A DNA stretch of 64,000 nucleotides. It comes from an uncultured Bacilli bacterium (GTDB taxonomy: Bacteria; Bacillota_I; Bacilli_A; RF39; UBA660). Shown here piece by piece: positions 1 through 64,000 of the stretch (the stretch's first letter is position 1; every line of letters begins with the position of its first letter). Made by a program: the position numbers and the translations under genes. A model generated the notes under the pieces. The model made no database searches and was not told the DNA's origin. It was given only the letters and a program-made list of their open reading frames with translations. Where the stretch lies: contig CANRCZ010000002.1 of the NCBI GenBank assembly GCA_947629265.1, positions 6,567 through 70,566 of the forward strand, given 5' to 3'.

Positions 1-7
1 GATAAAT

Positions 8-430
8 ATGAATGAATATAAATTTGAGGATATTAAATTAGGCTTAGAACATGAGTTTAAAGTTGAACTAACACAAGAAAAAATGGATGCATTTTTAAGT
101 ATAACAGGGGATATAAATCCTCTTCATAATAACAAAGAATTTGCATTATCAAAAGGTTATGAAGATAAAGTAGTGTATGGAATGCTTACCTCATCATTTT
201 TATCTACACTAGCAGGAGTATATTTGCCTGGAAAATATAGTTTAATACATTCAGTGGACATTCTTTTTAAAAGATCAGTGTATTTAAAAGATAGTCCTCT
301 TACCATAAAAGGAAAAGTAATTGATAAAAATGACATATTTAAAGAATTTACAATAAAATATGAGATACTTAACAATAATAATGTGAAAGTAACAAGAGGT
401 ACAATGAAAGTAGGGTTGTTAGATGAATGA
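8..430 (+). CDS. MaoC-like (hotdog fold) dehydratase
   Basis: 140 aa. Hotdog/MaoC-like motifs (INPLHNN..FA..GY...VVYGML). Overlaps the start of the next ORF, so operonic. Confidence 0.5.
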   Translation: MNEYKFEDIKLGLEHEFKVELTQEKMDAFLSITGDINPLHNNKEFALSKGYEDKVVYGMLTSSFLSTLAGVYLPGKYSLIHSVDILFKRSVYLKDSPLTIKGKVIDKNDIFKEFTIKYEILNNNNVKVTRGTMKVGLLDE

Positions 431-1157
431 AAAAGTATTATTAGTAACAGGTGCATCAAGTGATATTGGAGTAGAGTTAATAAAAAATATACATCAAAAT
501 TATGACTATATAATTGCACATTACAATAATGATAAAGGTGACCTTGTAGAATTAGAAGATAAGTTAAATGATAAATTAATATTATTATCTAGTAACTTTT
601 TAGATGAAGAAGATACAAATAAATTTGTAGATACAATTATAGAAAAAGGTATAATTCCTAATCATATTGTTCATTTGCCTGCTGGAAATTGTATTAATAA
701 AAAATTTCATCAATTAAATTGGGAAAAGTTTAATAAAGATTTAAATATTGGATTAAGATCTATAACTACTATATTAATGAAATTAATACCATTAATGTTA
801 AAGGAGAAAAATGGTAAAATAATTTTTATGCTAACATCTTATACATTAAATATTCCTCCTAAATATTTAACTAGTTATGTAACAAGCAAATATGCATTAT
901 TAGGATTGATGAAATCTTTGGCTCAAGAATACGCTAGTAAGGGAATAACAGTAAATGGAATATCACCAAGTATGATAGAAACTAAATTTTTAAATAGTAT
1001 TCCAGAATTAATTGTAAAACAAAATGCTGAGAATAGCCCTACAAAAGAAAATTTAAAGGTTAATGATGTCGTTCCAACTATAGAGTTTTTATTATCTGAT
1101 AAAGCAAACTGTATAACTGGCGAAAATATTGCCATTACAAACGGCAATATAATGTAG
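423..1157 (+). CDS. short-chain dehydrogenase/reductase (SDR) family oxidoreductase
   Basis: N-terminal Rossmann motif LLVTGASSDIGVELI. Catalytic Y-x3-K (YVTSKYALLGLMKSLAQEY). Confidence 0.6.
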   Translation: MNEKVLLVTGASSDIGVELIKNIHQNYDYIIAHYNNDKGDLVELEDKLNDKLILLSSNFLDEEDTNKFVDTIIEKGIIPNHIVHLPAGNCINKKFHQLNWEKFNKDLNIGLRSITTILMKLIPLMLKEKNGKIIFMLTSYTLNIPPKYLTSYVTSKYALLGLMKSLAQEYASKGITVNGISPSMIETKFLNSIPELIVKQNAENSPTKENLKVNDVVPTIEFLLSDKANCITGENIAITNGNIM

Positions 1158-1172
1158 GAAGTAGGTATTATT

Positions 1173-2702
1173 ATGAATTTGATATCATTTATATTTGCAA
1201 TGTTTTGTATTTTAACAATATTGGTTTATTTTGTAACACCTAAAAAAATAAGATGGATAGTATTATTAATATCAAGTTTATTTTTCTTATTTTATAAAAA
1301 TTTTAATGTAGTAACAATATTACAAGCTTTAACAATATTTTTATCAGCATATATATTTGCTAGATTGATAGAAAAGTATAAAGATACACATAAATCAAAA
1401 ATATTTTTAGTAATTAGTATTTTGTTAATATTATTAGTGTTGATGTATTTTAAGTATTCTAATTTATTTTTAATAACTATAGATCATATTTGTAATATTT
1501 TGAAAATAGATTATGATTTAAAACTTGTGAGTAGAAATTCATTAATCGGTCTTAGCTATTATTCATTAATTATGATTGGATATTTAACTGATGTTTATAG
1601 AGGTAGTGTTAAAGCTGAAAAAAATATATTTAAATGTGCATTATTTATGGCATATTTTCCAATATTAAATTCTGGACCTTTTATAAAATTTGAAAATATG
1701 AAAGACACATTATATGAAGGTCATAAATTCAGCTATAAGAGAATGTGTAATGGTCTTATCAGGATAGCTTGGGGAGCATTTAAAATATTAGTTATATCTC
1801 AAAGATGTGGATATTTTGTAAATACTGTTTGGGGTGATTTAGCTAAATTTAATGGTGTATACTCAATTATTGCAGCTTTATTGTTTCCGGTAGAACTGTA
1901 TGCTAATTTTTCAGGATCAATTGATATTATAATGGGAGTTAGTGAAATAATAGGTATAGGGTTGCCGGAAAACTTTGATTCTCCATTCTTTTCAAAAACG
2001 ATGACTGAATTTTGGAGAAGATGGCATATAACATTAGGAGCATGGCTTAGGGATTATATTTTTTATCCAATTCAAAAATCTAGTATTATACAAAAGCTAA
2101 ACAAATTTTGTAAATCTAAATTTGGTAAAAAGGTTGGAAAAAAGATACCATTATTTATTTCTATGTTTATTATGTGGTTATGTATAGGAATATGGCATGG
2201 TGGAGAATATCACTATATAATTGGATCGGGAATATTACAATTTGTAATAATATTTTTAGAAGATACATTAACACCAATATCTAATAAAATAAATGATAAA
2301 TTAGGAATAAACAGAGAAACTTTTGGATATAAACTGTATCAAGTAACTAGAACATTTTTATTATTTTCATTTACTATGATATTTTTTAGAGCTACTGGTG
2401 TTGCCGAAGCTATTGAATTTATAAAGAGCATGTTTGTTTCAAATCCGTGGGTACTTTTTGATAATGAATCATTATATACAGCTGGACTTGATATGTTAGA
2501 TTTTAGAATTTTAAATATATCATTAATAGTTTTATTCGTAATTGATTATTTAAAGACTAAATTTGATGTTAGAGAAAAATTATTTTCTCAAAATATAGTA
2601 TTTAGATGGACTGTCATATTTGTTTTATTATTCTCTATTATAATATTTGGATGTTATGGCGTAGGTTATAATGCTGCTGACTTTATTTATAGGGGATTTT
2701 AG
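1173..2702 (+). CDS. MBOAT family membrane-bound O-acyltransferase (DltB/AlgI-like)
   Basis: Polytopic membrane protein carrying the MBOAT hallmark FWRRWHITLGAWLRDYIFYP with the conserved His. Confidence 0.7.
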   Translation: MNLISFIFAMFCILTILVYFVTPKKIRWIVLLISSLFFLFYKNFNVVTILQALTIFLSAYIFARLIEKYKDTHKSKIFLVISILLILLVLMYFKYSNLFLITIDHICNILKIDYDLKLVSRNSLIGLSYYSLIMIGYLTDVYRGSVKAEKNIFKCALFMAYFPILNSGPFIKFENMKDTLYEGHKFSYKRMCNGLIRIAWGAFKILVISQRCGYFVNTVWGDLAKFNGVYSIIAALLFPVELYANFSGSIDIIMGVSEIIGIGLPENFDSPFFSKTMTEFWRRWHITLGAWLRDYIFYPIQKSSIIQKLNKFCKSKFGKKVGKKIPLFISMFIMWLCIGIWHGGEYHYIIGSGILQFVIIFLEDTLTPISNKINDKLGINRETFGYKLYQVTRTFLLFSFTMIFFRATGVAEAIEFIKSMFVSNPWVLFDNESLYTAGLDMLDFRILNISLIVLFVIDYLKTKFDVREKLFSQNIVFRWTVIFVLLFSIIIFGCYGVGYNAADFIYRGF

Positions 2703-2713
2703 GAGGAAAAGTT

Positions 2714-3772
2714 ATGCGTAAATATATGAACAAATGTTATATATATATATATATATCAAGGGTTATATTATTTATCATTGTATTTTGTATGCTTTGGAAT
2801 TCTGTTTTTAAGATATTAAATGTGGATGCTAATCCTATAACTGAATTTTATAAAGAAGATAAAAATACAATGGATATTGCATATATAGGTAGCAGTAATG
2901 TGTTTATGCATTTTAATGCAACTCTAGCGTATGACAAATATGGCTTCACTACCGGTCTTTTTTCGATAGGTTCAGCACCTTTCATGACTTCAAAATATAT
3001 GATTGAAGAAGTATTAAAGTATCAGAGACCTAAATTATTTATTATAGATTTATCAACTGTAGCTACCGATTCTAATATTGTGTTTACAGAAAATAATGTA
3101 AGAAATATATCTAATTCATTCAAGCAATCAAAAAATAGAATGAATTTACTTAATGAAATGTTGAGCAAGTTAAAAGCTGATGGTGTTGAAATTGAAAAAG
3201 ACTATACCTTCTATTATCCATTTCTTTTGTATCACAATTCTTGGAAATCTTTAACTCATGAAAAACTTACTAAATCTAAAAATTATTTTAAAGGTTACTA
3301 TTTGTCAGAAAAACAAGTTGCAACAATTAGTTATTCAGATTTGCAATGGGTTGATGGAAGTGAACGATTACAAGAATATAACAATAATGTACTAATCGAC
3401 ACCTTAGAATATTTAAAGAGAAAAAATATAGAAGTTATTTTTACTGTTCCTATTAAAAATTATGATTGGCACGTCAAAAGGAAAACTAACAGAGCAATAG
3501 AAATTATAAAAAGTTATGGTTTTAATTATATTAATTTTAATGATCTTGATACGAATATAGTTGATTTTTCCACTGATTTATACGATTGGGGACATTTAAA
3601 TGTGTATGGCGCTACTAAATATACATTGTATTTTTCAAAGTATTTAAAAGAAAATTATGATTTACCAGATCATAGAAATGATAATAAATATTCATCTTGG
3701 AAAAGTGAATACGAAAGGTTTAAAATAGAATTTAATAATTTAACTAAAAAAAATTTTGATGATTTAATTTAA
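2714..3772 (+). CDS. MBOAT-partner DltD/AlgJ/DHHW-like SGNH-type O-acyltransferase accessory protein, paralog 1
   Basis: N-terminal signal anchor, then YIGSSN... and a C-terminal DLYDWGHLNVYGATKYT motif. Lies immediately downstream of the MBOAT gene. The 5' end contains a (TA)9 tract. Confidence 0.45.
   Translation: MRKYMNKCYIYIYISRVILFIIVFCMLWNSVFKILNVDANPITEFYKEDKNTMDIAYIGSSNVFMHFNATLAYDKYGFTTGLFSIGSAPFMTSKYMIEEVLKYQRPKLFIIDLSTVATDSNIVFTENNVRNISNSFKQSKNRMNLLNEMLSKLKADGVEIEKDYTFYYPFLLYHNSWKSLTHEKLTKSKNYFKGYYLSEKQVATISYSDLQWVDGSERLQEYNNNVLIDTLEYLKRKNIEVIFTVPIKNYDWHVKRKTNRAIEIIKSYGFNYINFNDLDTNIVDFSTDLYDWGHLNVYGATKYTLYFSKYLKENYDLPDHRNDNKYSSWKSEYERFKIEFNNLTKKNFDDLI
2738..2756. repeat. (TA)9 dinucleotide tract inside the 5' coding region (encodes YIYIYI)
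   Basis: Read directly: tatatatatatatatatat, in frame as tgt tat ata tat ata tat ata tca. Confidence 0.8.
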
Positions 3773-3785
3773 AGAGGGAGATAAT

Positions 3786-4835
3786 ATGAGAACAAATGTT
3801 ATATATATATATATATATAAAATATTTATATTTATAATTGTATTTATATTATTATGGAATAGTATATTCAATATTTTGTGGATAAATAAAAGTCCAATAT
3901 CACTATTTTATAAAGAACCAAAAAATTCTCTAGATATTGTTTACATTGGTAGTAGTAATGTATATGCGTACTTTAATACAACACTTGCTTATAATCAATA
4001 TGGATTTAAAACAGGTATTTTTGCAACAGATATGATGCCATTTTTGACGTATAAATATGCGATAGAAGAGTCATCAAAAACACAAAATCCAAAGCTATAT
4101 GTAATTGATTTAGCTACATCGATTGCTTCTTTAGATGTTTATAGTGAAGGTGATTTTAGAAGAACAATAGATTCTTTTAAATTTTCTAAGACTAGACGTG
4201 ATTTAATAAAATCTATGTATGAATATAAGGATTATTTAAGTTTTGAAATTAATGATATAAATGATTTTTATTTTTCATACCTTATGTACCATAATAAATG
4301 GAAGGAAATAACTGAAAGTTCGTTTAATAATGAAAAAAAATTATTTAAGGGATACTTATTTACATACTTTCAAACTAGAAAAGAAAAACATATTAAGTAT
4401 GATTGGAATTGCACTGAAAAAAAATTGATAAATTATAGCAAAGAAATACTAGAAGATTTATTAGAATATTTAAATAAAAATAATATTAATGTATTATTTA
4501 CTATACCTGTTAAAGTGTATACATTAGAACAAAATCAATATTTAAATAATGTTACCAAGATAATTGAAAAAAATGGATATAAAGTAATAAATTTTAATAA
4601 AGTTGATGATTTAAATATTGATTTTGATAATGATTTATATAATGCAAGTCATTTAAATGTATATGGCGCTACTAAATATACATTGTATTTTTCAAAATAT
4701 TTAAAATCTAATTATAATTTGCCTGATCATAGAAATAATGAAAAATATTCATCTTGGAAGAGTGAATACGAAAGGTTTAAAACAGAATTTAATAATTTAA
4801 CTCAAAGAAATTTTGATGAATTGTTAGATAATTAG
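3786..4835 (+). CDS. MBOAT-partner DltD/AlgJ/DHHW-like protein, paralog 2
   Basis: Tandem paralog of the preceding ORF with the same C-terminal motif (DLYNASHLNVYGATKYTLYFSKYLK). The 5' end contains a (TA)10 tract. Confidence 0.45.
   Translation: MRTNVIYIYIYKIFIFIIVFILLWNSIFNILWINKSPISLFYKEPKNSLDIVYIGSSNVYAYFNTTLAYNQYGFKTGIFATDMMPFLTYKYAIEESSKTQNPKLYVIDLATSIASLDVYSEGDFRRTIDSFKFSKTRRDLIKSMYEYKDYLSFEINDINDFYFSYLMYHNKWKEITESSFNNEKKLFKGYLFTYFQTRKEKHIKYDWNCTEKKLINYSKEILEDLLEYLNKNNINVLFTIPVKVYTLEQNQYLNNVTKIIEKNGYKVINFNKVDDLNIDFDNDLYNASHLNVYGATKYTLYFSKYLKSNYNLPDHRNNEKYSSWKSEYERFKTEFNNLTQRNFDELLDN
3800..3819. repeat. (TA)10 dinucleotide tract inside the 5' coding region of the paralog (encodes IYIYIY)
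   Basis: Read directly: tatatatatatatatatata. Same relative position as in paralog 1. Confidence 0.8.
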
Positions 4836-4968
4836 TATAAAGATTTTTTTATAAAAATAATGTAAGAAATATTTCTGGTTAATTTAAATAACATAAAGAT
4901 AGAATAAATTTGTTTGGTGAATAGATATATACTATTAGTTATCAATTGCAATCTATATCAATAAATTA

Positions 4969-5286
4969 TTAATCTTTATTTTCAAATATTGCTACTGCGA
5001 TTGTATATTTCTTTTCATGGGAAATAGAAATATTAATATTGCTATTGTTAGAGCAATATGGTTTTCCATCTTTATCATTCAATATTTCAAAGTCTAAGAA
5101 ATTATATGTCTTAGTATTAGGCAGTGCCTTCATAATAGCTTCTTTACCAGCTATTCGGCCACATAAATATAGATATCCTTTGTTTTTAAATTCTAATTGT
5201 TCATTTTTAGTTAAAACTAGATTAATAAATTCTTCATTCTTGTCAACTAGTCTTTCGTTTTCTACAATATCACAACCAATATTCAT
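4969..5286 (-). CDS. acpS: holo-[acyl-carrier-protein] synthase (4'-phosphopantetheinyl transferase)
   Basis: N-terminal MNIGCDIVENER (GxDxxExxR motif). ISISHEKKYTIAVAIF matches the SxSHxxxyAxA region of AcpS. Length 105 aa. Confidence 0.65.
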   Translation of the reverse strand: MNIGCDIVENERLVDKNEEFINLVLTKNEQLEFKNKGYLYLCGRIAGKEAIMKALPNTKTYNFLDFEILNDKDGKPYCSNNSNINISISHEKKYTIAVAIFENKD

Positions 5287-5514
5287 AAAATCACTTCCTA
5301 ATCTCTATTATACTAAAAAAGTATATAAAGTAAAGTTAATATTTAATTTTCAATATAAAATAAAAATCCTTTAGTAATAATATTGGATTGTTTTCTAAGA
5401 TTTTATTAATTTATTTTACTAATAATTTTTTGTTAATATTAAAATTTATGTATGAATTATCATTTTACATAATTAGTAAATAATGTTATAATGTTTAATA
5501 TAAAGAGGTGGATT

Positions 5515-6960
5515 ATGCGAAGTAAAAAATTAAAAAGAAAAAGAATACGTATTGCAAGTATTGTAATATTTACTTTAATGGTAATAATGATGTGTATTTT
5601 TATGGGATATTTAAAATATACTAACGTTTTATCTATGAAATATTATGGAGCTATACTATTTATGTTTTTAGTAATTGTATTACTTACTATGGCTATAACA
5701 TTTAAAAAGAATATAAAAAGTGGCATTAAAATCTTTTTTGATGTAATAATGGTTATTATTACATGTTTATTGGTAGCTGGAATGTTTCCTATGAGTAAAT
5801 TAATGAACTTTATGGGAAACATTCAAGATGATAACAAAGAATATGAAAATTATTATGTTTTAGTTCTAAAAGATAGTAAATATGATAAACTAAATGATAT
5901 TAAAAATAAAAATATCGGAATTTTAAAAAGTGATGATAAAGAATATAAAAATGCTTTAGAAAAATTAAATGATACTGTAAAAACAAAACAAACAGATTAT
6001 AAAGATAGCACAGCTTTATCAGATAACTTGTTAAATAAAAAAGAAGAGGCTATATTCATTGATAGTGTTGGTTATTATATGACAGAAGAAGAAACCAGTA
6101 AATATTATGGTAAATTTAAAGTATTAGATACTATTAATATAGCAACTGAAAGCAAAATTGAAAAAGAAGATGTTAATGTTGTAAAAGAATCATTTAACAT
6201 TTATATTAGTGGTATTGATACATATGGTAAAATATCTACTAAATCAAGAAGTGATGTAAATATTATAGCTACAGTAAATCCTAAAACCAATAAGGTATTA
6301 TTGACTAGCATTCCACGTGATTATTATGTACAATTACATGGAACTACTGGATATAAAGATAAATTAACACATGCTGGTGTTTACGGAATTAATCAATCAA
6401 TTAATACTATTGAGGATTTATTAGATATTAAAATTAACTACTATATGAGGGTAAATTTTACAACATTAATTAAAATGGTAGATGTCATTGGTGGTGTGGA
6501 TATTAATTCTGATATGTCTTTTTATCCTTTATCTGATTCAACATGTTATATAAAGAAAGGTAATAATCATTTAAATGGTAAATGTGCTTTAGCATATGCA
6601 AGAGAAAGACATGCTTATGCCTCAGGAGATAGACATAGAGGACAAAATCAACAACAAATTATAACAGCTATGATTAATAAATTTACAACAAATAAATCAT
6701 TAGTTTTAAAATATAACAGTATATTTAATTCATTAGAGGGAAGTTTTCAAACTAATATGGGTACAAGTAAAATTACATCACTTGTTCAAAAACAAATTGA
6801 TTCTATGCCAAGTTGGGATATTGAATCATACAATCTAGATGGTAGTGGTAAAATGACATATACATATAGTTATCCAGGACAAAAATTATATGTAATGGTT
6901 CCATATGAAGAAACTGTAGAAACAGCTAAAACAAAAATAGACAGTTTATTACAGGAATAA
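5515..6960 (+). CDS. LytR-CpsA-Psr (LCP) family cell-envelope phosphotransferase
   Basis: N-terminal TM segments, then an LCP core (ATVNPKTNKVLLTSIPRDYYV...GVYGIN...MRVNFTTLIKMVDVIGGVDIN). Start moved to the ATG at 5515, preceded by AAGAGGTGG. The track start at 5491 has no SD. Confidence 0.7.
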   Translation: MRSKKLKRKRIRIASIVIFTLMVIMMCIFMGYLKYTNVLSMKYYGAILFMFLVIVLLTMAITFKKNIKSGIKIFFDVIMVIITCLLVAGMFPMSKLMNFMGNIQDDNKEYENYYVLVLKDSKYDKLNDIKNKNIGILKSDDKEYKNALEKLNDTVKTKQTDYKDSTALSDNLLNKKEEAIFIDSVGYYMTEEETSKYYGKFKVLDTINIATESKIEKEDVNVVKESFNIYISGIDTYGKISTKSRSDVNIIATVNPKTNKVLLTSIPRDYYVQLHGTTGYKDKLTHAGVYGINQSINTIEDLLDIKINYYMRVNFTTLIKMVDVIGGVDINSDMSFYPLSDSTCYIKKGNNHLNGKCALAYARERHAYASGDRHRGQNQQQIITAMINKFTTNKSLVLKYNSIFNSLEGSFQTNMGTSKITSLVQKQIDSMPSWDIESYNLDGSGKMTYTYSYPGQKLYVMVPYEETVETAKTKIDSLLQE

Positions 6961-7215
6961 TAAAATTAATTATCCCTGTAATAAATACCAATTATAGAAA
7001 ACGATTTTACTTTAATATAACAAATAAATACTATATAAAAGATTTATGAGTTCCTCATCAAATGTTTGTAGTTATCAAATATTTATTAAAGTTAATTTAA
7101 TAGTTGTGTTGATTTCAGTTTTTCTTTTAGTGGTGTGTCTTGATGGATGGTATCTGATATAAATAGTTATAGTTTTAAGTAATAATTATAACTTTGAATG
7201 ATAGGGTGGGTAATT

Positions 7216-8325
7216 ATGAAAAATTTAAAAGTTGATAGTAAACCAAAAAATCATCGCCAATCAAATATAGAATTACTTAGAATTGTATCGATGTTATTTA
7301 TTATAATGTTTCATTATGTATATAAAAGTGGATATACCTCACCAACATTTACATTTAATTATTTTATAGTAAAATTATTTTATATGCTTGGTGAATTAGG
7401 AGTAAATATATTTATTCTAATAAGCGGTTATTTTATGATAAAAGGTAAGTTTAGTATAAAGAAATTAATTAAATTATTATTAGAAGTAGAATTTTATTAC
7501 CTTTTTTCAGTGTTTATCGCTTCAAAACTAGGAATTTACACAGTTAGTCATACTTTTAAAGGTATATTTATGTTGTTCTTCCCAACTACTTTAAATAGGT
7601 ATTGGTTTATAACAGTTTACGTATTGATCTATATTTTAAGTCCATATCTAAATATACTAGCTAATAACATGGATAAAAAGACTTATCAAAAGTTTTTGTT
7701 TACTGTTTTATTAATATGGTGCGTGATACCAACTTTCTTTGGATTATTTTTTAACGGAACAGAATCAATGTTATATTATTCAAGATTTATCTGGCTTATT
7801 ATAATATATTTTGTTGGTGCTTATATAAGACTAAATCCTGTAAATATTTTTTCTAAAAATAATAATGCCATCATATGTTTTTCAATATCAACAGTGGCAA
7901 CTATTATAGGAATTTTAGGTTTTTATAAATTTAGAAATATTTTAGCAAATTTAGGTACAACAGAAATTGCATATTTTTGGCAACCAAATTCCATTTTAAT
8001 GTTTTTATTAAGTATTTCATTATTCACTATTTTTCTAAAGGTAAAAATAAACTATAATTTTATAATAAATAAATTAGCATCTACAACTTTAGCAGTCTAC
8101 ATGTTACATGATGGTATCTTGCAAGGGTATATTTGGAATAATATTTTTAAAACAAAAATGAGGCTCGGGGGGGGGTATTCTATAATTCATATATTGATTG
8201 CAACCGTAATAATATACCTAGTTGGCAGTGTAATAGATTTAATAAGACAATTCTTATTTGATAACGTACTAGATAGATTGATAAATAACTTTAAATCAAA
8301 AAAAGCATCAGTGCAACTTAATTAA
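7216..8325 (+). CDS. Acyltransferase_3 family (OatA/OafA-like) integral membrane O-acyltransferase
   Basis: NHRQSNIELLRIVSMLFIIMFH and about 10 TM segments are typical of acyltransferase family 3. ATG at 7216 follows GGGTGGG. Contains an in-frame G9 tract at 8167-8175. Confidence 0.6.
   Translation: MKNLKVDSKPKNHRQSNIELLRIVSMLFIIMFHYVYKSGYTSPTFTFNYFIVKLFYMLGELGVNIFILISGYFMIKGKFSIKKLIKLLLEVEFYYLFSVFIASKLGIYTVSHTFKGIFMLFFPTTLNRYWFITVYVLIYILSPYLNILANNMDKKTYQKFLFTVLLIWCVIPTFFGLFFNGTESMLYYSRFIWLIIIYFVGAYIRLNPVNIFSKNNNAIICFSISTVATIIGILGFYKFRNILANLGTTEIAYFWQPNSILMFLLSISLFTIFLKVKINYNFIINKLASTTLAVYMLHDGILQGYIWNNIFKTKMRLGGGYSIIHILIATVIIYLVGSVIDLIRQFLFDNVLDRLINNFKSKKASVQLN
8167..8175. repeat. poly-G tract (G9) inside the acyltransferase ORF
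   Basis: aggctc GGGGGGGGG tattc encodes RLGGGY. The same aggctYggggggggg context recurs at 40858. Confidence 0.85.
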
Positions 8326-8433
8326 AGTTTCAATATGCTTTTTATTTTTATGCAACAATATGTAGATATTGTTAATTTATAGATATGTAAATGATACAAT
8401 AAACTCATTTAATAGATAGATGGAGATGGATTT

Positions 8434-10800
8434 ATGAAAATTAGTAAAATTAAAATAGATAGTTCATTTGCAAAATTTGAAGATGGTGAAATATTAGATT
8501 TATCAACTTTATCAGAAAAAAATCAAAATCGGGTTTTTATATATGGCAGTAATGGTGCTGGTAAAAGTTCATTGTCAAAATTATTTTCAATTGGTAATAT
8601 GAAATTAGATGGCAATTTAGATTATCAAAATAGACTATCTTTATTAAAAACTACCAATAATGATAATCCATTATCTGTAAAAATATATTATAATGAAGAA
8701 GATTATACGGAATTTAATAATGATATTATAAGGCCCAAAAGGATACCTGTTTTTAATAAAGACTATATTGATTCTAAAATAACCTATCAAACTGATTTTA
8801 AAAATAATAAATTTGATCAGCAAGAATCTACATATAGTATTGAATTAGAATCAAAAACCAATTATCATGAAAAACTGAAAGAATTTACAAGAAATAAAGA
8901 AAAATTAGATGAATTAGAATTAAAAATCAATAATGAAATAATGTCAGGCATTAATGAAACAACTAAGGATACAGGTACAACTAAGGCAAATAAGATATAT
9001 ATGGAGGAGTATAATTTTACACAGTTTATAAGTCTGTCAGCTAAATCAATTCCAACTAGTAATTTAGATAAATTAAGATTAGAGCATCAGCAGTTCATTA
9101 AAAATTTAAAAGATTTAACAGAAGAAGATATCATAGAATTTGAAATAAAAGAATTTGATAAAGAAAATAAAATTCAAAAAAGAATAGATGAAATAAACAA
9201 AACAATAAAATTTAATGAAGATAAATCGAAATTAGATTTTGTTAAAAAATATTTAGATAGATATAGTGATGAGGAAAGAGAGTGGAAGATAAAAGGAGCT
9301 ATTTTATTAGGTGATGCTGATAAATGCCCATTTTGTGAACAAAATATTAAAGATATTGGTATAGTTGAATCATACAAGAATTATGTTAATAGCAGTACTA
9401 AAAAAGTAGAAAATTTTATCGAAGGGCAAATTGAATTTTTTAAAAATAGTAATAACGTAGTTAATAACTATATTGAAGGATATATTTTAAAGGCTAAAAA
9501 TGTAGATAAAATTTTTAATACTAATATAGCTGAAGACATTGATTTATTTATTAAAGAATTAATGAACTTTAACAAGCGTGTAATCGAACTTTTAAATAAA
9601 AAATTAAATCCTGAAAATCTATATATTGATTGTTCTGATATTTTAGAGGAGATAGATTTTAATTTGTTTGAAGAATTGGAATATAACTATAATAATCTAG
9701 TAAAGAAAATAGAAGATATTAATAGAAAAGTTACTAGTAATAAAAACGAAAAAGATAAAAGAAATAGAGAATATTTAAGGACAACTGGTAAATATATTAT
9801 CTATAATAAAATTAGGGATGAAATAAAAGAGTATAACTCATTAAAAATTAAAGATACTTTATTATCATCAGAAACTGGAGAATTAAAATCAAAATATCAA
9901 AAAGATATTCAAGAAAAAAATGAACTGTTAAAAACTATCAATAGTATATTAGATGAATTTAATATTACTAATTATAGAGTTGATGAAAATTTTGATATAT
10001 TTTTAAATGATTATAATGTAAGCACAAATGTAGAAAAAATGCTAAGTGATGGTGAAAAAAACATGATAGCATTTGCATTATTTGCAGCAGAACTTAAATT
10101 GCTGTATACAGAATCCGAGAAAGAAATTATATTTATTGATGATCCTATTACATCTGTTGATTATCCTAATTTATACAATATATATAATTACCTTGTAAAT
10201 ATAATTGAAGAAAATAAATCATCACAAATTTTTATTACATCACATAATATCGTATTTTTAAATATGTTAAAATTTAGATATAGTAAAGAAGCTACATACT
10301 ATAAACTATACACAAAACACAATAAGACTTATATTAAAATGGATGATTGTAAGTATGATTCTATTTACTTGGAAAAATTAAAAGAAATTTATAAAATTTC
10401 TAAAGAAAATGAAATAGATAAAAATCAAAAATTATACATTCATAATTATTGTAGGTATGTACTTGAAACACTATCAAGATTTGAATATCCAGATCATAAT
10501 AATGATGCCGATTCTTCTAGAGAATACATCAAAAATCTAAAGAAAGATATTAAAAATGGAAAAGTAAATTTATCAATAAGTGAAAAGAAATTAGATAGTT
10601 TATTAAATATCATTAATAAAGGTTCACATGCAACTTTAGATGTTGTTCATGATGGTGAAATATTTACGGATGAACATTATATTAATGCTTGTAAACAGGT
10701 AATAAATATAATTCATGCTAAGTATGAGGGACAATATCAATTATTAACTAATTCATATTCATCTGATGATTCAAAGAAAGAAAAAATTTCAAAAAAATAG
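8434..10800 (+). CDS. RloC-like Rad50/ABC-type ATPase with C-terminal anticodon-nuclease-like region
   Basis: Walker A GSNGAGKSS, a long coiled-coil insert containing a CPFC (CxxC zinc-hook-like) motif, an ABC signature-like LSDGEK, Walker B IIFIDDP, then a C-terminal region with Arg/Glu/His candidates (NYCRYVLETLSRFE ... KGSHATLD). This 788-aa architecture matches RloC/PrrC. Confidence 0.5.
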   Translation: MKISKIKIDSSFAKFEDGEILDLSTLSEKNQNRVFIYGSNGAGKSSLSKLFSIGNMKLDGNLDYQNRLSLLKTTNNDNPLSVKIYYNEEDYTEFNNDIIRPKRIPVFNKDYIDSKITYQTDFKNNKFDQQESTYSIELESKTNYHEKLKEFTRNKEKLDELELKINNEIMSGINETTKDTGTTKANKIYMEEYNFTQFISLSAKSIPTSNLDKLRLEHQQFIKNLKDLTEEDIIEFEIKEFDKENKIQKRIDEINKTIKFNEDKSKLDFVKKYLDRYSDEEREWKIKGAILLGDADKCPFCEQNIKDIGIVESYKNYVNSSTKKVENFIEGQIEFFKNSNNVVNNYIEGYILKAKNVDKIFNTNIAEDIDLFIKELMNFNKRVIELLNKKLNPENLYIDCSDILEEIDFNLFEELEYNYNNLVKKIEDINRKVTSNKNEKDKRNREYLRTTGKYIIYNKIRDEIKEYNSLKIKDTLLSSETGELKSKYQKDIQEKNELLKTINSILDEFNITNYRVDENFDIFLNDYNVSTNVEKMLSDGEKNMIAFALFAAELKLLYTESEKEIIFIDDPITSVDYPNLYNIYNYLVNIIEENKSSQIFITSHNIVFLNMLKFRYSKEATYYKLYTKHNKTYIKMDDCKYDSIYLEKLKEIYKISKENEIDKNQKLYIHNYCRYVLETLSRFEYPDHNNDADSSREYIKNLKKDIKNGKVNLSISEKKLDSLLNIINKGSHATLDVVHDGEIFTDEHYINACKQVINIIHAKYEGQYQLLTNSYSSDDSKKEKISKK

Positions 10801-10928
10801 TTTTTATTAAAATATTTAATAAAAATTTTACAAAATAACACCAATATTAACCAATAATAAAAAATAACAAACGCATACATAAAAATTTCAAAAAATTACA
10901 ATATAATTAATATAGGAAGTGAGTTAGT

Positions 10929-11046
10929 ATGTTTTTGATTGGATTGATTATTGGTTTATTTATAGGTAGTTTTATAACTCTAATATTATATTCATGTATG
11001 GTCATTTCTAAAGAAGCTGATGAATGTATAGATAAAATGAATTAGT
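10929..11046 (+). CDS. small hydrophobic membrane peptide (39 aa)
   Basis: Not in the track. MFLIGLIIGLFIGSFITLILYSCMVISKEADECIDKMN, with an AGGAAGTGAG SD. Confidence 0.2.
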
Positions 11047-11094
11047 ATTTTAATACCATAATTAATATGATATAATTGCTTAGAAGGAGCATTT

Positions 11095-11541
11095 ATGAAA
11101 AAAATTATATCATGGATATTATTGTTAATTTGGTTGTTGATCATTTTTTATCTATCAAACCAAAATAGTGATATATCAGGTAATAGTAGTGGCAAAATAT
11201 TAAAAAATATTTTAAATTTTATCTATGACTTATTTAATATTAATACAAATAGTATAGACAGTGTTTTAGAAATAATACATAATCCTGTTAGAGAATTGAT
11301 GCATACATTTGAATACTTAATTTTAGGATTATTAATCTTTAATCTACTAAGAGTATATAATGTAGATAACAATATCATAATTATATGTATTTTATTATCC
11401 TTTTGCTATTCTATATCAGATGAAATTCATCAAATATTTGTAAAAGGTAGAACTTTTGAATATTTAGATATAATAATGGATACATTAGGTAGTATCTTAG
11501 GCACCTTAATAGGATGTAAGCTAATGAAGCGTAACTTATAA
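11095..11541 (+). CDS. VanZ family membrane protein
   Basis: Four TM segments and the ISDEIHQIFVKGRTFEYLDIIMDTLG motif typical of VanZ-like proteins. Confidence 0.5.
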   Translation: MKKIISWILLLIWLLIIFYLSNQNSDISGNSSGKILKNILNFIYDLFNINTNSIDSVLEIIHNPVRELMHTFEYLILGLLIFNLLRVYNVDNNIIIICILLSFCYSISDEIHQIFVKGRTFEYLDIIMDTLGSILGTLIGCKLMKRNL

Positions 11542-11563
11542 ATTACGTTTTTTTGTTTCTAAA

Positions 11564-12058
11564 CTACCTGTACCCACCATTAACCAAAGATGTATTTTCC
11601 CGAGCAATCAAAGCATTACTATCCAATTTTTTAATAATATCGATCAACTTATTAGTTTTATACCTATGCGTAATAATCAAATGCGTATATATCTTCGTTT
11701 CTAATCCATCGCTTTTTAACGTCGTAACCGCATAACCATTACCACGGATTTGGCTAGATAAATCCCACTTAGTAATACATATAATCAAATTAGTCCCTAG
11801 CGCCAATTTCTCCTCAACCTTGCTACCTAAATAAGAACCAAAAGCCGAACCAAGCGCAAAAGCAAACAATTTAAAAATATCCTGATCAATATCCACAATA
11901 ACCAAACTAGTACCAAGTAACCAGACCATCGTATTAGCAAACTGTAATAGAGCACCCAGTACTTTCTTATTATTATTGATGATGATAATCCTTAAAGTCG
12001 CTAACATATTTTCAAGTATTTTAGAGCCAAAAATAAATAAGTATAGTAATATATTCAT
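11564..12058 (-). CDS. UPF0316/DUF2179 family membrane protein
   Basis: Layout and motifs resemble Bacillus YebE-type UPF0316 proteins (GSKVEEKLALG..., C-terminal ...NGGY). Confidence 0.4.
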   Translation of the reverse strand: MNILLYLFIFGSKILENMLATLRIIIINNNKKVLGALLQFANTMVWLLGTSLVIVDIDQDIFKLFAFALGSAFGSYLGSKVEEKLALGTNLIICITKWDLSSQIRGNGYAVTTLKSDGLETKIYTHLIITHRYKTNKLIDIIKKLDSNALIARENTSLVNGGYR

Positions 12059-12154
12059 ACTTATATTATTACAATAATTAAGATAAATTATACAACTTTA
12101 AAAAAAGTATGTTAAAATTAAAAAAAATATGTTACAATTATCCTAGGTGATAGA

Positions 12155-12694
12155 ATGAACATAGAAACCGTTTTTGAAACTTTAAAAAATAATCAGAATA
12201 TCGATGATGACTTTAAAGAACTAATCCAAGAATTGATAATCATCTTTACTAAGTTTTTTCCAAACGTCGATTTAACCAACCTAAACAATAAACTAAAAGA
12301 CTTAAAGATTATCAAAGCTAATAAATTGATCAGTAAAGATATTATCGACTATAACGTTGTAAATAACGAACTTATCTTTAACCTAGAAGAAATAATGAAA
12401 GATTACGATCTAAGACATGTTCTAATGCATGGATTACTTAGAGTTATAACATCCTACGATAATACCTTTGGTTTCGATCAAAACAACCGCTTTACAGCCT
12501 TAAATATAGGTTATACCGAAATAATTACGAACTTTATTATCGGTAACGAAAGTATCTTAACCTTGTTTGATGATGAGGTTATCGCTACCAACTTAATAGC
12601 GGATGTCGTAGGTCACGATGTTTTATTTCAAGCGTACTTTACTAACAATGCTAACTTATTAGCAAGTACTTTAATCGATAAAGGAGTTGAATAA
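12155..12694 (+). CDS. hypothetical protein
   Basis: 179-aa ORF with SD-like GGTGATAG upstream. No recognisable motif. Confidence 0.3.
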   Translation: MNIETVFETLKNNQNIDDDFKELIQELIIIFTKFFPNVDLTNLNNKLKDLKIIKANKLISKDIIDYNVVNNELIFNLEEIMKDYDLRHVLMHGLLRVITSYDNTFGFDQNNRFTALNIGYTEIITNFIIGNESILTLFDDEVIATNLIADVVGHDVLFQAYFTNNANLLASTLIDKGVE

Positions 12695-12998
12695 AATGAA
12701 ATCAAAAACAATGGATTTAATGAATGCTAATTACCTATCAAGAAAATGCGATAACAATAACGTATATCGTAGTACCTTAGGTGATATCGAAAAGATAATT
12801 ATCGATGCCTATATCAAAAATCCTCATACCGAAGAAGAGGTTAATAACTTTGAAGCTAATCTGTATGGAAATAGTAGCATGTTTGACGATGATATCCATA
12901 AATCTGTCGATAACGTTTATCCATATTGGGACGTCGCTAAAACCAATATTCAAACCTATAGCTATGACACAGAACAAAGTCTAGGAAGAACTATTTAA
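12687..12998 (+). CDS. hypothetical protein
   Basis: 103-aa ORF overlapping the end of the previous ORF. No recognisable motif. Confidence 0.25.
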   Translation: MNKMKSKTMDLMNANYLSRKCDNNNVYRSTLGDIEKIIIDAYIKNPHTEEEVNNFEANLYGNSSMFDDDIHKSVDNVYPYWDVAKTNIQTYSYDTEQSLGRTI

Positions 12999-13116
12999 TA
13001 TGATCAAAAAGTAACTTTACATTTAAGTATAGTTATTTTTATATTGTCAATATTCGAATTATGTTTTAAAAAGATACATATATTATGGTATAATAGTAAT
13101 GATTGGAGAGAATTAT

Positions 13117-14205
13117 ATGAGAGTAATTGTCAGCGCTGGTGGAACAGGTGGTCATATCTATCCCGCTTTAGCAGTTATAAACAAGATAAAAGAGATGGAA
13201 CCTGATAGTGAATTTGTGTATATAGGTACACATAACAGAATGGAAAAAGACATCGTTCCTAGCAAAAATATTCCTTTTGAATCTATTGAAATATATGGTA
13301 TCAATAGAAAACACTTGCTTAAAAATTTTAAGACTTTAAAATGTTTTATCAAAAGTCAAAAAAAAGTTAAAAAGATCATCAAAGAATTTGATCCTGATAT
13401 CGTAATTGGTTTTGGAGGATACGTAACTGGTCCCGTTATTAAAATCGCCCATAAACTAGGTTATAAAACTTTCATCCACGAACAAAACTCAGTCGTTGGA
13501 AAAGCTAATCTGTATTTAGCAAAATACAGTAGTAAAATAGGCGTATCATTTGAATCAAGTATCGATAGTTTCCCTAAAAAGAAAACCGTTTTTACTGGTA
13601 ACCCTGTCAGTGAAGAAGCTGTTAAAAAAGAACCATTAAAAAAATCACAATTAGGTTTAAACGATAATAAAAGATTGATCGTCTTTGTCATGGGTTCACT
13701 AGGTTCTAGTAAAGTAAATGATATTTTAGTTAAAACGATGAACTCTTTTAAAGATAAAGATTATCAAATCTTATTTATAACTGGTAACTCTGGTTACGAT
13801 AAGATAAGTCAAAACAAATTTCCAAGTAACGTTAAAGTTATGCCATACTTAGATGATATGACGCGAATTTTAAAAAATACCGACTTAATTGTAACGCGAG
13901 CTGGAGCATCGACATTAAGTGAGATAATCGCTTTAAACGTTCCGGCTATCTTGATACCAAGTCCATATGTAACTAACAATCATCAATATAAAAATGCTTG
14001 TGACCTTACTAAACACGATGCCGCTATCATCATTGAAGAGAAAGATTTAAGTAAAAAAGTTCTTGTCGATAAGATCGATGAACTTATGAACGATAAAGAA
14101 AAATTAAAGGTTATGAAAGAAAATTTAAACAGTTTAAAAATAGAAAATAGTGCTTTAAAAATATACAATGTTTTAAAAGAATTGGTAGATCAAAATGCTA
14201 GATAA
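13117..14205 (+). CDS. murG: UDP-N-acetylglucosamine--N-acetylmuramyl-(pentapeptide) pyrophosphoryl-undecaprenol GlcNAc transferase
   Basis: MRVIVSAGGTGGHIYPALAV N-terminus and the GT28 C-terminal domain. The ATG at 13117 follows GGAGAG. Confidence 0.8.
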   Translation: MRVIVSAGGTGGHIYPALAVINKIKEMEPDSEFVYIGTHNRMEKDIVPSKNIPFESIEIYGINRKHLLKNFKTLKCFIKSQKKVKKIIKEFDPDIVIGFGGYVTGPVIKIAHKLGYKTFIHEQNSVVGKANLYLAKYSSKIGVSFESSIDSFPKKKTVFTGNPVSEEAVKKEPLKKSQLGLNDNKRLIVFVMGSLGSSKVNDILVKTMNSFKDKDYQILFITGNSGYDKISQNKFPSNVKVMPYLDDMTRILKNTDLIVTRAGASTLSEIIALNVPAILIPSPYVTNNHQYKNACDLTKHDAAIIIEEKDLSKKVLVDKIDELMNDKEKLKVMKENLNSLKIENSALKIYNVLKELVDQNAR

Positions 14206-15073
14206 CTTAGACGTTGGTACAGTAAGTTACAATGTTGCAATTAAAAAATATACAACCTATAAGTTAGATGGCACTATTAAAACGCTAGTCGTACCTGATA
14301 ATACGAGACAACTTATCAACGTTATCAAATACGCTAAAGAAAACAATATCAAATATAAAGTTATTGGCAATGGTTCTAATTTGATATTCGCCGATGATTT
14401 TGATGGTATTATCATTAAACTAGATAATTTTAATCATTTAGAAATAATCGATAACTTTGTCGTTGTAGGAGCAGGTTACAGTTTACCACTTTTAGCCCTT
14501 AACCTATCAAAAGAGGGGTACTCAGGATTAGAATTTGCAGCTGGTATTCCAGGTACTGTAGGCGGCTCTATTTTCAACAACGCTGGAGCTTATAAAAGCG
14601 ATATGGCAGCGGTTGTTAAGTCTATCTTAGTTTTAACACCCGATTTAGAAATCAAAAGACTTAGTAGTGAAGATTTAAAATTTAATTATCGAACATCATT
14701 TTTAAAAGATCATCCCGATTATATATGCTTAGAAGCCATAATTAAATTGATTAAAGGTCATACCGATGTCATCATGGAGGTTATCGATAGTAGAAAAAAA
14801 AGAAGAATGGAAACCCAACCTTTAGACTATCCATCAGCGGGTAGTATCTTTAGAAATTCTGATGACTTTTCAGCTTGGAAACTAATTGATGGTATCGGTT
14901 ATAAAGGAAAGCAAATCGGCGATGCTAAAGTAAGTGAAAAACATGCTAATTTTATTATAAATGTAGGTAATGCTAAGGGTAAAGACGTTATCAAATTAAT
15001 AGATGAAATTAAAGAAAAAGTAAAAGAAAAGTACGATATTGAATTAGTATTAGAACAAGAAATAGTAAAGTAG
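14195..15073 (+). CDS. murB: UDP-N-acetylenolpyruvoylglucosamine reductase
   Basis: FAD-binding domain and MurB C-terminal motifs (GSNLIF..., PSAGSIFRN). Overlaps the murG stop. Confidence 0.8.
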   Translation: MLDNLDVGTVSYNVAIKKYTTYKLDGTIKTLVVPDNTRQLINVIKYAKENNIKYKVIGNGSNLIFADDFDGIIIKLDNFNHLEIIDNFVVVGAGYSLPLLALNLSKEGYSGLEFAAGIPGTVGGSIFNNAGAYKSDMAAVVKSILVLTPDLEIKRLSSEDLKFNYRTSFLKDHPDYICLEAIIKLIKGHTDVIMEVIDSRKKRRMETQPLDYPSAGSIFRNSDDFSAWKLIDGIGYKGKQIGDAKVSEKHANFIINVGNAKGKDVIKLIDEIKEKVKEKYDIELVLEQEIVK

Positions 15074-15080
15074 GGATAAT

Positions 15081-15761
15081 ATGAAAAAGGTAAAAAAGAA
15101 AAAAAGGATCCGTTTTAAAAGAGTTTTTATTTTAATCGTTATATTTATCATAATTGGTTATATAATTAAAAGCTTGTTTTCTTTACCTGTTAGTAATATT
15201 ATTATCAAAGGAAATACTTATCTTTCTGATCAAGAAATTATCGATTTATCAGGTCTATCTAATTATCCATCTATCATTGATAATAGTTCTAAGCAAATCG
15301 CTAATAAACTTGAGGAAAATATCTATATTTCATCCGCTAAAGTTAGTAAGAACATTCATCGTGAGGTAACGATTGAAATTTCTGAAAATAAACCATTATT
15401 TTATAATTTATCGAAAAAGAAAACTGTTTTGATGAACGGTAAGGATATTGATGAAATGTTGGAGGTACCTGTTTTAATCAATTATGTACCTGATACTATT
15501 TATAATGATTTTATAAAGAGTATGTCTAAAACAGAGTATAGTATTTTAAAAAAAATATCCGAAATAAAGTATGATCCTAGTAATGTGGATAAGAAACGTT
15601 TCTTATTATATATGAGTGATCGAAACAAGGTATATGTAACATTAGATAAATTTTCTAAAGTAAATAATTATAATGATATTATTGAAAAGGTATTAGTCAA
15701 ATACGATGATAAAAAGGGTACTTTATATTTGGATGAGGGTGAGTATTTTGTCCTTAATTAA
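15081..15761 (+). CDS. divIB: cell division protein DivIB/FtsQ-like
   Basis: Basic N-terminus, one TM segment and a POTRA-like segment. Position after murG-murB matches the Firmicutes division and cell wall (dcw) cluster. Confidence 0.5.
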   Translation: MKKVKKKKRIRFKRVFILIVIFIIIGYIIKSLFSLPVSNIIIKGNTYLSDQEIIDLSGLSNYPSIIDNSSKQIANKLEENIYISSAKVSKNIHREVTIEISENKPLFYNLSKKKTVLMNGKDIDEMLEVPVLINYVPDTIYNDFIKSMSKTEYSILKKISEIKYDPSNVDKKRFLLYMSDRNKVYVTLDKFSKVNNYNDIIEKVLVKYDDKKGTLYLDEGEYFVLN

Positions 15762-15810
15762 TTATAACGAAAGTTATAATTTTTTTCTTTTAAATTAATA
15801 AAAAAATAGA

Positions 15811-15849
15811 CCGATATCGGTTGACTTGTTAAAAATTAAATGTTATACT
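15811..15849 (+). promoter_or_regulatory. 10-bp palindrome CCGATATCGG abutting a TTGACT-17-TATACT promoter
   Basis: Perfect palindrome at 15811-15820, then TTGACT (15821-26), a 17-nt spacer and TATACT. The same palindrome recurs at 16178-16187. Confidence 0.45.
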
Positions 15850-15882
15850 TGTATAAAATAAAGGGTAAAAAAAATGATAATG

Positions 15883-16122
15883 TTAATCATCAATTTTATC
15901 GAAATTAAATAGTTCGCTATCATAGAAATCTTTTAAAGATATCCTTAGTGTTCTACATATTTTATAAATAACGTATGAACTAGGATTATCAACTTTATTC
16001 GCTAGTAGTGATCTTAAAGTAGTAGGTGGAACTGTTGACATTTCGGCTAGTTTATTTGGTGTATATTTGTATTCTTTGCATAGGTTTAAAATTCTTTTGC
16101 TTACGGCCTCTTTATATAACAT
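15883..16122 (-). CDS. XRE-family helix-turn-helix transcriptional regulator (cassette A)
   Basis: 79-aa HTH protein (KLAEMSTVPPTTLRSLLANK). Divergent from the P1 gene. GGAGAT SD. Confidence 0.5.
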   Translation of the reverse strand: MLYKEAVSKRILNLCKEYKYTPNKLAEMSTVPPTTLRSLLANKVDNPSSYVIYKICRTLRISLKDFYDSELFNFDKIDD

Positions 16123-16177
16123 TAAATCATCTCCAAATACTAATAGAATTTTATCAAAAAATTTTACCTTTTATTCG

Positions 16178-16187
16178 CCGATATCGG
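16178..16187. promoter_or_regulatory. operator palindrome CCGATATCGG in the HTH-A/P1 divergent intergenic region
   Basis: Perfect 10-bp palindrome lying between the divergent start codons and overlapping the -35 region of the P1 promoter (GGTTTA..TAATAT). Confidence 0.5.
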
Positions 16188-16239
16188 TGGTTTAATATAT
16201 TAGTAATGTTAATATATTTTAATTTGAAAGAAGGTTTAT

Positions 16240-17094
16240 ATGGGAAGATTATTTAATAAGAAAAAATTTGTTTTTGTTTTTGGATTATTGATAGGAGTAA
16301 TCATCATGGGAGGAGCGAGCTATGCTTTAAATGAGATCCAAAGTAGTAGTGTTAGTTATAAGAAAAAAGATGGAACGATTACGACTGTTAAACAAGCTTT
16401 AGATGATTTAATTAATACGTCATTAAGTAGAATTGATGAATTAGATGAGAAAGTAACTGATTATGAGAAAGGTATTCATTATTTAGCGGATGTGGTTAAA
16501 GTTGGAGAATATGTTGCCTATGATGCTGGTGAGTGGAATGAAACAAAAGAGAAACCAAAATCACAAGGAGAATTTGGTGGATATACTGATGGGCAAAGTA
16601 AAAATGATAGTGTAGAGTGGTGTTATAGTAATAGTCATACCACCTCATTAAAGGGATGGCGAGTGTTATCAAAAAATGAAACAACTAAAACTGTAACCAT
16701 TATACACGCCGGTCAACCGGAATGTTATTATCACGGTACTAATCCTACAGAAAGTATAACTAAGTTAAATGATCGAGCTAAAAATCAGTATTTAAACCAA
16801 ATATACGCCGAGTCAGCCCATGCCATGAATTATGGTGATGCATATGCAATTACCGGAGATGGTGGTGCTACTAGTGAGACATTGCGAAATACTGGATCTT
16901 TGTATTGGTTAACTAATTCTGGTTATCCAACTGGCTTATATTATGTGTGGTATGATGGTAGTATTCATAGTGATGAGACTAATTCATTTGGCTTTCGTCC
17001 AGTCATTGAATTAAAAGCTAAAATATTAACAACGGGTCAAGGATCAGATAAAGTAGGCAATAATAAAGCATGGCAACTTGTAAAACCACAATAA
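16240..17094 (+). CDS. membrane-anchored surface protein P1 of the two-Cys C-terminal domain family (possible C-type-lectin/FGE-like fold)
   Basis: Signal anchor FGLLIGVIIMGGASYA. Conserved SVSYKKKDGTITTVKQALDDLI segment. C-terminal domain VGEYVAYDAGEWN...VEWC...LKGWRVL...HAGQPECYYHG...YAESAHAMN...YWL...GFRPVIELK, shared with four paralogs. Confidence 0.6.
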   Translation: MGRLFNKKKFVFVFGLLIGVIIMGGASYALNEIQSSSVSYKKKDGTITTVKQALDDLINTSLSRIDELDEKVTDYEKGIHYLADVVKVGEYVAYDAGEWNETKEKPKSQGEFGGYTDGQSKNDSVEWCYSNSHTTSLKGWRVLSKNETTKTVTIIHAGQPECYYHGTNPTESITKLNDRAKNQYLNQIYAESAHAMNYGDAYAITGDGGATSETLRNTGSLYWLTNSGYPTGLYYVWYDGSIHSDETNSFGFRPVIELKAKILTTGQGSDKVGNNKAWQLVKPQ

Positions 17095-17116
17095 ATTATT
17101 TAGATCAATTATAAAA

Positions 17117-17150
17117 TAGTGTTCTTTTTAAATTGAACACTATTTTTTTT
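17117..17150. terminator. bidirectional rho-independent terminator between P1 and HTH-B
   Basis: ATAGTGTTC tttttaaattg GAACACTAT followed by a T8 run. Confidence 0.6.
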
Positions 17151-17355
17151 CTTTTAAAATTATTTCAATATTACATGCTTCACATATTTTTATAAAGTCA
17201 CTGTAATATATTCTATTTATACCTTGTTCTATATCTCTTAGCCAACCGATTGATTTATTTAATTTTTTAGCAAGTTCAGCTTGTTTAAAATTACCAGCTT
17301 GTCTTATAAACTTTACTGTTTCGCCTGTTTTATATTCGTTTCCTTTTATTTCCAT
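17140..17355 (-). CDS. XRE-family HTH transcriptional regulator (cassette B)
   Basis: 71-aa HTH protein (FKQAELAKKLNKSIGWLRDIEQG). Confidence 0.5.
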   Translation of the reverse strand: MEIKGNEYKTGETVKFIRQAGNFKQAELAKKLNKSIGWLRDIEQGINRIYYSDFIKICEACNIEIILKEKK

Positions 17356-17424
17356 ATTATTATAACCTTTCTTGATAATAGTTATTAAACCTTACTATAT
17401 CATTTATTTATAAAAAAAAGTGTT

Positions 17425-17495
17425 ATTACGGTTGACAACCGTAATATAGCATGTTATAATCTAAATAATAACGGTGGTCAACCGTACTTTATAAT
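17425..17495 (+). promoter_or_regulatory. two palindromic operators overlapping consensus promoters upstream of P2
   Basis: ATTACGGTTG-A-CAACCGTAAT (17425-45) has perfect 10-bp arms. It embeds TTGACA (17432-37), then a 17-nt spacer and TATAAT (17455-60). A second, related palindrome ACGGTGGTCAACCGT (17471-85) abuts TATAAT (17490-95). AGGAG SD. Confidence 0.6.
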
Positions 17496-17518
17496 ACATT
17501 AGTAGGAGATGAATATAA

Positions 17519-18349
17519 ATGAAATTAATTAAAAATTTATTTAAACAAAAACTTGGTATTGCTTTTGGATTGCTAATAGGAGTAGTACTTATGGGTGGTG
17601 TAAGTAGAGGACTCGACCAATATACTAGTGCAGGGGTGAGCTATACTGGAAAAGATGGAAAGTTAACAACTGTCAAAGATGCATTAGACAATTTGATAGA
17701 TAAATCATTAACTCAAATTGATACGTTAGAGAAAAAAGTTAGCGAGTTGGAAAAACAAAAATCAAATGTTTATTTAGCAGAGGTCGCAAAACAAGGTGAC
17801 TATGTAGCTTATGATGCTGGTAACTGGAATGGAGCAACTGGTCAACCAGCAAGTCAAGGTGGATTTGGAGGAAATGGAACAGGTAATCGTGGAAATAGTG
17901 TAGCATGTAGAGAAAGTACAGCTCCGTCCTTAAAAGGTTGGAGAGTATTAAAAATTGAAAGTGGCCAAGTTTACCTAGTTCACGCAAGCCAACCTGAATG
18001 TTACTATCATGGATATAATCCAAGTGATAGCCAAACTAAATTAGCTGCAAGGGCACAAAGTACTTACTTAAATGGAACATATGCCGAATCTGCACATGCT
18101 ATGAATAAAGAAGAGGTTGAAGCTATTGACTCATCTAATGACTTACGAGCCACTGGAACACAATATTGGTTGTCCACCATTTTCGGTACTTACAACATAT
18201 ATTACGTGTTCACAGATGGTAGCTTCCGCTCCCTCAGCGGCGACTCGCTTGGCTTCCGGCCGGTTGTAGTTCTTAAATCTACAGTCCTTACCACCGGAAA
18301 AGGATCAGATGGCCTTGGACATAGTAATGCATGGTTAATAACAATTTGA
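17519..18349 (+). CDS. surface protein P2 of the two-Cys C-terminal domain family, with an NNC-codon-rich C-terminal variable segment
   Basis: Same architecture as P1. The segment between YWL and GFRPVVVLK is GC-rich and A-poor with mostly C-ending codons (agc ttc cgc tcc ctc agc ggc gac ...). Confidence 0.6.
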   Translation: MKLIKNLFKQKLGIAFGLLIGVVLMGGVSRGLDQYTSAGVSYTGKDGKLTTVKDALDNLIDKSLTQIDTLEKKVSELEKQKSNVYLAEVAKQGDYVAYDAGNWNGATGQPASQGGFGGNGTGNRGNSVACRESTAPSLKGWRVLKIESGQVYLVHASQPECYYHGYNPSDSQTKLAARAQSTYLNGTYAESAHAMNKEEVEAIDSSNDLRATGTQYWLSTIFGTYNIYYVFTDGSFRSLSGDSLGFRPVVVLKSTVLTTGKGSDGLGHSNAWLITI

Positions 18350-18408
18350 CACAGATCCGCCCAAGCTAGGCTTAAGCCCTAGCGAACTGACAATTATGAG
18401 GTTAAAAT

Positions 18409-18597
18409 ATGTCAATGTTGAATGTGTATAATGAAATAAAGAAAGTTCATCCAGATTTTGTGTTGTTAATAAAATCTGGAACCTTTTATGAAATACTAGA
18501 AAATGACGCATACGTACTCAGTAATATAAGTGGTTATAAAATAGTAAATAAAACAAATTACCAATTATGTGGTTTCCCTAGTAATGTGCTTGCATAA
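18409..18597 (+). pseudogene. mutS: mutS N-terminal fragment (mismatch-binding domain I remnant)
   Basis: The 62-aa ORF KKVHPDFVLLIKSGTFYEILENDAYVLSNISGYKIV...CGFP resembles the MutS N-terminus (HPD..l.fr.GdFYElf..DA). The rest of mutS is absent. Confidence 0.4.
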
Positions 18598-18606
18598 ATA
18601 TAATAA

Positions 18607-18640
18607 GTTAGACTGATTAATTCAGTCTTTTATAATCCAT
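18607..18640 (+). terminator. rho-independent terminator (AGACTGATTAATTCAGTCT hairpin plus T-run)
   Basis: Hairpin agactga-ttaat-tcagtct followed by TTTTAT. A near-identical hairpin recurs at 19618-19650. Confidence 0.5.
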
Positions 18641-18723
18641 AAAAATGTAAATAAAAAAATATTTGTCAGAAATTATTATGTTTTTTAGTTTGAATGTGTT
18701 AAAATATACATGAGGGTGAAAAT

Positions 18724-19617
18724 ATGAAAGATACAAAAAAAATAGGAACTTTTATCGTAGCAGGTATTATCTTAGTTGGAGTTATTATAGTTGGTTTTAT
18801 GATTACCAATAAAAATTCATCAAAAAGTACAGCTAAAAATAAAACAAATTCAAAAACAGCAAATACTAGTATAAAAATAAATAGCAAAAAAGACTATGTT
18901 TATGATGCCGACTATAAATCCGAAACAAAACATTCTAAGTACGCTTACGATAAAAAACAAGACAAAATCTTAACCGATGATAAAGTAAATATAGAAGATA
19001 AAATAACAACCGTAAACGATGGTATAGTAAACTATAAATACAATGAAAATGTTAGTTACGTAAAAGATTTAAAAGTACCTTATATTAACATTAATAGTGA
19101 TGCTGCATTAAGTGTTAATACCACACTTGAAAAAATGTATACCCATGCTTATAAAAAATTCGATAATTTCGCTGAAACAAAAGAACCATTTTGTAGTCAA
19201 GTTTTAGACTATAAAGCTATAACAAATAAAGATATTTTATCCGTAATAGTCGTTGAAATAGTTAACTGTTCATCACAACCAATCACAAATTACCATACCT
19301 ATAACTTTGATTTAAAAACTGGTAACTTATTAACATATCAAGATATCTATAGTGGACTTAATATATCAGAAAGTGACCTTAAAACTAAAGTAGAAGAAGC
19401 TATCACTAAAAAACAAAAAGAAAAAATGGCAAATGATGAAGAATATGAAAGTGATTTTGATACCTTTAAAGAAGAAAGTATCAAAAATTACGAAGAAGCT
19501 GTTTCAAATGGTGAGGTTAAATACTATCTATCTGAACAAGGTAAACTTAATATCATAACAACCTTTAGCTTGCCACAAGGTAGCGGTGAATTTGAATACA
19601 ATATTGAAATCGATTAA
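18724..19617 (+). CDS. membrane-anchored extracytoplasmic protein (possibly DUF3298/DUF4163-like)
   Basis: N-terminal TM segment, then an S/T/K/N-rich linker and a globular domain. Family assignment is weak. Confidence 0.3.
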   Translation: MKDTKKIGTFIVAGIILVGVIIVGFMITNKNSSKSTAKNKTNSKTANTSIKINSKKDYVYDADYKSETKHSKYAYDKKQDKILTDDKVNIEDKITTVNDGIVNYKYNENVSYVKDLKVPYININSDAALSVNTTLEKMYTHAYKKFDNFAETKEPFCSQVLDYKAITNKDILSVIVVEIVNCSSQPITNYHTYNFDLKTGNLLTYQDIYSGLNISESDLKTKVEEAITKKQKEKMANDEEYESDFDTFKEESIKNYEEAVSNGEVKYYLSEQGKLNIITTFSLPQGSGEFEYNIEID

Positions 19618-19650
19618 AAGACTGATTAATTCAGTTTTTTTTAATACCTT
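19618..19650 (+). terminator. rho-independent terminator (GACTGATTAATTCAGT hairpin plus T8)
   Basis: Same hairpin as at 18611, followed by TTTTTTTT. Confidence 0.55.
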
Positions 19651-19713
19651 ATTAAAAAAACAGTGGACAAAATAAATAAACAAAACAAAAACATATTATT
19701 AATTGGTGATAAA

Positions 19714-20412
19714 ATGTTAAGATTTTTAAAATATCTATTCAAAGATTTCTATATCTTTACAGCTGCTTATTCCAATAATCTCTTTCCATATCCCTTATCC
19801 AAAGAAGAAGAAAAAAAATACGTTGAACTCGCTAAACTAGGTGATAAAGAAGCTAGAAATATCCTTATCGAACATAACCTAAGACTAGTAGCACATATCG
19901 TTAAAAAATACGACCATAACGCATCAATGTCCGACGATTTAATAAGTATCGGAACGATCGGTCTCATCAAAGGTATCGACAGCTATTCCTATAAACATGG
20001 AACTAGAATAACAACTTACTGTGCTAGATGCATCGAAAACGAAATCCTCATGTATTTTAGAAACGATAAAAAAAATAGCAAAAACATAAGCTTAAACGAA
20101 CCGATCGGCTTTGATAAAGAGGGAAACGAAATAACCTTTCTAGATATATTAAAAACACCAAAACCTGACTATGCTCTAGATATCCATAACCAAAATAATT
20201 TGGATCTTTTAAAAGACTATTTTAAAGTATTAAACGATAGAGAAAAAGAAATAATCATCAAAAGATATGGATTAGACGACGAAGAACCCATAACCCAAAA
20301 AGAGATCGCTAAAGTACTTAACATATCTAGAAGCTACGTATCACGAATAGAAAAAAGAGCTTTAACCAAAATGCTCAGAGAGTATATTAAAAATAAAAAT
20401 TATACTGACTAG
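19714..20412 (+). CDS. sigK: sporulation sigma factor, pro-sigma-K-like
   Basis: Pro-sequence ...SNNLFPYPLSKEEEKKYVELAKLGDKEARNILIEHNLRLVAHIVKKY closely matches Bacillus pro-sigma-K (NNAFPQPLS..EEKKYLEL..GD..AR..LIEHNLRLVAHIVKKF). Region 2 (DLISIGTIGLIKGIDSY) and region 4 (ISRSYVSRIEKRAL) are present. ATG at 19714 follows a GGTGA SD. Confidence 0.6.
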   Translation: MLRFLKYLFKDFYIFTAAYSNNLFPYPLSKEEEKKYVELAKLGDKEARNILIEHNLRLVAHIVKKYDHNASMSDDLISIGTIGLIKGIDSYSYKHGTRITTYCARCIENEILMYFRNDKKNSKNISLNEPIGFDKEGNEITFLDILKTPKPDYALDIHNQNNLDLLKDYFKVLNDREKEIIIKRYGLDDEEPITQKEIAKVLNISRSYVSRIEKRALTKMLREYIKNKNYTD

Positions 20413-20522
20413 AACAATTAAAGTTCTTTTTTTTAAAATTTAAAAAAATGTATTGAAAAACAATATTCTTTTGTGTTAAAATTATAGTGTTATTAAAAAA
20501 ATAAAAGAATTGAGGGATTATT

Positions 20523-20792
20523 GTGGATAGAAAAATCGTAATTGAAAATAAAAAGGGAATTAAATATGAAGCCGACATTATCATGTGTTTTGATATAGAA
20601 GAACTAAATAAAAGCTACGTAGTTTATAAATTCGATGATGAGGTAGAAGATGATTTATCAACCTTTCATACGTCTGTCTTAGTTTCAAAAAACGACGATA
20701 ACTATGTACTTGAAGATATCAAAGACGAGAAAGAATGGGATATTATTAAAGGTCTTATGAAAAAGATTGTCGACGAATCAGAGGAGGTTTAA
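20523..20792 (+). CDS. small acidic protein (DUF1292-like)
   Basis: 89-aa acidic ORF. Weak resemblance to DUF1292 proteins. Confidence 0.25.
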   Translation: MDRKIVIENKKGIKYEADIIMCFDIEELNKSYVVYKFDDEVEDDLSTFHTSVLVSKNDDNYVLEDIKDEKEWDIIKGLMKKIVDESEEV

Positions 20793-20794
20793 TT

Positions 20795-22768
20795 ATGATG
20801 AACGATGAAAAAACAGTAGATAGAAACGATTTGATAACAGTCCAACTAAGTACTGGTGAGGTATATCAAATAAAAAGAAAATATCTAAAAGATTGTAATG
20901 CTAAAATCAATACTGCTAAAGATAAAAGATTTTTCGGAAAAAAAGCTAAATCCTTTACATCTGTCTTAGAATTAATCAAAAGTAAATACGATAAATTCAT
21001 GAAAACTGTCGAAGAAAAATTAACGACAGCAGGAGATCGTTTTCAAGAAAGTCTTAAAAAGAACGATATCAATGCTTTTTCTAGCTTAAGTCCTGAAGAG
21101 ATGGATGAAGAATTAGAAAGACTTGAAGATAAACTACAACGTGAAATAAAAAATGTAAAATCAACTTTAAGAACTACCACTAATGTGCTTCAAGAAAGAT
21201 CTGTAAAATTAGAAGCACGTTTAGGTGAACTTGAAAGAGAAATTCAAAACAGTAAAGCAGATGATCCTAATACCGAAAAACTACACGATGAAATGGATGA
21301 TACATTAGCAGAATCTAATATCTTAAATGATCGACTTGAAAGATTAGAAAATGTTGATTTCTCTAGAAGCTTTGAAGAGGGAATGGATGGTTTAGCTAAT
21401 CTAAACGAGGTAGATTTAGAATTAGTAAACATGAAAAAATTACAATCATTATATCAAGAATTCATGGATAAAAGACAAATTAGTGCCTTAAGAGATAGTA
21501 TGATGGAACAACCTGCACCTATTAACGAAGACTTACAAGCTCGTCTTAATGAATATAAAGAAGCACAAGCAGAAACTAAAGAAGAGACAGTTGAGCCAGT
21601 AGAACCAACTGTTGAACCAGTAAGTACAGTTGAACCAACAGAACCAACTGTTGAACCTGAGGTTGTTGCAGGACCACAATACGATCCAGAATATTATCAA
21701 AATAATTCTGTTTTAGAACCAGTATCAGAAGAAATCGAAGAGGAGTTAACACCAATTACTCCTACTAATATTGAAGAAGAAATGGAAAGTACTTTATCTG
21801 AGGAGGTTAATAACATGATGAACGAAACAGTAGCTGTACCTGAAGAAACTGAAATTGTTGAAGAAGAACCAGTAGAAGAGGTAACAACTCCAGTTGTAGA
21901 ACCTAAAGCTGAAGAAACTCAAGTTGAAGAGACAGTGACTGAAGAACCTCAAGCTGAAGAGGTTGAAGAAAAAGTCGAAGAACCTAAAGAAGAGACAGTA
22001 GCTCCAGTTGAAGAAACTGTTGAAGAACCTAAAGAAGAACAAGTTCAAGAAACTGCTGTTCCAGCTGAGGTTAAAGAAGAAGCTAAAGTTGAAAAAGTAT
22101 CTGATAGCCAATCTACTAATACTTTCGAGGTAAAAGATTTCTTCGCTACACCAGATGGTAATAAATTAGTAGGTGATTTCAAAGGCTTAATCAATGGCTT
22201 CGCTAGAGAGGTTGTTAGTAACTATACAAACGTTATCACATCTTCATACAAATATTACGAAGATAATATCAGCAGAATAAATGCTGAATACGATAAAGTT
22301 GCAGATCAAAATCAAGATTTAGAAAACAATTTAAAATTATCAGAAGCTAAAAACGATGAATTATCACAACGTGTTACTAGCTTAGAAAGATTAATGAAAA
22401 ACGACTATACACCAAATGTTCAAGTGGCAGCTATGAAAAACGACTTAGAAAGTGCTTTAAGTAGTAAAGAAACAATGTTAAGACTTGAACAAGCTAAAAG
22501 TAGTGGTTTAACTGATAAATTAGGACAAGCTACAAAACAAAATCGTGATTTAGCAAGACAAATTACAACTTTAAATAGTGCAATTCAAGAAGATTACGTT
22601 CCTAAAAATAAATACGAAGAACAAGTAAAATCAAATCAAAATTTAAGATCAGAATTAGATGAGATAAAAGAACAATTAGCAGCTATTAGTCAAATCGTTA
22701 GAACAACTAGTGTCTTGGGACAAGCTATGAATGCTGAAGAATTAAGCACTCCATCAAAAAGAAGATAA
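20795..22768 (+). CDS. coiled-coil protein with central acidic P/E/V-rich low-complexity repeats
   Basis: 657 aa with N- and C-terminal coiled coils. Central VEPVEPTVEPVSTVEPTEPTVEPEV and (VEEPKEE)n tracts at about 21590-22080. Confidence 0.4.
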   Translation: MMNDEKTVDRNDLITVQLSTGEVYQIKRKYLKDCNAKINTAKDKRFFGKKAKSFTSVLELIKSKYDKFMKTVEEKLTTAGDRFQESLKKNDINAFSSLSPEEMDEELERLEDKLQREIKNVKSTLRTTTNVLQERSVKLEARLGELEREIQNSKADDPNTEKLHDEMDDTLAESNILNDRLERLENVDFSRSFEEGMDGLANLNEVDLELVNMKKLQSLYQEFMDKRQISALRDSMMEQPAPINEDLQARLNEYKEAQAETKEETVEPVEPTVEPVSTVEPTEPTVEPEVVAGPQYDPEYYQNNSVLEPVSEEIEEELTPITPTNIEEEMESTLSEEVNNMMNETVAVPEETEIVEEEPVEEVTTPVVEPKAEETQVEETVTEEPQAEEVEEKVEEPKEETVAPVEETVEEPKEEQVQETAVPAEVKEEAKVEKVSDSQSTNTFEVKDFFATPDGNKLVGDFKGLINGFAREVVSNYTNVITSSYKYYEDNISRINAEYDKVADQNQDLENNLKLSEAKNDELSQRVTSLERLMKNDYTPNVQVAAMKNDLESALSSKETMLRLEQAKSSGLTDKLGQATKQNRDLARQITTLNSAIQEDYVPKNKYEEQVKSNQNLRSELDEIKEQLAAISQIVRTTSVLGQAMNAEELSTPSKRR

Positions 22769-22800
22769 AAAATTAAGTGGATTAATCCACTTTTTTTAAT
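22769..22800 (+). terminator. rho-independent terminator
   Basis: AAGTGGATTAATCCACTT hairpin followed by a T7 run. Confidence 0.6.
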
Positions 22801-22919
22801 AAAAAAATAGTATTGAAAATAACAAACGGGTATATTACTAAATAAAAAAATATATAATAATATACTTAATTAGGCGAAGAAACATACTATTAAATATAAA
22901 GTAAAAAGAGGCGATAGTA

Positions 22920-23600
22920 ATGAAAGAAGAATTATGGCTAATTTGGAAAGATCCAATTTTACGTAGAAGATATAAAATCGGGTCATTAATTAAAGAAAAT
23001 AACAGATATATTTTTAATTATATTAATCCAGAGTTAGATGAGGCTAAAGCAGTAGGATTTAAATATTTTCCGGGTTTTGAAGATTTAATGAAATCATATG
23101 AAAGTGATGACTTATTTACAAATATTTTAACAAGATTACCAAATGAAACAAGACCCGATTATTTAGAAATTTTAAATTGTTATAATTTGGAAAAAGATTC
23201 AGATGATTTTGATATTTTAAAGGCAACTCGCGGAAGAACAATTACGGATAATTATGAATTCGTTCCAGCTTTTGACTCAAGTAAAATTGAGTTCGATGTA
23301 GCAGGAACAAGTCATTGCAGTGATGTAGAAGAATGTAAAAATTATCTTAAGGTTAATAAAAAATTATATTTAGACCCAGAACCAGAAAATTTAAATGATC
23401 CTAATGCAATTAAAATTATCTTTAAAGAAAATGGTAAATCGTATCATTTGGGTTATGTGCCAAGATATTATTGTAAAGAATTATTAGCAGAATTAAAAAA
23501 AGGAACCCAGTATTCTGCAATGATTCAAAGCTTAAATCTAGACTCACAATTAAGTGATGAAAATATTACTGCTAATGTTAAACTTATTCTTAATATTTAA
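22920..23600 (+). CDS. hypothetical protein
   Basis: 226-aa ORF with an AAGAGG SD. No recognisable motif. Confidence 0.3.
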   Translation: MKEELWLIWKDPILRRRYKIGSLIKENNRYIFNYINPELDEAKAVGFKYFPGFEDLMKSYESDDLFTNILTRLPNETRPDYLEILNCYNLEKDSDDFDILKATRGRTITDNYEFVPAFDSSKIEFDVAGTSHCSDVEECKNYLKVNKKLYLDPEPENLNDPNAIKIIFKENGKSYHLGYVPRYYCKELLAELKKGTQYSAMIQSLNLDSQLSDENITANVKLILNI

Positions 23601-23794
23601 TTTTAGGTCATAAATCTAGATACTAAATGCAAAAATAAAGTCATTTTAATACATTTATTTACAATTAAATATGAAAATAATTATATAACAAGATGGTAGG
23701 AATAATTAAAATTATTCTTTTTTTCATGATATTGATATTTTTGTCTAAAATTAGTGACATAAACCATATATTTTGTTATAATAAATATGGATTT

Positions 23795-23870
23795 TGCCTC
23801 ATGGCCAAGCGGTAAGGCATCAGACTCTGAATCTGACATTTCGTAGGTTCGAATCCTACTGAGGCAACCA
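23795..23870 (+). tRNA. tRNA-Gln (anticodon CUG)
   Basis: Folded by hand. U1-A72 acceptor pair as in bacterial tRNA-Gln. D-arm AGCCAAGCGGTAAGGCA. Anticodon stem TCAGA/TCTGA with loop CTCTGAA giving CTG. T-arm GGTTCGAATCC. Encoded CCA. Ends 20 nt upstream of gltX. Confidence 0.75.
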
Positions 23871-23890
23871 ATTAGAAAGGAAGAAATATT

Positions 23891-25549
23891 ATGAACGAAT
23901 TAGCAGATTTAATATTTCCTAATATAGATAAAACTGTTGCTGATTACGAAAAAATGTATCCAGCTAGAGAATTAAAAGAGGGAACTATCGTAACTAGGTT
24001 TGCCCCAAGTCCAACCGGATTTATTCATATCGGTCATCTATTCTCATCTTTTGTAGCAAAAAAAGTAGCGCAAGATACAGATGGTATCTTCTACCTTAGA
24101 ATTGAAGATACCGACCAAAAAAGAACCGTCGAAAACGGTATAACTAATATTATTAGGGATCTAAAAAACTACAACATAACCTTTAACGAGGGAATGATAA
24201 GTGAAACCGAAGAAATAGGTAACTATGGACCTTATATCCAAAGCAAAAGAAAAGAAATATATCAAACTTTCGCTAAAGAATTATTAAAAAAAGGTTTAGC
24301 ATACCCTTGTTTTTGTACCGAAGAAGAGGTAAACGACGTTAGAGAAATCCAAAAAAGAAGAAAAGACCGCATTGGATACTATGGCGAATATGCTAAATAT
24401 CGTAACTTTGACGAACAAGAAGCTATTAAAAAAATAAAAAACAACGAACCATATGTCGTTCGCTTTAAATCAATGGGTGATTACAATAAAAAAATCGAAA
24501 TAAACGATGCTATCAAAGGTAAATTAACCTTTCCTGAAAACGATTTAGATATCGTTATCATTAAAAGTGATGGCCTACCAACTTACCATTTCGCTCATTT
24601 TGTCGATGATTACCTAATGCATACAACCCATATCATTAGAAGCGATGAATGGATATCATCATTACCAATCCATATTCAATTATTCAAAACATTTAATGTT
24701 AAACCACCAAAATATGCCCATTTATCACCACTTATGAAGATCGATGAAACAGGTAGCAAAAGAAAACTATCCAAAAGAAAAGATCCAGAAAGTGCTGTTA
24801 GTTACTACCATGAAAAAGGTATCCCTAAAGAAGCGGTTATTTTATATATTTTAACAGTCGCTAATTCAAACTTTGAAGCTTGGTACGATACCAATAAAGA
24901 TGCATCAATCGATGATTTCAAATTTGATTTTAAAAAGGTAAGCAGTAGTGGTTCACTATTCGATTACGATAAACTATTAAATATCTCTAAAAATTATATT
25001 AGTAGATTAACCGCTAAAGAGGTATACGATGGCGTATTAGAATATGCTAAAGAATTTGACTTAGAATTTTATAATCTACTAACAAAATATAAAGATTATT
25101 CAATAAAGATCTTCAATATCGAAAGAGAACAAAAAAAGCCAAGAAAAGACTACGACAGCTATGGCAATATCAAAGATCAAGTCTTCTATATGTACGACGA
25201 ACTATTTAGCGATGTTACCTATGATTTTGATGAAAAAATCAATAAAGAAGAAATCAAAAAAGTCTTAGATAGCTATATCGAAATTTACGACGAAAACGAT
25301 GATAAAGATACTTGGTTTAGCAAAATGCAAAATATCGGTGATAACTTAGGTTATTGTTCTAACATAAAACAATATAAAGAAAATCCTGATAACTATAAAG
25401 GTAGTATCGCTGATATAAGTAATATCATAAGAGTCGCTGTTACTACTAGTCGTATGTCACCAGACTTATACGAAATACTAAAATTACTAGGTAAAGATAG
25501 AATAAAAGATCGTTTTAATAAAGCTATTCAAAAATTAGAAAACAAGTAG
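23891..25549 (+). CDS. gltX: glutamyl-tRNA synthetase
   Basis: Class I HIGH motif (PSPTGFIHIGHL) and a KMSKS-like KLSKRK. GluRS catalytic core. Confidence 0.85.
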   Translation: MNELADLIFPNIDKTVADYEKMYPARELKEGTIVTRFAPSPTGFIHIGHLFSSFVAKKVAQDTDGIFYLRIEDTDQKRTVENGITNIIRDLKNYNITFNEGMISETEEIGNYGPYIQSKRKEIYQTFAKELLKKGLAYPCFCTEEEVNDVREIQKRRKDRIGYYGEYAKYRNFDEQEAIKKIKNNEPYVVRFKSMGDYNKKIEINDAIKGKLTFPENDLDIVIIKSDGLPTYHFAHFVDDYLMHTTHIIRSDEWISSLPIHIQLFKTFNVKPPKYAHLSPLMKIDETGSKRKLSKRKDPESAVSYYHEKGIPKEAVILYILTVANSNFEAWYDTNKDASIDDFKFDFKKVSSSGSLFDYDKLLNISKNYISRLTAKEVYDGVLEYAKEFDLEFYNLLTKYKDYSIKIFNIEREQKKPRKDYDSYGNIKDQVFYMYDELFSDVTYDFDEKINKEEIKKVLDSYIEIYDENDDKDTWFSKMQNIGDNLGYCSNIKQYKENPDNYKGSIADISNIIRVAVTTSRMSPDLYEILKLLGKDRIKDRFNKAIQKLENK

Positions 25550-25622
25550 GCAAACTTGTTTTTTCATGTTATAATTAGCATATGTGTATTATAAATTAAG
25601 AAAAAGATGAGGAGTTAAAGAA

Positions 25623-26546
25623 ATGAAAAAGATTAAATTCATAATTCCTATTTTAATTATAATCGTTTTAATAGGTATCTTATTTATTAATAAAAATAAG
25701 AAAATAGAACCATTTTATTTAGAAGATAATTACTATCTAAAGAGTGAATTAATCGATACTGATATAGATAATATAAATAGTTTAATAGATAAAAAAGAAA
25801 GCTTTGGTTTATTTATCTATCAACCAGATTGTATTACATCCGCTAATTTAGGAAATGTCATCGATCTTTTACAAAAGGACTATAAAGTAACCTTTTATCA
25901 AATACCATTTTCTGAAATTAAAAAAACTTTCATCAACGACTATGTTACTTATTATCCATCATTTGTTATTTATAAAGATGGTAAACTAGTCGATTATCTA
26001 GATGCTTCTAAAGATGAAGATACGGCTTATTTTAGTGATTACGATCGCTTTAAAACATGGTTCACAAGCTATATCAATTTAAAAGAAAAAAATGATGAGA
26101 TAACAACTGAAATAGATCCACCAGATGTGACTAGTTCGGATACCAATATAGATGAAATAACCTTAGAAAGTGATCTATCCAAAGTAAAAGAAGATAAAGA
26201 TATACCATACGATAATGGTAAAATTAATATTTATCTATTTTGGGGTGATGGTTGTCCACATTGCGCTAAATTAAAACAGTATTTAAGTAGTATTGAAAAA
26301 GAATACGGTAAATACTATAACTTACATACTTTTGAGGTTTTCTATAACGAGAATAATAATCGTTTATTTCAAGATTTCACTAAAGTATTAAACGATAATA
26401 CTACCGGTGTACCATATACCGTTATTGGTCATGATGCTATTAAAGGTTATGCTGATGGAATGGAAAGTCGCTTTACCGATGCGATTATGAAAGAATATCA
26501 AGCTAAAGAACACTACGACGTTTATCAAGTAATTAAAAATAAATAA
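25623..26546 (+). CDS. membrane-anchored thioredoxin-fold protein (CxxC)
   Basis: Signal anchor and a WGDGCPHCAKL redox motif. Confidence 0.4.
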   Translation: MKKIKFIIPILIIIVLIGILFINKNKKIEPFYLEDNYYLKSELIDTDIDNINSLIDKKESFGLFIYQPDCITSANLGNVIDLLQKDYKVTFYQIPFSEIKKTFINDYVTYYPSFVIYKDGKLVDYLDASKDEDTAYFSDYDRFKTWFTSYINLKEKNDEITTEIDPPDVTSSDTNIDEITLESDLSKVKEDKDIPYDNGKINIYLFWGDGCPHCAKLKQYLSSIEKEYGKYYNLHTFEVFYNENNNRLFQDFTKVLNDNTTGVPYTVIGHDAIKGYADGMESRFTDAIMKEYQAKEHYDVYQVIKNK

Positions 26547-26597
26547 CATTAAATCTTCGCTAAAGTATATATTTATAATATAAAAGGAGCGAAGAAA

Positions 26598-27245
26598 ATG
26601 AATATCAGAATTCCTAAATATTCACTTAGTGAAGAACTTATAAATGCTATTAGTCATGGTATTGGTAGTGGTTTAAGTATTTGGTTACTTGTAATATTGA
26701 TTATCAAAGCTAGTAATATTGGGTGGTTAGCAGTTACCTCAGTAACTTTATATGGTAGTAGTATGATAATGCTATATCTGATATCGTGTATATATCATAG
26801 TCTTAGCAAGAATGTTAAAGCTAAAGGTGTTTTTAGAATAATCGATCACTGTAATGTTTTCTTATTAGTTTATGGAACGATTATTCCCGTCTTTTTATTA
26901 GGTATCGGTGGCTTTAAAGGCTTTATTTCCTTTCTTATCATCACCATTATTATCATCGGTGGTATGATGCTATCGATTATCGCCATCGATAAATATCAAA
27001 TTTTAGAGGTTTTATGCCATCTAACAGTCGGGTGGAGTGTCTTACTATATAAAGATGATATCATAAACAGTATGACTATTAACGGATTACTATTTATTAT
27101 TCTAGGTGGTGCAATGTATACCTTAGGCGCTATATTATATGGTTTAGGCGTCAAAATAAAATACATGCACTCTGTTTTTCATATCCTATGTTTAATCGGT
27201 AGCTTATTTCACTTTATCGCTATATATATTTATCTTTTAGCATAA
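26598..27245 (+). CDS. hemolysin III / PAQR family membrane protein
   Basis: Seven TM segments and conserved N-terminal EELINAISHGIG typical of the HlyIII/YqfA family. Confidence 0.6.
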   Translation: MNIRIPKYSLSEELINAISHGIGSGLSIWLLVILIIKASNIGWLAVTSVTLYGSSMIMLYLISCIYHSLSKNVKAKGVFRIIDHCNVFLLVYGTIIPVFLLGIGGFKGFISFLIITIIIIGGMMLSIIAIDKYQILEVLCHLTVGWSVLLYKDDIINSMTINGLLFIILGGAMYTLGAILYGLGVKIKYMHSVFHILCLIGSLFHFIAIYIYLLA

Positions 27246-27324
27246 TTATCTAAAATACTACTTTTTTTTAACAAAATATGTTACAATATTTATAGTATGA
27301 ATAGTTAGAAAGGATGAAGAAATA

Positions 27325-28020
27325 ATGAAAAAAAAGATTATAAAAAATATCCTAGTTTGTCTATTTATAACCTTAATTATAACAGGTTGTAACGAAAAAA
27401 AAGAAACAACAGTAACTGTAAATAAATTTGAAGAAGAATACGAAAAATTAAATGGAACGACCAACGATAGTGGTAAAAATTATATGGAAATTGATATTCC
27501 AACTGATAACTTAATGACCTATGCTACGATGGAAGATTTAAAAAATATCTTTGAAAACAAAGGTACAGGAGTTATCTATTTTGGATATCCTGAATGTCCA
27601 TGGTGTCGTAATGCTGTTCCTAATTTAATTAAAGCGGCTAAAAAAACAGCATTAGATAAAATCTACTACTTAAATGTTCACGATATTCGTGATACTTATA
27701 TCTACCAAGATGATAAACTAGTTAAAACCAAAGAGGGTACAGAAGATTACTATCAAATTTTAAAATGGTTGGATTCTATTTTAGATGAATACGTTATCAA
27801 AGATGGTGATAAAGAACATGCAACTGGTGAAAAGAGATTATATGTACCAACGGTCGTCTTTGTTAGAGATGGTACAATTGTCGGTTACCATGATGATACT
27901 GTACCTACTCAAGAAGATCCATATGTACCATTAACTGATGAAGAAAGTCAACAACTACAAGATAAATACGAAGAATTAATTCATAAAGTATTAAACGATC
28001 TATGTGATGAAGCTTGCTAA
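27325..28020 (+). CDS. thioredoxin-like lipoprotein (CPWC)
   Basis: Lipobox LIITGC and a GYPECPWCRNAVP thioredoxin-fold motif. Confidence 0.45.
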   Translation: MKKKIIKNILVCLFITLIITGCNEKKETTVTVNKFEEEYEKLNGTTNDSGKNYMEIDIPTDNLMTYATMEDLKNIFENKGTGVIYFGYPECPWCRNAVPNLIKAAKKTALDKIYYLNVHDIRDTYIYQDDKLVKTKEGTEDYYQILKWLDSILDEYVIKDGDKEHATGEKRLYVPTVVFVRDGTIVGYHDDTVPTQEDPYVPLTDEESQQLQDKYEELIHKVLNDLCDEAC

Positions 28021-28041
28021 TAAACTTAAGGGGATGATAAA

Positions 28042-29784
28042 ATGTATGAACTAATTTTAGGAAGTATGTTGTTTATCCTAAGTTTAATAATAAAAAATAA
28101 AGTTATTGTTTTTATAACTTATTTTCTTTTAAGTTACAAACTATATATAAATTTAATTAAGAATTTTAAAGTCGATCATCAGTTATTGATCTTGCTCGCT
28201 ACCTTAACCTCTTTTATTATCGGTGAAGATATAACAGCCTTATTTATGCTTTTGCTGTACCAAATTGGTATGGTTTTATACGATTATCAAATTAATGATA
28301 TCGAAAGACAATATCAAAAGCGTTTAAATGTTAAAACAGTTCATCTAAAAAATAAAGATATCACTCCTAATAAAGTTAAAAAAGGGGATATTATAACTAT
28401 TAAAGATGGTGAGGTCGTACCATTAGATGGAACGATCGTAAAAGGTAGTGCAAGTATCGATATGAAATTAATCGGTTTAGATAAAGCGATCAAAGTTGAA
28501 ACTAATGACTATGTTTTATCAGGTTTAACCGTTATTGATGGTTCAATCGATATTAAAGTCGATAAAACGTTATCAGAAAGTACTAATAATAAAATATTAG
28601 AAATCGTTTTAAATTCTTTTAAAACCATAACTAAAAAAGAAAAATTAATAAGTAAACTAGTTAAAATAGCCACCTTTATCATTATCTTAATCGCTATGGT
28701 ATTAATTATCGTACCCCTTGTTTTAAATTTAGATGTTAAAATATGGGTAAATAGAGCGATAATCTGTTTAATCATTTTCTGTCCTATTTCTTTAGTAACA
28801 ACAGTTCATTTTGGTCATATTTATGGTATTAAAAGATTATATGAAAAAGGTATCTTAATAAATGGTAGTGATATATTAGAAAGTTTAACTAGTATTAAAA
28901 CCATCATCTTTAATAAAACGGGAATTATAACTAAAGGAATATATAAGCTTGAAAAAGTAATACCATATAAAATATCTACTGATGAACTATTAAGCTATGC
29001 CGCTTATGGGGAAGCTAACTCCAATCATCCAATCGCTTTAGCCATTAAAAATAAATATGGTAAAAAAATTGATACCAAATACATTAAAGATTATAAAGAA
29101 TTACCATCATTAGGAGTAAAGGCGAAAATCAATGGTGATAACTTAATTATCGGTAATAGCCAATTATTTGAAAAAGAAAAAATTGTCTATCCTAAAATAG
29201 AATTTACCTCATCCGCTATTTTAGTCGCTTTAAATAAGACGTATATCGGAACGATCGTCATCGGTGATAAAGTTAAAAACGAATGTTTAAATATCGCTAG
29301 TGAATTAAAAAAAATCAATCTAAAATCGGTTATGTTATCATCTGATGATGACGATATCGTTAAAAAAATTGGTAAAAAATTATCTTTCGATAGCGCTTAT
29401 GGTAGTTTATTAAAAAAGCAAAAACTTAATAAAATTGAAACCTTAAAAGAAGATGGTAACGTCATCTTTATCGGTGATGTTAATACTGATATAGAATATT
29501 TACAAGCTAGTGATATTGGGGTATCACTAAATACGATCGATAAATTATGTAATATTGTCATTATGAATGATGATCCAACTAAAATAATCGATGCTTACAA
29601 TATCGCTAAAATAACCAAAAAAAGGGTAAATGTCAGTATATATTTATCCCTAATTATCAAGATACTATCTCTTATATTAGGACTAATCGGTCTTATCCCA
29701 ATTTCCGTTATCGTTTTAATTAATCTAATTATAACGGTATTATCACTACTAATCTATAAATTACCTAATTTTAATAAGTACTAG
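28042..29784 (+). CDS. degenerate P-type ATPase homolog (catalytic Asp replaced: NKTGIIT)
   Basis: P-type ATPase architecture with a C-terminal TM pair. The DKTGT phosphorylation motif reads FNKTGIITKG, TGES is absent, and GDGxND reads GDVNTD. Confidence 0.45.
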   Translation: MYELILGSMLFILSLIIKNKVIVFITYFLLSYKLYINLIKNFKVDHQLLILLATLTSFIIGEDITALFMLLLYQIGMVLYDYQINDIERQYQKRLNVKTVHLKNKDITPNKVKKGDIITIKDGEVVPLDGTIVKGSASIDMKLIGLDKAIKVETNDYVLSGLTVIDGSIDIKVDKTLSESTNNKILEIVLNSFKTITKKEKLISKLVKIATFIIILIAMVLIIVPLVLNLDVKIWVNRAIICLIIFCPISLVTTVHFGHIYGIKRLYEKGILINGSDILESLTSIKTIIFNKTGIITKGIYKLEKVIPYKISTDELLSYAAYGEANSNHPIALAIKNKYGKKIDTKYIKDYKELPSLGVKAKINGDNLIIGNSQLFEKEKIVYPKIEFTSSAILVALNKTYIGTIVIGDKVKNECLNIASELKKINLKSVMLSSDDDDIVKKIGKKLSFDSAYGSLLKKQKLNKIETLKEDGNVIFIGDVNTDIEYLQASDIGVSLNTIDKLCNIVIMNDDPTKIIDAYNIAKITKKRVNVSIYLSLIIKILSLILGLIGLIPISVIVLINLIITVLSLLIYKLPNFNKY

Positions 29785-29847
29785 TATTACTAGTATTTTT
29801 AGTTGCAATTTAAGTGTTTTTATGTTATTATTTCTAAGGTGATTTAT

Positions 29848-31260
29848 ATGCATATACCTTCATTAAAAGAAGCTAAAGTAAGAAGCAAAAAATTAGTTAA
29901 TATAAGTGAATATATTTTAAACCAAAATTTAAAAGAACTAGGTTTAGGTAAAAAATACTATATAAGAACCTATGGTTGTCAGATGAACGAACACGATAGT
30001 GAAAATATCAAAGCTCTATTAGAAAGTATGAGTTTTAAAGAAACAGATGAGATGGAAAAAGCTGATATCGTCTTACTTAATACCTGTGCCATTAGAGAAA
30101 ACGCTCATAATAAAGTCTTTGGTTTTTTAGGACGTGTTAAACATTTAAAGGATGAAAATCCTAATCTTATAACTTGTATATGTGGTTGTATGGTTCAAGA
30201 AGAGTCTGTCGCTTTAGAAATAATGAACAAATATAAATGGGTAGATATTGTCTTTGGTACACATAATATCCATGAATTACCCGATATTTTAAATAGGTTA
30301 ATTAAGAAACAAGAAAGACAGATCGAGGTATATAGTATCGAGGGTGACATCGTCGAAAAAAATCCATATAAACGGGATAGTCAGTATAAAGCTTGGGTAA
30401 ATATCATGTACGGATGTGATAAGTTCTGTACCTATTGTATTGTGCCATATACTAGAGGTAAACAAAGGAGTAGAAAGAAAGAATATATTTTAAATGAAAT
30501 AAAAGAGCTGATGAAAGATGGTTATAAAGAGGTAACTTTATTAGGACAAAATGTCAATGCTTATGGTAAAGATCTATACGATGATTACGATATGTCTAAT
30601 CTATTAGAAGATACTGCCTTAACAGGTATCGAACGCGTTAGATTTGTCACTAGTCATCCATGGGATTTTAACGATAAAATGATTAGTATCATTAAAAAGT
30701 ACCCTAACATAATGCCATATATCCATCTACCATTACAATCAGGATCCGATCGTATCTTAAAACTTATGGGTAGAAGATATACAAAAGAAGAGTATTTAAA
30801 ACTATTTAATAAATTAAAAGAAGCTTTACCTTATTCATCGATTACAACCGATATTATCGTCGGTTTTCCTGGTGAAACAGAAAAAGATTTCAATGATACT
30901 TTAGACGTTGTCAATACTTGTAAATTTGATTCAGCCTTTACTTTTATCTTTTCACCTCGTGAGGGTACACCAGCTAGTAAGATGGAAGATAATGTTACAA
31001 AAGAAGAAAAAGAAGCTAGGTTAGAAACTTTAAATCAACTTGTCAATAAATATTCAAAACAAGCTAATATGAACTATTTGAATAAAGTTGTTCCTGTTTT
31101 AATCGAGGGATATTCTGATAAGGATGATAATAAATTAATGGGTTATACTGATACGATGAAACTTGTCAATGTTAAGGGTGATGAAAGCTCTATTGGTAAG
31201 ATTGTAAATGTTAAAATAACCGACGTCAAAACGTGGAGTATGGATGGAGAAATCATCTAA
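29848..31260 (+). CDS. miaB: tRNA-2-methylthio-N6-dimethylallyladenosine synthase
   Basis: N-terminal MTTase domain (YIRTYGCQMNEHDSE), radical-SAM CxxxCxxC (YGCDKFCTYC) and a C-terminal TRAM domain. The ATG at 29848 follows GGTGA. Confidence 0.8.
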   Translation: MHIPSLKEAKVRSKKLVNISEYILNQNLKELGLGKKYYIRTYGCQMNEHDSENIKALLESMSFKETDEMEKADIVLLNTCAIRENAHNKVFGFLGRVKHLKDENPNLITCICGCMVQEESVALEIMNKYKWVDIVFGTHNIHELPDILNRLIKKQERQIEVYSIEGDIVEKNPYKRDSQYKAWVNIMYGCDKFCTYCIVPYTRGKQRSRKKEYILNEIKELMKDGYKEVTLLGQNVNAYGKDLYDDYDMSNLLEDTALTGIERVRFVTSHPWDFNDKMISIIKKYPNIMPYIHLPLQSGSDRILKLMGRRYTKEEYLKLFNKLKEALPYSSITTDIIVGFPGETEKDFNDTLDVVNTCKFDSAFTFIFSPREGTPASKMEDNVTKEEKEARLETLNQLVNKYSKQANMNYLNKVVPVLIEGYSDKDDNKLMGYTDTMKLVNVKGDESSIGKIVNVKITDVKTWSMDGEII

Positions 31261-31312
31261 GTGACTTGTTTTTAAGACTAAATTTTGGTATAATTAGTAT
31301 CGAAAAGGTGAT

Positions 31313-31897
31313 ATGATGAAAATAACAAGTGTCGATATGACTATCAGTGCTGTAAGACGTAGTCAATATCCAACTGATAATAAACCAGAGTTTTTATTAG
31401 TCGGTAGATCTAATGTCGGTAAGAGCAGTTTTATAAATACATTAATAAATCGTAAAAATTATGCTAGAACGTCCGCTAATCCTGGTAAAACCCAAACGAT
31501 CAATTTTTATCTAGTCAACGATAAATTTTACTTAGTTGATGCTCCAGGATACGGGTTCGCTAATTTAAGTAAAGCTAAAAGAAAAAAATTCGGTCTAATG
31601 ATGGAAGACTATCTAACTAATCGTGAACAATTAAAACAAGTATTTATGTTAGTCGATTTCCGTCATCGACCAAGTGAAGACGATAAAATGATGTACGAGT
31701 TTTTAAAATATTACAAACTACCAGTTACGATTATCGCTACTAAGTCAGATAAAGTAAATATTACAAAACACCAAATTCAAAGAAATTTAATTTTAAACGA
31801 CTTAGAATTAGGTGTCGGTGATGACTTTGTTGTCTTCTCTAATGTAAATAAAGAGGGAAAATCCGAAATTCACGATAAGATTGAAAGAATTATTTAG
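31313..31897 (+). CDS. engB: ribosome biogenesis GTP-binding protein YsxC/EngB
   Basis: G1 GRSNVGKSS, G3 DAPGYG, G4 TKSD. Length 194 aa. Confidence 0.75.
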   Translation: MMKITSVDMTISAVRRSQYPTDNKPEFLLVGRSNVGKSSFINTLINRKNYARTSANPGKTQTINFYLVNDKFYLVDAPGYGFANLSKAKRKKFGLMMEDYLTNREQLKQVFMLVDFRHRPSEDDKMMYEFLKYYKLPVTIIATKSDKVNITKHQIQRNLILNDLELGVGDDFVVFSNVNKEGKSEIHDKIERII

Positions 31898-31939
31898 AGC
31901 ATAAATAATTTTTTTTCATACATTAAAATAGGTGATAGA

Positions 31940-32365
31940 ATGAAAATTATCTTTGATGATGACTATATTAAAATTTATGTTCCCAAAGAATATAAAAAAA
32001 TAGATAGTGATAACTTTGAAGATATTTTAAAAAGTATCCTTTTAAAGTATAAGAAATTATACGATATAAGCTTAAGTGGTTTCTATACGGTCAACGTATA
32101 TAGTGATAAAATATATGGATCGATAATCTATATGCATAAAGAAGATATCGATTATTACGATTATTACGATAATCAAATAGATATGAAGATAATCTATGAA
32201 GAAACCGAATTTTTATATCAGATCGATGATTATTTTTATTTTAATAACAAAGATTATTTAGATATATTATTCTTAGAGGGTAAAATGTATGGTAAAATAA
32301 ATAGAGAGATACCTGTATCAGAACTTGCAAAATTAATGGAAATGACCAACATAATTAAAATATAA
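31940..32365 (+). CDS. hypothetical protein
   Basis: 141-aa ORF lying between the engB and der genes. Confidence 0.3.
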   Translation: MKIIFDDDYIKIYVPKEYKKIDSDNFEDILKSILLKYKKLYDISLSGFYTVNVYSDKIYGSIIYMHKEDIDYYDYYDNQIDMKIIYEETEFLYQIDDYFYFNNKDYLDILFLEGKMYGKINREIPVSELAKLMEMTNIIKI

Positions 32366-32418
32366 CAATTGTAAAAAAATCTTTAATATGGTATATTATT
32401 ATAAGAAAAGGTGATTAA

Positions 32419-33735
32419 ATGAAAAAACCAACCGTAGCCTTAGTAGGTAGACCAAATGTCGGTAAGTCGACAATTTTTAATAAAATCATCGGTAAAAAGA
32501 TGGCTATTATCGAAGATACCCCTGGTGTTACTAGAGATCGATTATACGGTAGCGCTAAATATGGAGACTATAACTTTTACTTAATCGATACTGGTGGTAT
32601 TGAAAAAGGTAACAACGATTTCAATGAAGATATTAAATTACAAGCTATGATCGCTATTGAAGAAGCTGATAAAGTCGTTTTTGTTTTAGATGGTAAAGAG
32701 GGACTTACAAGCGATGACTTACTAGTTAGAGATCTACTTATAAAATCTGGTAAAGAGGTAATAGTGGCAATCAATAAGACCGATACTAGAGATTATAAAG
32801 ACCATATCTACGATTTTTATGAATTAGGATTTGATAATTATATCGAATTAAGTGCTGAACAGAATGTTGGAATTACATCCTTACTAGAAAAAATAACCGA
32901 AGATTTTAAAGAGGTTAAAGAAGATGAAAGTGATGCTATTAAATTTTCGATTATCGGTAGGCCCAATGTCGGTAAAAGTAGTTTAGTAAACGCTATTTTA
33001 AATGAAGATAGAGTCATCGTATCCGATATCGCTGGTACGACTAGAGATAGTGTCGATCTACCATTTACTTATCATAACCAAAGTTTTCTAGCGATCGATA
33101 CCGCTGGTATTAGAAAAAAAGGTAAAATAAGTGAGAAGATCGAAAAATATAGTTTACTACGTTCGATGCGAGCTATCGATCGATCTGACGTCTGTCTTTT
33201 AGTAATAAATGCTAGTGAGGGTATCGTCGAACATGATAAACATATAGCATCCTATGCTTTAGAAGCTGGTAAAAGTATTATTATCGTCGTTAACAAATGG
33301 GATTTAATCGAAGATAAAGATAAAGAGATGAAAAAGTTCACTGATTTAATTAGATCTGAATTCGCTTTTATTTCATATGCACCGATCGTCTTTTTATCAG
33401 CATTAACTAAAAAAAGAATTCATACACTTATGCCAGAGGTAATTAAGGTATATGAAAATAGCAAAAGAGAAATTAAAACGAGCCTAATCAACGACGTTAT
33501 TAAAGATGCTTACGAATTAAATTTACCACCATCATATAAAGGTAAAAGACTTAAAATATACTTTGTAAATCAATCAGGTACGATGCCGATTAAATTTGAT
33601 ATTCAAGTTAATAGCAAAGGATTAATCCATTTCTCTTATGAAAGATATTTAGAAAATAAAATCAGAGAGAATTTTGATTTTGAGGGTGTACCTATTATAT
33701 TAAATTTTAAAAATAAAGGTGAAAAAGAATTGTAA
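32419..33735 (+). CDS. der: ribosome-associated GTPase Der/EngA (double GTPase domain + KH-like C-terminus)
   Basis: Two G domains (GRPNVGKST ... DTGG ... NKTD and GRPNVGKSS ... DTAG ... NKWD) and a KH-like C-terminus. Confidence 0.85.
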   Translation: MKKPTVALVGRPNVGKSTIFNKIIGKKMAIIEDTPGVTRDRLYGSAKYGDYNFYLIDTGGIEKGNNDFNEDIKLQAMIAIEEADKVVFVLDGKEGLTSDDLLVRDLLIKSGKEVIVAINKTDTRDYKDHIYDFYELGFDNYIELSAEQNVGITSLLEKITEDFKEVKEDESDAIKFSIIGRPNVGKSSLVNAILNEDRVIVSDIAGTTRDSVDLPFTYHNQSFLAIDTAGIRKKGKISEKIEKYSLLRSMRAIDRSDVCLLVINASEGIVEHDKHIASYALEAGKSIIIVVNKWDLIEDKDKEMKKFTDLIRSEFAFISYAPIVFLSALTKKRIHTLMPEVIKVYENSKREIKTSLINDVIKDAYELNLPPSYKGKRLKIYFVNQSGTMPIKFDIQVNSKGLIHFSYERYLENKIRENFDFEGVPIILNFKNKGEKEL

Positions 33736-33745
33736 GGGTGATAAT

Positions 33746-34303
33746 ATGAATAAAGATAGTAAAGAGATTAAAAAATTTAATATAAATATTTTAGAATATG
33801 ATGATTATAAAAAAACAAAAGAAAAAAGTAAAAAATTAAAGATCAAAGTAATATATAAATTAACTGGTTTTAAATTTTTTATATGTGATGATAAAGATAA
33901 TCTATTATGTAAAGTTAAAAAGAAAATATTTGGTTTAAACGATAAATATATCATTTATAATCCTTACGATAGTGAAAAAGGTGATTTAACTTATCGTAGT
34001 GGTAGAGAAAATAAAGGTTACGATATATATTTATATAAAGGTAATAGTTTTTCTATCTTACAATCTAAATATAGTGATCATATCGATTATGAATTAGACA
34101 AGTTACCGATCTACTATAAAGGTGATGTCTTAGGTTCTAACTTTGAAATTATCAATAAAGAAACAAAAAAATTGATCGCTAAAGTAAGTTACTACTCACA
34201 TGGTAGTAAAGGTATGGAATATAATATCGAGTTTAAAGATACGACCTATAATTTAGAGATTTTGCTTGGTATTATATGTACAAAATTGATACAAGTTATA
34301 TAA
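33746..34303 (+). CDS. hypothetical protein (possibly LURP-one-related/DUF567 tubby-like)
   Basis: ATG at 33746 follows GGGTGA. Repeating beta-strand pattern. Family call is weak. Confidence 0.25.
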   Translation: MNKDSKEIKKFNINILEYDDYKKTKEKSKKLKIKVIYKLTGFKFFICDDKDNLLCKVKKKIFGLNDKYIIYNPYDSEKGDLTYRSGRENKGYDIYLYKGNSFSILQSKYSDHIDYELDKLPIYYKGDVLGSNFEIINKETKKLIAKVSYYSHGSKGMEYNIEFKDTTYNLEILLGIICTKLIQVI

Positions 34304-34390
34304 ATGTTAGAAAATTTCTAACTTTTTATATGTTAGATAATCATAGAAAAAATATCTTTTTTTTGATATACTAAATACAAGGGTGATATA

Positions 34391-36880
34391 ATGGAAGACG
34401 TATTAAATAAAGTTTACGACTATGCTTTAGAAGATATCATGGGTGATAGCTTCGGTGAATATGCTAAAAGTATCATTCAAGATCGAGCTTTACCCGATGT
34501 AAGAGATGGCTTAAAACCCGTTCAAAGAAGAATACTATATTCGATGTTTAATGGTGGTAATACTTTTGATAAACCACACCGTAAATCAGCTCGTGCTGTC
34601 GGTGATATCATGGGTAAATACCATCCACATGGCGACTCTAGTATCTATGAAGCGATGGTCCGTATGAGCCAGTGGTGGAAACAGACGACACCTTATATCG
34701 ATATGCACGGTAACAATGGTTCGATGGATGGCGATGGTGCAGCAGCTATGCGTTATACCGAAGCTCGTAACGAACTACTTAAAGATATTGATAAAAATAC
34801 TGTCGTTTGGACTAATAACTTTGATGATACCGAATTAGAACCAACGGTTTTACCTGCTAAATTTCCCAACCTTTTAGTTAATGGTGCTAATGGTATCAGT
34901 GCTGGTTATGCTACTAATATTCCTCCCCATAATCTAGGTGAGGTCATCGATGCAACCATCAAAAGGATCGATAGTCCTAACTGTACTTTGGATACGATTT
35001 TAAATATCGTTAAAGGTCCTGACTTTCCAACTGGTGGTATCGCTAGTGGTAAAAAAGGTATCATCGATGCTTATAAAACCGGACGTGGTAAGATCGTCGT
35101 TCGTTCTAAGTATGAGTTTGTTAAAACCAAAAATAAAGAACAAATTGTCATCAGTGAAATACCTTTTGACGTTAATAAAGGAGCTCTAGCTAAAAAGATA
35201 GGGGAGATTATCATCGATAAAAAAATCGATGGTATGACTGAGGTTCGTGATGAATCAGGTCGTGATAATCCTGTTAGGATCGTCATCGATTTAAAGAAAG
35301 ATGCTAATAAAGATTTAATCATCAATTATCTACTTAAAAATACCGAACTACAGATATCTTATAATTTTAATATGGTAGCGATCGTCAATCATAGACCGAT
35401 GGAGTTAGGTATCTTACCGATTTTAGATGCTTATATCGCTCATCAAAAAGAGGTCGTAACTAAAAGAACGCAGTACGATCTAAATTTCGCTAAAGCGAGA
35501 ATGCATATCGTCGAGGGTTTAATTAAAGCGTTATCGATTTTAGATGAGGTTATTAAAACGATACGAGCTAGTAAAAATAAAAGTGATGCTGTCGATAATT
35601 TAGTTAAAGAGTTCGCTTTTACTGAAAAACAAGCTGATGCGATTGTTAAGTTACAATTATATCGTTTAACTAATACTGATGTGACGGAGTTAGAAGCTGA
35701 GTTTAATAATTTAAAGATTATCATCGCTAGTTTAGAAGAGATATTAAACGATGAAAATAAACTTAAAAATGTTATGAAAGAAGAGCTTAAAAAGGTTAAA
35801 AAAGAGTATGCTCAACCAAGAAAGACTGTCATCGAAGATGAAATCGCTGAAATTAAAATCGACATGAAAGATATGATACCTAAAGAGGATGTCATCGTCG
35901 TTGTTACTAAGGAGGGATATGTAAAACGCGTATCTGTTCGTAGTTACGATAGTGATAATGATACTCAAGTTAAAGATGGTGATTATGTAATTGGTAAATA
36001 CAAGATGAATACTTTGGATACTTTAATCTTGTTTACTGATTTAGGTAATTATCTATATATACCAGTTTTTGAATTACCGGATTTAAAATGGAAAGAACTT
36101 GGTAAACATGTAAGTAATATTATTCCGATAAAAGCTAGTGAAAACATTATCGCTAGTATGCCAGTTTATGATTTTAATACTAAAGATTATATAACGGTCT
36201 TTACTAAAAATGGTATGGTTAAACGAACTTTAATCAGTGATTTAAAACTTGTAAGGTATTCAAAACCTGTAACGATCATTAAATTAAAAGATGATGATTT
36301 AGTTATCAATGTTGATTACCATAATGATGAGCGTATTTTTATCACAACTAACAATGGCTATGGTTTAACTTATTTGACAGAAGAGGTACCAATAACGGGA
36401 CCTAAGACAAGTGGTGTTAAGGCTATAAGTTTAAAAAATGATCATGTTGTAGGTGGTAGTGTCTATGGTAGTGATATGGAATATTTAACGGTTATTACTA
36501 ATAAAAATACCGCTAAAAGAATAAAATTAACTGAGTTTGAAATGACTAGCCGAGCTAGAAAAGGAATTCAAATTGTAAGGGATGTTAAAACTAATCCATA
36601 TCATATTTTAAAAACGTTTATTATCGGTTATAAGGAGATACTAGGTATTAAGACTAATTTAGAGATATTAAATATCAAATTAACGGAATTACCTATTGTC
36701 GATCGTTATTCATCAGGTACGTCCATTTGTAAAGATGATATTATCGATGCTTTTAATGTTGTAAATTTAGAAGAGAACACTGTAAAAAAACAGGTTGAAA
36801 AGGAAAATATTTCTTTAGAACAAGTAGATAGTAAGATCCTTACGATCGAAGACTTTTTAAACGATATTGAAAACAGTTAA
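34391..36880 (+). CDS. parC: type IIA topoisomerase subunit A, topoisomerase IV ParC-like
   Basis: Catalytic-Tyr region and the GKYHPHGDSSIYEAMVRMSQWWK / HGNNGSMDGDGAAAMRYTEAR motifs. No gyrB/parE partner is adjacent in the window. Confidence 0.55.
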   Translation: MEDVLNKVYDYALEDIMGDSFGEYAKSIIQDRALPDVRDGLKPVQRRILYSMFNGGNTFDKPHRKSARAVGDIMGKYHPHGDSSIYEAMVRMSQWWKQTTPYIDMHGNNGSMDGDGAAAMRYTEARNELLKDIDKNTVVWTNNFDDTELEPTVLPAKFPNLLVNGANGISAGYATNIPPHNLGEVIDATIKRIDSPNCTLDTILNIVKGPDFPTGGIASGKKGIIDAYKTGRGKIVVRSKYEFVKTKNKEQIVISEIPFDVNKGALAKKIGEIIIDKKIDGMTEVRDESGRDNPVRIVIDLKKDANKDLIINYLLKNTELQISYNFNMVAIVNHRPMELGILPILDAYIAHQKEVVTKRTQYDLNFAKARMHIVEGLIKALSILDEVIKTIRASKNKSDAVDNLVKEFAFTEKQADAIVKLQLYRLTNTDVTELEAEFNNLKIIIASLEEILNDENKLKNVMKEELKKVKKEYAQPRKTVIEDEIAEIKIDMKDMIPKEDVIVVVTKEGYVKRVSVRSYDSDNDTQVKDGDYVIGKYKMNTLDTLILFTDLGNYLYIPVFELPDLKWKELGKHVSNIIPIKASENIIASMPVYDFNTKDYITVFTKNGMVKRTLISDLKLVRYSKPVTIIKLKDDDLVINVDYHNDERIFITTNNGYGLTYLTEEVPITGPKTSGVKAISLKNDHVVGGSVYGSDMEYLTVITNKNTAKRIKLTEFEMTSRARKGIQIVRDVKTNPYHILKTFIIGYKEILGIKTNLEILNIKLTELPIVDRYSSGTSICKDDIIDAFNVVNLEENTVKKQVEKENISLEQVDSKILTIEDFLNDIENS

Positions 36881-36917
36881 AAATAATAGTAAAATATTGA
36901 TAGAGAGGAATGATTTT

Positions 36918-37130
36918 ATGTTAATAGATATACTGCAAATATTAGGTGGTTTTATCGTTGGAGCTATTGTTGGTTTCGTTGTGGCTAGAAAAGTTATTCA
37001 AAAATATATGAAACAAAATCCACCAATCAATGAACAGATGATTAGAGCGATGATGACTAGTATGGGAAGAACTCCTAGTCAAAAACAAGTTAATCAAACA
37101 TTGAAACAGATGCAAAAATATATGAACTAA
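36918..37130 (+). CDS. UPF0154 (YneF-like) small membrane protein
   Basis: One TM segment (ILGGFIVGAIVGFVVA) then a basic tail. ATG at 36918 follows GAGAGGAATGA. Confidence 0.4.
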   Translation: MLIDILQILGGFIVGAIVGFVVARKVIQKYMKQNPPINEQMIRAMMTSMGRTPSQKQVNQTLKQMQKYMN

Positions 37131-37240
37131 TAAGTTCATTTTTTTATGTTGATTGATAAAACGGTCGATAAACGGTCGATTGAACGATTAGGTATTTAAA
37201 ATAATAATTTTTGCAGTATAATAATATTAGAGGTGATACT

Positions 37241-38173
37241 ATGCTAGAAAATGAAACTTTAAAACAGATGATTATAAAAAATAGCAATCTTTCATATGAA
37301 ACATCAGTTTCAATCAATCAAAATTTAACTTTTAATTATATCAAAAGTGCTTTTAATGATATCAATATCGCTATTGACGATAGTAATATAAAAAATAATC
37401 TTCATTTAAAAAATGAACAAAACCAATATACCAATCTAGCATTACTTTTATCAGATCAAAATCCATTTACTATAAAAATCGCTACATATGAGTCTTTTGA
37501 TAAAAATAACTTTTTAGATCGAAAAGAATTTGGTGGTTCTTTATTAGAAATTTACGATAAAACATTAGATTATTTAAAATTGAATTCAGCAATGTATGGA
37601 TTAATAGATGATTCAATTAGAAAAGATATCGAAGAATATCCTGAATTTATCTTGCGTGAAATTATTTTAAATTCATTAATCCATAGAGATTATTCAGCAA
37701 TGACCTCTAATATTATAAATATTTATAAAAATGAGGGTATTGAATTTATAAGTTATGGTTCGTTATATGGTAACATAACTATTGATGATGTTTTAGCAGG
37801 TTTATCTACATCGAGAAATCCATATTTACAATCTATTTTTATGCGATTAAAAAGAGTAGAGGCTATAGGCAGTGGCCTTAGAAGAGCTAATGCATATTAT
37901 AAAAATAAGGATTTAAAATTTATTGTTGAAGCTTTACCATCCTCATTTATTGTTAAGCTTCCAAGGATAACTTTAGTAACTGAAAAAGAAAACGATGATA
38001 CTAAAATTATAATCGATTATTTAAGTAAGCATGGAGAAATAACTAGAAAAGTAGCTGAACAATTAACTAATAAAGAAAAAACATCAGCAACGTTCATTTT
38101 AAATAAAATGGTTGATGATAATATGATTTATAAAATTGGTAATGGTCCAAATACAAAATATATTTTAAAATAG
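37241..38173 (+). CDS. AlbA_2/HATPase_c_4-type putative ATP-dependent DNA-binding regulator
   Basis: The motif ILREIILNSLIHRDYS matches divergent-AAA/Schlafen-AlbA_2 transcriptional regulators. C-terminal wHTH-like segment. Confidence 0.4.
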   Translation: MLENETLKQMIIKNSNLSYETSVSINQNLTFNYIKSAFNDINIAIDDSNIKNNLHLKNEQNQYTNLALLLSDQNPFTIKIATYESFDKNNFLDRKEFGGSLLEIYDKTLDYLKLNSAMYGLIDDSIRKDIEEYPEFILREIILNSLIHRDYSAMTSNIINIYKNEGIEFISYGSLYGNITIDDVLAGLSTSRNPYLQSIFMRLKRVEAIGSGLRRANAYYKNKDLKFIVEALPSSFIVKLPRITLVTEKENDDTKIIIDYLSKHGEITRKVAEQLTNKEKTSATFILNKMVDDNMIYKIGNGPNTKYILK

Positions 38174-38290
38174 TTAGAAATACGATCATTTTTGAACCTA
38201 GTAATACTAGGTTTTTAATTTATATAAAATAATTATTTAAAAGTTGTTTTAATTAATAAAATTTTTTCCATAATAAAAATGGTGATAGAT

Positions 38291-39223
38291 ATGAAAATAA
38301 GATTAGGATATGTCTCAATCAGTAAGACAGTTGATTTAACACCATCGAGAAATGTTACTTATACTAATTATTTACAAAATCACGATTTGAATAAAATTGA
38401 TGAAATAATTAAATCAAATTTAGAAGCTTTAAGTAAATTACTTGATTATAATATAAAAAACAATATCCATTTTTATCGTTTAACATCCACTCTTATTCCT
38501 TTAGCTACTAAAGATGACGTTGTTTTTGATTATATAAAACCATATAAAAAATTATATGATAAGTGTGCCTTAAAGATTGAAAATAACAATATGCGAGTCG
38601 ATGTCCATCCTAGTGAATATGCTGTATTAAATAGTACTAAAAAAGAGGTAGTGACTAATACATTTGAAATTTTAAAGTACCATTATAATATTTTAGAAGC
38701 CTTAAAAATAAAAAATAAGGTTATTATTTTACATGTTGGTAGTAGTGTTCTTGGTAAACAAAATAGTATCAAAAGGTTTATCAATAATTTTAATAAGTTA
38801 GATGATAATATTAAAAAAACTATCGCTTTAGAAAATGATGATAAAATTTATAACGTTGATGACGTTTTAAATTTATGTAATACTTTATCTATTCCTTTTG
38901 TTTTGGATTATCATCATCATATATGTAATCATGAAAATATCGATATTGATTTTGACAAAGTATTTAGTACTTGGAAAGATATTAATCCTAAAGTTCATTT
39001 TTCTTCACCTAAAAATAAAACAAAAAAGGACTTTAGGAGTCATCATGATTATATTAATAGTGATGATTTTATCGCTTTTTTGAATTTAATTAAAGATTAT
39101 AATTATGATATTGATATTATGATTGAAGCTAAAGCTAAGGATGACGCATTATTTAGATTGGTTAGGGAATTAAAATATAAAACTGATTATAAGTTTATTG
39201 ATGAAACAACTTTTATCATTTGA
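38291..39223 (+). CDS. uvsE: UV DNA damage endonuclease UvdE/UvsE-like
   Basis: N-terminal MKIRLGYVSIS... matches the UvsE start (M.RLGYV). TIM-barrel-like length. ATG at 38291. Confidence 0.45.
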   Translation: MKIRLGYVSISKTVDLTPSRNVTYTNYLQNHDLNKIDEIIKSNLEALSKLLDYNIKNNIHFYRLTSTLIPLATKDDVVFDYIKPYKKLYDKCALKIENNNMRVDVHPSEYAVLNSTKKEVVTNTFEILKYHYNILEALKIKNKVIILHVGSSVLGKQNSIKRFINNFNKLDDNIKKTIALENDDKIYNVDDVLNLCNTLSIPFVLDYHHHICNHENIDIDFDKVFSTWKDINPKVHFSSPKNKTKKDFRSHHDYINSDDFIAFLNLIKDYNYDIDIMIEAKAKDDALFRLVRELKYKTDYKFIDETTFII

Positions 39224-39248
39224 AAAAACGTGTTAATAATACACGTTT

Positions 39249-39479
39249 TTATATATCTTTTCTAATTAGTTCTTTAATTTCAAATTCATCGTTATCACTT
39301 ACAAATAAAATTTTGTAACCACATATTTCAGCGATTTTTTCGATTGTTTCAAAATTGATATCTGTAAAACCTGTTTCATATCTTGAAAGAGTATTTTGTT
39401 TAACATTTATTTTATTTGCCATATCTGTTTGACTTAATCCTTTTTTCTTTCTCATGTATTTAATAGCTAAACCAATCAT
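39249..39479 (-). CDS. XRE-family HTH transcriptional regulator (cassette C)
   Basis: 76-aa HTH protein (KGLSQTDMANKINVKQNTLSRYETG). Confidence 0.55.
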   Translation of the reverse strand: MIGLAIKYMRKKKGLSQTDMANKINVKQNTLSRYETGFTDINFETIEKIAEICGYKILFVSDNDEFEIKELIRKDI

Positions 39480-39500
39480 ATATTTCCTCCATAATTAAAT

Positions 39501-39585
39501 TATCCAATAAATGTATAAAAAATACTTTACTTATCCAATAATTGGATATATAATATAAATAGATAATATCCTATTATTGGATATT
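39501..39585. promoter_or_regulatory. operator set and promoter for P3 / HTH-C
   Basis: Palindrome TATCCAAT-A-ATTGGATA (39532-48) lies between TTACTT and TATAAT (39549-54). A related element ATATCC-tattatt-GGATAT sits at 39567-85. A TATCCAATAA half-site lies at 39501-10. Confidence 0.5.
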
Positions 39586-39606
39586 AAGAAAGGATAAGGT
39601 AGTAGA

Positions 39607-40719
39607 ATGTTTAAAGAAAACGGAAGACTTATAATAGGTATATTTATTGGTGTTATTTTAATGGGAGGGGTTAGCTATGCTGTTAATAGTTTTACAAGTG
39701 AAAGTGTGAGTTATACTAGAAACGGTCAAACGATGAATGTAAAACAAGCATTAGATGACCTTATTGTTAAGGTTGATAAAAAGAGTGGTAACTTTAATAT
39801 TGAACTTACAACAGAACAGACAGTGGTAAAAGATAAGACAGTAGATGCAATGACATATAAAACTATGATTAATAGTGTAATCGATAAAATGATATCTGCA
39901 ATGGGATCAACAGCTAAAATGGCAGAATTAACAGCATTAAAAAATGCAACATCGTTAACATGGGCAAGTGAAAATACAACTATTGCGAGTGTAACGAATA
40001 ATACAACCGTAAAAGGTGTTAAAGTAGGAACAACTAGAGTAATAGGGACAACATCTAATGGCAAACAGGTAATAGTACCAGTAAATGTTAAATCAGCATC
40101 ATATTTAGCTGTTCAAGCTAATGTTGGAGACTACGTAGTGTATAATGCCGGAAAATGGGATTCATCAGCTAATAACCCAACTGAATATTATGCATTTGGA
40201 GAATATAAACAGGGACAAAGCAAAAATGCTAGTGTTGAATGGTGTAGCGATGAAAATAATAAAACGACATTAAAAGGTTGGCGTGTATTATCAAAAGATA
40301 CGAATTCTAAAACAGTAACTATAATCCATGCCGGTCAACCGGAATGCTACCGGCATAATACATATACTTATAGTAATGCTGGTGATGAAAGTGTAGCTAG
40401 ATTAAATTTGCGTGCTAAAAATCAATATTTGAATGCAACATATGCACAATCAGCCAGATCAATGACAAAAGCTGATTTAGATACTATTACTCCTGAAAGT
40501 AACACATTACGAAAAACAGGAGAGATGTATTGGTTGGCTAATGCAAACTCTGGTTACTTGTGGTACGTGACAACTTATGGTACTTTTGTCGATGGTTACT
40601 CAGGTACCTACTCATATGGTTTTCGACCTGTCATTGTTCTAAAACAAGGAATGCTAACAACAGGTAAAGTAAAAGATGAATTTAATCAAGATGCTTGGAG
40701 TTTAGTATTACCAAGCTAA
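39607..40719 (+). CDS. surface protein P3 of the two-Cys C-terminal domain family
   Basis: Signal anchor IGIFIGVILMGGVSYA, an inserted ~110-aa middle region, and a C-terminal domain (VGDYVVYNAGKWD...VEWC...LKGWRVL...HAGQPECYRHN...YAQSARSM...YWL...GFRPVIVLK) with an AT-rich, unremarkable variable segment. Confidence 0.6.
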   Translation: MFKENGRLIIGIFIGVILMGGVSYAVNSFTSESVSYTRNGQTMNVKQALDDLIVKVDKKSGNFNIELTTEQTVVKDKTVDAMTYKTMINSVIDKMISAMGSTAKMAELTALKNATSLTWASENTTIASVTNNTTVKGVKVGTTRVIGTTSNGKQVIVPVNVKSASYLAVQANVGDYVVYNAGKWDSSANNPTEYYAFGEYKQGQSKNASVEWCSDENNKTTLKGWRVLSKDTNSKTVTIIHAGQPECYRHNTYTYSNAGDESVARLNLRAKNQYLNATYAQSARSMTKADLDTITPESNTLRKTGEMYWLANANSGYLWYVTTYGTFVDGYSGTYSYGFRPVIVLKQGMLTTGKVKDEFNQDAWSLVLPS

Positions 40720-40778
40720 AATAATTTAATTACAATTTAGGCCTTATTTTTCAACTTGTTTTTTGTAATTAAAACGTC

Positions 40779-40815
40779 TTGAAAATATAATATAATTATT
40801 GTATAATTAAGATGT
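40779..40815 (+). promoter_or_regulatory. promoter of P4 (TTGAAA ... TGTATAAT extended -10)
   Basis: TTGAAA at 40779-84 and TG-n-TATAAT about 17 nt downstream. AGGAG SD at 40826-30 serving the ATG at 40843. Confidence 0.45.
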
Positions 40816-40861
40816 AAAAATAAAGGAGAGGAAGATAAAAAAATGAAAGAAAAAATAAGGC

Positions 40862-43800
40862 TTGGGGGGGGGTTATTCAACCCTAAAAAATAAGGGATTT
40901 ACGCTAATAGAGCTATTGGCAGTAATCGTTATATTAGCAATCATCGCAACGATAGCAGTGCCAATAGTATTAAACTTAATTGAACAATCAAGAAAAAATG
41001 CTTTTAAGGATAGTGTCTATGGCATTATGGAAGCAGCAGATCTATTCGTAGTATCAGAAAATTATAATCCTAATGATGAAATAGAATTTGTCTGCGATGG
41101 AGCATCTTGTTCTTTAGATGATGGTAGACAACTATCATTTAAAGGAGATGTACCTATAAGTGGAAGCATTCAAATAAAAGATAAAAATACTTTAGCATAT
41201 TTTATAAAAAGTAATGAATATTGTGCTTTAGGTACAAAAGAAAATTTAGATGTAAATAAAGACTGTACCAAACTAGATTATACAAAAGCTGAAATAGAAT
41301 TAAATTTAGTAAAGTCAACAACTAATAGTGTTATAGTATCATTTGAAGCGACAGATATCGAATCAGGTATATCTAATGTAGAGGTTAAATTAAATGATGA
41401 TGTAAAAAATTTTGAATATGAAAAATCACCAATTGTAACCAGTGGTGAAGCTGGTATAGTATTTGATAAACTAGAAAGTAATAAAGAATACACAGTAACA
41501 TTAACTGTAACAAATGGTAACTACTTAACTGAAACTAAAGATTTAAAAGTATCAACTAAAGAAATGAAAAATCCAGATTTAGTATCTATAAATGATCCAA
41601 CAGAAGCTCAAGATGGATATTTTAAAACTCAAACGATAAAAATAACTTTTGATAAAGAAAATGTATCAGAAACAACCAAACATTATGTAAAGACAACTAA
41701 AGAGGGTACAAGTAGTATAGGGGTTACAAAGAGATGTGGTAATATTGATGATACAGATACACCAGATGTTAATAAATGTGAAACTATAAATAGTACAACA
41801 ACATTAGCAGCAAATGTATGGTATGAAATTGATGGTGATTTAGATGTTAAATATGATAAGACAGATAAAACCACAGATAAAAATTTATATGCAATAACAT
41901 ACGATGGAACAAATTATAGTAATTCATCAACATATACCTTATCTAAAATAGATGGAACAAAACCAACATTAGAAATGAAAGAAATAATATCTAAAACAGA
42001 TAAGTTATCAATAGGATATACCGCAACTGATGATGAATCAGGAATAGAAACAAGAACATGTAAATATGGAACAACTCAAAGTAATTTAGATAAAGAAGGA
42101 GCAATAACTGATACCAATTGTGGCCTTACAAAATTAAATCCAAAAACAACATATTACTATAAAATATGTGTAACTGATAAAGTAGGTAATGAAGAGGTAT
42201 GTAAAGAAGGACATACAGATACACAAGCATTTATTAATCCAAAACTAGATTCAGTTATAAGCCCTACAACAGCAGTAAGTGGCTTTGTGAAGACACAAAG
42301 TATAACAGCAACATTTAACAATGCAAATATAGAAAATCCAAATCATTATATAAAAACAACAAGAGAAGGAACAGCAAGCGATAATGTAACAGAAAGTTGT
42401 GGAAGCGAGGACAATCCAGGTAATTGTACAAGTATTACAGGAACAACAACATTAAGTGCAAATACATGGTATAAAGTAAATGGAACTACAATTACGGTAA
42501 AATATGATAAAGCTAGTACAGCAACTGGAGATACTTTAACAGCCATAACCTATGATGGAACAAACTATAGTGGAGTAGCAACATATACATTATCAAAGAT
42601 AGATGCAACAAATCCAACATTTACAATGAATACAGCAACTTCAACAACAAATAGTATAAGTATACCATATACAGCATCAGATAGTGAAACAGGAGTAAAT
42701 GTAACATGTAAATATGGAACAACAAATGGAAACTATGGAACTAGTGGATCATTAGCAAATAATACATGTACATTATCAGGCTTAAAAGCAGGAACAACAT
42801 ATTACTATCAAATGTGTGCTAGTGATGGAGTAGGAAATGAAGCAACATGTCAAACAAGTAGTTTTGCAACTAAATCAATAACAGCACCAAGTATAACATT
42901 AACAACAAATACAGCAGGGACAGTAGCAAATTACGCATTAAAACAAGTGGCAGCAGTAACATTTAATAAAACTAATGTAACAAGCCCAACATATTATATA
43001 AAAACAACGAAAACAGGAACAAGTAGTTTGGGTGTAACACAAAGTTGTGGAAATGGAACTACACCAGGAACTTGTAGTAATGTAACAAGTACAACAACAT
43101 TAAGTGCAAATCTATGGTACAAAGTAAGTGGAAATGTTAATGTAACATATAGCACACCAAGTACAGCAACAGGAACACTATCAGCCATAACATACGATGG
43201 AACAAATTATAGTACAGCAGCAAGTCAAGCTATAAGTATGATAGAGCAATCTGCAACAAGTATATCATTAAATAAAACAAGTGCAACAATAAAAGAAGGA
43301 GAGACAACAACATTAACAGCAACAATATCACCAACTACAACAACAAATAAGAATGTAACGTGGTCGACGAATAATGCTAATGTAGCAACAGTATCAGGAG
43401 GAACAGTAACAGGAAAAGGAGTAGGAACAGCTACGATAACAGCAAAGACAGCAAATAATCAAAGTACAACAGCAACAATAACAGTACAACCCAAAGGTGA
43501 ATTATTATATGGTAAAGTATCTGTTGGAGATTACGTAGCCTATGATGCTGGAAAATGGGGTGCTGCTACTGATATACCAACATATTCAAGTTCCGTGAAA
43601 TTTGGAGGAAATGCAGCAAATACAAATAAAGGAATGAGTGCAAAATGTTATAATTCTACAACATTAAACGGATGGCGTGTACTTAAAAAAGAAAATAATC
43701 AAGTAACAATAGTCCACGCTGGCCAACCCGAATGTCATTTTCATTATTATTCTGAAATGAACGCTATAACTTTATTAAATAACAGAGCAAAACAATACAT

Positions 43801-44134
43801 GGATTCAACATATGCCGAATCAGCTCATGCTATGACTAGAGATGAAGCCAAAGCAATTACTGGTGATGAGCGTAGTACTGATAACGACTTACGAGACATT
43901 GGAGCGTTTTATTGGCTAGCTAGTATTTCTAGCGAGAGTGTCGGCATGGGCTACGATAACCTTTACCTATTTTACGTTAACGGCGCTGGCGGCATCAACG
44001 AATACGGCAATGGCGTCAATGAAGCGTACGGTTTCCGTCCTGTAGTAGTCTTAAAATCTAATGTCTTAACCTCAGGACAAACAACAGATCAATTTGGAAA
44101 TGCTAAATCTTGGACTTTAGTAGGATTAAAATAA
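40862..44134 (+). CDS. giant prepilin-type (class III signal) surface protein P4: pilin N-terminus, three FN3-like repeats, a Big_2 domain and the family two-Cys C-terminal domain
   Basis: KG|FTLIELLAVIVILAIIATIAVP is a canonical type IV prepilin cleavage/N-methylation motif. Three ~215-aa repeats (...TYDGTNYS...YTLSKIDGT...CKYGTT...YYYK.C..D..GNE) follow. Big_2-like segment SISLNKTSATIKEGETTTLTATISP...VTGKGVGTATITAKT. C-terminal domain VGDYVAYDAGKWG...AKCYNS...LNGWRVL...HAGQPECHFHY...YAESAHAM...YWL...GFRPVVVLK with an NNC/AAC-rich variable segment. The track start is a TTG with no SD. The real start is probably the ATG at 40843 after -1 G slippage. Confidence 0.6.
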   Translation: MGGGYSTLKNKGFTLIELLAVIVILAIIATIAVPIVLNLIEQSRKNAFKDSVYGIMEAADLFVVSENYNPNDEIEFVCDGASCSLDDGRQLSFKGDVPISGSIQIKDKNTLAYFIKSNEYCALGTKENLDVNKDCTKLDYTKAEIELNLVKSTTNSVIVSFEATDIESGISNVEVKLNDDVKNFEYEKSPIVTSGEAGIVFDKLESNKEYTVTLTVTNGNYLTETKDLKVSTKEMKNPDLVSINDPTEAQDGYFKTQTIKITFDKENVSETTKHYVKTTKEGTSSIGVTKRCGNIDDTDTPDVNKCETINSTTTLAANVWYEIDGDLDVKYDKTDKTTDKNLYAITYDGTNYSNSSTYTLSKIDGTKPTLEMKEIISKTDKLSIGYTATDDESGIETRTCKYGTTQSNLDKEGAITDTNCGLTKLNPKTTYYYKICVTDKVGNEEVCKEGHTDTQAFINPKLDSVISPTTAVSGFVKTQSITATFNNANIENPNHYIKTTREGTASDNVTESCGSEDNPGNCTSITGTTTLSANTWYKVNGTTITVKYDKASTATGDTLTAITYDGTNYSGVATYTLSKIDATNPTFTMNTATSTTNSISIPYTASDSETGVNVTCKYGTTNGNYGTSGSLANNTCTLSGLKAGTTYYYQMCASDGVGNEATCQTSSFATKSITAPSITLTTNTAGTVANYALKQVAAVTFNKTNVTSPTYYIKTTKTGTSSLGVTQSCGNGTTPGTCSNVTSTTTLSANLWYKVSGNVNVTYSTPSTATGTLSAITYDGTNYSTAASQAISMIEQSATSISLNKTSATIKEGETTTLTATISPTTTTNKNVTWSTNNANVATVSGGTVTGKGVGTATITAKTANNQSTTATITVQPKGELLYGKVSVGDYVAYDAGKWGAATDIPTYSSSVKFGGNAANTNKGMSAKCYNSTTLNGWRVLKKENNQVTIVHAGQPECHFHYYSEMNAITLLNNRAKQYMDSTYAESAHAMTRDEAKAITGDERSTDNDLRDIGAFYWLASISSESVGMGYDNLYLFYVNGAGGINEYGNGVNEAYGFRPVVVLKSNVLTSGQTTDQFGNAKSWTLVGLK
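40864..40872. repeat. poly-G tract (G9) between the SD-linked ATG (40843) and the body of the P4 ORF
   Basis: aggctt GGGGGGGGG ttattc. At G9 the ATG at 40843 terminates after 14 codons (MKEKIRLGGGLFNPKK*). At G8 it reads through as MKEKIRLGGGYSTLKNKG|FTLIELL... Confidence 0.85.
41560..43230 (+). repeat. three tandem ~640-nt intragenic repeats encoding FN3-like modules of P4
   Basis: Recurring DNA and protein blocks (acatacgatggaacaaattatag..., ITYDGTNYS, TLSKIDGT/ATNPT, TCKYGTT, TTYYYK/QMC). Confidence 0.6.
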
Positions 44135-44285
44135 TAACGAAGAAACTCTAAAATTATTTGGGGTTTTTTTGTTTTATATCAAAAATATAAATGTCGAAAA
44201 TTGTCGTACAATTTTTGATACAAATTTTTTCTAAAAAAAAGGAAATGAAAAAGTTTTGTCGTATCATATAAGTAGGGAGGGAAAA

Positions 44286-46301
44286 ATGAAAAGGTACGCA
44301 TTTGAAAAACAAGATGGTATAAAAGATTGTGGTGTAGCATGTTTAAAAATGATTATAAGATATCATAAAGGCTACGTTGGTACAGAACTATTAAGAGATA
44401 TGACTAAAACCGACAAAAATGGTGTAACGGCTTTCCACTTAGTAAATACATTAAATAAACTAGGTTTTAAATCTAGAGGTTTGAAAGTATCAATTGATAA
44501 TATCAAAACCTTACCAGCCATAGCTCATGTCACTATCGATAACACTTATAATCATTATGTCGTTATATACAATATCAATAAACAAAAAGAAGAAATCCTA
44601 ATAGCGGATCCAGCTAAAAGAATAATGAAAATGTCTTTTCAAAAGTTTAATGAAATATATAATAACATTATTATCGAAGCTATTCCATATAAAAAAATAC
44701 CCGTTATCAAAGATTATTCAATCTCAAAATTCATTCTAAATTTAATAAAAAATGAGAAAAAAATAATATGTATAATTCTAATAATGTCACTAATTACAAC
44801 GGTATTATCGATTATATCATCTTTCTATGTACAGCTATTACTAAATAATTTGAATCGAAAAATAATTATTCTCTTCTTTTTCATGAGTATATTGTTACTT
44901 ATATTAGAATATATAAAAAACAATATCTTAATTAAATTAGATAGTAAGCTTGATCGTAAACTGACGATGAGTACCTACCAAAACATTATAAACCTCCCTT
45001 ATCAATATTTTAAGAACCGAACAACCGGAGAAATAATAACTCGCTTAAATGACTTAAAAAGTGTCAAAAATACAATAAATAGAGTAATTATTACGATCTT
45101 TATCGATGGTATCCTAGTCTTTTTATCAAGTATCATTTTAATCAAAATAAATGTAGTGCTATTCTTAATAGCAGTAACGATTTTGATTATGTATATACTG
45201 ATAACAATCATATTTAATAATAAATTTAAATACGAAATAAACGATATAAAAGAAAAAAACGAATATCTAAATAGTAACCTAATCGAAAGTATCGATGGTA
45301 TTGAAACAATAAAAGGACTAAACCTCCAACCAGAATTTTTAAATAAAGTTGAAAAAATATATACAGATTATATGAAAGAAAGTATAACCCTAGATAAAAA
45401 AATAAATATTCAATTTACCTTAAAAGAAATGGTCAACACTATCGGTAACATGATTATTCTATGTGTAGGTGTATGGTTTATTCAAAAGAAGATAATGGAT
45501 TTCGGTAGTCTATTCACTTTCCTGACTTTAGTAGCTTACTTTTTAAATCCAATTAGAAATATTATCGACTTAAATATCGATATCACTGAATCAATCAGTG
45601 CTATAAAAAGAATCTTAGAACTAGATTACTACCAAAATGATCCTGGTAAAATAAACATTGATGAAATAAACAATATCGAAATAAAAAAACTATCTTATTC
45701 CTATAACGACTACAATTATATATTAAAAGATATCAATTTAAAAATATCTAAAGGTGAACATATTATGGTAGTTGGTACAAGTGGTAGTGGTAAATCTAGT
45801 TTACTAAAAATAATTAATAATTACTATGAAACCAAAAAACAAGTTTATATAAATGATAACGAAATAAACCAATTAAAAAATATACCAATTAATTACATAT
45901 CCCAAAACGAAATTTTATTTACTGACACTTTATTCAATAATTTAAAACTTAATCGTCAAATAGATAAAAACACTATTGAAAAAATATACAAAGAGTACGA
46001 AATCGATAAAATAATTCCTTTAAACGGATTAATCGAAGAAAATGGTTTTAACATATCCGGTGGTGAAAAACAAAGAATTGTACTCGCTAGAACATTATTA
46101 AATCAACCTAAGTTTTTAATTATCGACGAAGCCTTAAATCAAGTAGATATCAACATGGAAAGAAAAATATTAAAACAAATACTAAAAATCAAAAATTTGA
46201 CTTTAATATACGTATCACATCGTAATAACAACGTCGATCTATTTGATAGAGTTATTAAAATCGAAGACGGGTTCTTAAAAGAAGATATCAGAAAGGAATG
46301 A
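44286..46301 (+). CDS. peptidase-C39 domain ABC exporter (bacteriocin/double-glycine peptide processing transporter)
   Basis: N-terminal C39 domain with the catalytic Cys in DCGVACLKMII. Six TM segments. C-terminal ABC ATPase (GTSGSGKSS, LSGGEKQRIVLAR, FLIIDEA). ATG at 44286 follows GGGAGGG. Confidence 0.75.
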   Translation: MKRYAFEKQDGIKDCGVACLKMIIRYHKGYVGTELLRDMTKTDKNGVTAFHLVNTLNKLGFKSRGLKVSIDNIKTLPAIAHVTIDNTYNHYVVIYNINKQKEEILIADPAKRIMKMSFQKFNEIYNNIIIEAIPYKKIPVIKDYSISKFILNLIKNEKKIICIILIMSLITTVLSIISSFYVQLLLNNLNRKIIILFFFMSILLLILEYIKNNILIKLDSKLDRKLTMSTYQNIINLPYQYFKNRTTGEIITRLNDLKSVKNTINRVIITIFIDGILVFLSSIILIKINVVLFLIAVTILIMYILITIIFNNKFKYEINDIKEKNEYLNSNLIESIDGIETIKGLNLQPEFLNKVEKIYTDYMKESITLDKKINIQFTLKEMVNTIGNMIILCVGVWFIQKKIMDFGSLFTFLTLVAYFLNPIRNIIDLNIDITESISAIKRILELDYYQNDPGKINIDEINNIEIKKLSYSYNDYNYILKDINLKISKGEHIMVVGTSGSGKSSLLKIINNYYETKKQVYINDNEINQLKNIPINYISQNEILFTDTLFNNLKLNRQIDKNTIEKIYKEYEIDKIIPLNGLIEENGFNISGGEKQRIVLARTLLNQPKFLIIDEALNQVDINMERKILKQILKIKNLTLIYVSHRNNNVDLFDRVIKIEDGFLKEDIRKE

Positions 46302-46383
46302 TAAAATGAAAATCATAAGATTAATCTTAAAAATAATGCTATTATTTGTTTAAACTAAAAACTAACTAAGAAAGGAGATATTT

Positions 46384-46545
46384 ATGGAATTAAATCAAAA
46401 TGAATTATTAACAATCAATGGTGGTGTCAATTGGAAAATCGTCGGAGGTATCGTCGTAACTTTAATAAGCTTTATCTCTGGAGTAGTAGATGGTTTTACT
46501 CATCCTAAAGCTTGTAGTTTGAAAGGAAAGAAATCATGGGTATAG
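46384..46545 (+). CDS. double-glycine-leader peptide 1 (bacteriocin-like or pheromone-like precursor)
   Basis: Not in the track. MELNQNELLTINGG|VNWKIVGGIVVTLISFISGVVDGFTHPKACSLKGKKSWV. Leader matches the LS-x-x-EL-x-x-I-x-GG consensus. Strong SD AAAGGAGA. The mature part is hydrophobic with GxxxG-like spacing. Confidence 0.5.
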   Translation: MELNQNELLTINGGVNWKIVGGIVVTLISFISGVVDGFTHPKACSLKGKKSWV

Positions 46546-46694
46546 AAAAGAGTGAATTACTAAATATAAAAGGAGGCATTAAAATAACTGCTGCCTTATT
46601 AACAAGTATTTATAAATGCCTAAACTACGTAAGCGAACTAGGAAAAAGCATTGGCTCAACCATCAGACGTATTCAAACTAATAGAATGTGTTAA
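46536..46694 (+). CDS. double-glycine-leader peptide 2 (bacteriocin-like precursor)
   Basis: Not in the track. MGIEKSELLNIKGG|IKITAALLTSIYKCLNYVSELGKSIGSTIRRIQTNRMC, cationic with two Cys. Overlaps the stop of peptide 1. SD GAAAGGAAAG. Confidence 0.5.
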   Translation: MGIEKSELLNIKGGIKITAALLTSIYKCLNYVSELGKSIGSTIRRIQTNRMC

Positions 46695-46696
46695 AA

Positions 46697-46725
46697 TAAA
46701 AGCTTAATGCTTTTATTTTTGTTTG
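46697..46725 (+). terminator. rho-independent terminator after the GG-peptide pair
   Basis: AAAAGC-ttaat-GCTTTT followed by ATTTTTG. Confidence 0.55.
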
Positions 46726-46757
46726 GAAATTGGTATAATATCATTGGGGGATAGATT

Positions 46758-46910
46758 ATGGAAGAACTAGAAAATTTATTAAACGAATTAGAAGAAAATA
46801 TTGAAGCATTACAAGAACAACAAGAAAATTTAGATAATAACGTAAACAAAGGTAATATCTTAAAAGAATTAGACGAAATAATGGGTGATATCGAAAATAA
46901 AACCTTATAG
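46758..46910 (+). CDS. small acidic coiled-coil protein (50 aa)
   Basis: Not in the track. MEELENLLNELEENIEALQEQQENLDNNVNKGNILKELDEIMGDIENKTL with a GGGGGA SD. Function unknown, and not a typical membrane immunity protein. Confidence 0.25.
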   Translation: MEELENLLNELEENIEALQEQQENLDNNVNKGNILKELDEIMGDIENKTL

Positions 46911-46984
46911 TTTAAAAAACAATTAAACGGTAGTTGTTAAATCACTAAACTATGTAGTATAATTTATTAGATGGGAGAGATTTC

Positions 46985-48043
46985 ATGATAGAGAGATTAA
47001 AAAGTATTGAAGAAAAATACAACAGCTTAACTTTAGAACTTACCAAAGAAGAGGTTCTTTCCAACGTCAAAGAAACACTTAGATTAACCAAAGAACAAGC
47101 TAGCTTAAAAGATGCTTACGAAGCTTATCAAGAATATAAAAAAATCGAAAGTGGAATAAACGATGCTTCAGAACTTTTAAAAGATCCTGAAATGGGTGAA
47201 ATGGCTAAAGAAGAATTAGAAGATTTAAAACAAAAAAAAGAAGAACTAGAAAAGAAGCTAGAAATTTTATTGTTACCTAAAGATCCTAACGATTTAAAAA
47301 ATGTTATCGTTGAAATAAGAGGTGCCGCTGGTGGTGATGAAGCTAATATCTTCGCTGGTGATCTATATCGTATGTATTTTAAATATGCTGAAAAACAAGG
47401 ATGGAGTATCGAGGTATTAAACGAAGAACCTAGCGAAGCTGGTGGATATTCCCAAATTGAATTCATGGTCAAAGGTGATAACGTTTACTCTAAATTGAAA
47501 TACGAAAGTGGCGCACACCGTGTTCAAAGAGTACCAGCTACGGAAACGCAAGGACGTGTTCATACCTCAACAGCAACTGTTTTAGTTATGCCAGAAGCTG
47601 AAGAGTTAGATTTTGAACTCGATATGAACGAGGTTAGAATTGATATAACAAGGAGTAGTGGCTGTGGTGGTCAAGGTGTCAATACAACCGACTCAGCTGT
47701 CCGTTTAACACATATTCCAACTGGTATTGTCGTTTATTCACAAACCGAAAGATCACAAATTAAAAATAAAGAAAAAGCTATAAAGATATTAAAGACAAGA
47801 CTATATGATTTAAAAGAACAAGAAAGAGAAAAAGAACTAGGTGCTGAAAGAAAGAACAAAATCGGAACTGGTGATCGTTCTGAAAAGATAAGAACTTATA
47901 ATTATAGTCAAAATAGAGTAACAGATCACCGTATCGGTTTTACTTTAAAACAACTTGATAGAGTAATGGAGGGGGCACTTGATGAAATAATTGAAGCCCT
48001 TATTACAGAAGATCAAAATCGCAAACTTAAAGGTGAAGCTTAA
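46985..48043 (+). CDS. prfA: peptide chain release factor 1
   Basis: PAT tripeptide motif (RVPATETQGR) and the GGQ motif (SGCGGQGVNTT). Confidence 0.9.
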   Translation: MIERLKSIEEKYNSLTLELTKEEVLSNVKETLRLTKEQASLKDAYEAYQEYKKIESGINDASELLKDPEMGEMAKEELEDLKQKKEELEKKLEILLLPKDPNDLKNVIVEIRGAAGGDEANIFAGDLYRMYFKYAEKQGWSIEVLNEEPSEAGGYSQIEFMVKGDNVYSKLKYESGAHRVQRVPATETQGRVHTSTATVLVMPEAEELDFELDMNEVRIDITRSSGCGGQGVNTTDSAVRLTHIPTGIVVYSQTERSQIKNKEKAIKILKTRLYDLKEQEREKELGAERKNKIGTGDRSEKIRTYNYSQNRVTDHRIGFTLKQLDRVMEGALDEIIEALITEDQNRKLKGEA

Positions 48044-48046
48044 ATA

Positions 48047-48754
48047 ATGACCGATATTGATTATTTAAAAAAATACTATGATGGTGATATATCTTCCGCT
48101 ATCAAACGTTTAAATGATGGTGAAGCTGTTCAATATATAGTAGGTAATGTCGATTTTTGTGGTAATAAAATAAAAGTTAATAAAAATGTTTTGATACCTC
48201 GTTTTGAAACAGAAGAACTAGTTATGAAGACATACGAATATATCAAACAATTATTTAGTGATAAAGGAAAAATTCTCGACTTAGCAACTGGTAGTGGTTG
48301 TATAGCGATAACTTTAAAAAAATTATTACCTAATTATCAAGTTACTGCTTCTGATATTTCACCTGAGGCCTTACAGGTAGCTAAAGAAAATGCTGATGGT
48401 TTGGATATTGCTTTTTTTGAGGGTGACATGTTAGAACCGATCACTGATAAGTATGATATTATCATATCCAATCCACCTTATTTAACCCCTGATGATGATA
48501 TTATGGATATTGTTATTAGTAATGAACCTCATTTAGCATTATTCGCTTCTAATAATGGGTTATATTATTATGAAAAGATACTTAAAAATATAAAAAAATA
48601 TCTAAATAAAAAAAGCCTTATAGCTTTTGAAATAGGTGAAAATCAAGCTGAAGAAATATCAAAATATATAGAAAAGTATCTACCTAATGCTACATATAAA
48701 ATCGAAAATGATATGCAAAATCGCAATCGCTTCATTTTTATTTTTAACAATTAA
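48047..48754 (+). CDS. prmC: release factor glutamine N5-methyltransferase
   Basis: SAM-binding DLATGSGCIA and the NPPY motif (IISNPPYL). Immediately downstream of prfA. Confidence 0.8.
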   Translation: MTDIDYLKKYYDGDISSAIKRLNDGEAVQYIVGNVDFCGNKIKVNKNVLIPRFETEELVMKTYEYIKQLFSDKGKILDLATGSGCIAITLKKLLPNYQVTASDISPEALQVAKENADGLDIAFFEGDMLEPITDKYDIIISNPPYLTPDDDIMDIVISNEPHLALFASNNGLYYYEKILKNIKKYLNKKSLIAFEIGENQAEEISKYIEKYLPNATYKIENDMQNRNRFIFIFNN

Positions 48755-48758
48755 AAAA

Positions 48759-49043
48759 TCACGAACGTGATTTTTTTTCAATAGTAATTATTAAATCTTC
48801 ACCTTTAGCTACCTCTAAAAATTTATCTAAAGACATTTTATTTCTACCTAATTCATAACTTTGAACTGTGTCCTTGCTTCTATTTATCTTTTTAGCGAAA
48901 TCAGCTTGTGTCATTTCTGACCATTCACGTATTATTTTCAGTATTTCCTTTGGTTCGTAATTGTTAGCTATTATTTTCATATTAACTCCTTTAAATAATT
49001 GTATTAAAAATATATTTACATGTTCTAAAATACGTATTGACAA
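48759..49043 (-). CDS. XRE-family HTH transcriptional regulator (cassette E)
   Basis: 94-aa HTH protein (EMTQADFAKKINRSKDTVQSYELG). Confidence 0.55.
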   Translation of the reverse strand: MSIRILEHVNIFLIQLFKGVNMKIIANNYEPKEILKIIREWSEMTQADFAKKINRSKDTVQSYELGRNKMSLDKFLEVAKGEDLIITIEKKSRS

Positions 49044-49101
49044 TACGCAAATGTTATAGTAGAATATAATTGTAAGATACGTATTATTAATACGTTATAA
49101 T
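49033..49101 (+). promoter_or_regulatory. two palindromic operators overlapping promoters upstream of P5
   Basis: CGTATTG-A-CAATACG (49033-47) embeds TTGACA (49037-42), then a 17-nt spacer and TAGAAT (49060-65). A second palindrome ACGTATTA-T-TAATACGT (49079-95) abuts TATAAT (49096-101). AGGAGG SD. Confidence 0.6.
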
Positions 49102-49116
49102 AGGAGGCAGTTATAA

Positions 49117-49980
49117 ATGAAATTGATTAAAAATTTATTGAAACAAAAACTAGGTGTGACCTTTGGATTAGTAGTTGGTGTCATGTTGATGGGTGGTGTA
49201 AGTAAAGGACTTGACCAATATAATAGTACTGGGGTCAGCTATACTAAAAGTGATGGAACAGTAGTTTCGGTAAAAGATGCTTTAGATGAATTGATAACTA
49301 AATCGTCTAAAGTTGATACATTAGAAAAACAGGTAGCTGATTATAAAAAAGTGATTTTTAACTTATATGATAAAGTAGCTGTAGGAGATTACGTAGCGTA
49401 TGATGCTGGAACATGGGATTCATCAGTACCAGATAAACCAATAGAACAAGGAAAGTTCGGTGGATATAGTCAAGGACAAAGTAAAAATTCTAGTGTAGAA
49501 TGGTGTTGGAAAAGTGATTATAAAACAACATTAAACGGATGGCGTGTACTTAAAAAAGATGGTGGAAAAGTTTACCTAGTTCACGCTGGCCAACCTGAAT
49601 GTTATTATCATGCGGGTAGTAGATATATTGACGCCAGTGAAAAAGCCTTAAACGAAAGAGCACAAAGTACTTACTTAAATACAACATATGCAGACTCAGC
49701 ACATGCTATGAATTATCAAGAAGCATATGATATTGATAAAACTGAACCTATGGTTGCTACCAATAATGATTTACAAAAAACTGGAGATTATTATTATCTG
49801 GCTGCTGACTTTACTGGCAGCATCTGGAGCGTGGAAAATGACGGCAGCATGTGGTCCAACAACATCGCCTCGCGAGGTTTTCGTCCCGTCATCGTCCTAA
49901 AAGCAAGCGTTCAAACTACAGGTAAAGTACACGATGAATTTGGACAAGAAGCTTGGAACTTAATATTACCACCTCAATAA
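49117..49980 (+). CDS. surface protein P5 of the two-Cys C-terminal domain family, with an NNC-codon-rich variable segment
   Basis: Signal anchor FGLVVGVMLMGGVSKG. Conserved SVSYTKSDGTVVSVKDALDELI. C-terminal domain VGDYVAYDAGTWD...VEWC...LNGWRVL...HAGQPECYYHA...YADSAHAMN...YYL...GFRPVIVLK. The variable segment 49800-49905 is rich in gac/ggc/agc/atc/tcc/aac/gcc/gtc codons. Confidence 0.6.
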   Translation: MKLIKNLLKQKLGVTFGLVVGVMLMGGVSKGLDQYNSTGVSYTKSDGTVVSVKDALDELITKSSKVDTLEKQVADYKKVIFNLYDKVAVGDYVAYDAGTWDSSVPDKPIEQGKFGGYSQGQSKNSSVEWCWKSDYKTTLNGWRVLKKDGGKVYLVHAGQPECYYHAGSRYIDASEKALNERAQSTYLNTTYADSAHAMNYQEAYDIDKTEPMVATNNDLQKTGDYYYLAADFTGSIWSVENDGSMWSNNIASRGFRPVIVLKASVQTTGKVHDEFGQEAWNLILPPQ

Positions 49981-50063
49981 AATATTATAACGCAAACTGT
50001 TTTAAACAGTTTTTCTTTTTCATAAAATATCCATTATTATAATAAAATTATATAGGTGATACT

Positions 50064-50303
50064 GTGGATTTTATAAAAAATTTTAAAGATATAATTTTAG
50101 ATACAGAATTTAAAATAACCGCATTTCTCGATAAAGTTGATATCATAAACTACGATTCAATAGGTCACTTTGATAACAATAAAGTAATCATAAGACATAA
50201 AAACGGTGAGGTAATAATAAAAGGTAAAAATTTAGTTGTTTCAAAATTAATGAATGATGAGGTTTTAGTAAGAGGTAAAATTGAAAATATAGAACTAAGG
50301 TGA
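50064..50303 (+). CDS. yqfC: YabP/YqfC family sporulation protein
   Basis: 79-aa protein with the YabP-like beta pattern. Gene order yqfC-yqfD-ybeY-cdd-era-recO as in Bacillus. Confidence 0.45.
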   Translation: MDFIKNFKDIILDTEFKITAFLDKVDIINYDSIGHFDNNKVIIRHKNGEVIIKGKNLVVSKLMNDEVLVRGKIENIELR

Positions 50304-50307
50304 TAAA

Positions 50308-51492
50308 GTGCATTTAAAATCAGTTATAAAAATTCGTATAACCGGTAAAAATACAAATCGCTTTCTAAGAAAAATTATAAACAAAAAAATCGAAATACTA
50401 GAAATAAACGAAATAGACTATAAAACCATCGACATAAAAATATACGATAAAGATTACGACGAAATAATAAAACTAAAAACTATCTACGAGGTAGAAATAA
50501 TCGACACCTATGGATATAAAAAACTAAAAAAAATAATCAAACTAAATAAATACCTAATCATCTTTATCATCATCGGTTTTATTATTTTATTATTTTTAAC
50601 CAATACCATCTTCGAGGTCGAGGTCATCCATAACGATAAAGAAATAAGAAAAATTCTAACCCAAGAATTAGATAAATACGGTATCAAGAAATTTAACATG
50701 GTTAAAAATTACCATCAAATCGAAAAAATAAAAGAAAATATTTTAAAAGATTATAAAGATAAAATAGAATGGTTAGAAATCGAAAGAATTGGAACTAAAT
50801 ACGTAGTTAGAGTCGAAGAACGTATACTAAATTCCAAAAAAGAAAAAACCGAACTAAGACATGTCGTCGCTAAAAAGAATGCCATCATCAAAGACGTCTA
50901 TGCCGAAAGTGGTGACGTCTTAAAAAGAAAAAACGACTACGTAAAAAAAGGTGACATAATTATAAGTGGGACAATATCCCTAAACGAAGATGTTAAATCA
51001 TCATTACCCGCTAAAGGAGTCGTATATGGTGAGGTGTGGTATAACGTCAAAGTTGAAATGCCATACTATAACTATGAAAAAATAAAAACCGGTAAAAAAA
51101 ATAACGTTATCACCTTAAAAATACTTAATCACCGGTTTGAACTTTTCAACTTTCATAAATATAAAACCAAAGATATTAAATCTAAAACCCTACTTAAAAG
51201 TAACCTAATTCCTATCAGTTTAAATAAAGAATTCCAAGAAGAAACCGTCGTAAGTGAAAAAGTTTATCTAAAAGAAGAAGCTATATCACAGACTGAAAAA
51301 AAAGCTAAAGAAGAAATTCAAAAAAAATTAGATGAAAAAGAAAAAATAATTAGTATAAAAAAATTGCATGTTAGCGAAAATAATAGTAAAATAATAGTAG
51401 ATTACTTTGTAACTGTATATAAAAATATAACAGACTATAAAAGTATCAGTATGGAGGAATTAGATGTACGAAATAGTGAACCAAACCAATGA
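50308..51492 (+). CDS. yqfD: sporulation protein YqfD-like
   Basis: 394 aa with a central TM segment. Synteny with yqfC and ybeY. Confidence 0.45.
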   Translation: MHLKSVIKIRITGKNTNRFLRKIINKKIEILEINEIDYKTIDIKIYDKDYDEIIKLKTIYEVEIIDTYGYKKLKKIIKLNKYLIIFIIIGFIILLFLTNTIFEVEVIHNDKEIRKILTQELDKYGIKKFNMVKNYHQIEKIKENILKDYKDKIEWLEIERIGTKYVVRVEERILNSKKEKTELRHVVAKKNAIIKDVYAESGDVLKRKNDYVKKGDIIISGTISLNEDVKSSLPAKGVVYGEVWYNVKVEMPYYNYEKIKTGKKNNVITLKILNHRFELFNFHKYKTKDIKSKTLLKSNLIPISLNKEFQEETVVSEKVYLKEEAISQTEKKAKEEIQKKLDEKEKIISIKKLHVSENNSKIIVDYFVTVYKNITDYKSISMEELDVRNSEPNQ

Positions 51493-51901
51493 AAAAATCG
51501 ACGAATTAACTATAGTTGACTCACTAGTTCAACAAGTAGTTAAAAAATTTGATCTACAAAATTCAGAATTCAATATTATCCTAGTCGATAACGAATACAT
51601 TCATAAACTAAATAAAGAATATCGCAATATCGATCGAGAAACCGACGTCATAACCTTTGCCTTAGAAGACGATAAAGACGTATGCTTAGATCATCGGATA
51701 TTGGGTGATATATATATATCAATAGATAAAGCCCATAGTCAATCCTTAGAATACGGTCATAGTTTCCTAAGAGAATTATCATTTTTAACCGTCCATGGTA
51801 TGTTACACTTATTAGGTTACGACCATATGACTAAAGAAGACGAAGCGGTAATGTTTAAACTACAAGATGAAATATTAGAAAGTGTTGGTATAAATAGATG
51901 A
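51464..51901 (+). CDS. ybeY: rRNA maturation RNase YbeY
   Basis: Zinc-binding HGMLHLLGYDH motif. Length 145 aa. Confidence 0.8.
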   Translation: MYEIVNQTNEKIDELTIVDSLVQQVVKKFDLQNSEFNIILVDNEYIHKLNKEYRNIDRETDVITFALEDDKDVCLDHRILGDIYISIDKAHSQSLEYGHSFLRELSFLTVHGMLHLLGYDHMTKEDEAVMFKLQDEILESVGINR

Positions 51902-52275
51902 ACGAAAAATTAGAAAAATTATTAAATAATGCTTATAGTCCATACTATAACTTTAAAGTGGCAGCAATCATAATAACGAACGATTTAAAAGAATTCGGTG
52001 GTGTCAACGTCGAAAACGCTAATGGAACAAGTATCTGTGCCGAGAGAAATGCAATCGCTAATGCAGTTGCAAACGGATATAAAAAAGGTGACTTTAAAGA
52101 ACTACATATCATGTTAGAAAAAGGATTAGGAACACCTTGCTTTGCCTGTCGACAAGTTATTCTAGAATTTATGGAACAAGACGCTAAGATCATCTGTCAC
52201 GATAAACTAGGTAACATTAAAGAATATACCGTCAAACAACTTTGTCCATATCCATTCAGCGAGGAAAACCTATGA
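51898..52275 (+). CDS. cdd: cytidine deaminase
   Basis: CAERNAI (H/C-A-E zinc site) and PCFACRQVILEF (PCxxCRQ). Length 125 aa. Confidence 0.7.
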   Translation: MNEKLEKLLNNAYSPYYNFKVAAIIITNDLKEFGGVNVENANGTSICAERNAIANAVANGYKKGDFKELHIMLEKGLGTPCFACRQVILEFMEQDAKIICHDKLGNIKEYTVKQLCPYPFSEENL

Positions 52276-53159
52276 GAAGCGGTTTCGTAGCCTTAGTAGG
52301 TCGACCAAACGTCGGTAAATCGACCTTGATGAATAGCATCATCGGTAAAAAAATCGCTATTACATCCAATAAACCCCAAACGACAAGAAACACTATCCAA
52401 GGTATCTATAATGAACCTGATACCCAAATCGTTTTTGTCGATACTCCTGGTATCCATAAACCTAACCATAAACTAGGTAGCTACCTAAATAAACAAGCTT
52501 ACTCATCAACCTACGACGTCGATATAATATTGTGGCTAGTCGACATCAGCGAAGAACTAGGTAGAGGAGACATGTTCGTCTTAGACAAAATCAAAGAAGC
52601 TAAAAAACCCGTCATTCTCGTTTTAAATAAAATCGATAAAATAAATAAAGAAACCATCCTAGAAAAAATCGCTCAATTTAAAGATCTATATAACTTTGAA
52701 GAAATTATCCCGCTTTCAGCTATGAAAAAAGATAATACCGATACCTTAATCAGTGTCATTAAAAAATACCTAAAAGACGATATCAAATACTATGACGATA
52801 ACACCTTATCCAATAAACCTCTTACCTTTATGATAAGCGAAATAGTAAGAGAAAAAGTCTTCAATCTAACCAAACAAGAGGTACCACACTCCTTAACCTG
52901 TATCGTCGAAGACTTAAAAACTAAAAAAAACGTATGTCATATCAACGTGGCAATCATCGTCGATCGCGAATCCTTAAAACGTATTATCATCGGTAAAGGT
53001 GGTAGTATGATAAAAGAAATCGGTTCCAAAGCTAGAGTAGAATTAGAAGCATTTCTAGATAAAAAAGTATATTTAGAACTGTATGTCAAAGTCGTAAAAA
53101 AATGGCGTGATAAAGATAGATACTTACAAGAATTTGGTTTTAACGATTTTGATGAATAA
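52272..53159 (+). CDS. era: GTPase Era
   Basis: G1 GRPNVGKST, G3 DTPG, G4 NKID and a C-terminal KH domain. The ATG at 52272 fits the MRSGFVALVGRPN N-terminus better than the track start at 52242. Confidence 0.85.
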   Translation: MRSGFVALVGRPNVGKSTLMNSIIGKKIAITSNKPQTTRNTIQGIYNEPDTQIVFVDTPGIHKPNHKLGSYLNKQAYSSTYDVDIILWLVDISEELGRGDMFVLDKIKEAKKPVILVLNKIDKINKETILEKIAQFKDLYNFEEIIPLSAMKKDNTDTLISVIKKYLKDDIKYYDDNTLSNKPLTFMISEIVREKVFNLTKQEVPHSLTCIVEDLKTKKNVCHINVAIIVDRESLKRIIIGKGGSMIKEIGSKARVELEAFLDKKVYLELYVKVVKKWRDKDRYLQEFGFNDFDE

Positions 53160-53288
53160 AAATTATAAAATAGTCCCAATATAAAATAGGTGATGAAAAT
53201 GAAAAAAGAACTACTATGGGATTTATTTAAAAATACTGGAAAAATAGAATACTACATGAAATTTAAACAAGAGAAAGAAGATGACTAG

Positions 53289-53510
53289 ATGAAAAAAGTA
53301 AAAGTTGGTGAAAGATATCGCCATTTTAAAGGGATGATCGTTAAAGTAATCGCTTTAGCGAAACATTCAGAAAGCCTAGAAGATATGGTTATCTATGTCC
53401 ACGAAGAAGATGGACAAACTTGGGCTAGACCACTTGAATCTTTCATATCCAAAGTTGATAAAGAAAAATATCCTGATATCGAACAGGAGTACCGTTTTAC
53501 TAAAATATGA
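53289..53510 (+). CDS. small protein (DUF1653-like)
   Basis: 73-aa protein with KVGERYRHFKG at the N-terminus. Confidence 0.3.
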   Translation: MKKVKVGERYRHFKGMIVKVIALAKHSESLEDMVIYVHEEDGQTWARPLESFISKVDKEKYPDIEQEYRFTKI

Positions 53511-54247
53511 TTGAAAAAGTAGAAGGTATTATCTTAAACGAACGAGCTTTTTTAGAAAACTCCAAAATCATCAATATCATAACGAAAGAATATGGTATCA
53601 TTGGCGTTATCGCTAAAGGAGCTAGAACATTAAAAAGTGACTTAAGGAGTGTTACATCGAAACTTACTTATGGAACCTTTAATATCTATTACAAAAAAGA
53701 TAAATTATCAACTTTAAAAAGTGTCGATATAATAAACAACTTTAAAGAAATTAAAACCTCACTAGATAAAATAAGCTATGCTACCTTTATCTTAGATCTA
53801 ACCGAACAAGTAATGAAACATACTAACAACCTAGAAATATACGATCTACTAGTAAGTGCCTTAACTAAAATAAACGAAAACTATGATCCGATGGTCATCA
53901 TGAATATTTTAGAACTAAAATACCTAGAATATTTAGGGGTCATGCCCGTTTTAGATAACTGTAGTATATGTGGTAGTAAAAAAGCTATTGCTACCTTATC
54001 AGCTAGTAAAGGTGGTTACGTTTGTCATAACTGTCTAACAAACGAAAAAATTGTCAGTGAAAAGACGATCAAACTGATTAAAATGTTTTACTATGTCGAT
54101 ATATCTAAAATAGAGAAGACCGATATTAAAGAAGATATCAAAAAAGAAATCAATAGTTTCTTAGATGAGTACTATGATTCATATACAGGCTTATATTTAA
54201 AAAGCAAAATGTTTTTACAAAACCTAAATAGAAATATTTATAATTAA
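53507..54247 (+). CDS. recO: DNA repair protein RecO
   Basis: Position after era. C-terminal zinc finger CSICGSK...CHNC. Length 246 aa. Confidence 0.65.
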   Translation: MIEKVEGIILNERAFLENSKIINIITKEYGIIGVIAKGARTLKSDLRSVTSKLTYGTFNIYYKKDKLSTLKSVDIINNFKEIKTSLDKISYATFILDLTEQVMKHTNNLEIYDLLVSALTKINENYDPMVIMNILELKYLEYLGVMPVLDNCSICGSKKAIATLSASKGGYVCHNCLTNEKIVSEKTIKLIKMFYYVDISKIEKTDIKEDIKKEINSFLDEYYDSYTGLYLKSKMFLQNLNRNIYN

Positions 54248-54270
54248 ACATGTTAACCATGTTTTTTTTA
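54247..54270 (+). terminator. rho-independent terminator after recO
   Basis: AACATGTTAACCATGTT hairpin followed by TTTTTTTA. Confidence 0.5.
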
Positions 54271-54461
54271 TAAACTTTACAAAAAACGATAATTATTGTA
54301 CAATTATAAAGTAGTTTAAATAAAAAATGTAACCTATTATTAGGTCACAATTTAATTAAATTGTGTTTTTTTTAAATCTTATAGATAAACATAATTATTG
54401 ATTTTTATAATTAAACAAGATAATATTATATTGTTTTAATATCTTAAAGGAGTGATTTACT

Positions 54462-56153
54462 TTGATAATAAATGAACTAGAAAAAGTATTAAGTAACGTC
54501 TTCGATGAGTTAGATTACCATATCGATAATGTAAAAGTAATCAAATCTAATCGTTTAGATCTATGTGATTATCAATGTGATGATATTTTTAAATTAGCGA
54601 AAACCTACCATGATAATCCTATCAATATTGGTGAAAAAATTATCAATAAAATTAAAACCATCGAAAATAGTGATTACTACTTTAAAGAAATAACCTTTGT
54701 TAAACCAGGTTTTATCAATATAAAAGTAGGTAATCAACTATTAAACGACGTCTTAAGAAAGATGCACGATTTAGATAAATTTGGAATTGGTAACCCTGAT
54801 AAAGTTAATACTTTTATCCTAGATTACGGTGGACCTAATATCGCTAAACCATTACACGTAGGTCACTTAAGACCAGCTATCATCGGTGAAGCGATGAAAA
54901 GAATAATATCATACTTAGGTCATAAGACGATCGCTGACGTTCATCTAGGTGACTATGGCTTACAAATAGGACAAGTTATCTATGGTATTATGGCTGATAA
55001 AAAAGATATCGATCTAATAACACTAGATTATTTAAAAGAAACATATCCTAAGATCAGCAAACTATGTAAAGAGGATAGTGATATCTTAAATAGCTGTGCT
55101 GAAATAACTAAAAAGTTACAAGATGGCGATGAATACTATCATAAACTATGGAAAAAAATATGTGAAATTTCAATTAGTGACACAAAAAGACTTTATGATT
55201 ACTTAGACGTTCACTTTGATCTATGGAAAGGGGAAAGTGATTCTTATCCTTATATTGATGAGTTACTAGATTTTTTAAAACCATATACGACAGTTAGTGA
55301 TGGGGCTAAAGTTATCGATATTAAAAAAGATGATGATAATAAAAATATGCCACCATTAATCTTACAAAAATCTAATGGAGCTTATCTATATGCTACGACC
55401 GATTTAGCAACTATTTTAGAAAGAAAAAAAGATTTTAATCCCGATTATATTATCTATTTTACAGATTTAAGACAATCACTACATTTTGAACAGGTATTTA
55501 GAGTATGTGAAAAGTGTCATTTAATCGATGCTAAATTAGAACATGTTGGTTTTGGTACTATCAATGGGCCAGATGGTAAACCATTTAAAACGCGAAATGG
55601 TGATATGTTGTCGTTAGATGAATTAATTCAGGATGTGACCAATTCTTTTAAAGAGTTAAAAGATAGCAACAAAGATATGGATTTAAAAGATATTAATATA
55701 ATCGTCAATGCCATTATTAAGTACGCTGATTTACAGAACAATCGGAGTAGGGACTATATTTTCGATATCAATAAATTTTCCAGTGTAGTAGGTAAGACAG
55801 GTCCTTATATTTTATATACTTATTTAAGAATTAACAAAATTTTAAATGAAGAAAAAGAAAGTAATTATTTATCCAACAATATTTATAATCAAGATGACTT
55901 AAATTTAAGAATAAAATTAACTGATTTAAAAGAAGCATTAGTCGAATCTTTTAATACACGTCAACCTAATTATCTAGCTGATTATATTTACGATGTATGT
56001 GTATGTTTGAACACATTCTATCAAAGTAATCACATTCATAACTTGGAAGATGAGGTTAAAAAAAGTGACTATTTATATGTTTTAAATCTAGCGAATAAAG
56101 TTATTAAAGAAATGTTACATTTGTTGATTATCGATATACCAAGTGAAATGTAA
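54462..56153 (+). CDS. argS: arginyl-tRNA synthetase
   Basis: HIGH-like PNIAKPLHVGHLR, class I ArgS catalytic core and a DALR anticodon-binding C-terminus. Begins with TTG per the track. Confidence 0.85.
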   Translation: MIINELEKVLSNVFDELDYHIDNVKVIKSNRLDLCDYQCDDIFKLAKTYHDNPINIGEKIINKIKTIENSDYYFKEITFVKPGFINIKVGNQLLNDVLRKMHDLDKFGIGNPDKVNTFILDYGGPNIAKPLHVGHLRPAIIGEAMKRIISYLGHKTIADVHLGDYGLQIGQVIYGIMADKKDIDLITLDYLKETYPKISKLCKEDSDILNSCAEITKKLQDGDEYYHKLWKKICEISISDTKRLYDYLDVHFDLWKGESDSYPYIDELLDFLKPYTTVSDGAKVIDIKKDDDNKNMPPLILQKSNGAYLYATTDLATILERKKDFNPDYIIYFTDLRQSLHFEQVFRVCEKCHLIDAKLEHVGFGTINGPDGKPFKTRNGDMLSLDELIQDVTNSFKELKDSNKDMDLKDINIIVNAIIKYADLQNNRSRDYIFDINKFSSVVGKTGPYILYTYLRINKILNEEKESNYLSNNIYNQDDLNLRIKLTDLKEALVESFNTRQPNYLADYIYDVCVCLNTFYQSNHIHNLEDEVKKSDYLYVLNLANKVIKEMLHLLIIDIPSEM

Positions 56154-56159
56154 AAAAGC

Positions 56160-56783
56160 CTAACTGGCTTTTTCTTTATATTCATTAACGATATTGTTTA
56201 ATTCGACCATCGTCTGATCGATTTGACTGATATTTTTAGAGTATTTGAATAATTGGTTAGTAACCTCTTTAGGTATCGTATTAGAGAATTTGTATTGGAT
56301 CTTATGATCGATACTAGCCCAGAAATCCATCGCTAGGGTTCTAATTTGAATTTCACATTTGATATCTTTAGTTCCATTAGCGGTAGGAACAGGGAACGTT
56401 ACGATAAGATGGTAGCTTCTATATCCCGTCGCTTTAGGATTTTTAATGTAATCTTTTTCTTTGATGATAGAGATATTTTTATCGTTTTTAATGATATCGA
56501 TTATTAGTGGTATATCTGTTATAAAGGCACATATTATTCTAATACCTACAACGTCGTATATGTATTCGATAATGTTGTAACAATTTATTTCATAATTTTT
56601 ATTTTTTAATTTTTGAAAGATACTTTCTTTTGATTTAATTCTTGTTTTAACATGTTCAACGGGATTGTATCCTGTTTTTATTTTATTTTCATATATTAAT
56701 GTATCAAGTTCTGTTTCTAGTAGCCTTAATGCTGACTTGTAATAGAACATCATATTTTCATATTTTTCGTCATCTATTTTCAT
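56160..56783 (-). CDS. small alarmone synthetase (RelQ/RelP-type GTP pyrophosphokinase, YjbM/YwaC-like)
   Basis: RelA/SpoT synthetase-domain motifs (DVVGIRIIC...GYRSYHLIV...). Length 207 aa. Confidence 0.65.
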   Translation of the reverse strand: MKIDDEKYENMMFYYKSALRLLETELDTLIYENKIKTGYNPVEHVKTRIKSKESIFQKLKNKNYEINCYNIIEYIYDVVGIRIICAFITDIPLIIDIIKNDKNISIIKEKDYIKNPKATGYRSYHLIVTFPVPTANGTKDIKCEIQIRTLAMDFWASIDHKIQYKFSNTIPKEVTNQLFKYSKNISQIDQTMVELNNIVNEYKEKAS

Positions 56784-56885
56784 GTGATTATCATTCCTCT
56801 CATGTGCTCATAAATTATACATTATCTTTGTTAAAAAGTCAAATTTTGTTTTTATTTTTTTAAATATGTGGTATAATTTAGTTAT

Positions 56886-56961
56886 GCTAGAATAGCTCAG
56901 TCGGTAGAGCAACTGTCTCGTAATCAGTAGGTCGCGGGTTCGATTCCTGTTTCTAGCACCA
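56886..56961 (+). tRNA. tRNA-Thr (anticodon CGU)
   Basis: Folded by hand. Acceptor GCTAGAA/TTCTAGC. D-arm GCTCAGTCGGTAGAGC. Anticodon loop CTCGTAA giving CGT. T-arm GCGGGTTCGATTCCTGT. Encoded CCA. Confidence 0.75.
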
Positions 56962-57269
56962 GTAAGCAATTTGTTCAAACTTTTATAGTTTAGGACTTAA
57001 ATATATAAGTATCAATTTCTAAAGAGGTTGGTATTTTTTTAGTGTTTAAGGAATAAAGGACAGGTTTAAATGGTAAATATTACAAAGAAAAAATTAGAAA
57101 GTGATAATGAATTAAAGAAAAAAATAGAATTCATAAATGATTTATATGATAAAGATATACTTGATGATAGTTAAATTGATATAATACAAAGTAATAAAAA
57201 TATTGATAAAGATGATGATTTTGGACGATAAATATGTTAAAATAATACGTAGTTAAAGGAGGTTTAAGT

Positions 57270-58304
57270 TTGATTTATTCAGAGGTAATTGAAAAAAGGA
57301 ACAAACATTGTAAAAAAATACAAACTAATCATTTGATTGTTTTATGTGAAATTGGAGAAAATTATAAATCATTTTGTGATGATTTAGAGAAATTAGTTAA
57401 ATCCATAAGTCATAGGGATTTAGTTAGTGATCTATATCGTGTTATGCAAGGAAAATTATCTATTAGCTCTAACAAATATAAAGAGTTTATAGAAAAACAT
57501 AAACATACTATAGAAATAATGAATAAGTATTCTTGTTTAAGTAATTTAACTGTTTTAAGTTATGATGAACAAGGAAAACGTAGAGAAAATTTAGCAGAGG
57601 ATTATTTCTATCAATATATTCAAGAACACAATGCGGATATAGAAACAATAAAAGCACTAGCATTAAAAATTAAGGCTCTTGGATTTAATGAGATTAATTT
57701 TGGAGAAAAATTAGATTTTACTGAAATTGAATATGAATTAGATAATTCATATGGAAGTGATTTTGCTTTTCTAGAAAATATGGAGGTCAATCCTACATAT
57801 TTAAGTAGTCCAATTAAATATAGAACAAATGGTTCGCATTATTGTTTGATTTTAAGTTCTAGTGGTTATGGTAGTAATAAAGAAATAAGTAAATATGGTA
57901 GAAACATAGAATTAAACAGTTTGATATTTGATCCAAATAAATTACCAAATGAAATAACAACAGAATCTACTATTGGTATAATTCAAGCATTAGCCGAAAA
58001 GAAAAAAGTAGAACATGAAGATATACAAGCTTCTGTAGATTTGAGTATAACTACTAGCGATTTAGTAGGTTATTTTGAACGCTTGAAAGAGGTATCTGAA
58101 AGAATTGATAAAATAAAAGATAATCCAGAATTAAAGAACTTATTAAATCAAATGCAAAATACATTGGCTCAATTACAATTATTTGGAGCAAATTTTGAAA
58201 ATCAAATAATTGATTCTTATGCAGGAATTACAGATGAAACAATGAGAAGAGAGAAAAAATTATATTTAGATAGAAGATATTGGTCCAGTATAGATATTGA
58301 TTAA
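57270..58304 (+). CDS. hypothetical protein (first gene of the tRNA-Thr-proximal islet)
   Basis: 344-aa ORF with no recognisable motif. Begins with TTG per the track. Confidence 0.3.
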   Translation: MIYSEVIEKRNKHCKKIQTNHLIVLCEIGENYKSFCDDLEKLVKSISHRDLVSDLYRVMQGKLSISSNKYKEFIEKHKHTIEIMNKYSCLSNLTVLSYDEQGKRRENLAEDYFYQYIQEHNADIETIKALALKIKALGFNEINFGEKLDFTEIEYELDNSYGSDFAFLENMEVNPTYLSSPIKYRTNGSHYCLILSSSGYGSNKEISKYGRNIELNSLIFDPNKLPNEITTESTIGIIQALAEKKKVEHEDIQASVDLSITTSDLVGYFERLKEVSERIDKIKDNPELKNLLNQMQNTLAQLQLFGANFENQIIDSYAGITDETMRREKKLYLDRRYWSSIDID

Positions 58305-58397
58305 TTTAATAAAATTTAACAAAGTGGCAAAAATGAATTGCTACTTTTTTTATTTTGTAGAATTATAGTAGAAATTGATACAAATATTGTATTGATT

Positions 58398-58555
58398 ACT
58401 CACTTTAGCGAAAATAGTTTGAAACAACCTACTTACTCGCACAATATAGATATTAAACTCGGAAAATTAGAGTAAAAATAGAGAAACTTGCAAAAAGTTC
58501 TTTTTTATGTTATTATGAATATGTCAAGGGAACTTGAATAAAATAAAAAAGGAAT
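58398..58555 (+). repeat. copy 1 of a ~110-150-nt direct repeat carrying a TTGCAA-17-TATTAT promoter
   Basis: Copy 1 and the copy at 58893-59012 are about 85-90 % identical (tatagatatYaaMctcggaaaattMgagYaaaatagagaa(a)cttgcRaaaagttcttttttatgttattatgaaYatgtcaaggRaacttga). Confidence 0.7.
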
Positions 58556-58634
58556 ACCTAATTATAACGAGTTAGGTACTATTCCTGAGATTTTAAGATT
58601 AGTACCGACCTATATAGTTGGTACTATTTTTATT
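58488..58634 (+). ncRNA. candidate antisense sRNA (type I antitoxin-like): promoter, ~110-nt transcript and intrinsic terminator
   Basis: -35 TTGCAA (58488-93), 17-nt spacer, -10 TATTAT (58511-16). Terminator hairpin TAGTACC...GGTACTA (58600-26) plus T5. The terminator region is complementary to the 3' end of the convergent toxin ORF. Confidence 0.4.
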
Positions 58635-58702
58635 AGTATGATTATAATCACAATAATAAGGAGTATTATGATATTACAAAGATATTTCTCTGATTTTCTC
58701 AT
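58610..58702 (-). CDS. candidate type I toxin: 30-aa hydrophobic peptide MRKSEKYLCNIIILLIIVIIIILIKIVPTI
   Basis: Not in the track. SD GGGGTG 6 nt upstream of the ATG. Minus-strand promoter TTGTGT-17-TATAAT at about 58757-58790. The 5' UTR contains the near-perfect palindrome CCCCTTT-c-ACTTTTAAAAGT-AAAGGGG (58711-37), which can sequester the SD. The 3' end overlaps the convergent sRNA terminator. Confidence 0.45.
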   Translation of the reverse strand: MRKSEKYLCNIIILLIIVIIIILIKIVPTI

Positions 58703-58892
58703 AATTTCACCCCCTTTCACTTTTAAAAGTAAAGGGGAATAGTACCTAAACTAACTAAGTATTCCTAAAGTAATTATATCAAACTTTTGTTTGTAACACA
58801 ATAGTTTTTGTAATAAATTTATTACAAATTACAAATAGCTATAGAATTAAATTGTTTATTTATTTGTGGTGTTGATTTTGGACTATTTTAAC

Positions 58893-59012
58893 TATCGCAC
58901 CATATAGATATCAACCTCGGAAAATTCGAGCAAAATAGAGAACTTGCGAAAAGTTCTTTTTTATGTTATTATGAACATGTCAAGGAAACTTGACCAAAAT
59001 GAAAAGGATACA
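58893..59012 (+). repeat. copy 2 of the direct repeat (TTGCGA-17-TATTAT promoter)
   Basis: See copy 1. Drives transcription into 59013-59225, a hairpin-rich region. Confidence 0.7.
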
Positions 59013-59332
59013 TTTGATTGCGTGAATCAGATGTTATCCCTTGTGGAGTGCATCTGAAATCAACGATTGTTGAAATCAGATGTTTTTATTATTTAAGTTT
59101 CAAAGGTGTCGAATTCGACACCTTTGAAATTGAAGCTACTAGTAATAAATTTAAAATATCTCCACAAAAATTGATTAAAGAAACAAATACAATTGAAATA
59201 ATATCTAAATCAAGTAATCTATAAATTAAATATTTTATTTAAAAAATCATAAAAACTCAATTTTTGCATATAATAATATGAACACTTGACGTACGTAAAA
59301 AAGTACGTTATAATTGAATTGAGGTGAGAGCT

Positions 59333-59590
59333 ATGAGTACAATAAATATAACTAATGCAAGAGCTAATTTATATCAGTTGGTATCAGACGTAAATGTTGG
59401 ATTTAATCCAATTACGATCGTTAATAATAAAGGAAAAAATGCTGTTTTAATATCAGAAGATGAATGGAAAAATATTGAAGAAACTTTGTTTTTATCAAGT
59501 ATACCAGGCTATGTTGAAAATATAAATGATATAAGAAATAACGAAAATTGGACTAATGCTAAGGAATATAAAGAAGATGAGGAATGGTAA
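59333..59590 (+). CDS. yefM: YefM/Phd-type antitoxin
   Basis: MSTINITNARANLYQLVSDV...AVLISEDEWKNIEETL is typical of YefM. An operator-like inverted repeat ACGTACGT-a6-GTACGT lies between the -35 TTGACG and -10 TATAAT upstream. Confidence 0.65.
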   Translation: MSTINITNARANLYQLVSDVNVGFNPITIVNNKGKNAVLISEDEWKNIEETLFLSSIPGYVENINDIRNNENWTNAKEYKEDEEW

Positions 59591-59858
59591 TTCTTATATA
59601 ATTAAATTTTCTAAACAAGCAGAAAAAGATAAAATTAAACTTAAAAATGCTAATTTAGATAAAAATTGTAAAAATATATTAAATTTAATTCTTGAAGATC
59701 CATTTTGTTATCCACCAACCTATGAAAAATCAATAGGTGAATTAGCTGGTTTATATTCTAGAAGAATAAATAGACAACATAGAATTGTGTATGAGGTTGA
59801 TGAAACTAAAAAAGAAATTCACATTTTAAGGATGTGGACACATTATGAAAAATTGTGA
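59577..59858 (+). CDS. yoeB: YoeB/Txe-type ribosome-dependent mRNA interferase toxin
   Basis: C-terminal ...LYSRRINRQHRIVYEVDETKKEIHILRMWTHYE matches the YoeB signature (R..H..HRLVY.....i.v..c..HY). Start overlaps the yefM stop (ATGAGGAATGGTAA). Confidence 0.65.
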   Translation: MRNGNSYIIKFSKQAEKDKIKLKNANLDKNCKNILNLILEDPFCYPPTYEKSIGELAGLYSRRINRQHRIVYEVDETKKEIHILRMWTHYEKL

Positions 59859-60068
59859 TTATCAAAATATAATTTAATTAAAATATTATAAAATACTATA
59901 AAAATATGGTATAATAAATAACCAATAAAGGAGGAATTTTATATGGGATTATTTAATAAAAAGAATATCGAAAGAAATTATCCAACTTATGAAGAATATA
60001 TTGAAAATATTGAAAAAATATAAGAAGAAGAATTAAAATCCGATAGATATATCTTAGCAAGAGCTTTT

Positions 60069-60767
60069 TTGATTAATAATTATTGGAATAGACAAAATAG
60101 AAATTTAGAAGATGAACTATTTGAAATGGTAGGAACATATGGTACTAAAGATGAAATGTTTAATGTGTCAAATGATTATAAAAAAACCGCTAGATTAAAA
60201 AGATATGCTAAGTTAAAAAGCTTTATCGATTCACTAACTGAAGAAGAAATTGCTTCAAATATATTTTTAAAAAGTGCAAATTCATTTATGAAAACAAGTA
60301 CTAAGGATTGTAGTATCATCTTAGATGAGCTAAATGAAACGATAAGTAGTGGAAATGAATCAAATACAATAACAGTAAATTGCGATATTCCAGATGAAAC
60401 TCAAGAACTTATACCAGAATATATAGATAACACAAAATCTATTAAATATTACCGACCTGAATGGTATCAAGAAGAATGTATTAATGTTTTGAATTATAAT
60501 TATATGAAAGTTTACCGTGATTACAATGACTGTGTATCAAAAATTGGTAAAATCGCTGAAGATATCTACTTTTTAAACTTAAACAATGTATTAGCGACCC
60601 TTTCAACTGACTTAATGTGTTATCATTTTCAAGTTTATCATCCAGGAAAGAATAATCATTTTATTGCATCGTTTGCTGTGAATAATAAAGAAGCAAATAA
60701 AATAGATATGGCTATTTTAAATGAACAAACTGATGGAAAAGTTTTAAAAAAGACCATAAATAACTAA
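60069..60767 (+). CDS. hypothetical protein
   Basis: 232-aa ORF with no recognisable motif. Confidence 0.3.
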   Translation: MINNYWNRQNRNLEDELFEMVGTYGTKDEMFNVSNDYKKTARLKRYAKLKSFIDSLTEEEIASNIFLKSANSFMKTSTKDCSIILDELNETISSGNESNTITVNCDIPDETQELIPEYIDNTKSIKYYRPEWYQEECINVLNYNYMKVYRDYNDCVSKIGKIAEDIYFLNLNNVLATLSTDLMCYHFQVYHPGKNNHFIASFAVNNKEANKIDMAILNEQTDGKVLKKTINN

Positions 60768-61067
60768 ACAAAGTAACTAAGTATTACGTTAATTTATAAA
60801 CTTTATAAAATATAGTTAGCAGATTAATCGCTTGCTTTTTATTTAAGATACTGTATATATAATTGGCATAATTTATAAACATATACATATATATTAATGA
60901 ATTATGTTTTAATTTGTATAATAAAGTTTATTTTTATATAAATAGTCATATCATATAAAAATAAAAATAGAGGTGATTATATGAAAAAGTGTATCGTTTT
61001 ACTTTATCATAATTTAAAATTTGGTTGTATTAATGTATTAATTTCAAAATAAAAAAAGGAGGGATTA

Positions 61068-61756
61068 ATGCAAATACAATTATCGATGAATTATATAATT
61101 TAAACTATCAATTTTTACAAAACAATAAAAACGGTTTAAAAGTAAATGGTAAAAATTATATATATAAAATAGGAAAAATACCAATCGTATTATCAGCACC
61201 ACATGCTGTAAGACAATCTAGAAATTCCCAAGTTAAACCGAGTGATTATCTAACAGGACCACTAGCTATTTACTTATCAAAAAGGTGTGAATGTTCTTAC
61301 TTTGTTAGAGTTTATAATGATAATGACGATCCTAATTATCCTTTAGGTACGACCTTATTAAATATCCAAAATGATTACTTAAAAGAATTAAAAAAATTTA
61401 TTCAACTGTATAATCAATTTTTAGTGATAGATATCCACGGATGTAAGGACATAAAACAATATGATTGTAGTTTATGGTCTAATAATTATGATACTTGTGA
61501 TAAGGAGATTATTAAAATATTTGAAAATAACTTTAATCATGTTAATCTATCAGTTGATAACGGCAGTGAATATTCAGGTGGGCAAGTAGCTAGACAATGT
61601 TCTTTAGTTACTAATGCCTTTCAAATAGAAATAAAAAGAAAAATAAGATCCTTAGAATTAGAAAATTATTACCTATTAAAAGCGTTTATTGATTCAGCAT
61701 CAAAATCTATTTATGAAACTTATGATTATTCTATGAAACTAACAAAGGTAAAATAG
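61068..61756 (+). pseudogene. possibly frameshifted gene (metallo-carboxypeptidase/AstE-AspA-like DxH motif)
   Basis: An excellent SD (AAGGAGGG) plus the ATG at 61068 runs into a stop after 11 codons. A long, start-codon-free open frame in another phase (…IVLSAPHAVRQ…VIDIHGCKD…) continues into track ORF 61424-61756. My hand count in this stretch was unreliable. Confidence 0.25.
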
Positions 61757-61840
61757 ATAGTAATATAAATGATAAAAGTAACAACTTGCTATTGTTACTT
61801 TTTAATTATTATTTTATAAAATAATAATTATAACTTGTTA

Positions 61841-62293
61841 TTAAAGATCAAATTTATATAGATATTCACCTGATTTTAATTTCTTTATAAAAATAGCACC
61901 AAATTTTTCATAATAATTTTCTAGATTAGTTTTTAAATATATGGTTTTAAAACCTCTTTTTTTAGCTTCTTTTAATATGGCATCGTTTAATATTTTAGAG
62001 TATCCTTTATTTCTATATTCCTTTTTTACATACATTGTTGCATACCAAGGAGTTAATGTGGGTTCTTCATCACAATCACTTGGAAAAATCGATATAAAAC
62101 CTAATAATTTATCATCATCGATTAAAATTAATTTACAAAAAGATTTATTATCAAACATTTTACAAATTTTCTTTTTTTTATTTAAAATTCTATCAAGTTT
62201 ATTTTTATTTGGATAAAGCGCCCATTCTTCATATTCTAACTTGGCGATTTCATCTAAGTATTCTACCTTATCCTTTAAATTAAATATTTCCAT
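61841..62293 (-). CDS. GNAT family N-acetyltransferase
   Basis: Acetyl-CoA binding region ...RNKGYSKILNDAILKEAKKRGFKTIYL. Length 150 aa. Confidence 0.6.
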   Translation of the reverse strand: MEIFNLKDKVEYLDEIAKLEYEEWALYPNKNKLDRILNKKKKICKMFDNKSFCKLILIDDDKLLGFISIFPSDCDEEPTLTPWYATMYVKKEYRNKGYSKILNDAILKEAKKRGFKTIYLKTNLENYYEKFGAIFIKKLKSGEYLYKFDL

Positions 62294-62470
62294 CTATTTT
62301 CTCCTTAAAATGTTTTCTTTAAAATATTATATCATCAAATACTGATACTTTAATCTATATTTTTAATTTTTATAAAGTATAATAATATTAAAAAAATAAT
62401 CATAAAAGTCGTGACTTTGCTAGATATTTATGATAAAATAACTGTTACTAGAGAAAGGAGGTTTATCTAA

Positions 62471-63184
62471 ATGACAGATGAAATGGCTAAAAAATATGAA
62501 TTTTATAAAAATGATAAAAATGTATTAGTAGATTATGATGAAATATTGTTACTTTATCCAGAATATTATAAAACCAAAAGTGAATTACAAGATTTAGATT
62601 TTATTTCTAAAGATGATGCTGAAGATTACTTTGAACGTCATTATCGAAACTCAAAATTATATGAAGAATTAGCTAGTGTAGCAATGACTGATGATGAAAT
62701 TTATGACTTGATGAAACATAATATGGAATTTAAGTATTCACGTGTAAGCTCACTATATAAAAAGGCAGTTACATCAGTTATCCAACTTTGTGATTTAATT
62801 AATTATATCGGTCATTATCCAACAACTTATCCATTACCAAAAGATGAAGAAAAAGATATGGATATGGAGATATTGCTAGAAAAATATGATATTTTAGTTA
62901 GATATCGTTTAATTGATGAAATTAATAAAATGCAAATTACATCTGATGACGTTGTAAGAATTATTGAAACGTTAAAATCAAGAATGAAATATGTTACAGC
63001 GATAATTAGAAAAACTTATAGCAATACCTGGTTGTTAACTAGAAATATGAAAGAAGAAAAGATCGATCAAATATTTAATGAATTAACTGAAACATTTGAT
63101 GATTTCCCTTTATCTATTTATCAAGAACAAAATAGATCGATAAGAGAAGAGGAAAAAAGACATTTAAAAAGACAAAATATTTAA
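62471..63184 (+). CDS. hypothetical protein
   Basis: 237-aa ORF. Confidence 0.3.
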   Translation: MTDEMAKKYEFYKNDKNVLVDYDEILLLYPEYYKTKSELQDLDFISKDDAEDYFERHYRNSKLYEELASVAMTDDEIYDLMKHNMEFKYSRVSSLYKKAVTSVIQLCDLINYIGHYPTTYPLPKDEEKDMDMEILLEKYDILVRYRLIDEINKMQITSDDVVRIIETLKSRMKYVTAIIRKTYSNTWLLTRNMKEEKIDQIFNELTETFDDFPLSIYQEQNRSIREEEKRHLKRQNI

Positions 63185-63255
63185 TGAATTAGTATAAATA
63201 AAAAATAGTTATATCACAAAACGACTTTTAAGTAAGCCGTTTTTAATTTTAAATA

Positions 63256-63837
63256 TTAAAGGGTAGGATTATCCTTTTTCTTTGACAATTGATGATTTTT
63301 AAATGTTTCGATATTGTCTGTAATCTCCATATTTTCAGTATTGGATAAAGATAACTCTTCAAATAATTCACAAATATCTAACTGTTCATCAAAATCTTTA
63401 CGCATTTCATCTAAAGTTTCTTTTAATTTTGAATTAGATACACTATAATTAATCTCGGAAACGAGTTGTCTTTTCATTTCTTCATTTTTTTCATTCGCTA
63501 TTACTTTAGCATCTTCATAACAATCGAATATATCAGAAACAGTATCATATACATATGGATTAAAGCTAGCATAACAAGTAGGTATAATTTTTTTGTCCAT
63601 AATTTCTTCACTGTTATTACGTAAGGATATTTTAAAATCACTTAAGTCTTTATAAGGAAAGATTACTTGATGAAAGATTTTGCTTTCACCGTTTGGAAAA
63701 TATTTGATACCTGATTCGATCACCCAACATTTAGAAACAATGTAACCTCGAACGATATCTTGATAGCTGCAATAGTAACCACCAGTTTCTTTTAATTCTA
63801 ATACAGCATATTTTATTGGAAATTTATTATCATTCAT
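63256..63837 (-). CDS. hypothetical protein
   Basis: 193-aa ORF. Confidence 0.3.
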   Translation of the reverse strand: MNDNKFPIKYAVLELKETGGYYCSYQDIVRGYIVSKCWVIESGIKYFPNGESKIFHQVIFPYKDLSDFKISLRNNSEEIMDKKIIPTCYASFNPYVYDTVSDIFDCYEDAKVIANEKNEEMKRQLVSEINYSVSNSKLKETLDEMRKDFDEQLDICELFEELSLSNTENMEITDNIETFKNHQLSKKKDNPTL

Positions 63838-64000
63838 TTAAAACACCCCCAAAATAAGTTCATTTCAATATAAAATATCGACAATTAACGATATTTTACC
63901 ACAAATTTCTCTAAATGTCTTAAAAAATTATAAATTTTATGATAAAAAGTTGTTATCGATTAAAAAAATGATTGGATTAAACTGATATATATCTATTTAT

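Follow-up and report, generated by a model that had tools for sequence, protein, structure and literature searches.

The locus at 58445-58902 of the window (the whole 64,000-nt stretch of uncultured Bacilli DNA analyzed here) most probably represents a type I toxin-antitoxin cassette, compact at ~460 bp, a reading to which a probability of about 0.72 is assigned from sequence comparison and structure prediction. In this cassette a minus-strand mRNA of ~230 nt would encode a 30-aa membrane-type peptide from a ribosome-binding site locked in a local hairpin, while a plus-strand small RNA (sRNA) of ~110 nt, expressed from its own strong promoter, would be antisense to the 3' end of that mRNA. The initial annotation had proposed a type I system at this single locus; this is supported by the sequence comparisons, which now place the locus in a conserved family with convergent sRNA and small ORF recurring in about 45 species. 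All sequence features named in that annotation were confirmed as present. The surrounding region has a GC content of ~25% and its claimed neighbours were recovered, namely a tRNA-Thr gene (56886-56961) and a plus-strand yefM-yoeB type II pair (59333-59858; Pfam PhdYeFM_antitox, 2.3e-14 and YoeB_toxin, 8.3e-09), the latter lying outside the type I cassette.

The candidate antitoxin, sRNA1, is predicted to extend from 58523 to 58631 on the plus strand (~109 nt). A promoter scan recovered the consensus-spaced TTGCAA-17-TATTAT promoter described previously (58488-58516, plus strand), which carries a TG extended -10 and whose -35 is overlapped by a palindrome (GAACTTGCAAAAAGTTC). The RNA consists of a 5' GNRA hairpin (58524-58537), an A-rich linker (58538-58549), a hairpin designated H2 (58550-58586) and a plus-strand terminator stem (58600-58626) followed by T5 (U5 in the RNA), and the same ~110-nt layout with a variable H2 was observed across the family wherever sequence was sufficient. 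The terminator scan placed two terminator-like sites in this region, where 0.2 would be expected, sRNA1 has a fold z-score of -5.85 relative to shuffled sequences, and it scores 74.9 bits with covariance model R1. Within H2, 96.5% of alignment cells are paired and double changes occur in five of the seven inner pairs, values reached by none of 500 shuffles. These data are consistent with the earlier suggestion of a ~110-nt RNA ending at an intrinsic terminator. By geometry, sRNA1 is a perfect antisense match to roughly the final 95 nt of the predicted toxin mRNA, a span that takes in some eight terminal codons, the stop codon and the entire 3' UTR, with the terminator stem covering the stop codon and last codons. 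The 5' hairpin and linker are conserved in all groups irrespective of the toxin; on the other strand, the linker and H2 form the predicted terminator of the toxin mRNA, and conservation of the linker is explained by its use as the U-tract of that terminator. A covariance-model comparison with known RNA families, suggested at the outset, was run with Rfam but no antitoxin family was matched, only tRNA and tmRNA being detected both at the gathering threshold (window plus 16 loci) and at E <= 10 (locus).

The toxin ORF previously located at 58610-58702 on the minus strand, with a good Shine-Dalgarno (SD) sequence and promoter, was found both in the sequence and in the ORF list. It encodes a 30-aa group A peptide (MRKSEKYLCNIIILLIIVIIIILIKIVPTI) with a charged N-terminus followed by a run of about 15 hydrophobic residues, and orthologues of this peptide are present in loci L001, L023, L038, L039 and L043. 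A convergent hydrophobic ORF with a strong SD was present in the 30 modules analyzed, and the encoded peptides, 25-31 aa in length across the family, fall into at least six groups. When peptide ORFs were compared, variable sites at codon positions 1, 2 and 3 numbered 27, 17 and 47, respectively, the third position thus being the most variable. With its length kept and this third-position variation the small ORF looks coding, and the peptide is, as judged from its sequence, membrane-type and a predicted toxin. Profile searches of Pfam and NCBIfam with six representative peptides returned noise only, with no toxin family at E <= 10 in Pfam, and an exact look-up of ten peptides among 15 billion predicted proteins found none. 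Lacking a match in Rfam, Pfam or NCBIfam, the family is apparently unannotated.

Transcription of the toxin gene is predicted to start near 58766 from a promoter read from the sequence on the minus strand (TTGTGT-17-(TGA)TATAAT, 58773-58801), and in all groups a TATAAT lies 6-9 nt upstream of the 5' element with which the mRNA begins. The toxin SD (GGGGGUGA, 58707-58714, minus strand) reads GAAAGGGGGUGA, ends 7 nt ahead of the AUG and lies within the palindrome at 58711-58737, which forms the sequestering anti-SD hairpin. Occlusion of the SD by this palindrome had been suggested from its position in the 5' UTR and gains support from two observations: the median unpaired probability of the SD core is 0.04 in the family versus 0.54 in a control set of 29 genes from the window (p = 5e-8), and the hairpin is kept by compensatory changes, for example a C-G pair in the window and a U-A pair in relatives. 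As modelled, SD sequestration is a family-wide trait.

The plus-strand terminator had been described as overlapping and complementary to the 3' end of the toxin gene. Its overlap with the stop codon stands, but read in the minus-strand direction it makes a poor terminator. The more likely end of the toxin mRNA lies ~60 nt beyond it, where the reverse complement of H2 is followed by U6AUUUU (about 58540). The full-length toxin mRNA would then run from 58766 to 58538 (~229 nt, minus strand); all ends of both transcripts are predicted. Its first ~30 nt (58736-58766, minus strand) are a near copy of sRNA1 H2 and so complementary to its own 3' terminator region, 58736-58749 being the exact reverse complement of 58573-58586 in the form of inverted repeats. 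The mRNA has a fold z-score of -8.19 versus shuffles, and a predicted panhandle with 29 long-distance pairs in the minimum free energy (MFE) fold joins its two ends; cofolding of the 5' element with the 3' terminator region gave a ddG of -20.5 kcal/mol. Pairing between the two ends is likewise predicted for each of the 26 mRNAs amenable to modelling, with 20-30 long-distance pairs in 25 of these MFE folds and seven in that of L033. Mean ddG for this 5'-3' pairing was -15 kcal/mol versus about -2 kcal/mol for the 5' element with H2 of the sRNA, and the pairing was cognate-specific (-11 to -25 kcal/mol for cognate pairs, ~0 between unrelated groups). Masking of the 3' UTR produced no consistent change in predicted SD accessibility among the modelled mRNAs, and a switch in which sRNA binding re-buries the SD is unsupported, the SD being predicted as buried in both states. 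The likeness between the 5' element and H2 could alternatively be due to gene conversion or a shared protein-binding site rather than to selection for a panhandle.

A mechanism consistent with these predictions can be proposed. The full-length toxin mRNA would close into its 5'-3' panhandle and remain stable and untranslated. Abundant sRNA would bind the 3' region and displace the 5' end, and the resulting long sRNA/mRNA duplex would be cut by RNase III as in txpA/RatA and bsrG/SR4 of B. subtilis. Were the supply of sRNA to stop, the stable mRNA would eventually be translated and the peptide would damage the membrane. A single hairpin would fill three roles in this design: antitoxin domain, terminator of the toxin mRNA and, as a copy, the 5' end of that mRNA.

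Several parts of this arrangement have counterparts in characterized systems. In Gram-positive type I systems the standard layout places the antisense RNA on the 3' side, where it overlaps the ORF (PMC8594479); RNase III silencing of txpA and yonT has been described (PMC3531473), as has an antisense RNA, SR6, overlapping the end of a toxin ORF (PMC5848175). The prophage-borne txpA/RatA, bsrG/SR4, bsrE/SR5 and yonT/SR6 modules of B. subtilis resemble the present locus in their low-GC Gram-positive hosts, in the pairing of a short hydrophobic toxin with a ~100-nt convergent 3'-side antisense RNA over the ORF end, and in burial of the SD in secondary structure; RNase III-dependent duplex decay (PMC3531473) is a further expected likeness. 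In contrast to that set, the present toxins are only 25-31 aa long and carry their charged residues N-terminally, the sRNA is covered over almost its full length by the toxin 3' UTR and shares with it a dual-use hairpin/terminator, the antitoxin hairpin is repeated at the 5' end of the toxin mRNA, and the cassettes lie beside tRNA genes and not within prophages. There is also no peptide or RNA sequence similarity between the two, as judged with Rfam, Pfam and NCBIfam.

In the Gram-negative hok/Sok and aapA/IsoA systems, where 5'-3' interactions of the toxin mRNA are known (PMC6733600) and local anti-SD hairpins occur upstream and downstream of the SD (PMC6733600, PMC8594479), the full-length mRNA is locked by a long-distance interaction of the kind predicted here. 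In those systems, however, the antisense RNA targets the 5' portion of the mRNA, with masking of the SD or of translation left to the 3' element, whereas here the antisense RNA would bind the 3' partner of the interaction, which is without clear SD control; the host phylum also differs and there is no homology. [quoted passage not shown] The landmark in the present family is instead the 3' end of tRNA and tmRNA genes, and a single conserved antitoxin promoter and 5' module is found across unrelated toxin groups.

The Fst/RNAII system (par of pAD1) has convergent transcripts in a Firmicute host, a shared or overlapped terminator and a 5' stem-loop sequestering the toxin SD, and the locus is like it in convergence, in terminator overlap and in its SD-sequestering 5' stem-loop. 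Of the comparison with Fst drawn in the initial annotation, SD occlusion holds but complementarity of the sRNA to the toxin 5' UTR does not. In par, RNA II owes its complementarity to the translation-initiation region of the toxin to direct repeats. The repeats of the present locus are inverted, which gives the sRNA and the toxin 5' element one and the same sequence and leaves negligible predicted pairing between them. A search for Fst-like pairing of the sRNA with the toxin 5' UTR gave cofold ddG values averaging -3.1 kcal/mol at inconsistent sites. No match to the Fst-type peptide (Pfam Fst_toxin) was detected at E <= 10 with the six representative peptides, and the charge polarity of the peptides is opposite to that of Fst.

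The promoter module reported as duplicated corresponds to the conserved left ends of two cassettes lying in tandem. The presence of a ~110-nt element in two copies holds, but these span 58437-58549 and 58895-59005 (~113 nt, 88-91% identity) rather than the 58398-58555 given for the first of them, and the repeat spacing of 456-458 nt equals the length of a cassette. The 25-nt promoter core occurs twice in the window versus 0.01 times expected. Cassette 1 (458 bp) is a complete group A cassette to which inter-locus similarity is confined. Cassette 2 (58903-59092, plus strand) is truncated and belongs to group F, and its promoter (TTGCGA-17-TATTAT, 58944-58972, plus strand) drives an orphan sRNA of this sister group with the toxin gene missing. 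This sRNA2 (58979-59087, plus strand; H2 at 59006-59039, terminator at 59051-59082 plus U5) scores 67.7 bits with R1 and has a fold z-score of -5.38. Group F loci resemble this cassette only as far as +146, just past the terminator; complete group F loci encode MTKRE.S.FIIILLLFF..., and no group F toxin ORF was found anywhere in the window. The second copy would lead into this orphan sRNA and not into an unrelated hairpin-rich stretch. In place of the missing toxin half is a 42-nt palindrome (59093-59134, an inverted repeat), present among the fetched loci only in the species of the window, in L052. Look-ups of exact proteins for strain variants yielded short contigs only, among them L052, which is identical to the window over 58207-59674. 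The 68-aa ORF at 59018-59224 (plus strand) runs through sRNA2, its terminator and the palindrome, lacks a Pfam match and, by eye, is stopped in the same frame after about 12 codons in group F relatives; as previously suspected, it is most likely not a gene.

Across genomes, the 25-nt promoter core was matched exactly in 48 loci from uncultured gut Bacilli. As the family was gathered by this exact 25-mer, universality of the promoter is partly a sampling effect, and covariance model R1 also found copies with other promoters. Several divergent cassettes are found per genome, and tandem arrangements also occur. Cassettes are often located at contig ends and so may help to fragment assemblies of metagenome-assembled genomes (MAGs). 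Comparison of the window flanks with the fetched loci identified nothing in common beyond the cassettes except distant era/recO matches in L010.

The location of the cassettes is linked to tRNA and tmRNA genes: 26 of 51 copies lie 23-63 nt after a tRNA or tmRNA 3' end, and most of the remaining copies follow a CCA-ended remnant. The motif NC[ACT]CCA was present 23-63 nt upstream of the 25-mer in 42 of 50 copies versus 4.7 expected. In the window, the left junction of cassette 1 is a degenerate tRNA 3'-end-like remnant (CTTACTCGCACAA, 58432-58444, plus strand) resembling the 3' end of the tRNA-Leu(TAG) of L021 (TTACTCGCACCA). Cassettes end in another ...GCACCA remnant; that at the right end of cassette 1 (AACTATCGCACCA, 58890-58902) recurs upstream of the L012 cassette. 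As candidate tRNA-like RNAs the right-end remnants gave no tRNA match and fold z-scores near 0. Inspection by eye showed no canonical terminator separating the tRNA from the sRNA promoter. One cassette was found 99.6-100% identical in different flanks of three MAGs. The tRNA-linked integrative islet postulated earlier is borne out in its tRNA link, which holds at the level of the cassette, but no integrase or insertion sequence (IS) was found: the window ORFs between 56 and 64 kb contain no transposase or integrase domain, and the cassettes have no terminal inverted repeats. Nor was the repeat recognizable as part of an IS or other known element, with no match for 58445-59092 by blastn against plasmid and phage collections, none in a pattern scan of viral contigs, and similarity ending at the cassette edges.

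Four other explanations were weighed against a type I system. The ORF might encode a harmless small membrane protein, such as a stress or transport modulator, with expression merely tuned by the antisense RNA. The peptides indeed match no known toxin family and many bacterial small membrane proteins are non-toxic, but this is considered unlikely given the conserved type I hallmarks: the SD is sequestered, the mRNA is predicted to form a stable panhandle, and the antisense promoter is strong and looks constitutive. Divergent multiple copies, tandem copies and an orphan antitoxin are moreover a combination typical of toxin loci, tandem duplication being a noted trait of type I loci (PMC2887945). 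It is improbable that the locus is mainly a mobile or recombination element targeting tRNA 3' ends with the RNAs and ORF as cargo or by-products, an interpretation to which the positions after tRNA and tmRNA genes, the CCA-ended motif, the ...GCACCA-ended remnants, tandem occurrence and the near-identical cassette in three MAGs all lend weight. Against it are the lack of a transposase or integrase in the window, of terminal inverted repeats and of any match in the phage, plasmid or viral collections, together with the confinement of similarity to the cassettes; the repeated stretch is also a working-looking promoter and sRNA 5' end, unlike the end of an IS. Mobility would in any case be compatible with toxin-antitoxin function, addiction modules being typical cargo of mobile DNA.

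That the sRNAs are mainly trans-acting regulators or products of tRNA read-through, with antisense overlap secondary, appears very unlikely. Such a role would account for an intact sRNA2 without a toxin, for a 5' hairpin and linker conserved across groups irrespective of the toxin, and for the absence of a visible canonical terminator ahead of the sRNA promoter; however, the variable body of the sRNA co-varies with its own toxin mRNA group, the linker is explained as the toxin-terminator U-tract and orphan antitoxins are an expected decay product of toxin-antitoxin loci. Chance origin of the ORF and hairpins in AT-rich intergenic DNA is scarcely credible: isoleucine-rich ORFs arise easily at about 25% GC, but conservation in ~45 species, codon-position bias, a strong SD, covariation and z-scores of -5 to -8 refute it. 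A type I toxin-antitoxin cassette accordingly remains the preferred reading.

A broader interpretation, tentative and on balance doubtful, combines this reading with the genomic location, viewing the family as integrase-less miniature type I cassettes at tRNA/tmRNA 3' ends with a tRNA-coupled antitoxin and hairpin self-mimicry. Cassettes may insert into, or be exchanged at, these 3' ends and pile into tandem arrays, and the conserved antitoxin promoter and 5' module would act as a portable homology or attachment arm. Adjacency to a terminator-less tRNA gene would tie antitoxin supply to tRNA transcription, and the toxin would be freed when stable-RNA synthesis shuts down. The mRNA would carry a copy of the antitoxin hairpin, so that antitoxin and mRNA 5' end compete for the 3' end; to our knowledge self-mimicry of this kind is undescribed for type I systems. 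The family is widespread among uncultured Bacilli of animal and human guts, a lineage of which little is known. Its near-invariant antitoxin promoter and 5' hairpin provide a handle for finding many divergent toxins, and the strong association with tRNA and tmRNA 3' ends is relevant to the spread of the modules and to possible growth-state sensing.

A 30-aa putative toxin ORF (MRKSEKYLCNIIILLIIVIIIILIKIVPTI, 58610-58702) lies on the minus strand of the window and is preceded, 7 nt 5' of its AUG, by the near-consensus SD GAAAGGGGGUGA, as the initial annotation had reported. This SD forms one arm of a palindrome at 58711-58737, and its proposed occlusion within the 5' UTR is borne out by prediction, the SD core being buried with a median unpaired probability of 0.04 in 30 toxin mRNAs versus 0.54 in controls consisting of 29 SD-bearing genes of the same window (Mann-Whitney p = 5e-8). 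In peptide group A, which includes the window toxin, the anti-SD hairpin is preserved by compensatory changes, e.g. C-G in the window versus U-A in relatives. The minus-strand promoter expected for this gene is represented by the TATAAT-type -10 TGATATAAT, read from plus-strand positions 58773-58781, and transcription is predicted to begin near 58766; every group has a TATAAT (usually TGnTATAAT) that precedes a conserved 5' element by 6-9 nt. On the plus strand the promoter TTGCAA-17-TATTAT was located at 58488-58516, with a TG extended -10 in addition, and an intrinsic terminator (stem 58600-58626 followed by T5) spans the toxin stop codon, overlapping the toxin 3' end as claimed; the scan returned two terminator-like sites versus 0.2 expected. 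The duplication of the promoter element is real, although its limits differ from those first assigned and are 58437-58549 and 58895-59005 (88-91% identity). Its 25-nt core occurs twice in the window versus 0.01 expected. A palindrome, GAACTTGCAAAAAGTTC (58483-58499; also 58939-58955), overlaps the -35 of the small-RNA promoter, and the motif AACTTGCA/AACTTGAA is seen again in the small-RNA 5' hairpin (58531-58541); palindrome and recurring motif could be an operator for a regulator.

To find related cassettes, the 25-nt promoter core was scanned against one genome per species. Exact matches defined 48 loci, all in MAGs of uncultured gut Bacilli or "Erysipelotrichaceae"; the hosts were rabbit, chicken, ruminant, mouse and human, and Ca. 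Onthousia, Ca. Faecimonas and Ca. Ventrenecus are among the taxa. Many matches fell at contig ends; wherever the downstream sequence was long enough the RNA architecture was uniform, starting with a GNRA hairpin at the 5' end (GUCAAGGAAACUUGC) and an A-rich linker that does not vary (AUAAAAUAAAAAAG), followed by a variable hairpin (H2) and a terminator with a variable hairpin and a U-run. Convergent to this small RNA and overlapping its terminator is a small ORF with a strong SD. The encoded peptides sort into at least six groups, each given here with an example: A (MRKSEKYLC.IIILLIIVI.I.LIKIVPT., the window and five loci), B (MKKRTFIVKVLRLVAIILLLLTLLVIAIKI, six loci), C (MKTKTFIIKVLKLIAIILFLLIIMIVVIKK, five loci), D (MKTKTFIVKVLKLVAIILLLSTLLVLAIKK, three loci), E (MKKKDLLISFLILIIILLIVSLMILCIKK, four loci) and F (MTKRE.S.FIIILLLFF.VI.LLFR, five loci), with a single sequence, G, related to groups B-D. 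Variable sites within groups are distributed 27/17/47 over codon positions 1/2/3 and ORF length is conserved. Covariation supports the structure of H2: pairing holds in 96.5% of cells, double changes occur at five of the seven inner pairs, and these values were matched by 0 of 500 shuffles, pairing at shifted registers reaching only 17-45%. A covariance model of the 5' hairpin, linker and H2 gave exactly two matches in the window (58523-58586 and 58979-59041) and also detected more copies in the fetched loci that lack the exact 25-mer. Codon-position bias, H2 covariation and these further copies support function.

On the minus strand no U-run follows the complement of the small-RNA terminator; the H2 complement is followed by UUUUUUAUUUUAU, the complement of the invariant A-rich linker. 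Because the U-run is placed there, the toxin mRNA most likely ends near 58540. Such an end would account for the invariance of the linker, and about 95 nt at the 3' end of the mRNA would then be covered by the antisense small RNA. Each toxin mRNA opens with ~30 nt that nearly duplicate the cognate small-RNA H2, a feature absent from the initial annotation; in the window the reverse complement of 58573-58586 recurs exactly at 58736-58749, and GGTACTATT is present in three copies within the locus and four in the whole window versus 0.8 expected. Since the two RNAs converge, the complement of the toxin 5' end lies in the 3' terminator region of the same mRNA and not in the small RNA. The 5' element gained a mean of 15 kcal/mol when cofolded with the 3' terminator (20.5 kcal/mol for the window copy), versus only about 2 kcal/mol with small-RNA H2, and there was no consistent pairing of the small RNA with the toxin 5' UTR. 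Minimum free energy folds linked both mRNA ends by 20-30 pairs in 25 of the 26 mRNAs modelled (only 7 in the remaining locus, L033), with a fold z of -8.2 for the window toxin mRNA. Cognate 5'-3' cofolds scored -11 to -25 kcal/mol and those of unrelated groups about 0, with partial cross-reaction among the related groups B, C, D and G. Masking the 3' UTR, mimicking small-RNA binding, produced no consistent change in SD accessibility. At the level of sequence, these comparisons show a hairpin/terminator predicted to have dual use and 5' and 3' elements that co-vary. The toxin 5' element has a second, weaker target within the end of the CDS. In every group's small RNA the 3' arms of H2 and the terminator have a common 9-11 nt motif (GGTACTATT in group A, AATCAGATGTT in group F; window sites 58573-58586, 58617-58631 and 58736-58749), so alternative small-RNA folds could form.

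The second repeat copy had been described as reading into a hairpin-rich segment; it proved to resemble group F cassettes, the similarity beginning at -53 and ending at +146 with respect to the 25-mer. The matching span takes in spacer, promoter and the entire small RNA through its terminator. Where group F loci are complete, the following 180 nt hold the toxin, SD hairpin, 5' element and toxin promoter; in the window a near-perfect 42-nt palindrome (TTAAGTTTCAAAGGTGTCGAATTCGACACCTTTGAAATTGAA, 59093-59134), found in this species only among the fetched loci, stands exactly in place of this toxin half. No U-run adjoins the palindrome on either strand. Because the toxin half is replaced and no group F-like ORF was found anywhere in the 64 kb, the predicted small RNA at 58979-59087 is a putative orphan antitoxin. 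A 68-aa ORF across it, already suspected to be non-coding, has neither conservation nor a domain and was rejected as a gene.

An intact tRNA or tmRNA, oriented like the small RNA, precedes 26 of 51 copies by 23-63 nt; the tRNAs concerned are Leu-CAA, Leu-TAG, Leu-GAG, Thr, Phe, Ala, Lys, Arg and Met, and L047 is a second tmRNA case. An NC[ACT]CCA motif is present at this distance in 42 of 50 copies versus 4.7 expected, and cassettes often terminate in another ...GCACCA remnant. Such remnants lie in the window at 58432-58444, 58890-58902 and about 59160-59167, those of its cassettes reading CGCACAA and CGCACCA. As candidate tRNA-like RNAs the remnants at cassette ends were rejected, their folds being unlike tRNAs. 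Tandem cassettes occur in the window, L028, L035, L036 and the left flank of L012. The possibility that the repeats belong to an IS or other known element is disfavoured, as the loci resemble each other only from about -60 to +330/+490 relative to the 25-mer, and a recombinase common to them was not found. Three MAGs assigned to different species share a group B cassette at 99.6-100% identity (L012 2300-2850, L027 3330-3810, L035 2270-2500) within unrelated flanks; it follows tmRNA in one and cassette remnants in the others. This points to recent horizontal transfer or to an artefact of binning. A second promoter module lies inside the first small RNA at L019 4733-4950, two cassettes of different groups with different promoters stand back to back at L036 1750-2270, and the flanks of L010 and L013 are 95% identical up to the A-rich linker, beyond which the small-RNA bodies differ; cassettes appear to exchange parts.

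In the window itself, in a low-GC (about 25-30%) Bacillota host, tRNA-Thr(CGT) is present at 56886-56961, but the cassettes described as lying just downstream of it are 1.5 kb away, behind a 344-aa ORF of unassigned function (57270-58304) that lacks a Pfam domain and has no homologue among the fetched loci. Possibly a cassette adjoined tRNA-Thr at first and was later pushed off by an insertion. By eye, the ~50 nt after the tRNA (56962-57010) resemble the spacer preceding cassettes elsewhere (compare L023). A small alarmone synthetase (RelA_SpoT domain, RelQ-like; 56160-56783, minus strand) lies immediately upstream of tRNA-Thr, and upstream genes include yqfD, ybeY, cdd, era, recO and argS. 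The yefM-yoeB pair noted after the second copy is found at 59333-59858. Its promoter, TTGACG-17-TATAAT (59286-59314), carries between the hexamers the palindrome ACGTACGTAAAAAAGTACGT, probably an autoregulatory operator, and the stretch directly 5' is, by eye, loosely like the cassette promoter.

In layout the cassettes resemble the Gram-positive type I families TxpA/RatA, BsrE-G-H, YonT and SprG/SprF, in which the antisense RNA is on the 3' side (PMC8594479), and type I loci are known to duplicate in tandem (PMC2887945). No sequence homology to these families was found, nor did the covariance-model search suggested at the outset, run with Rfam, or profile searches with Pfam and NCBIfam detect relatives among known type I toxins or RNA antitoxins. 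The likeness first drawn to Fst, TxpA and BsrG concerned SD occlusion, and for Fst it holds in that respect only; unlike Fst/RNAII, the cassette antitoxin lacks complementarity to the toxin 5' UTR. The 5'-3' interaction recalls hok and aapA (PMC6733600), with the difference that in the cassettes its 3' partner is the antisense target. Text searches of the type I literature found no description of a tRNA-flanking family, which is not proof of absence.

The full-length toxin mRNA would be a stable, untranslated panhandle, its ends joined by the predicted 5'-3' pairing. Small RNA from the strong promoter would pair along the mRNA 3' region and displace the 5' end, giving a long duplex for RNase III, as for txpA/RatA and yonT/SR6 (PMC3531473, PMC5848175). 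Upon loss of the small RNA, the stable toxin mRNA would be activated by some further step. The family comparison shows a small hydrophobic ORF, a predicted sequestered SD and a structured antisense RNA over the 3' end to be conserved, supporting and extending the original type I toxin-antitoxin reading, with toxicity itself putative. Judged from their sequences, the cassettes are a new, well-conserved type I toxin-antitoxin-like family with unusual modular and positional features.
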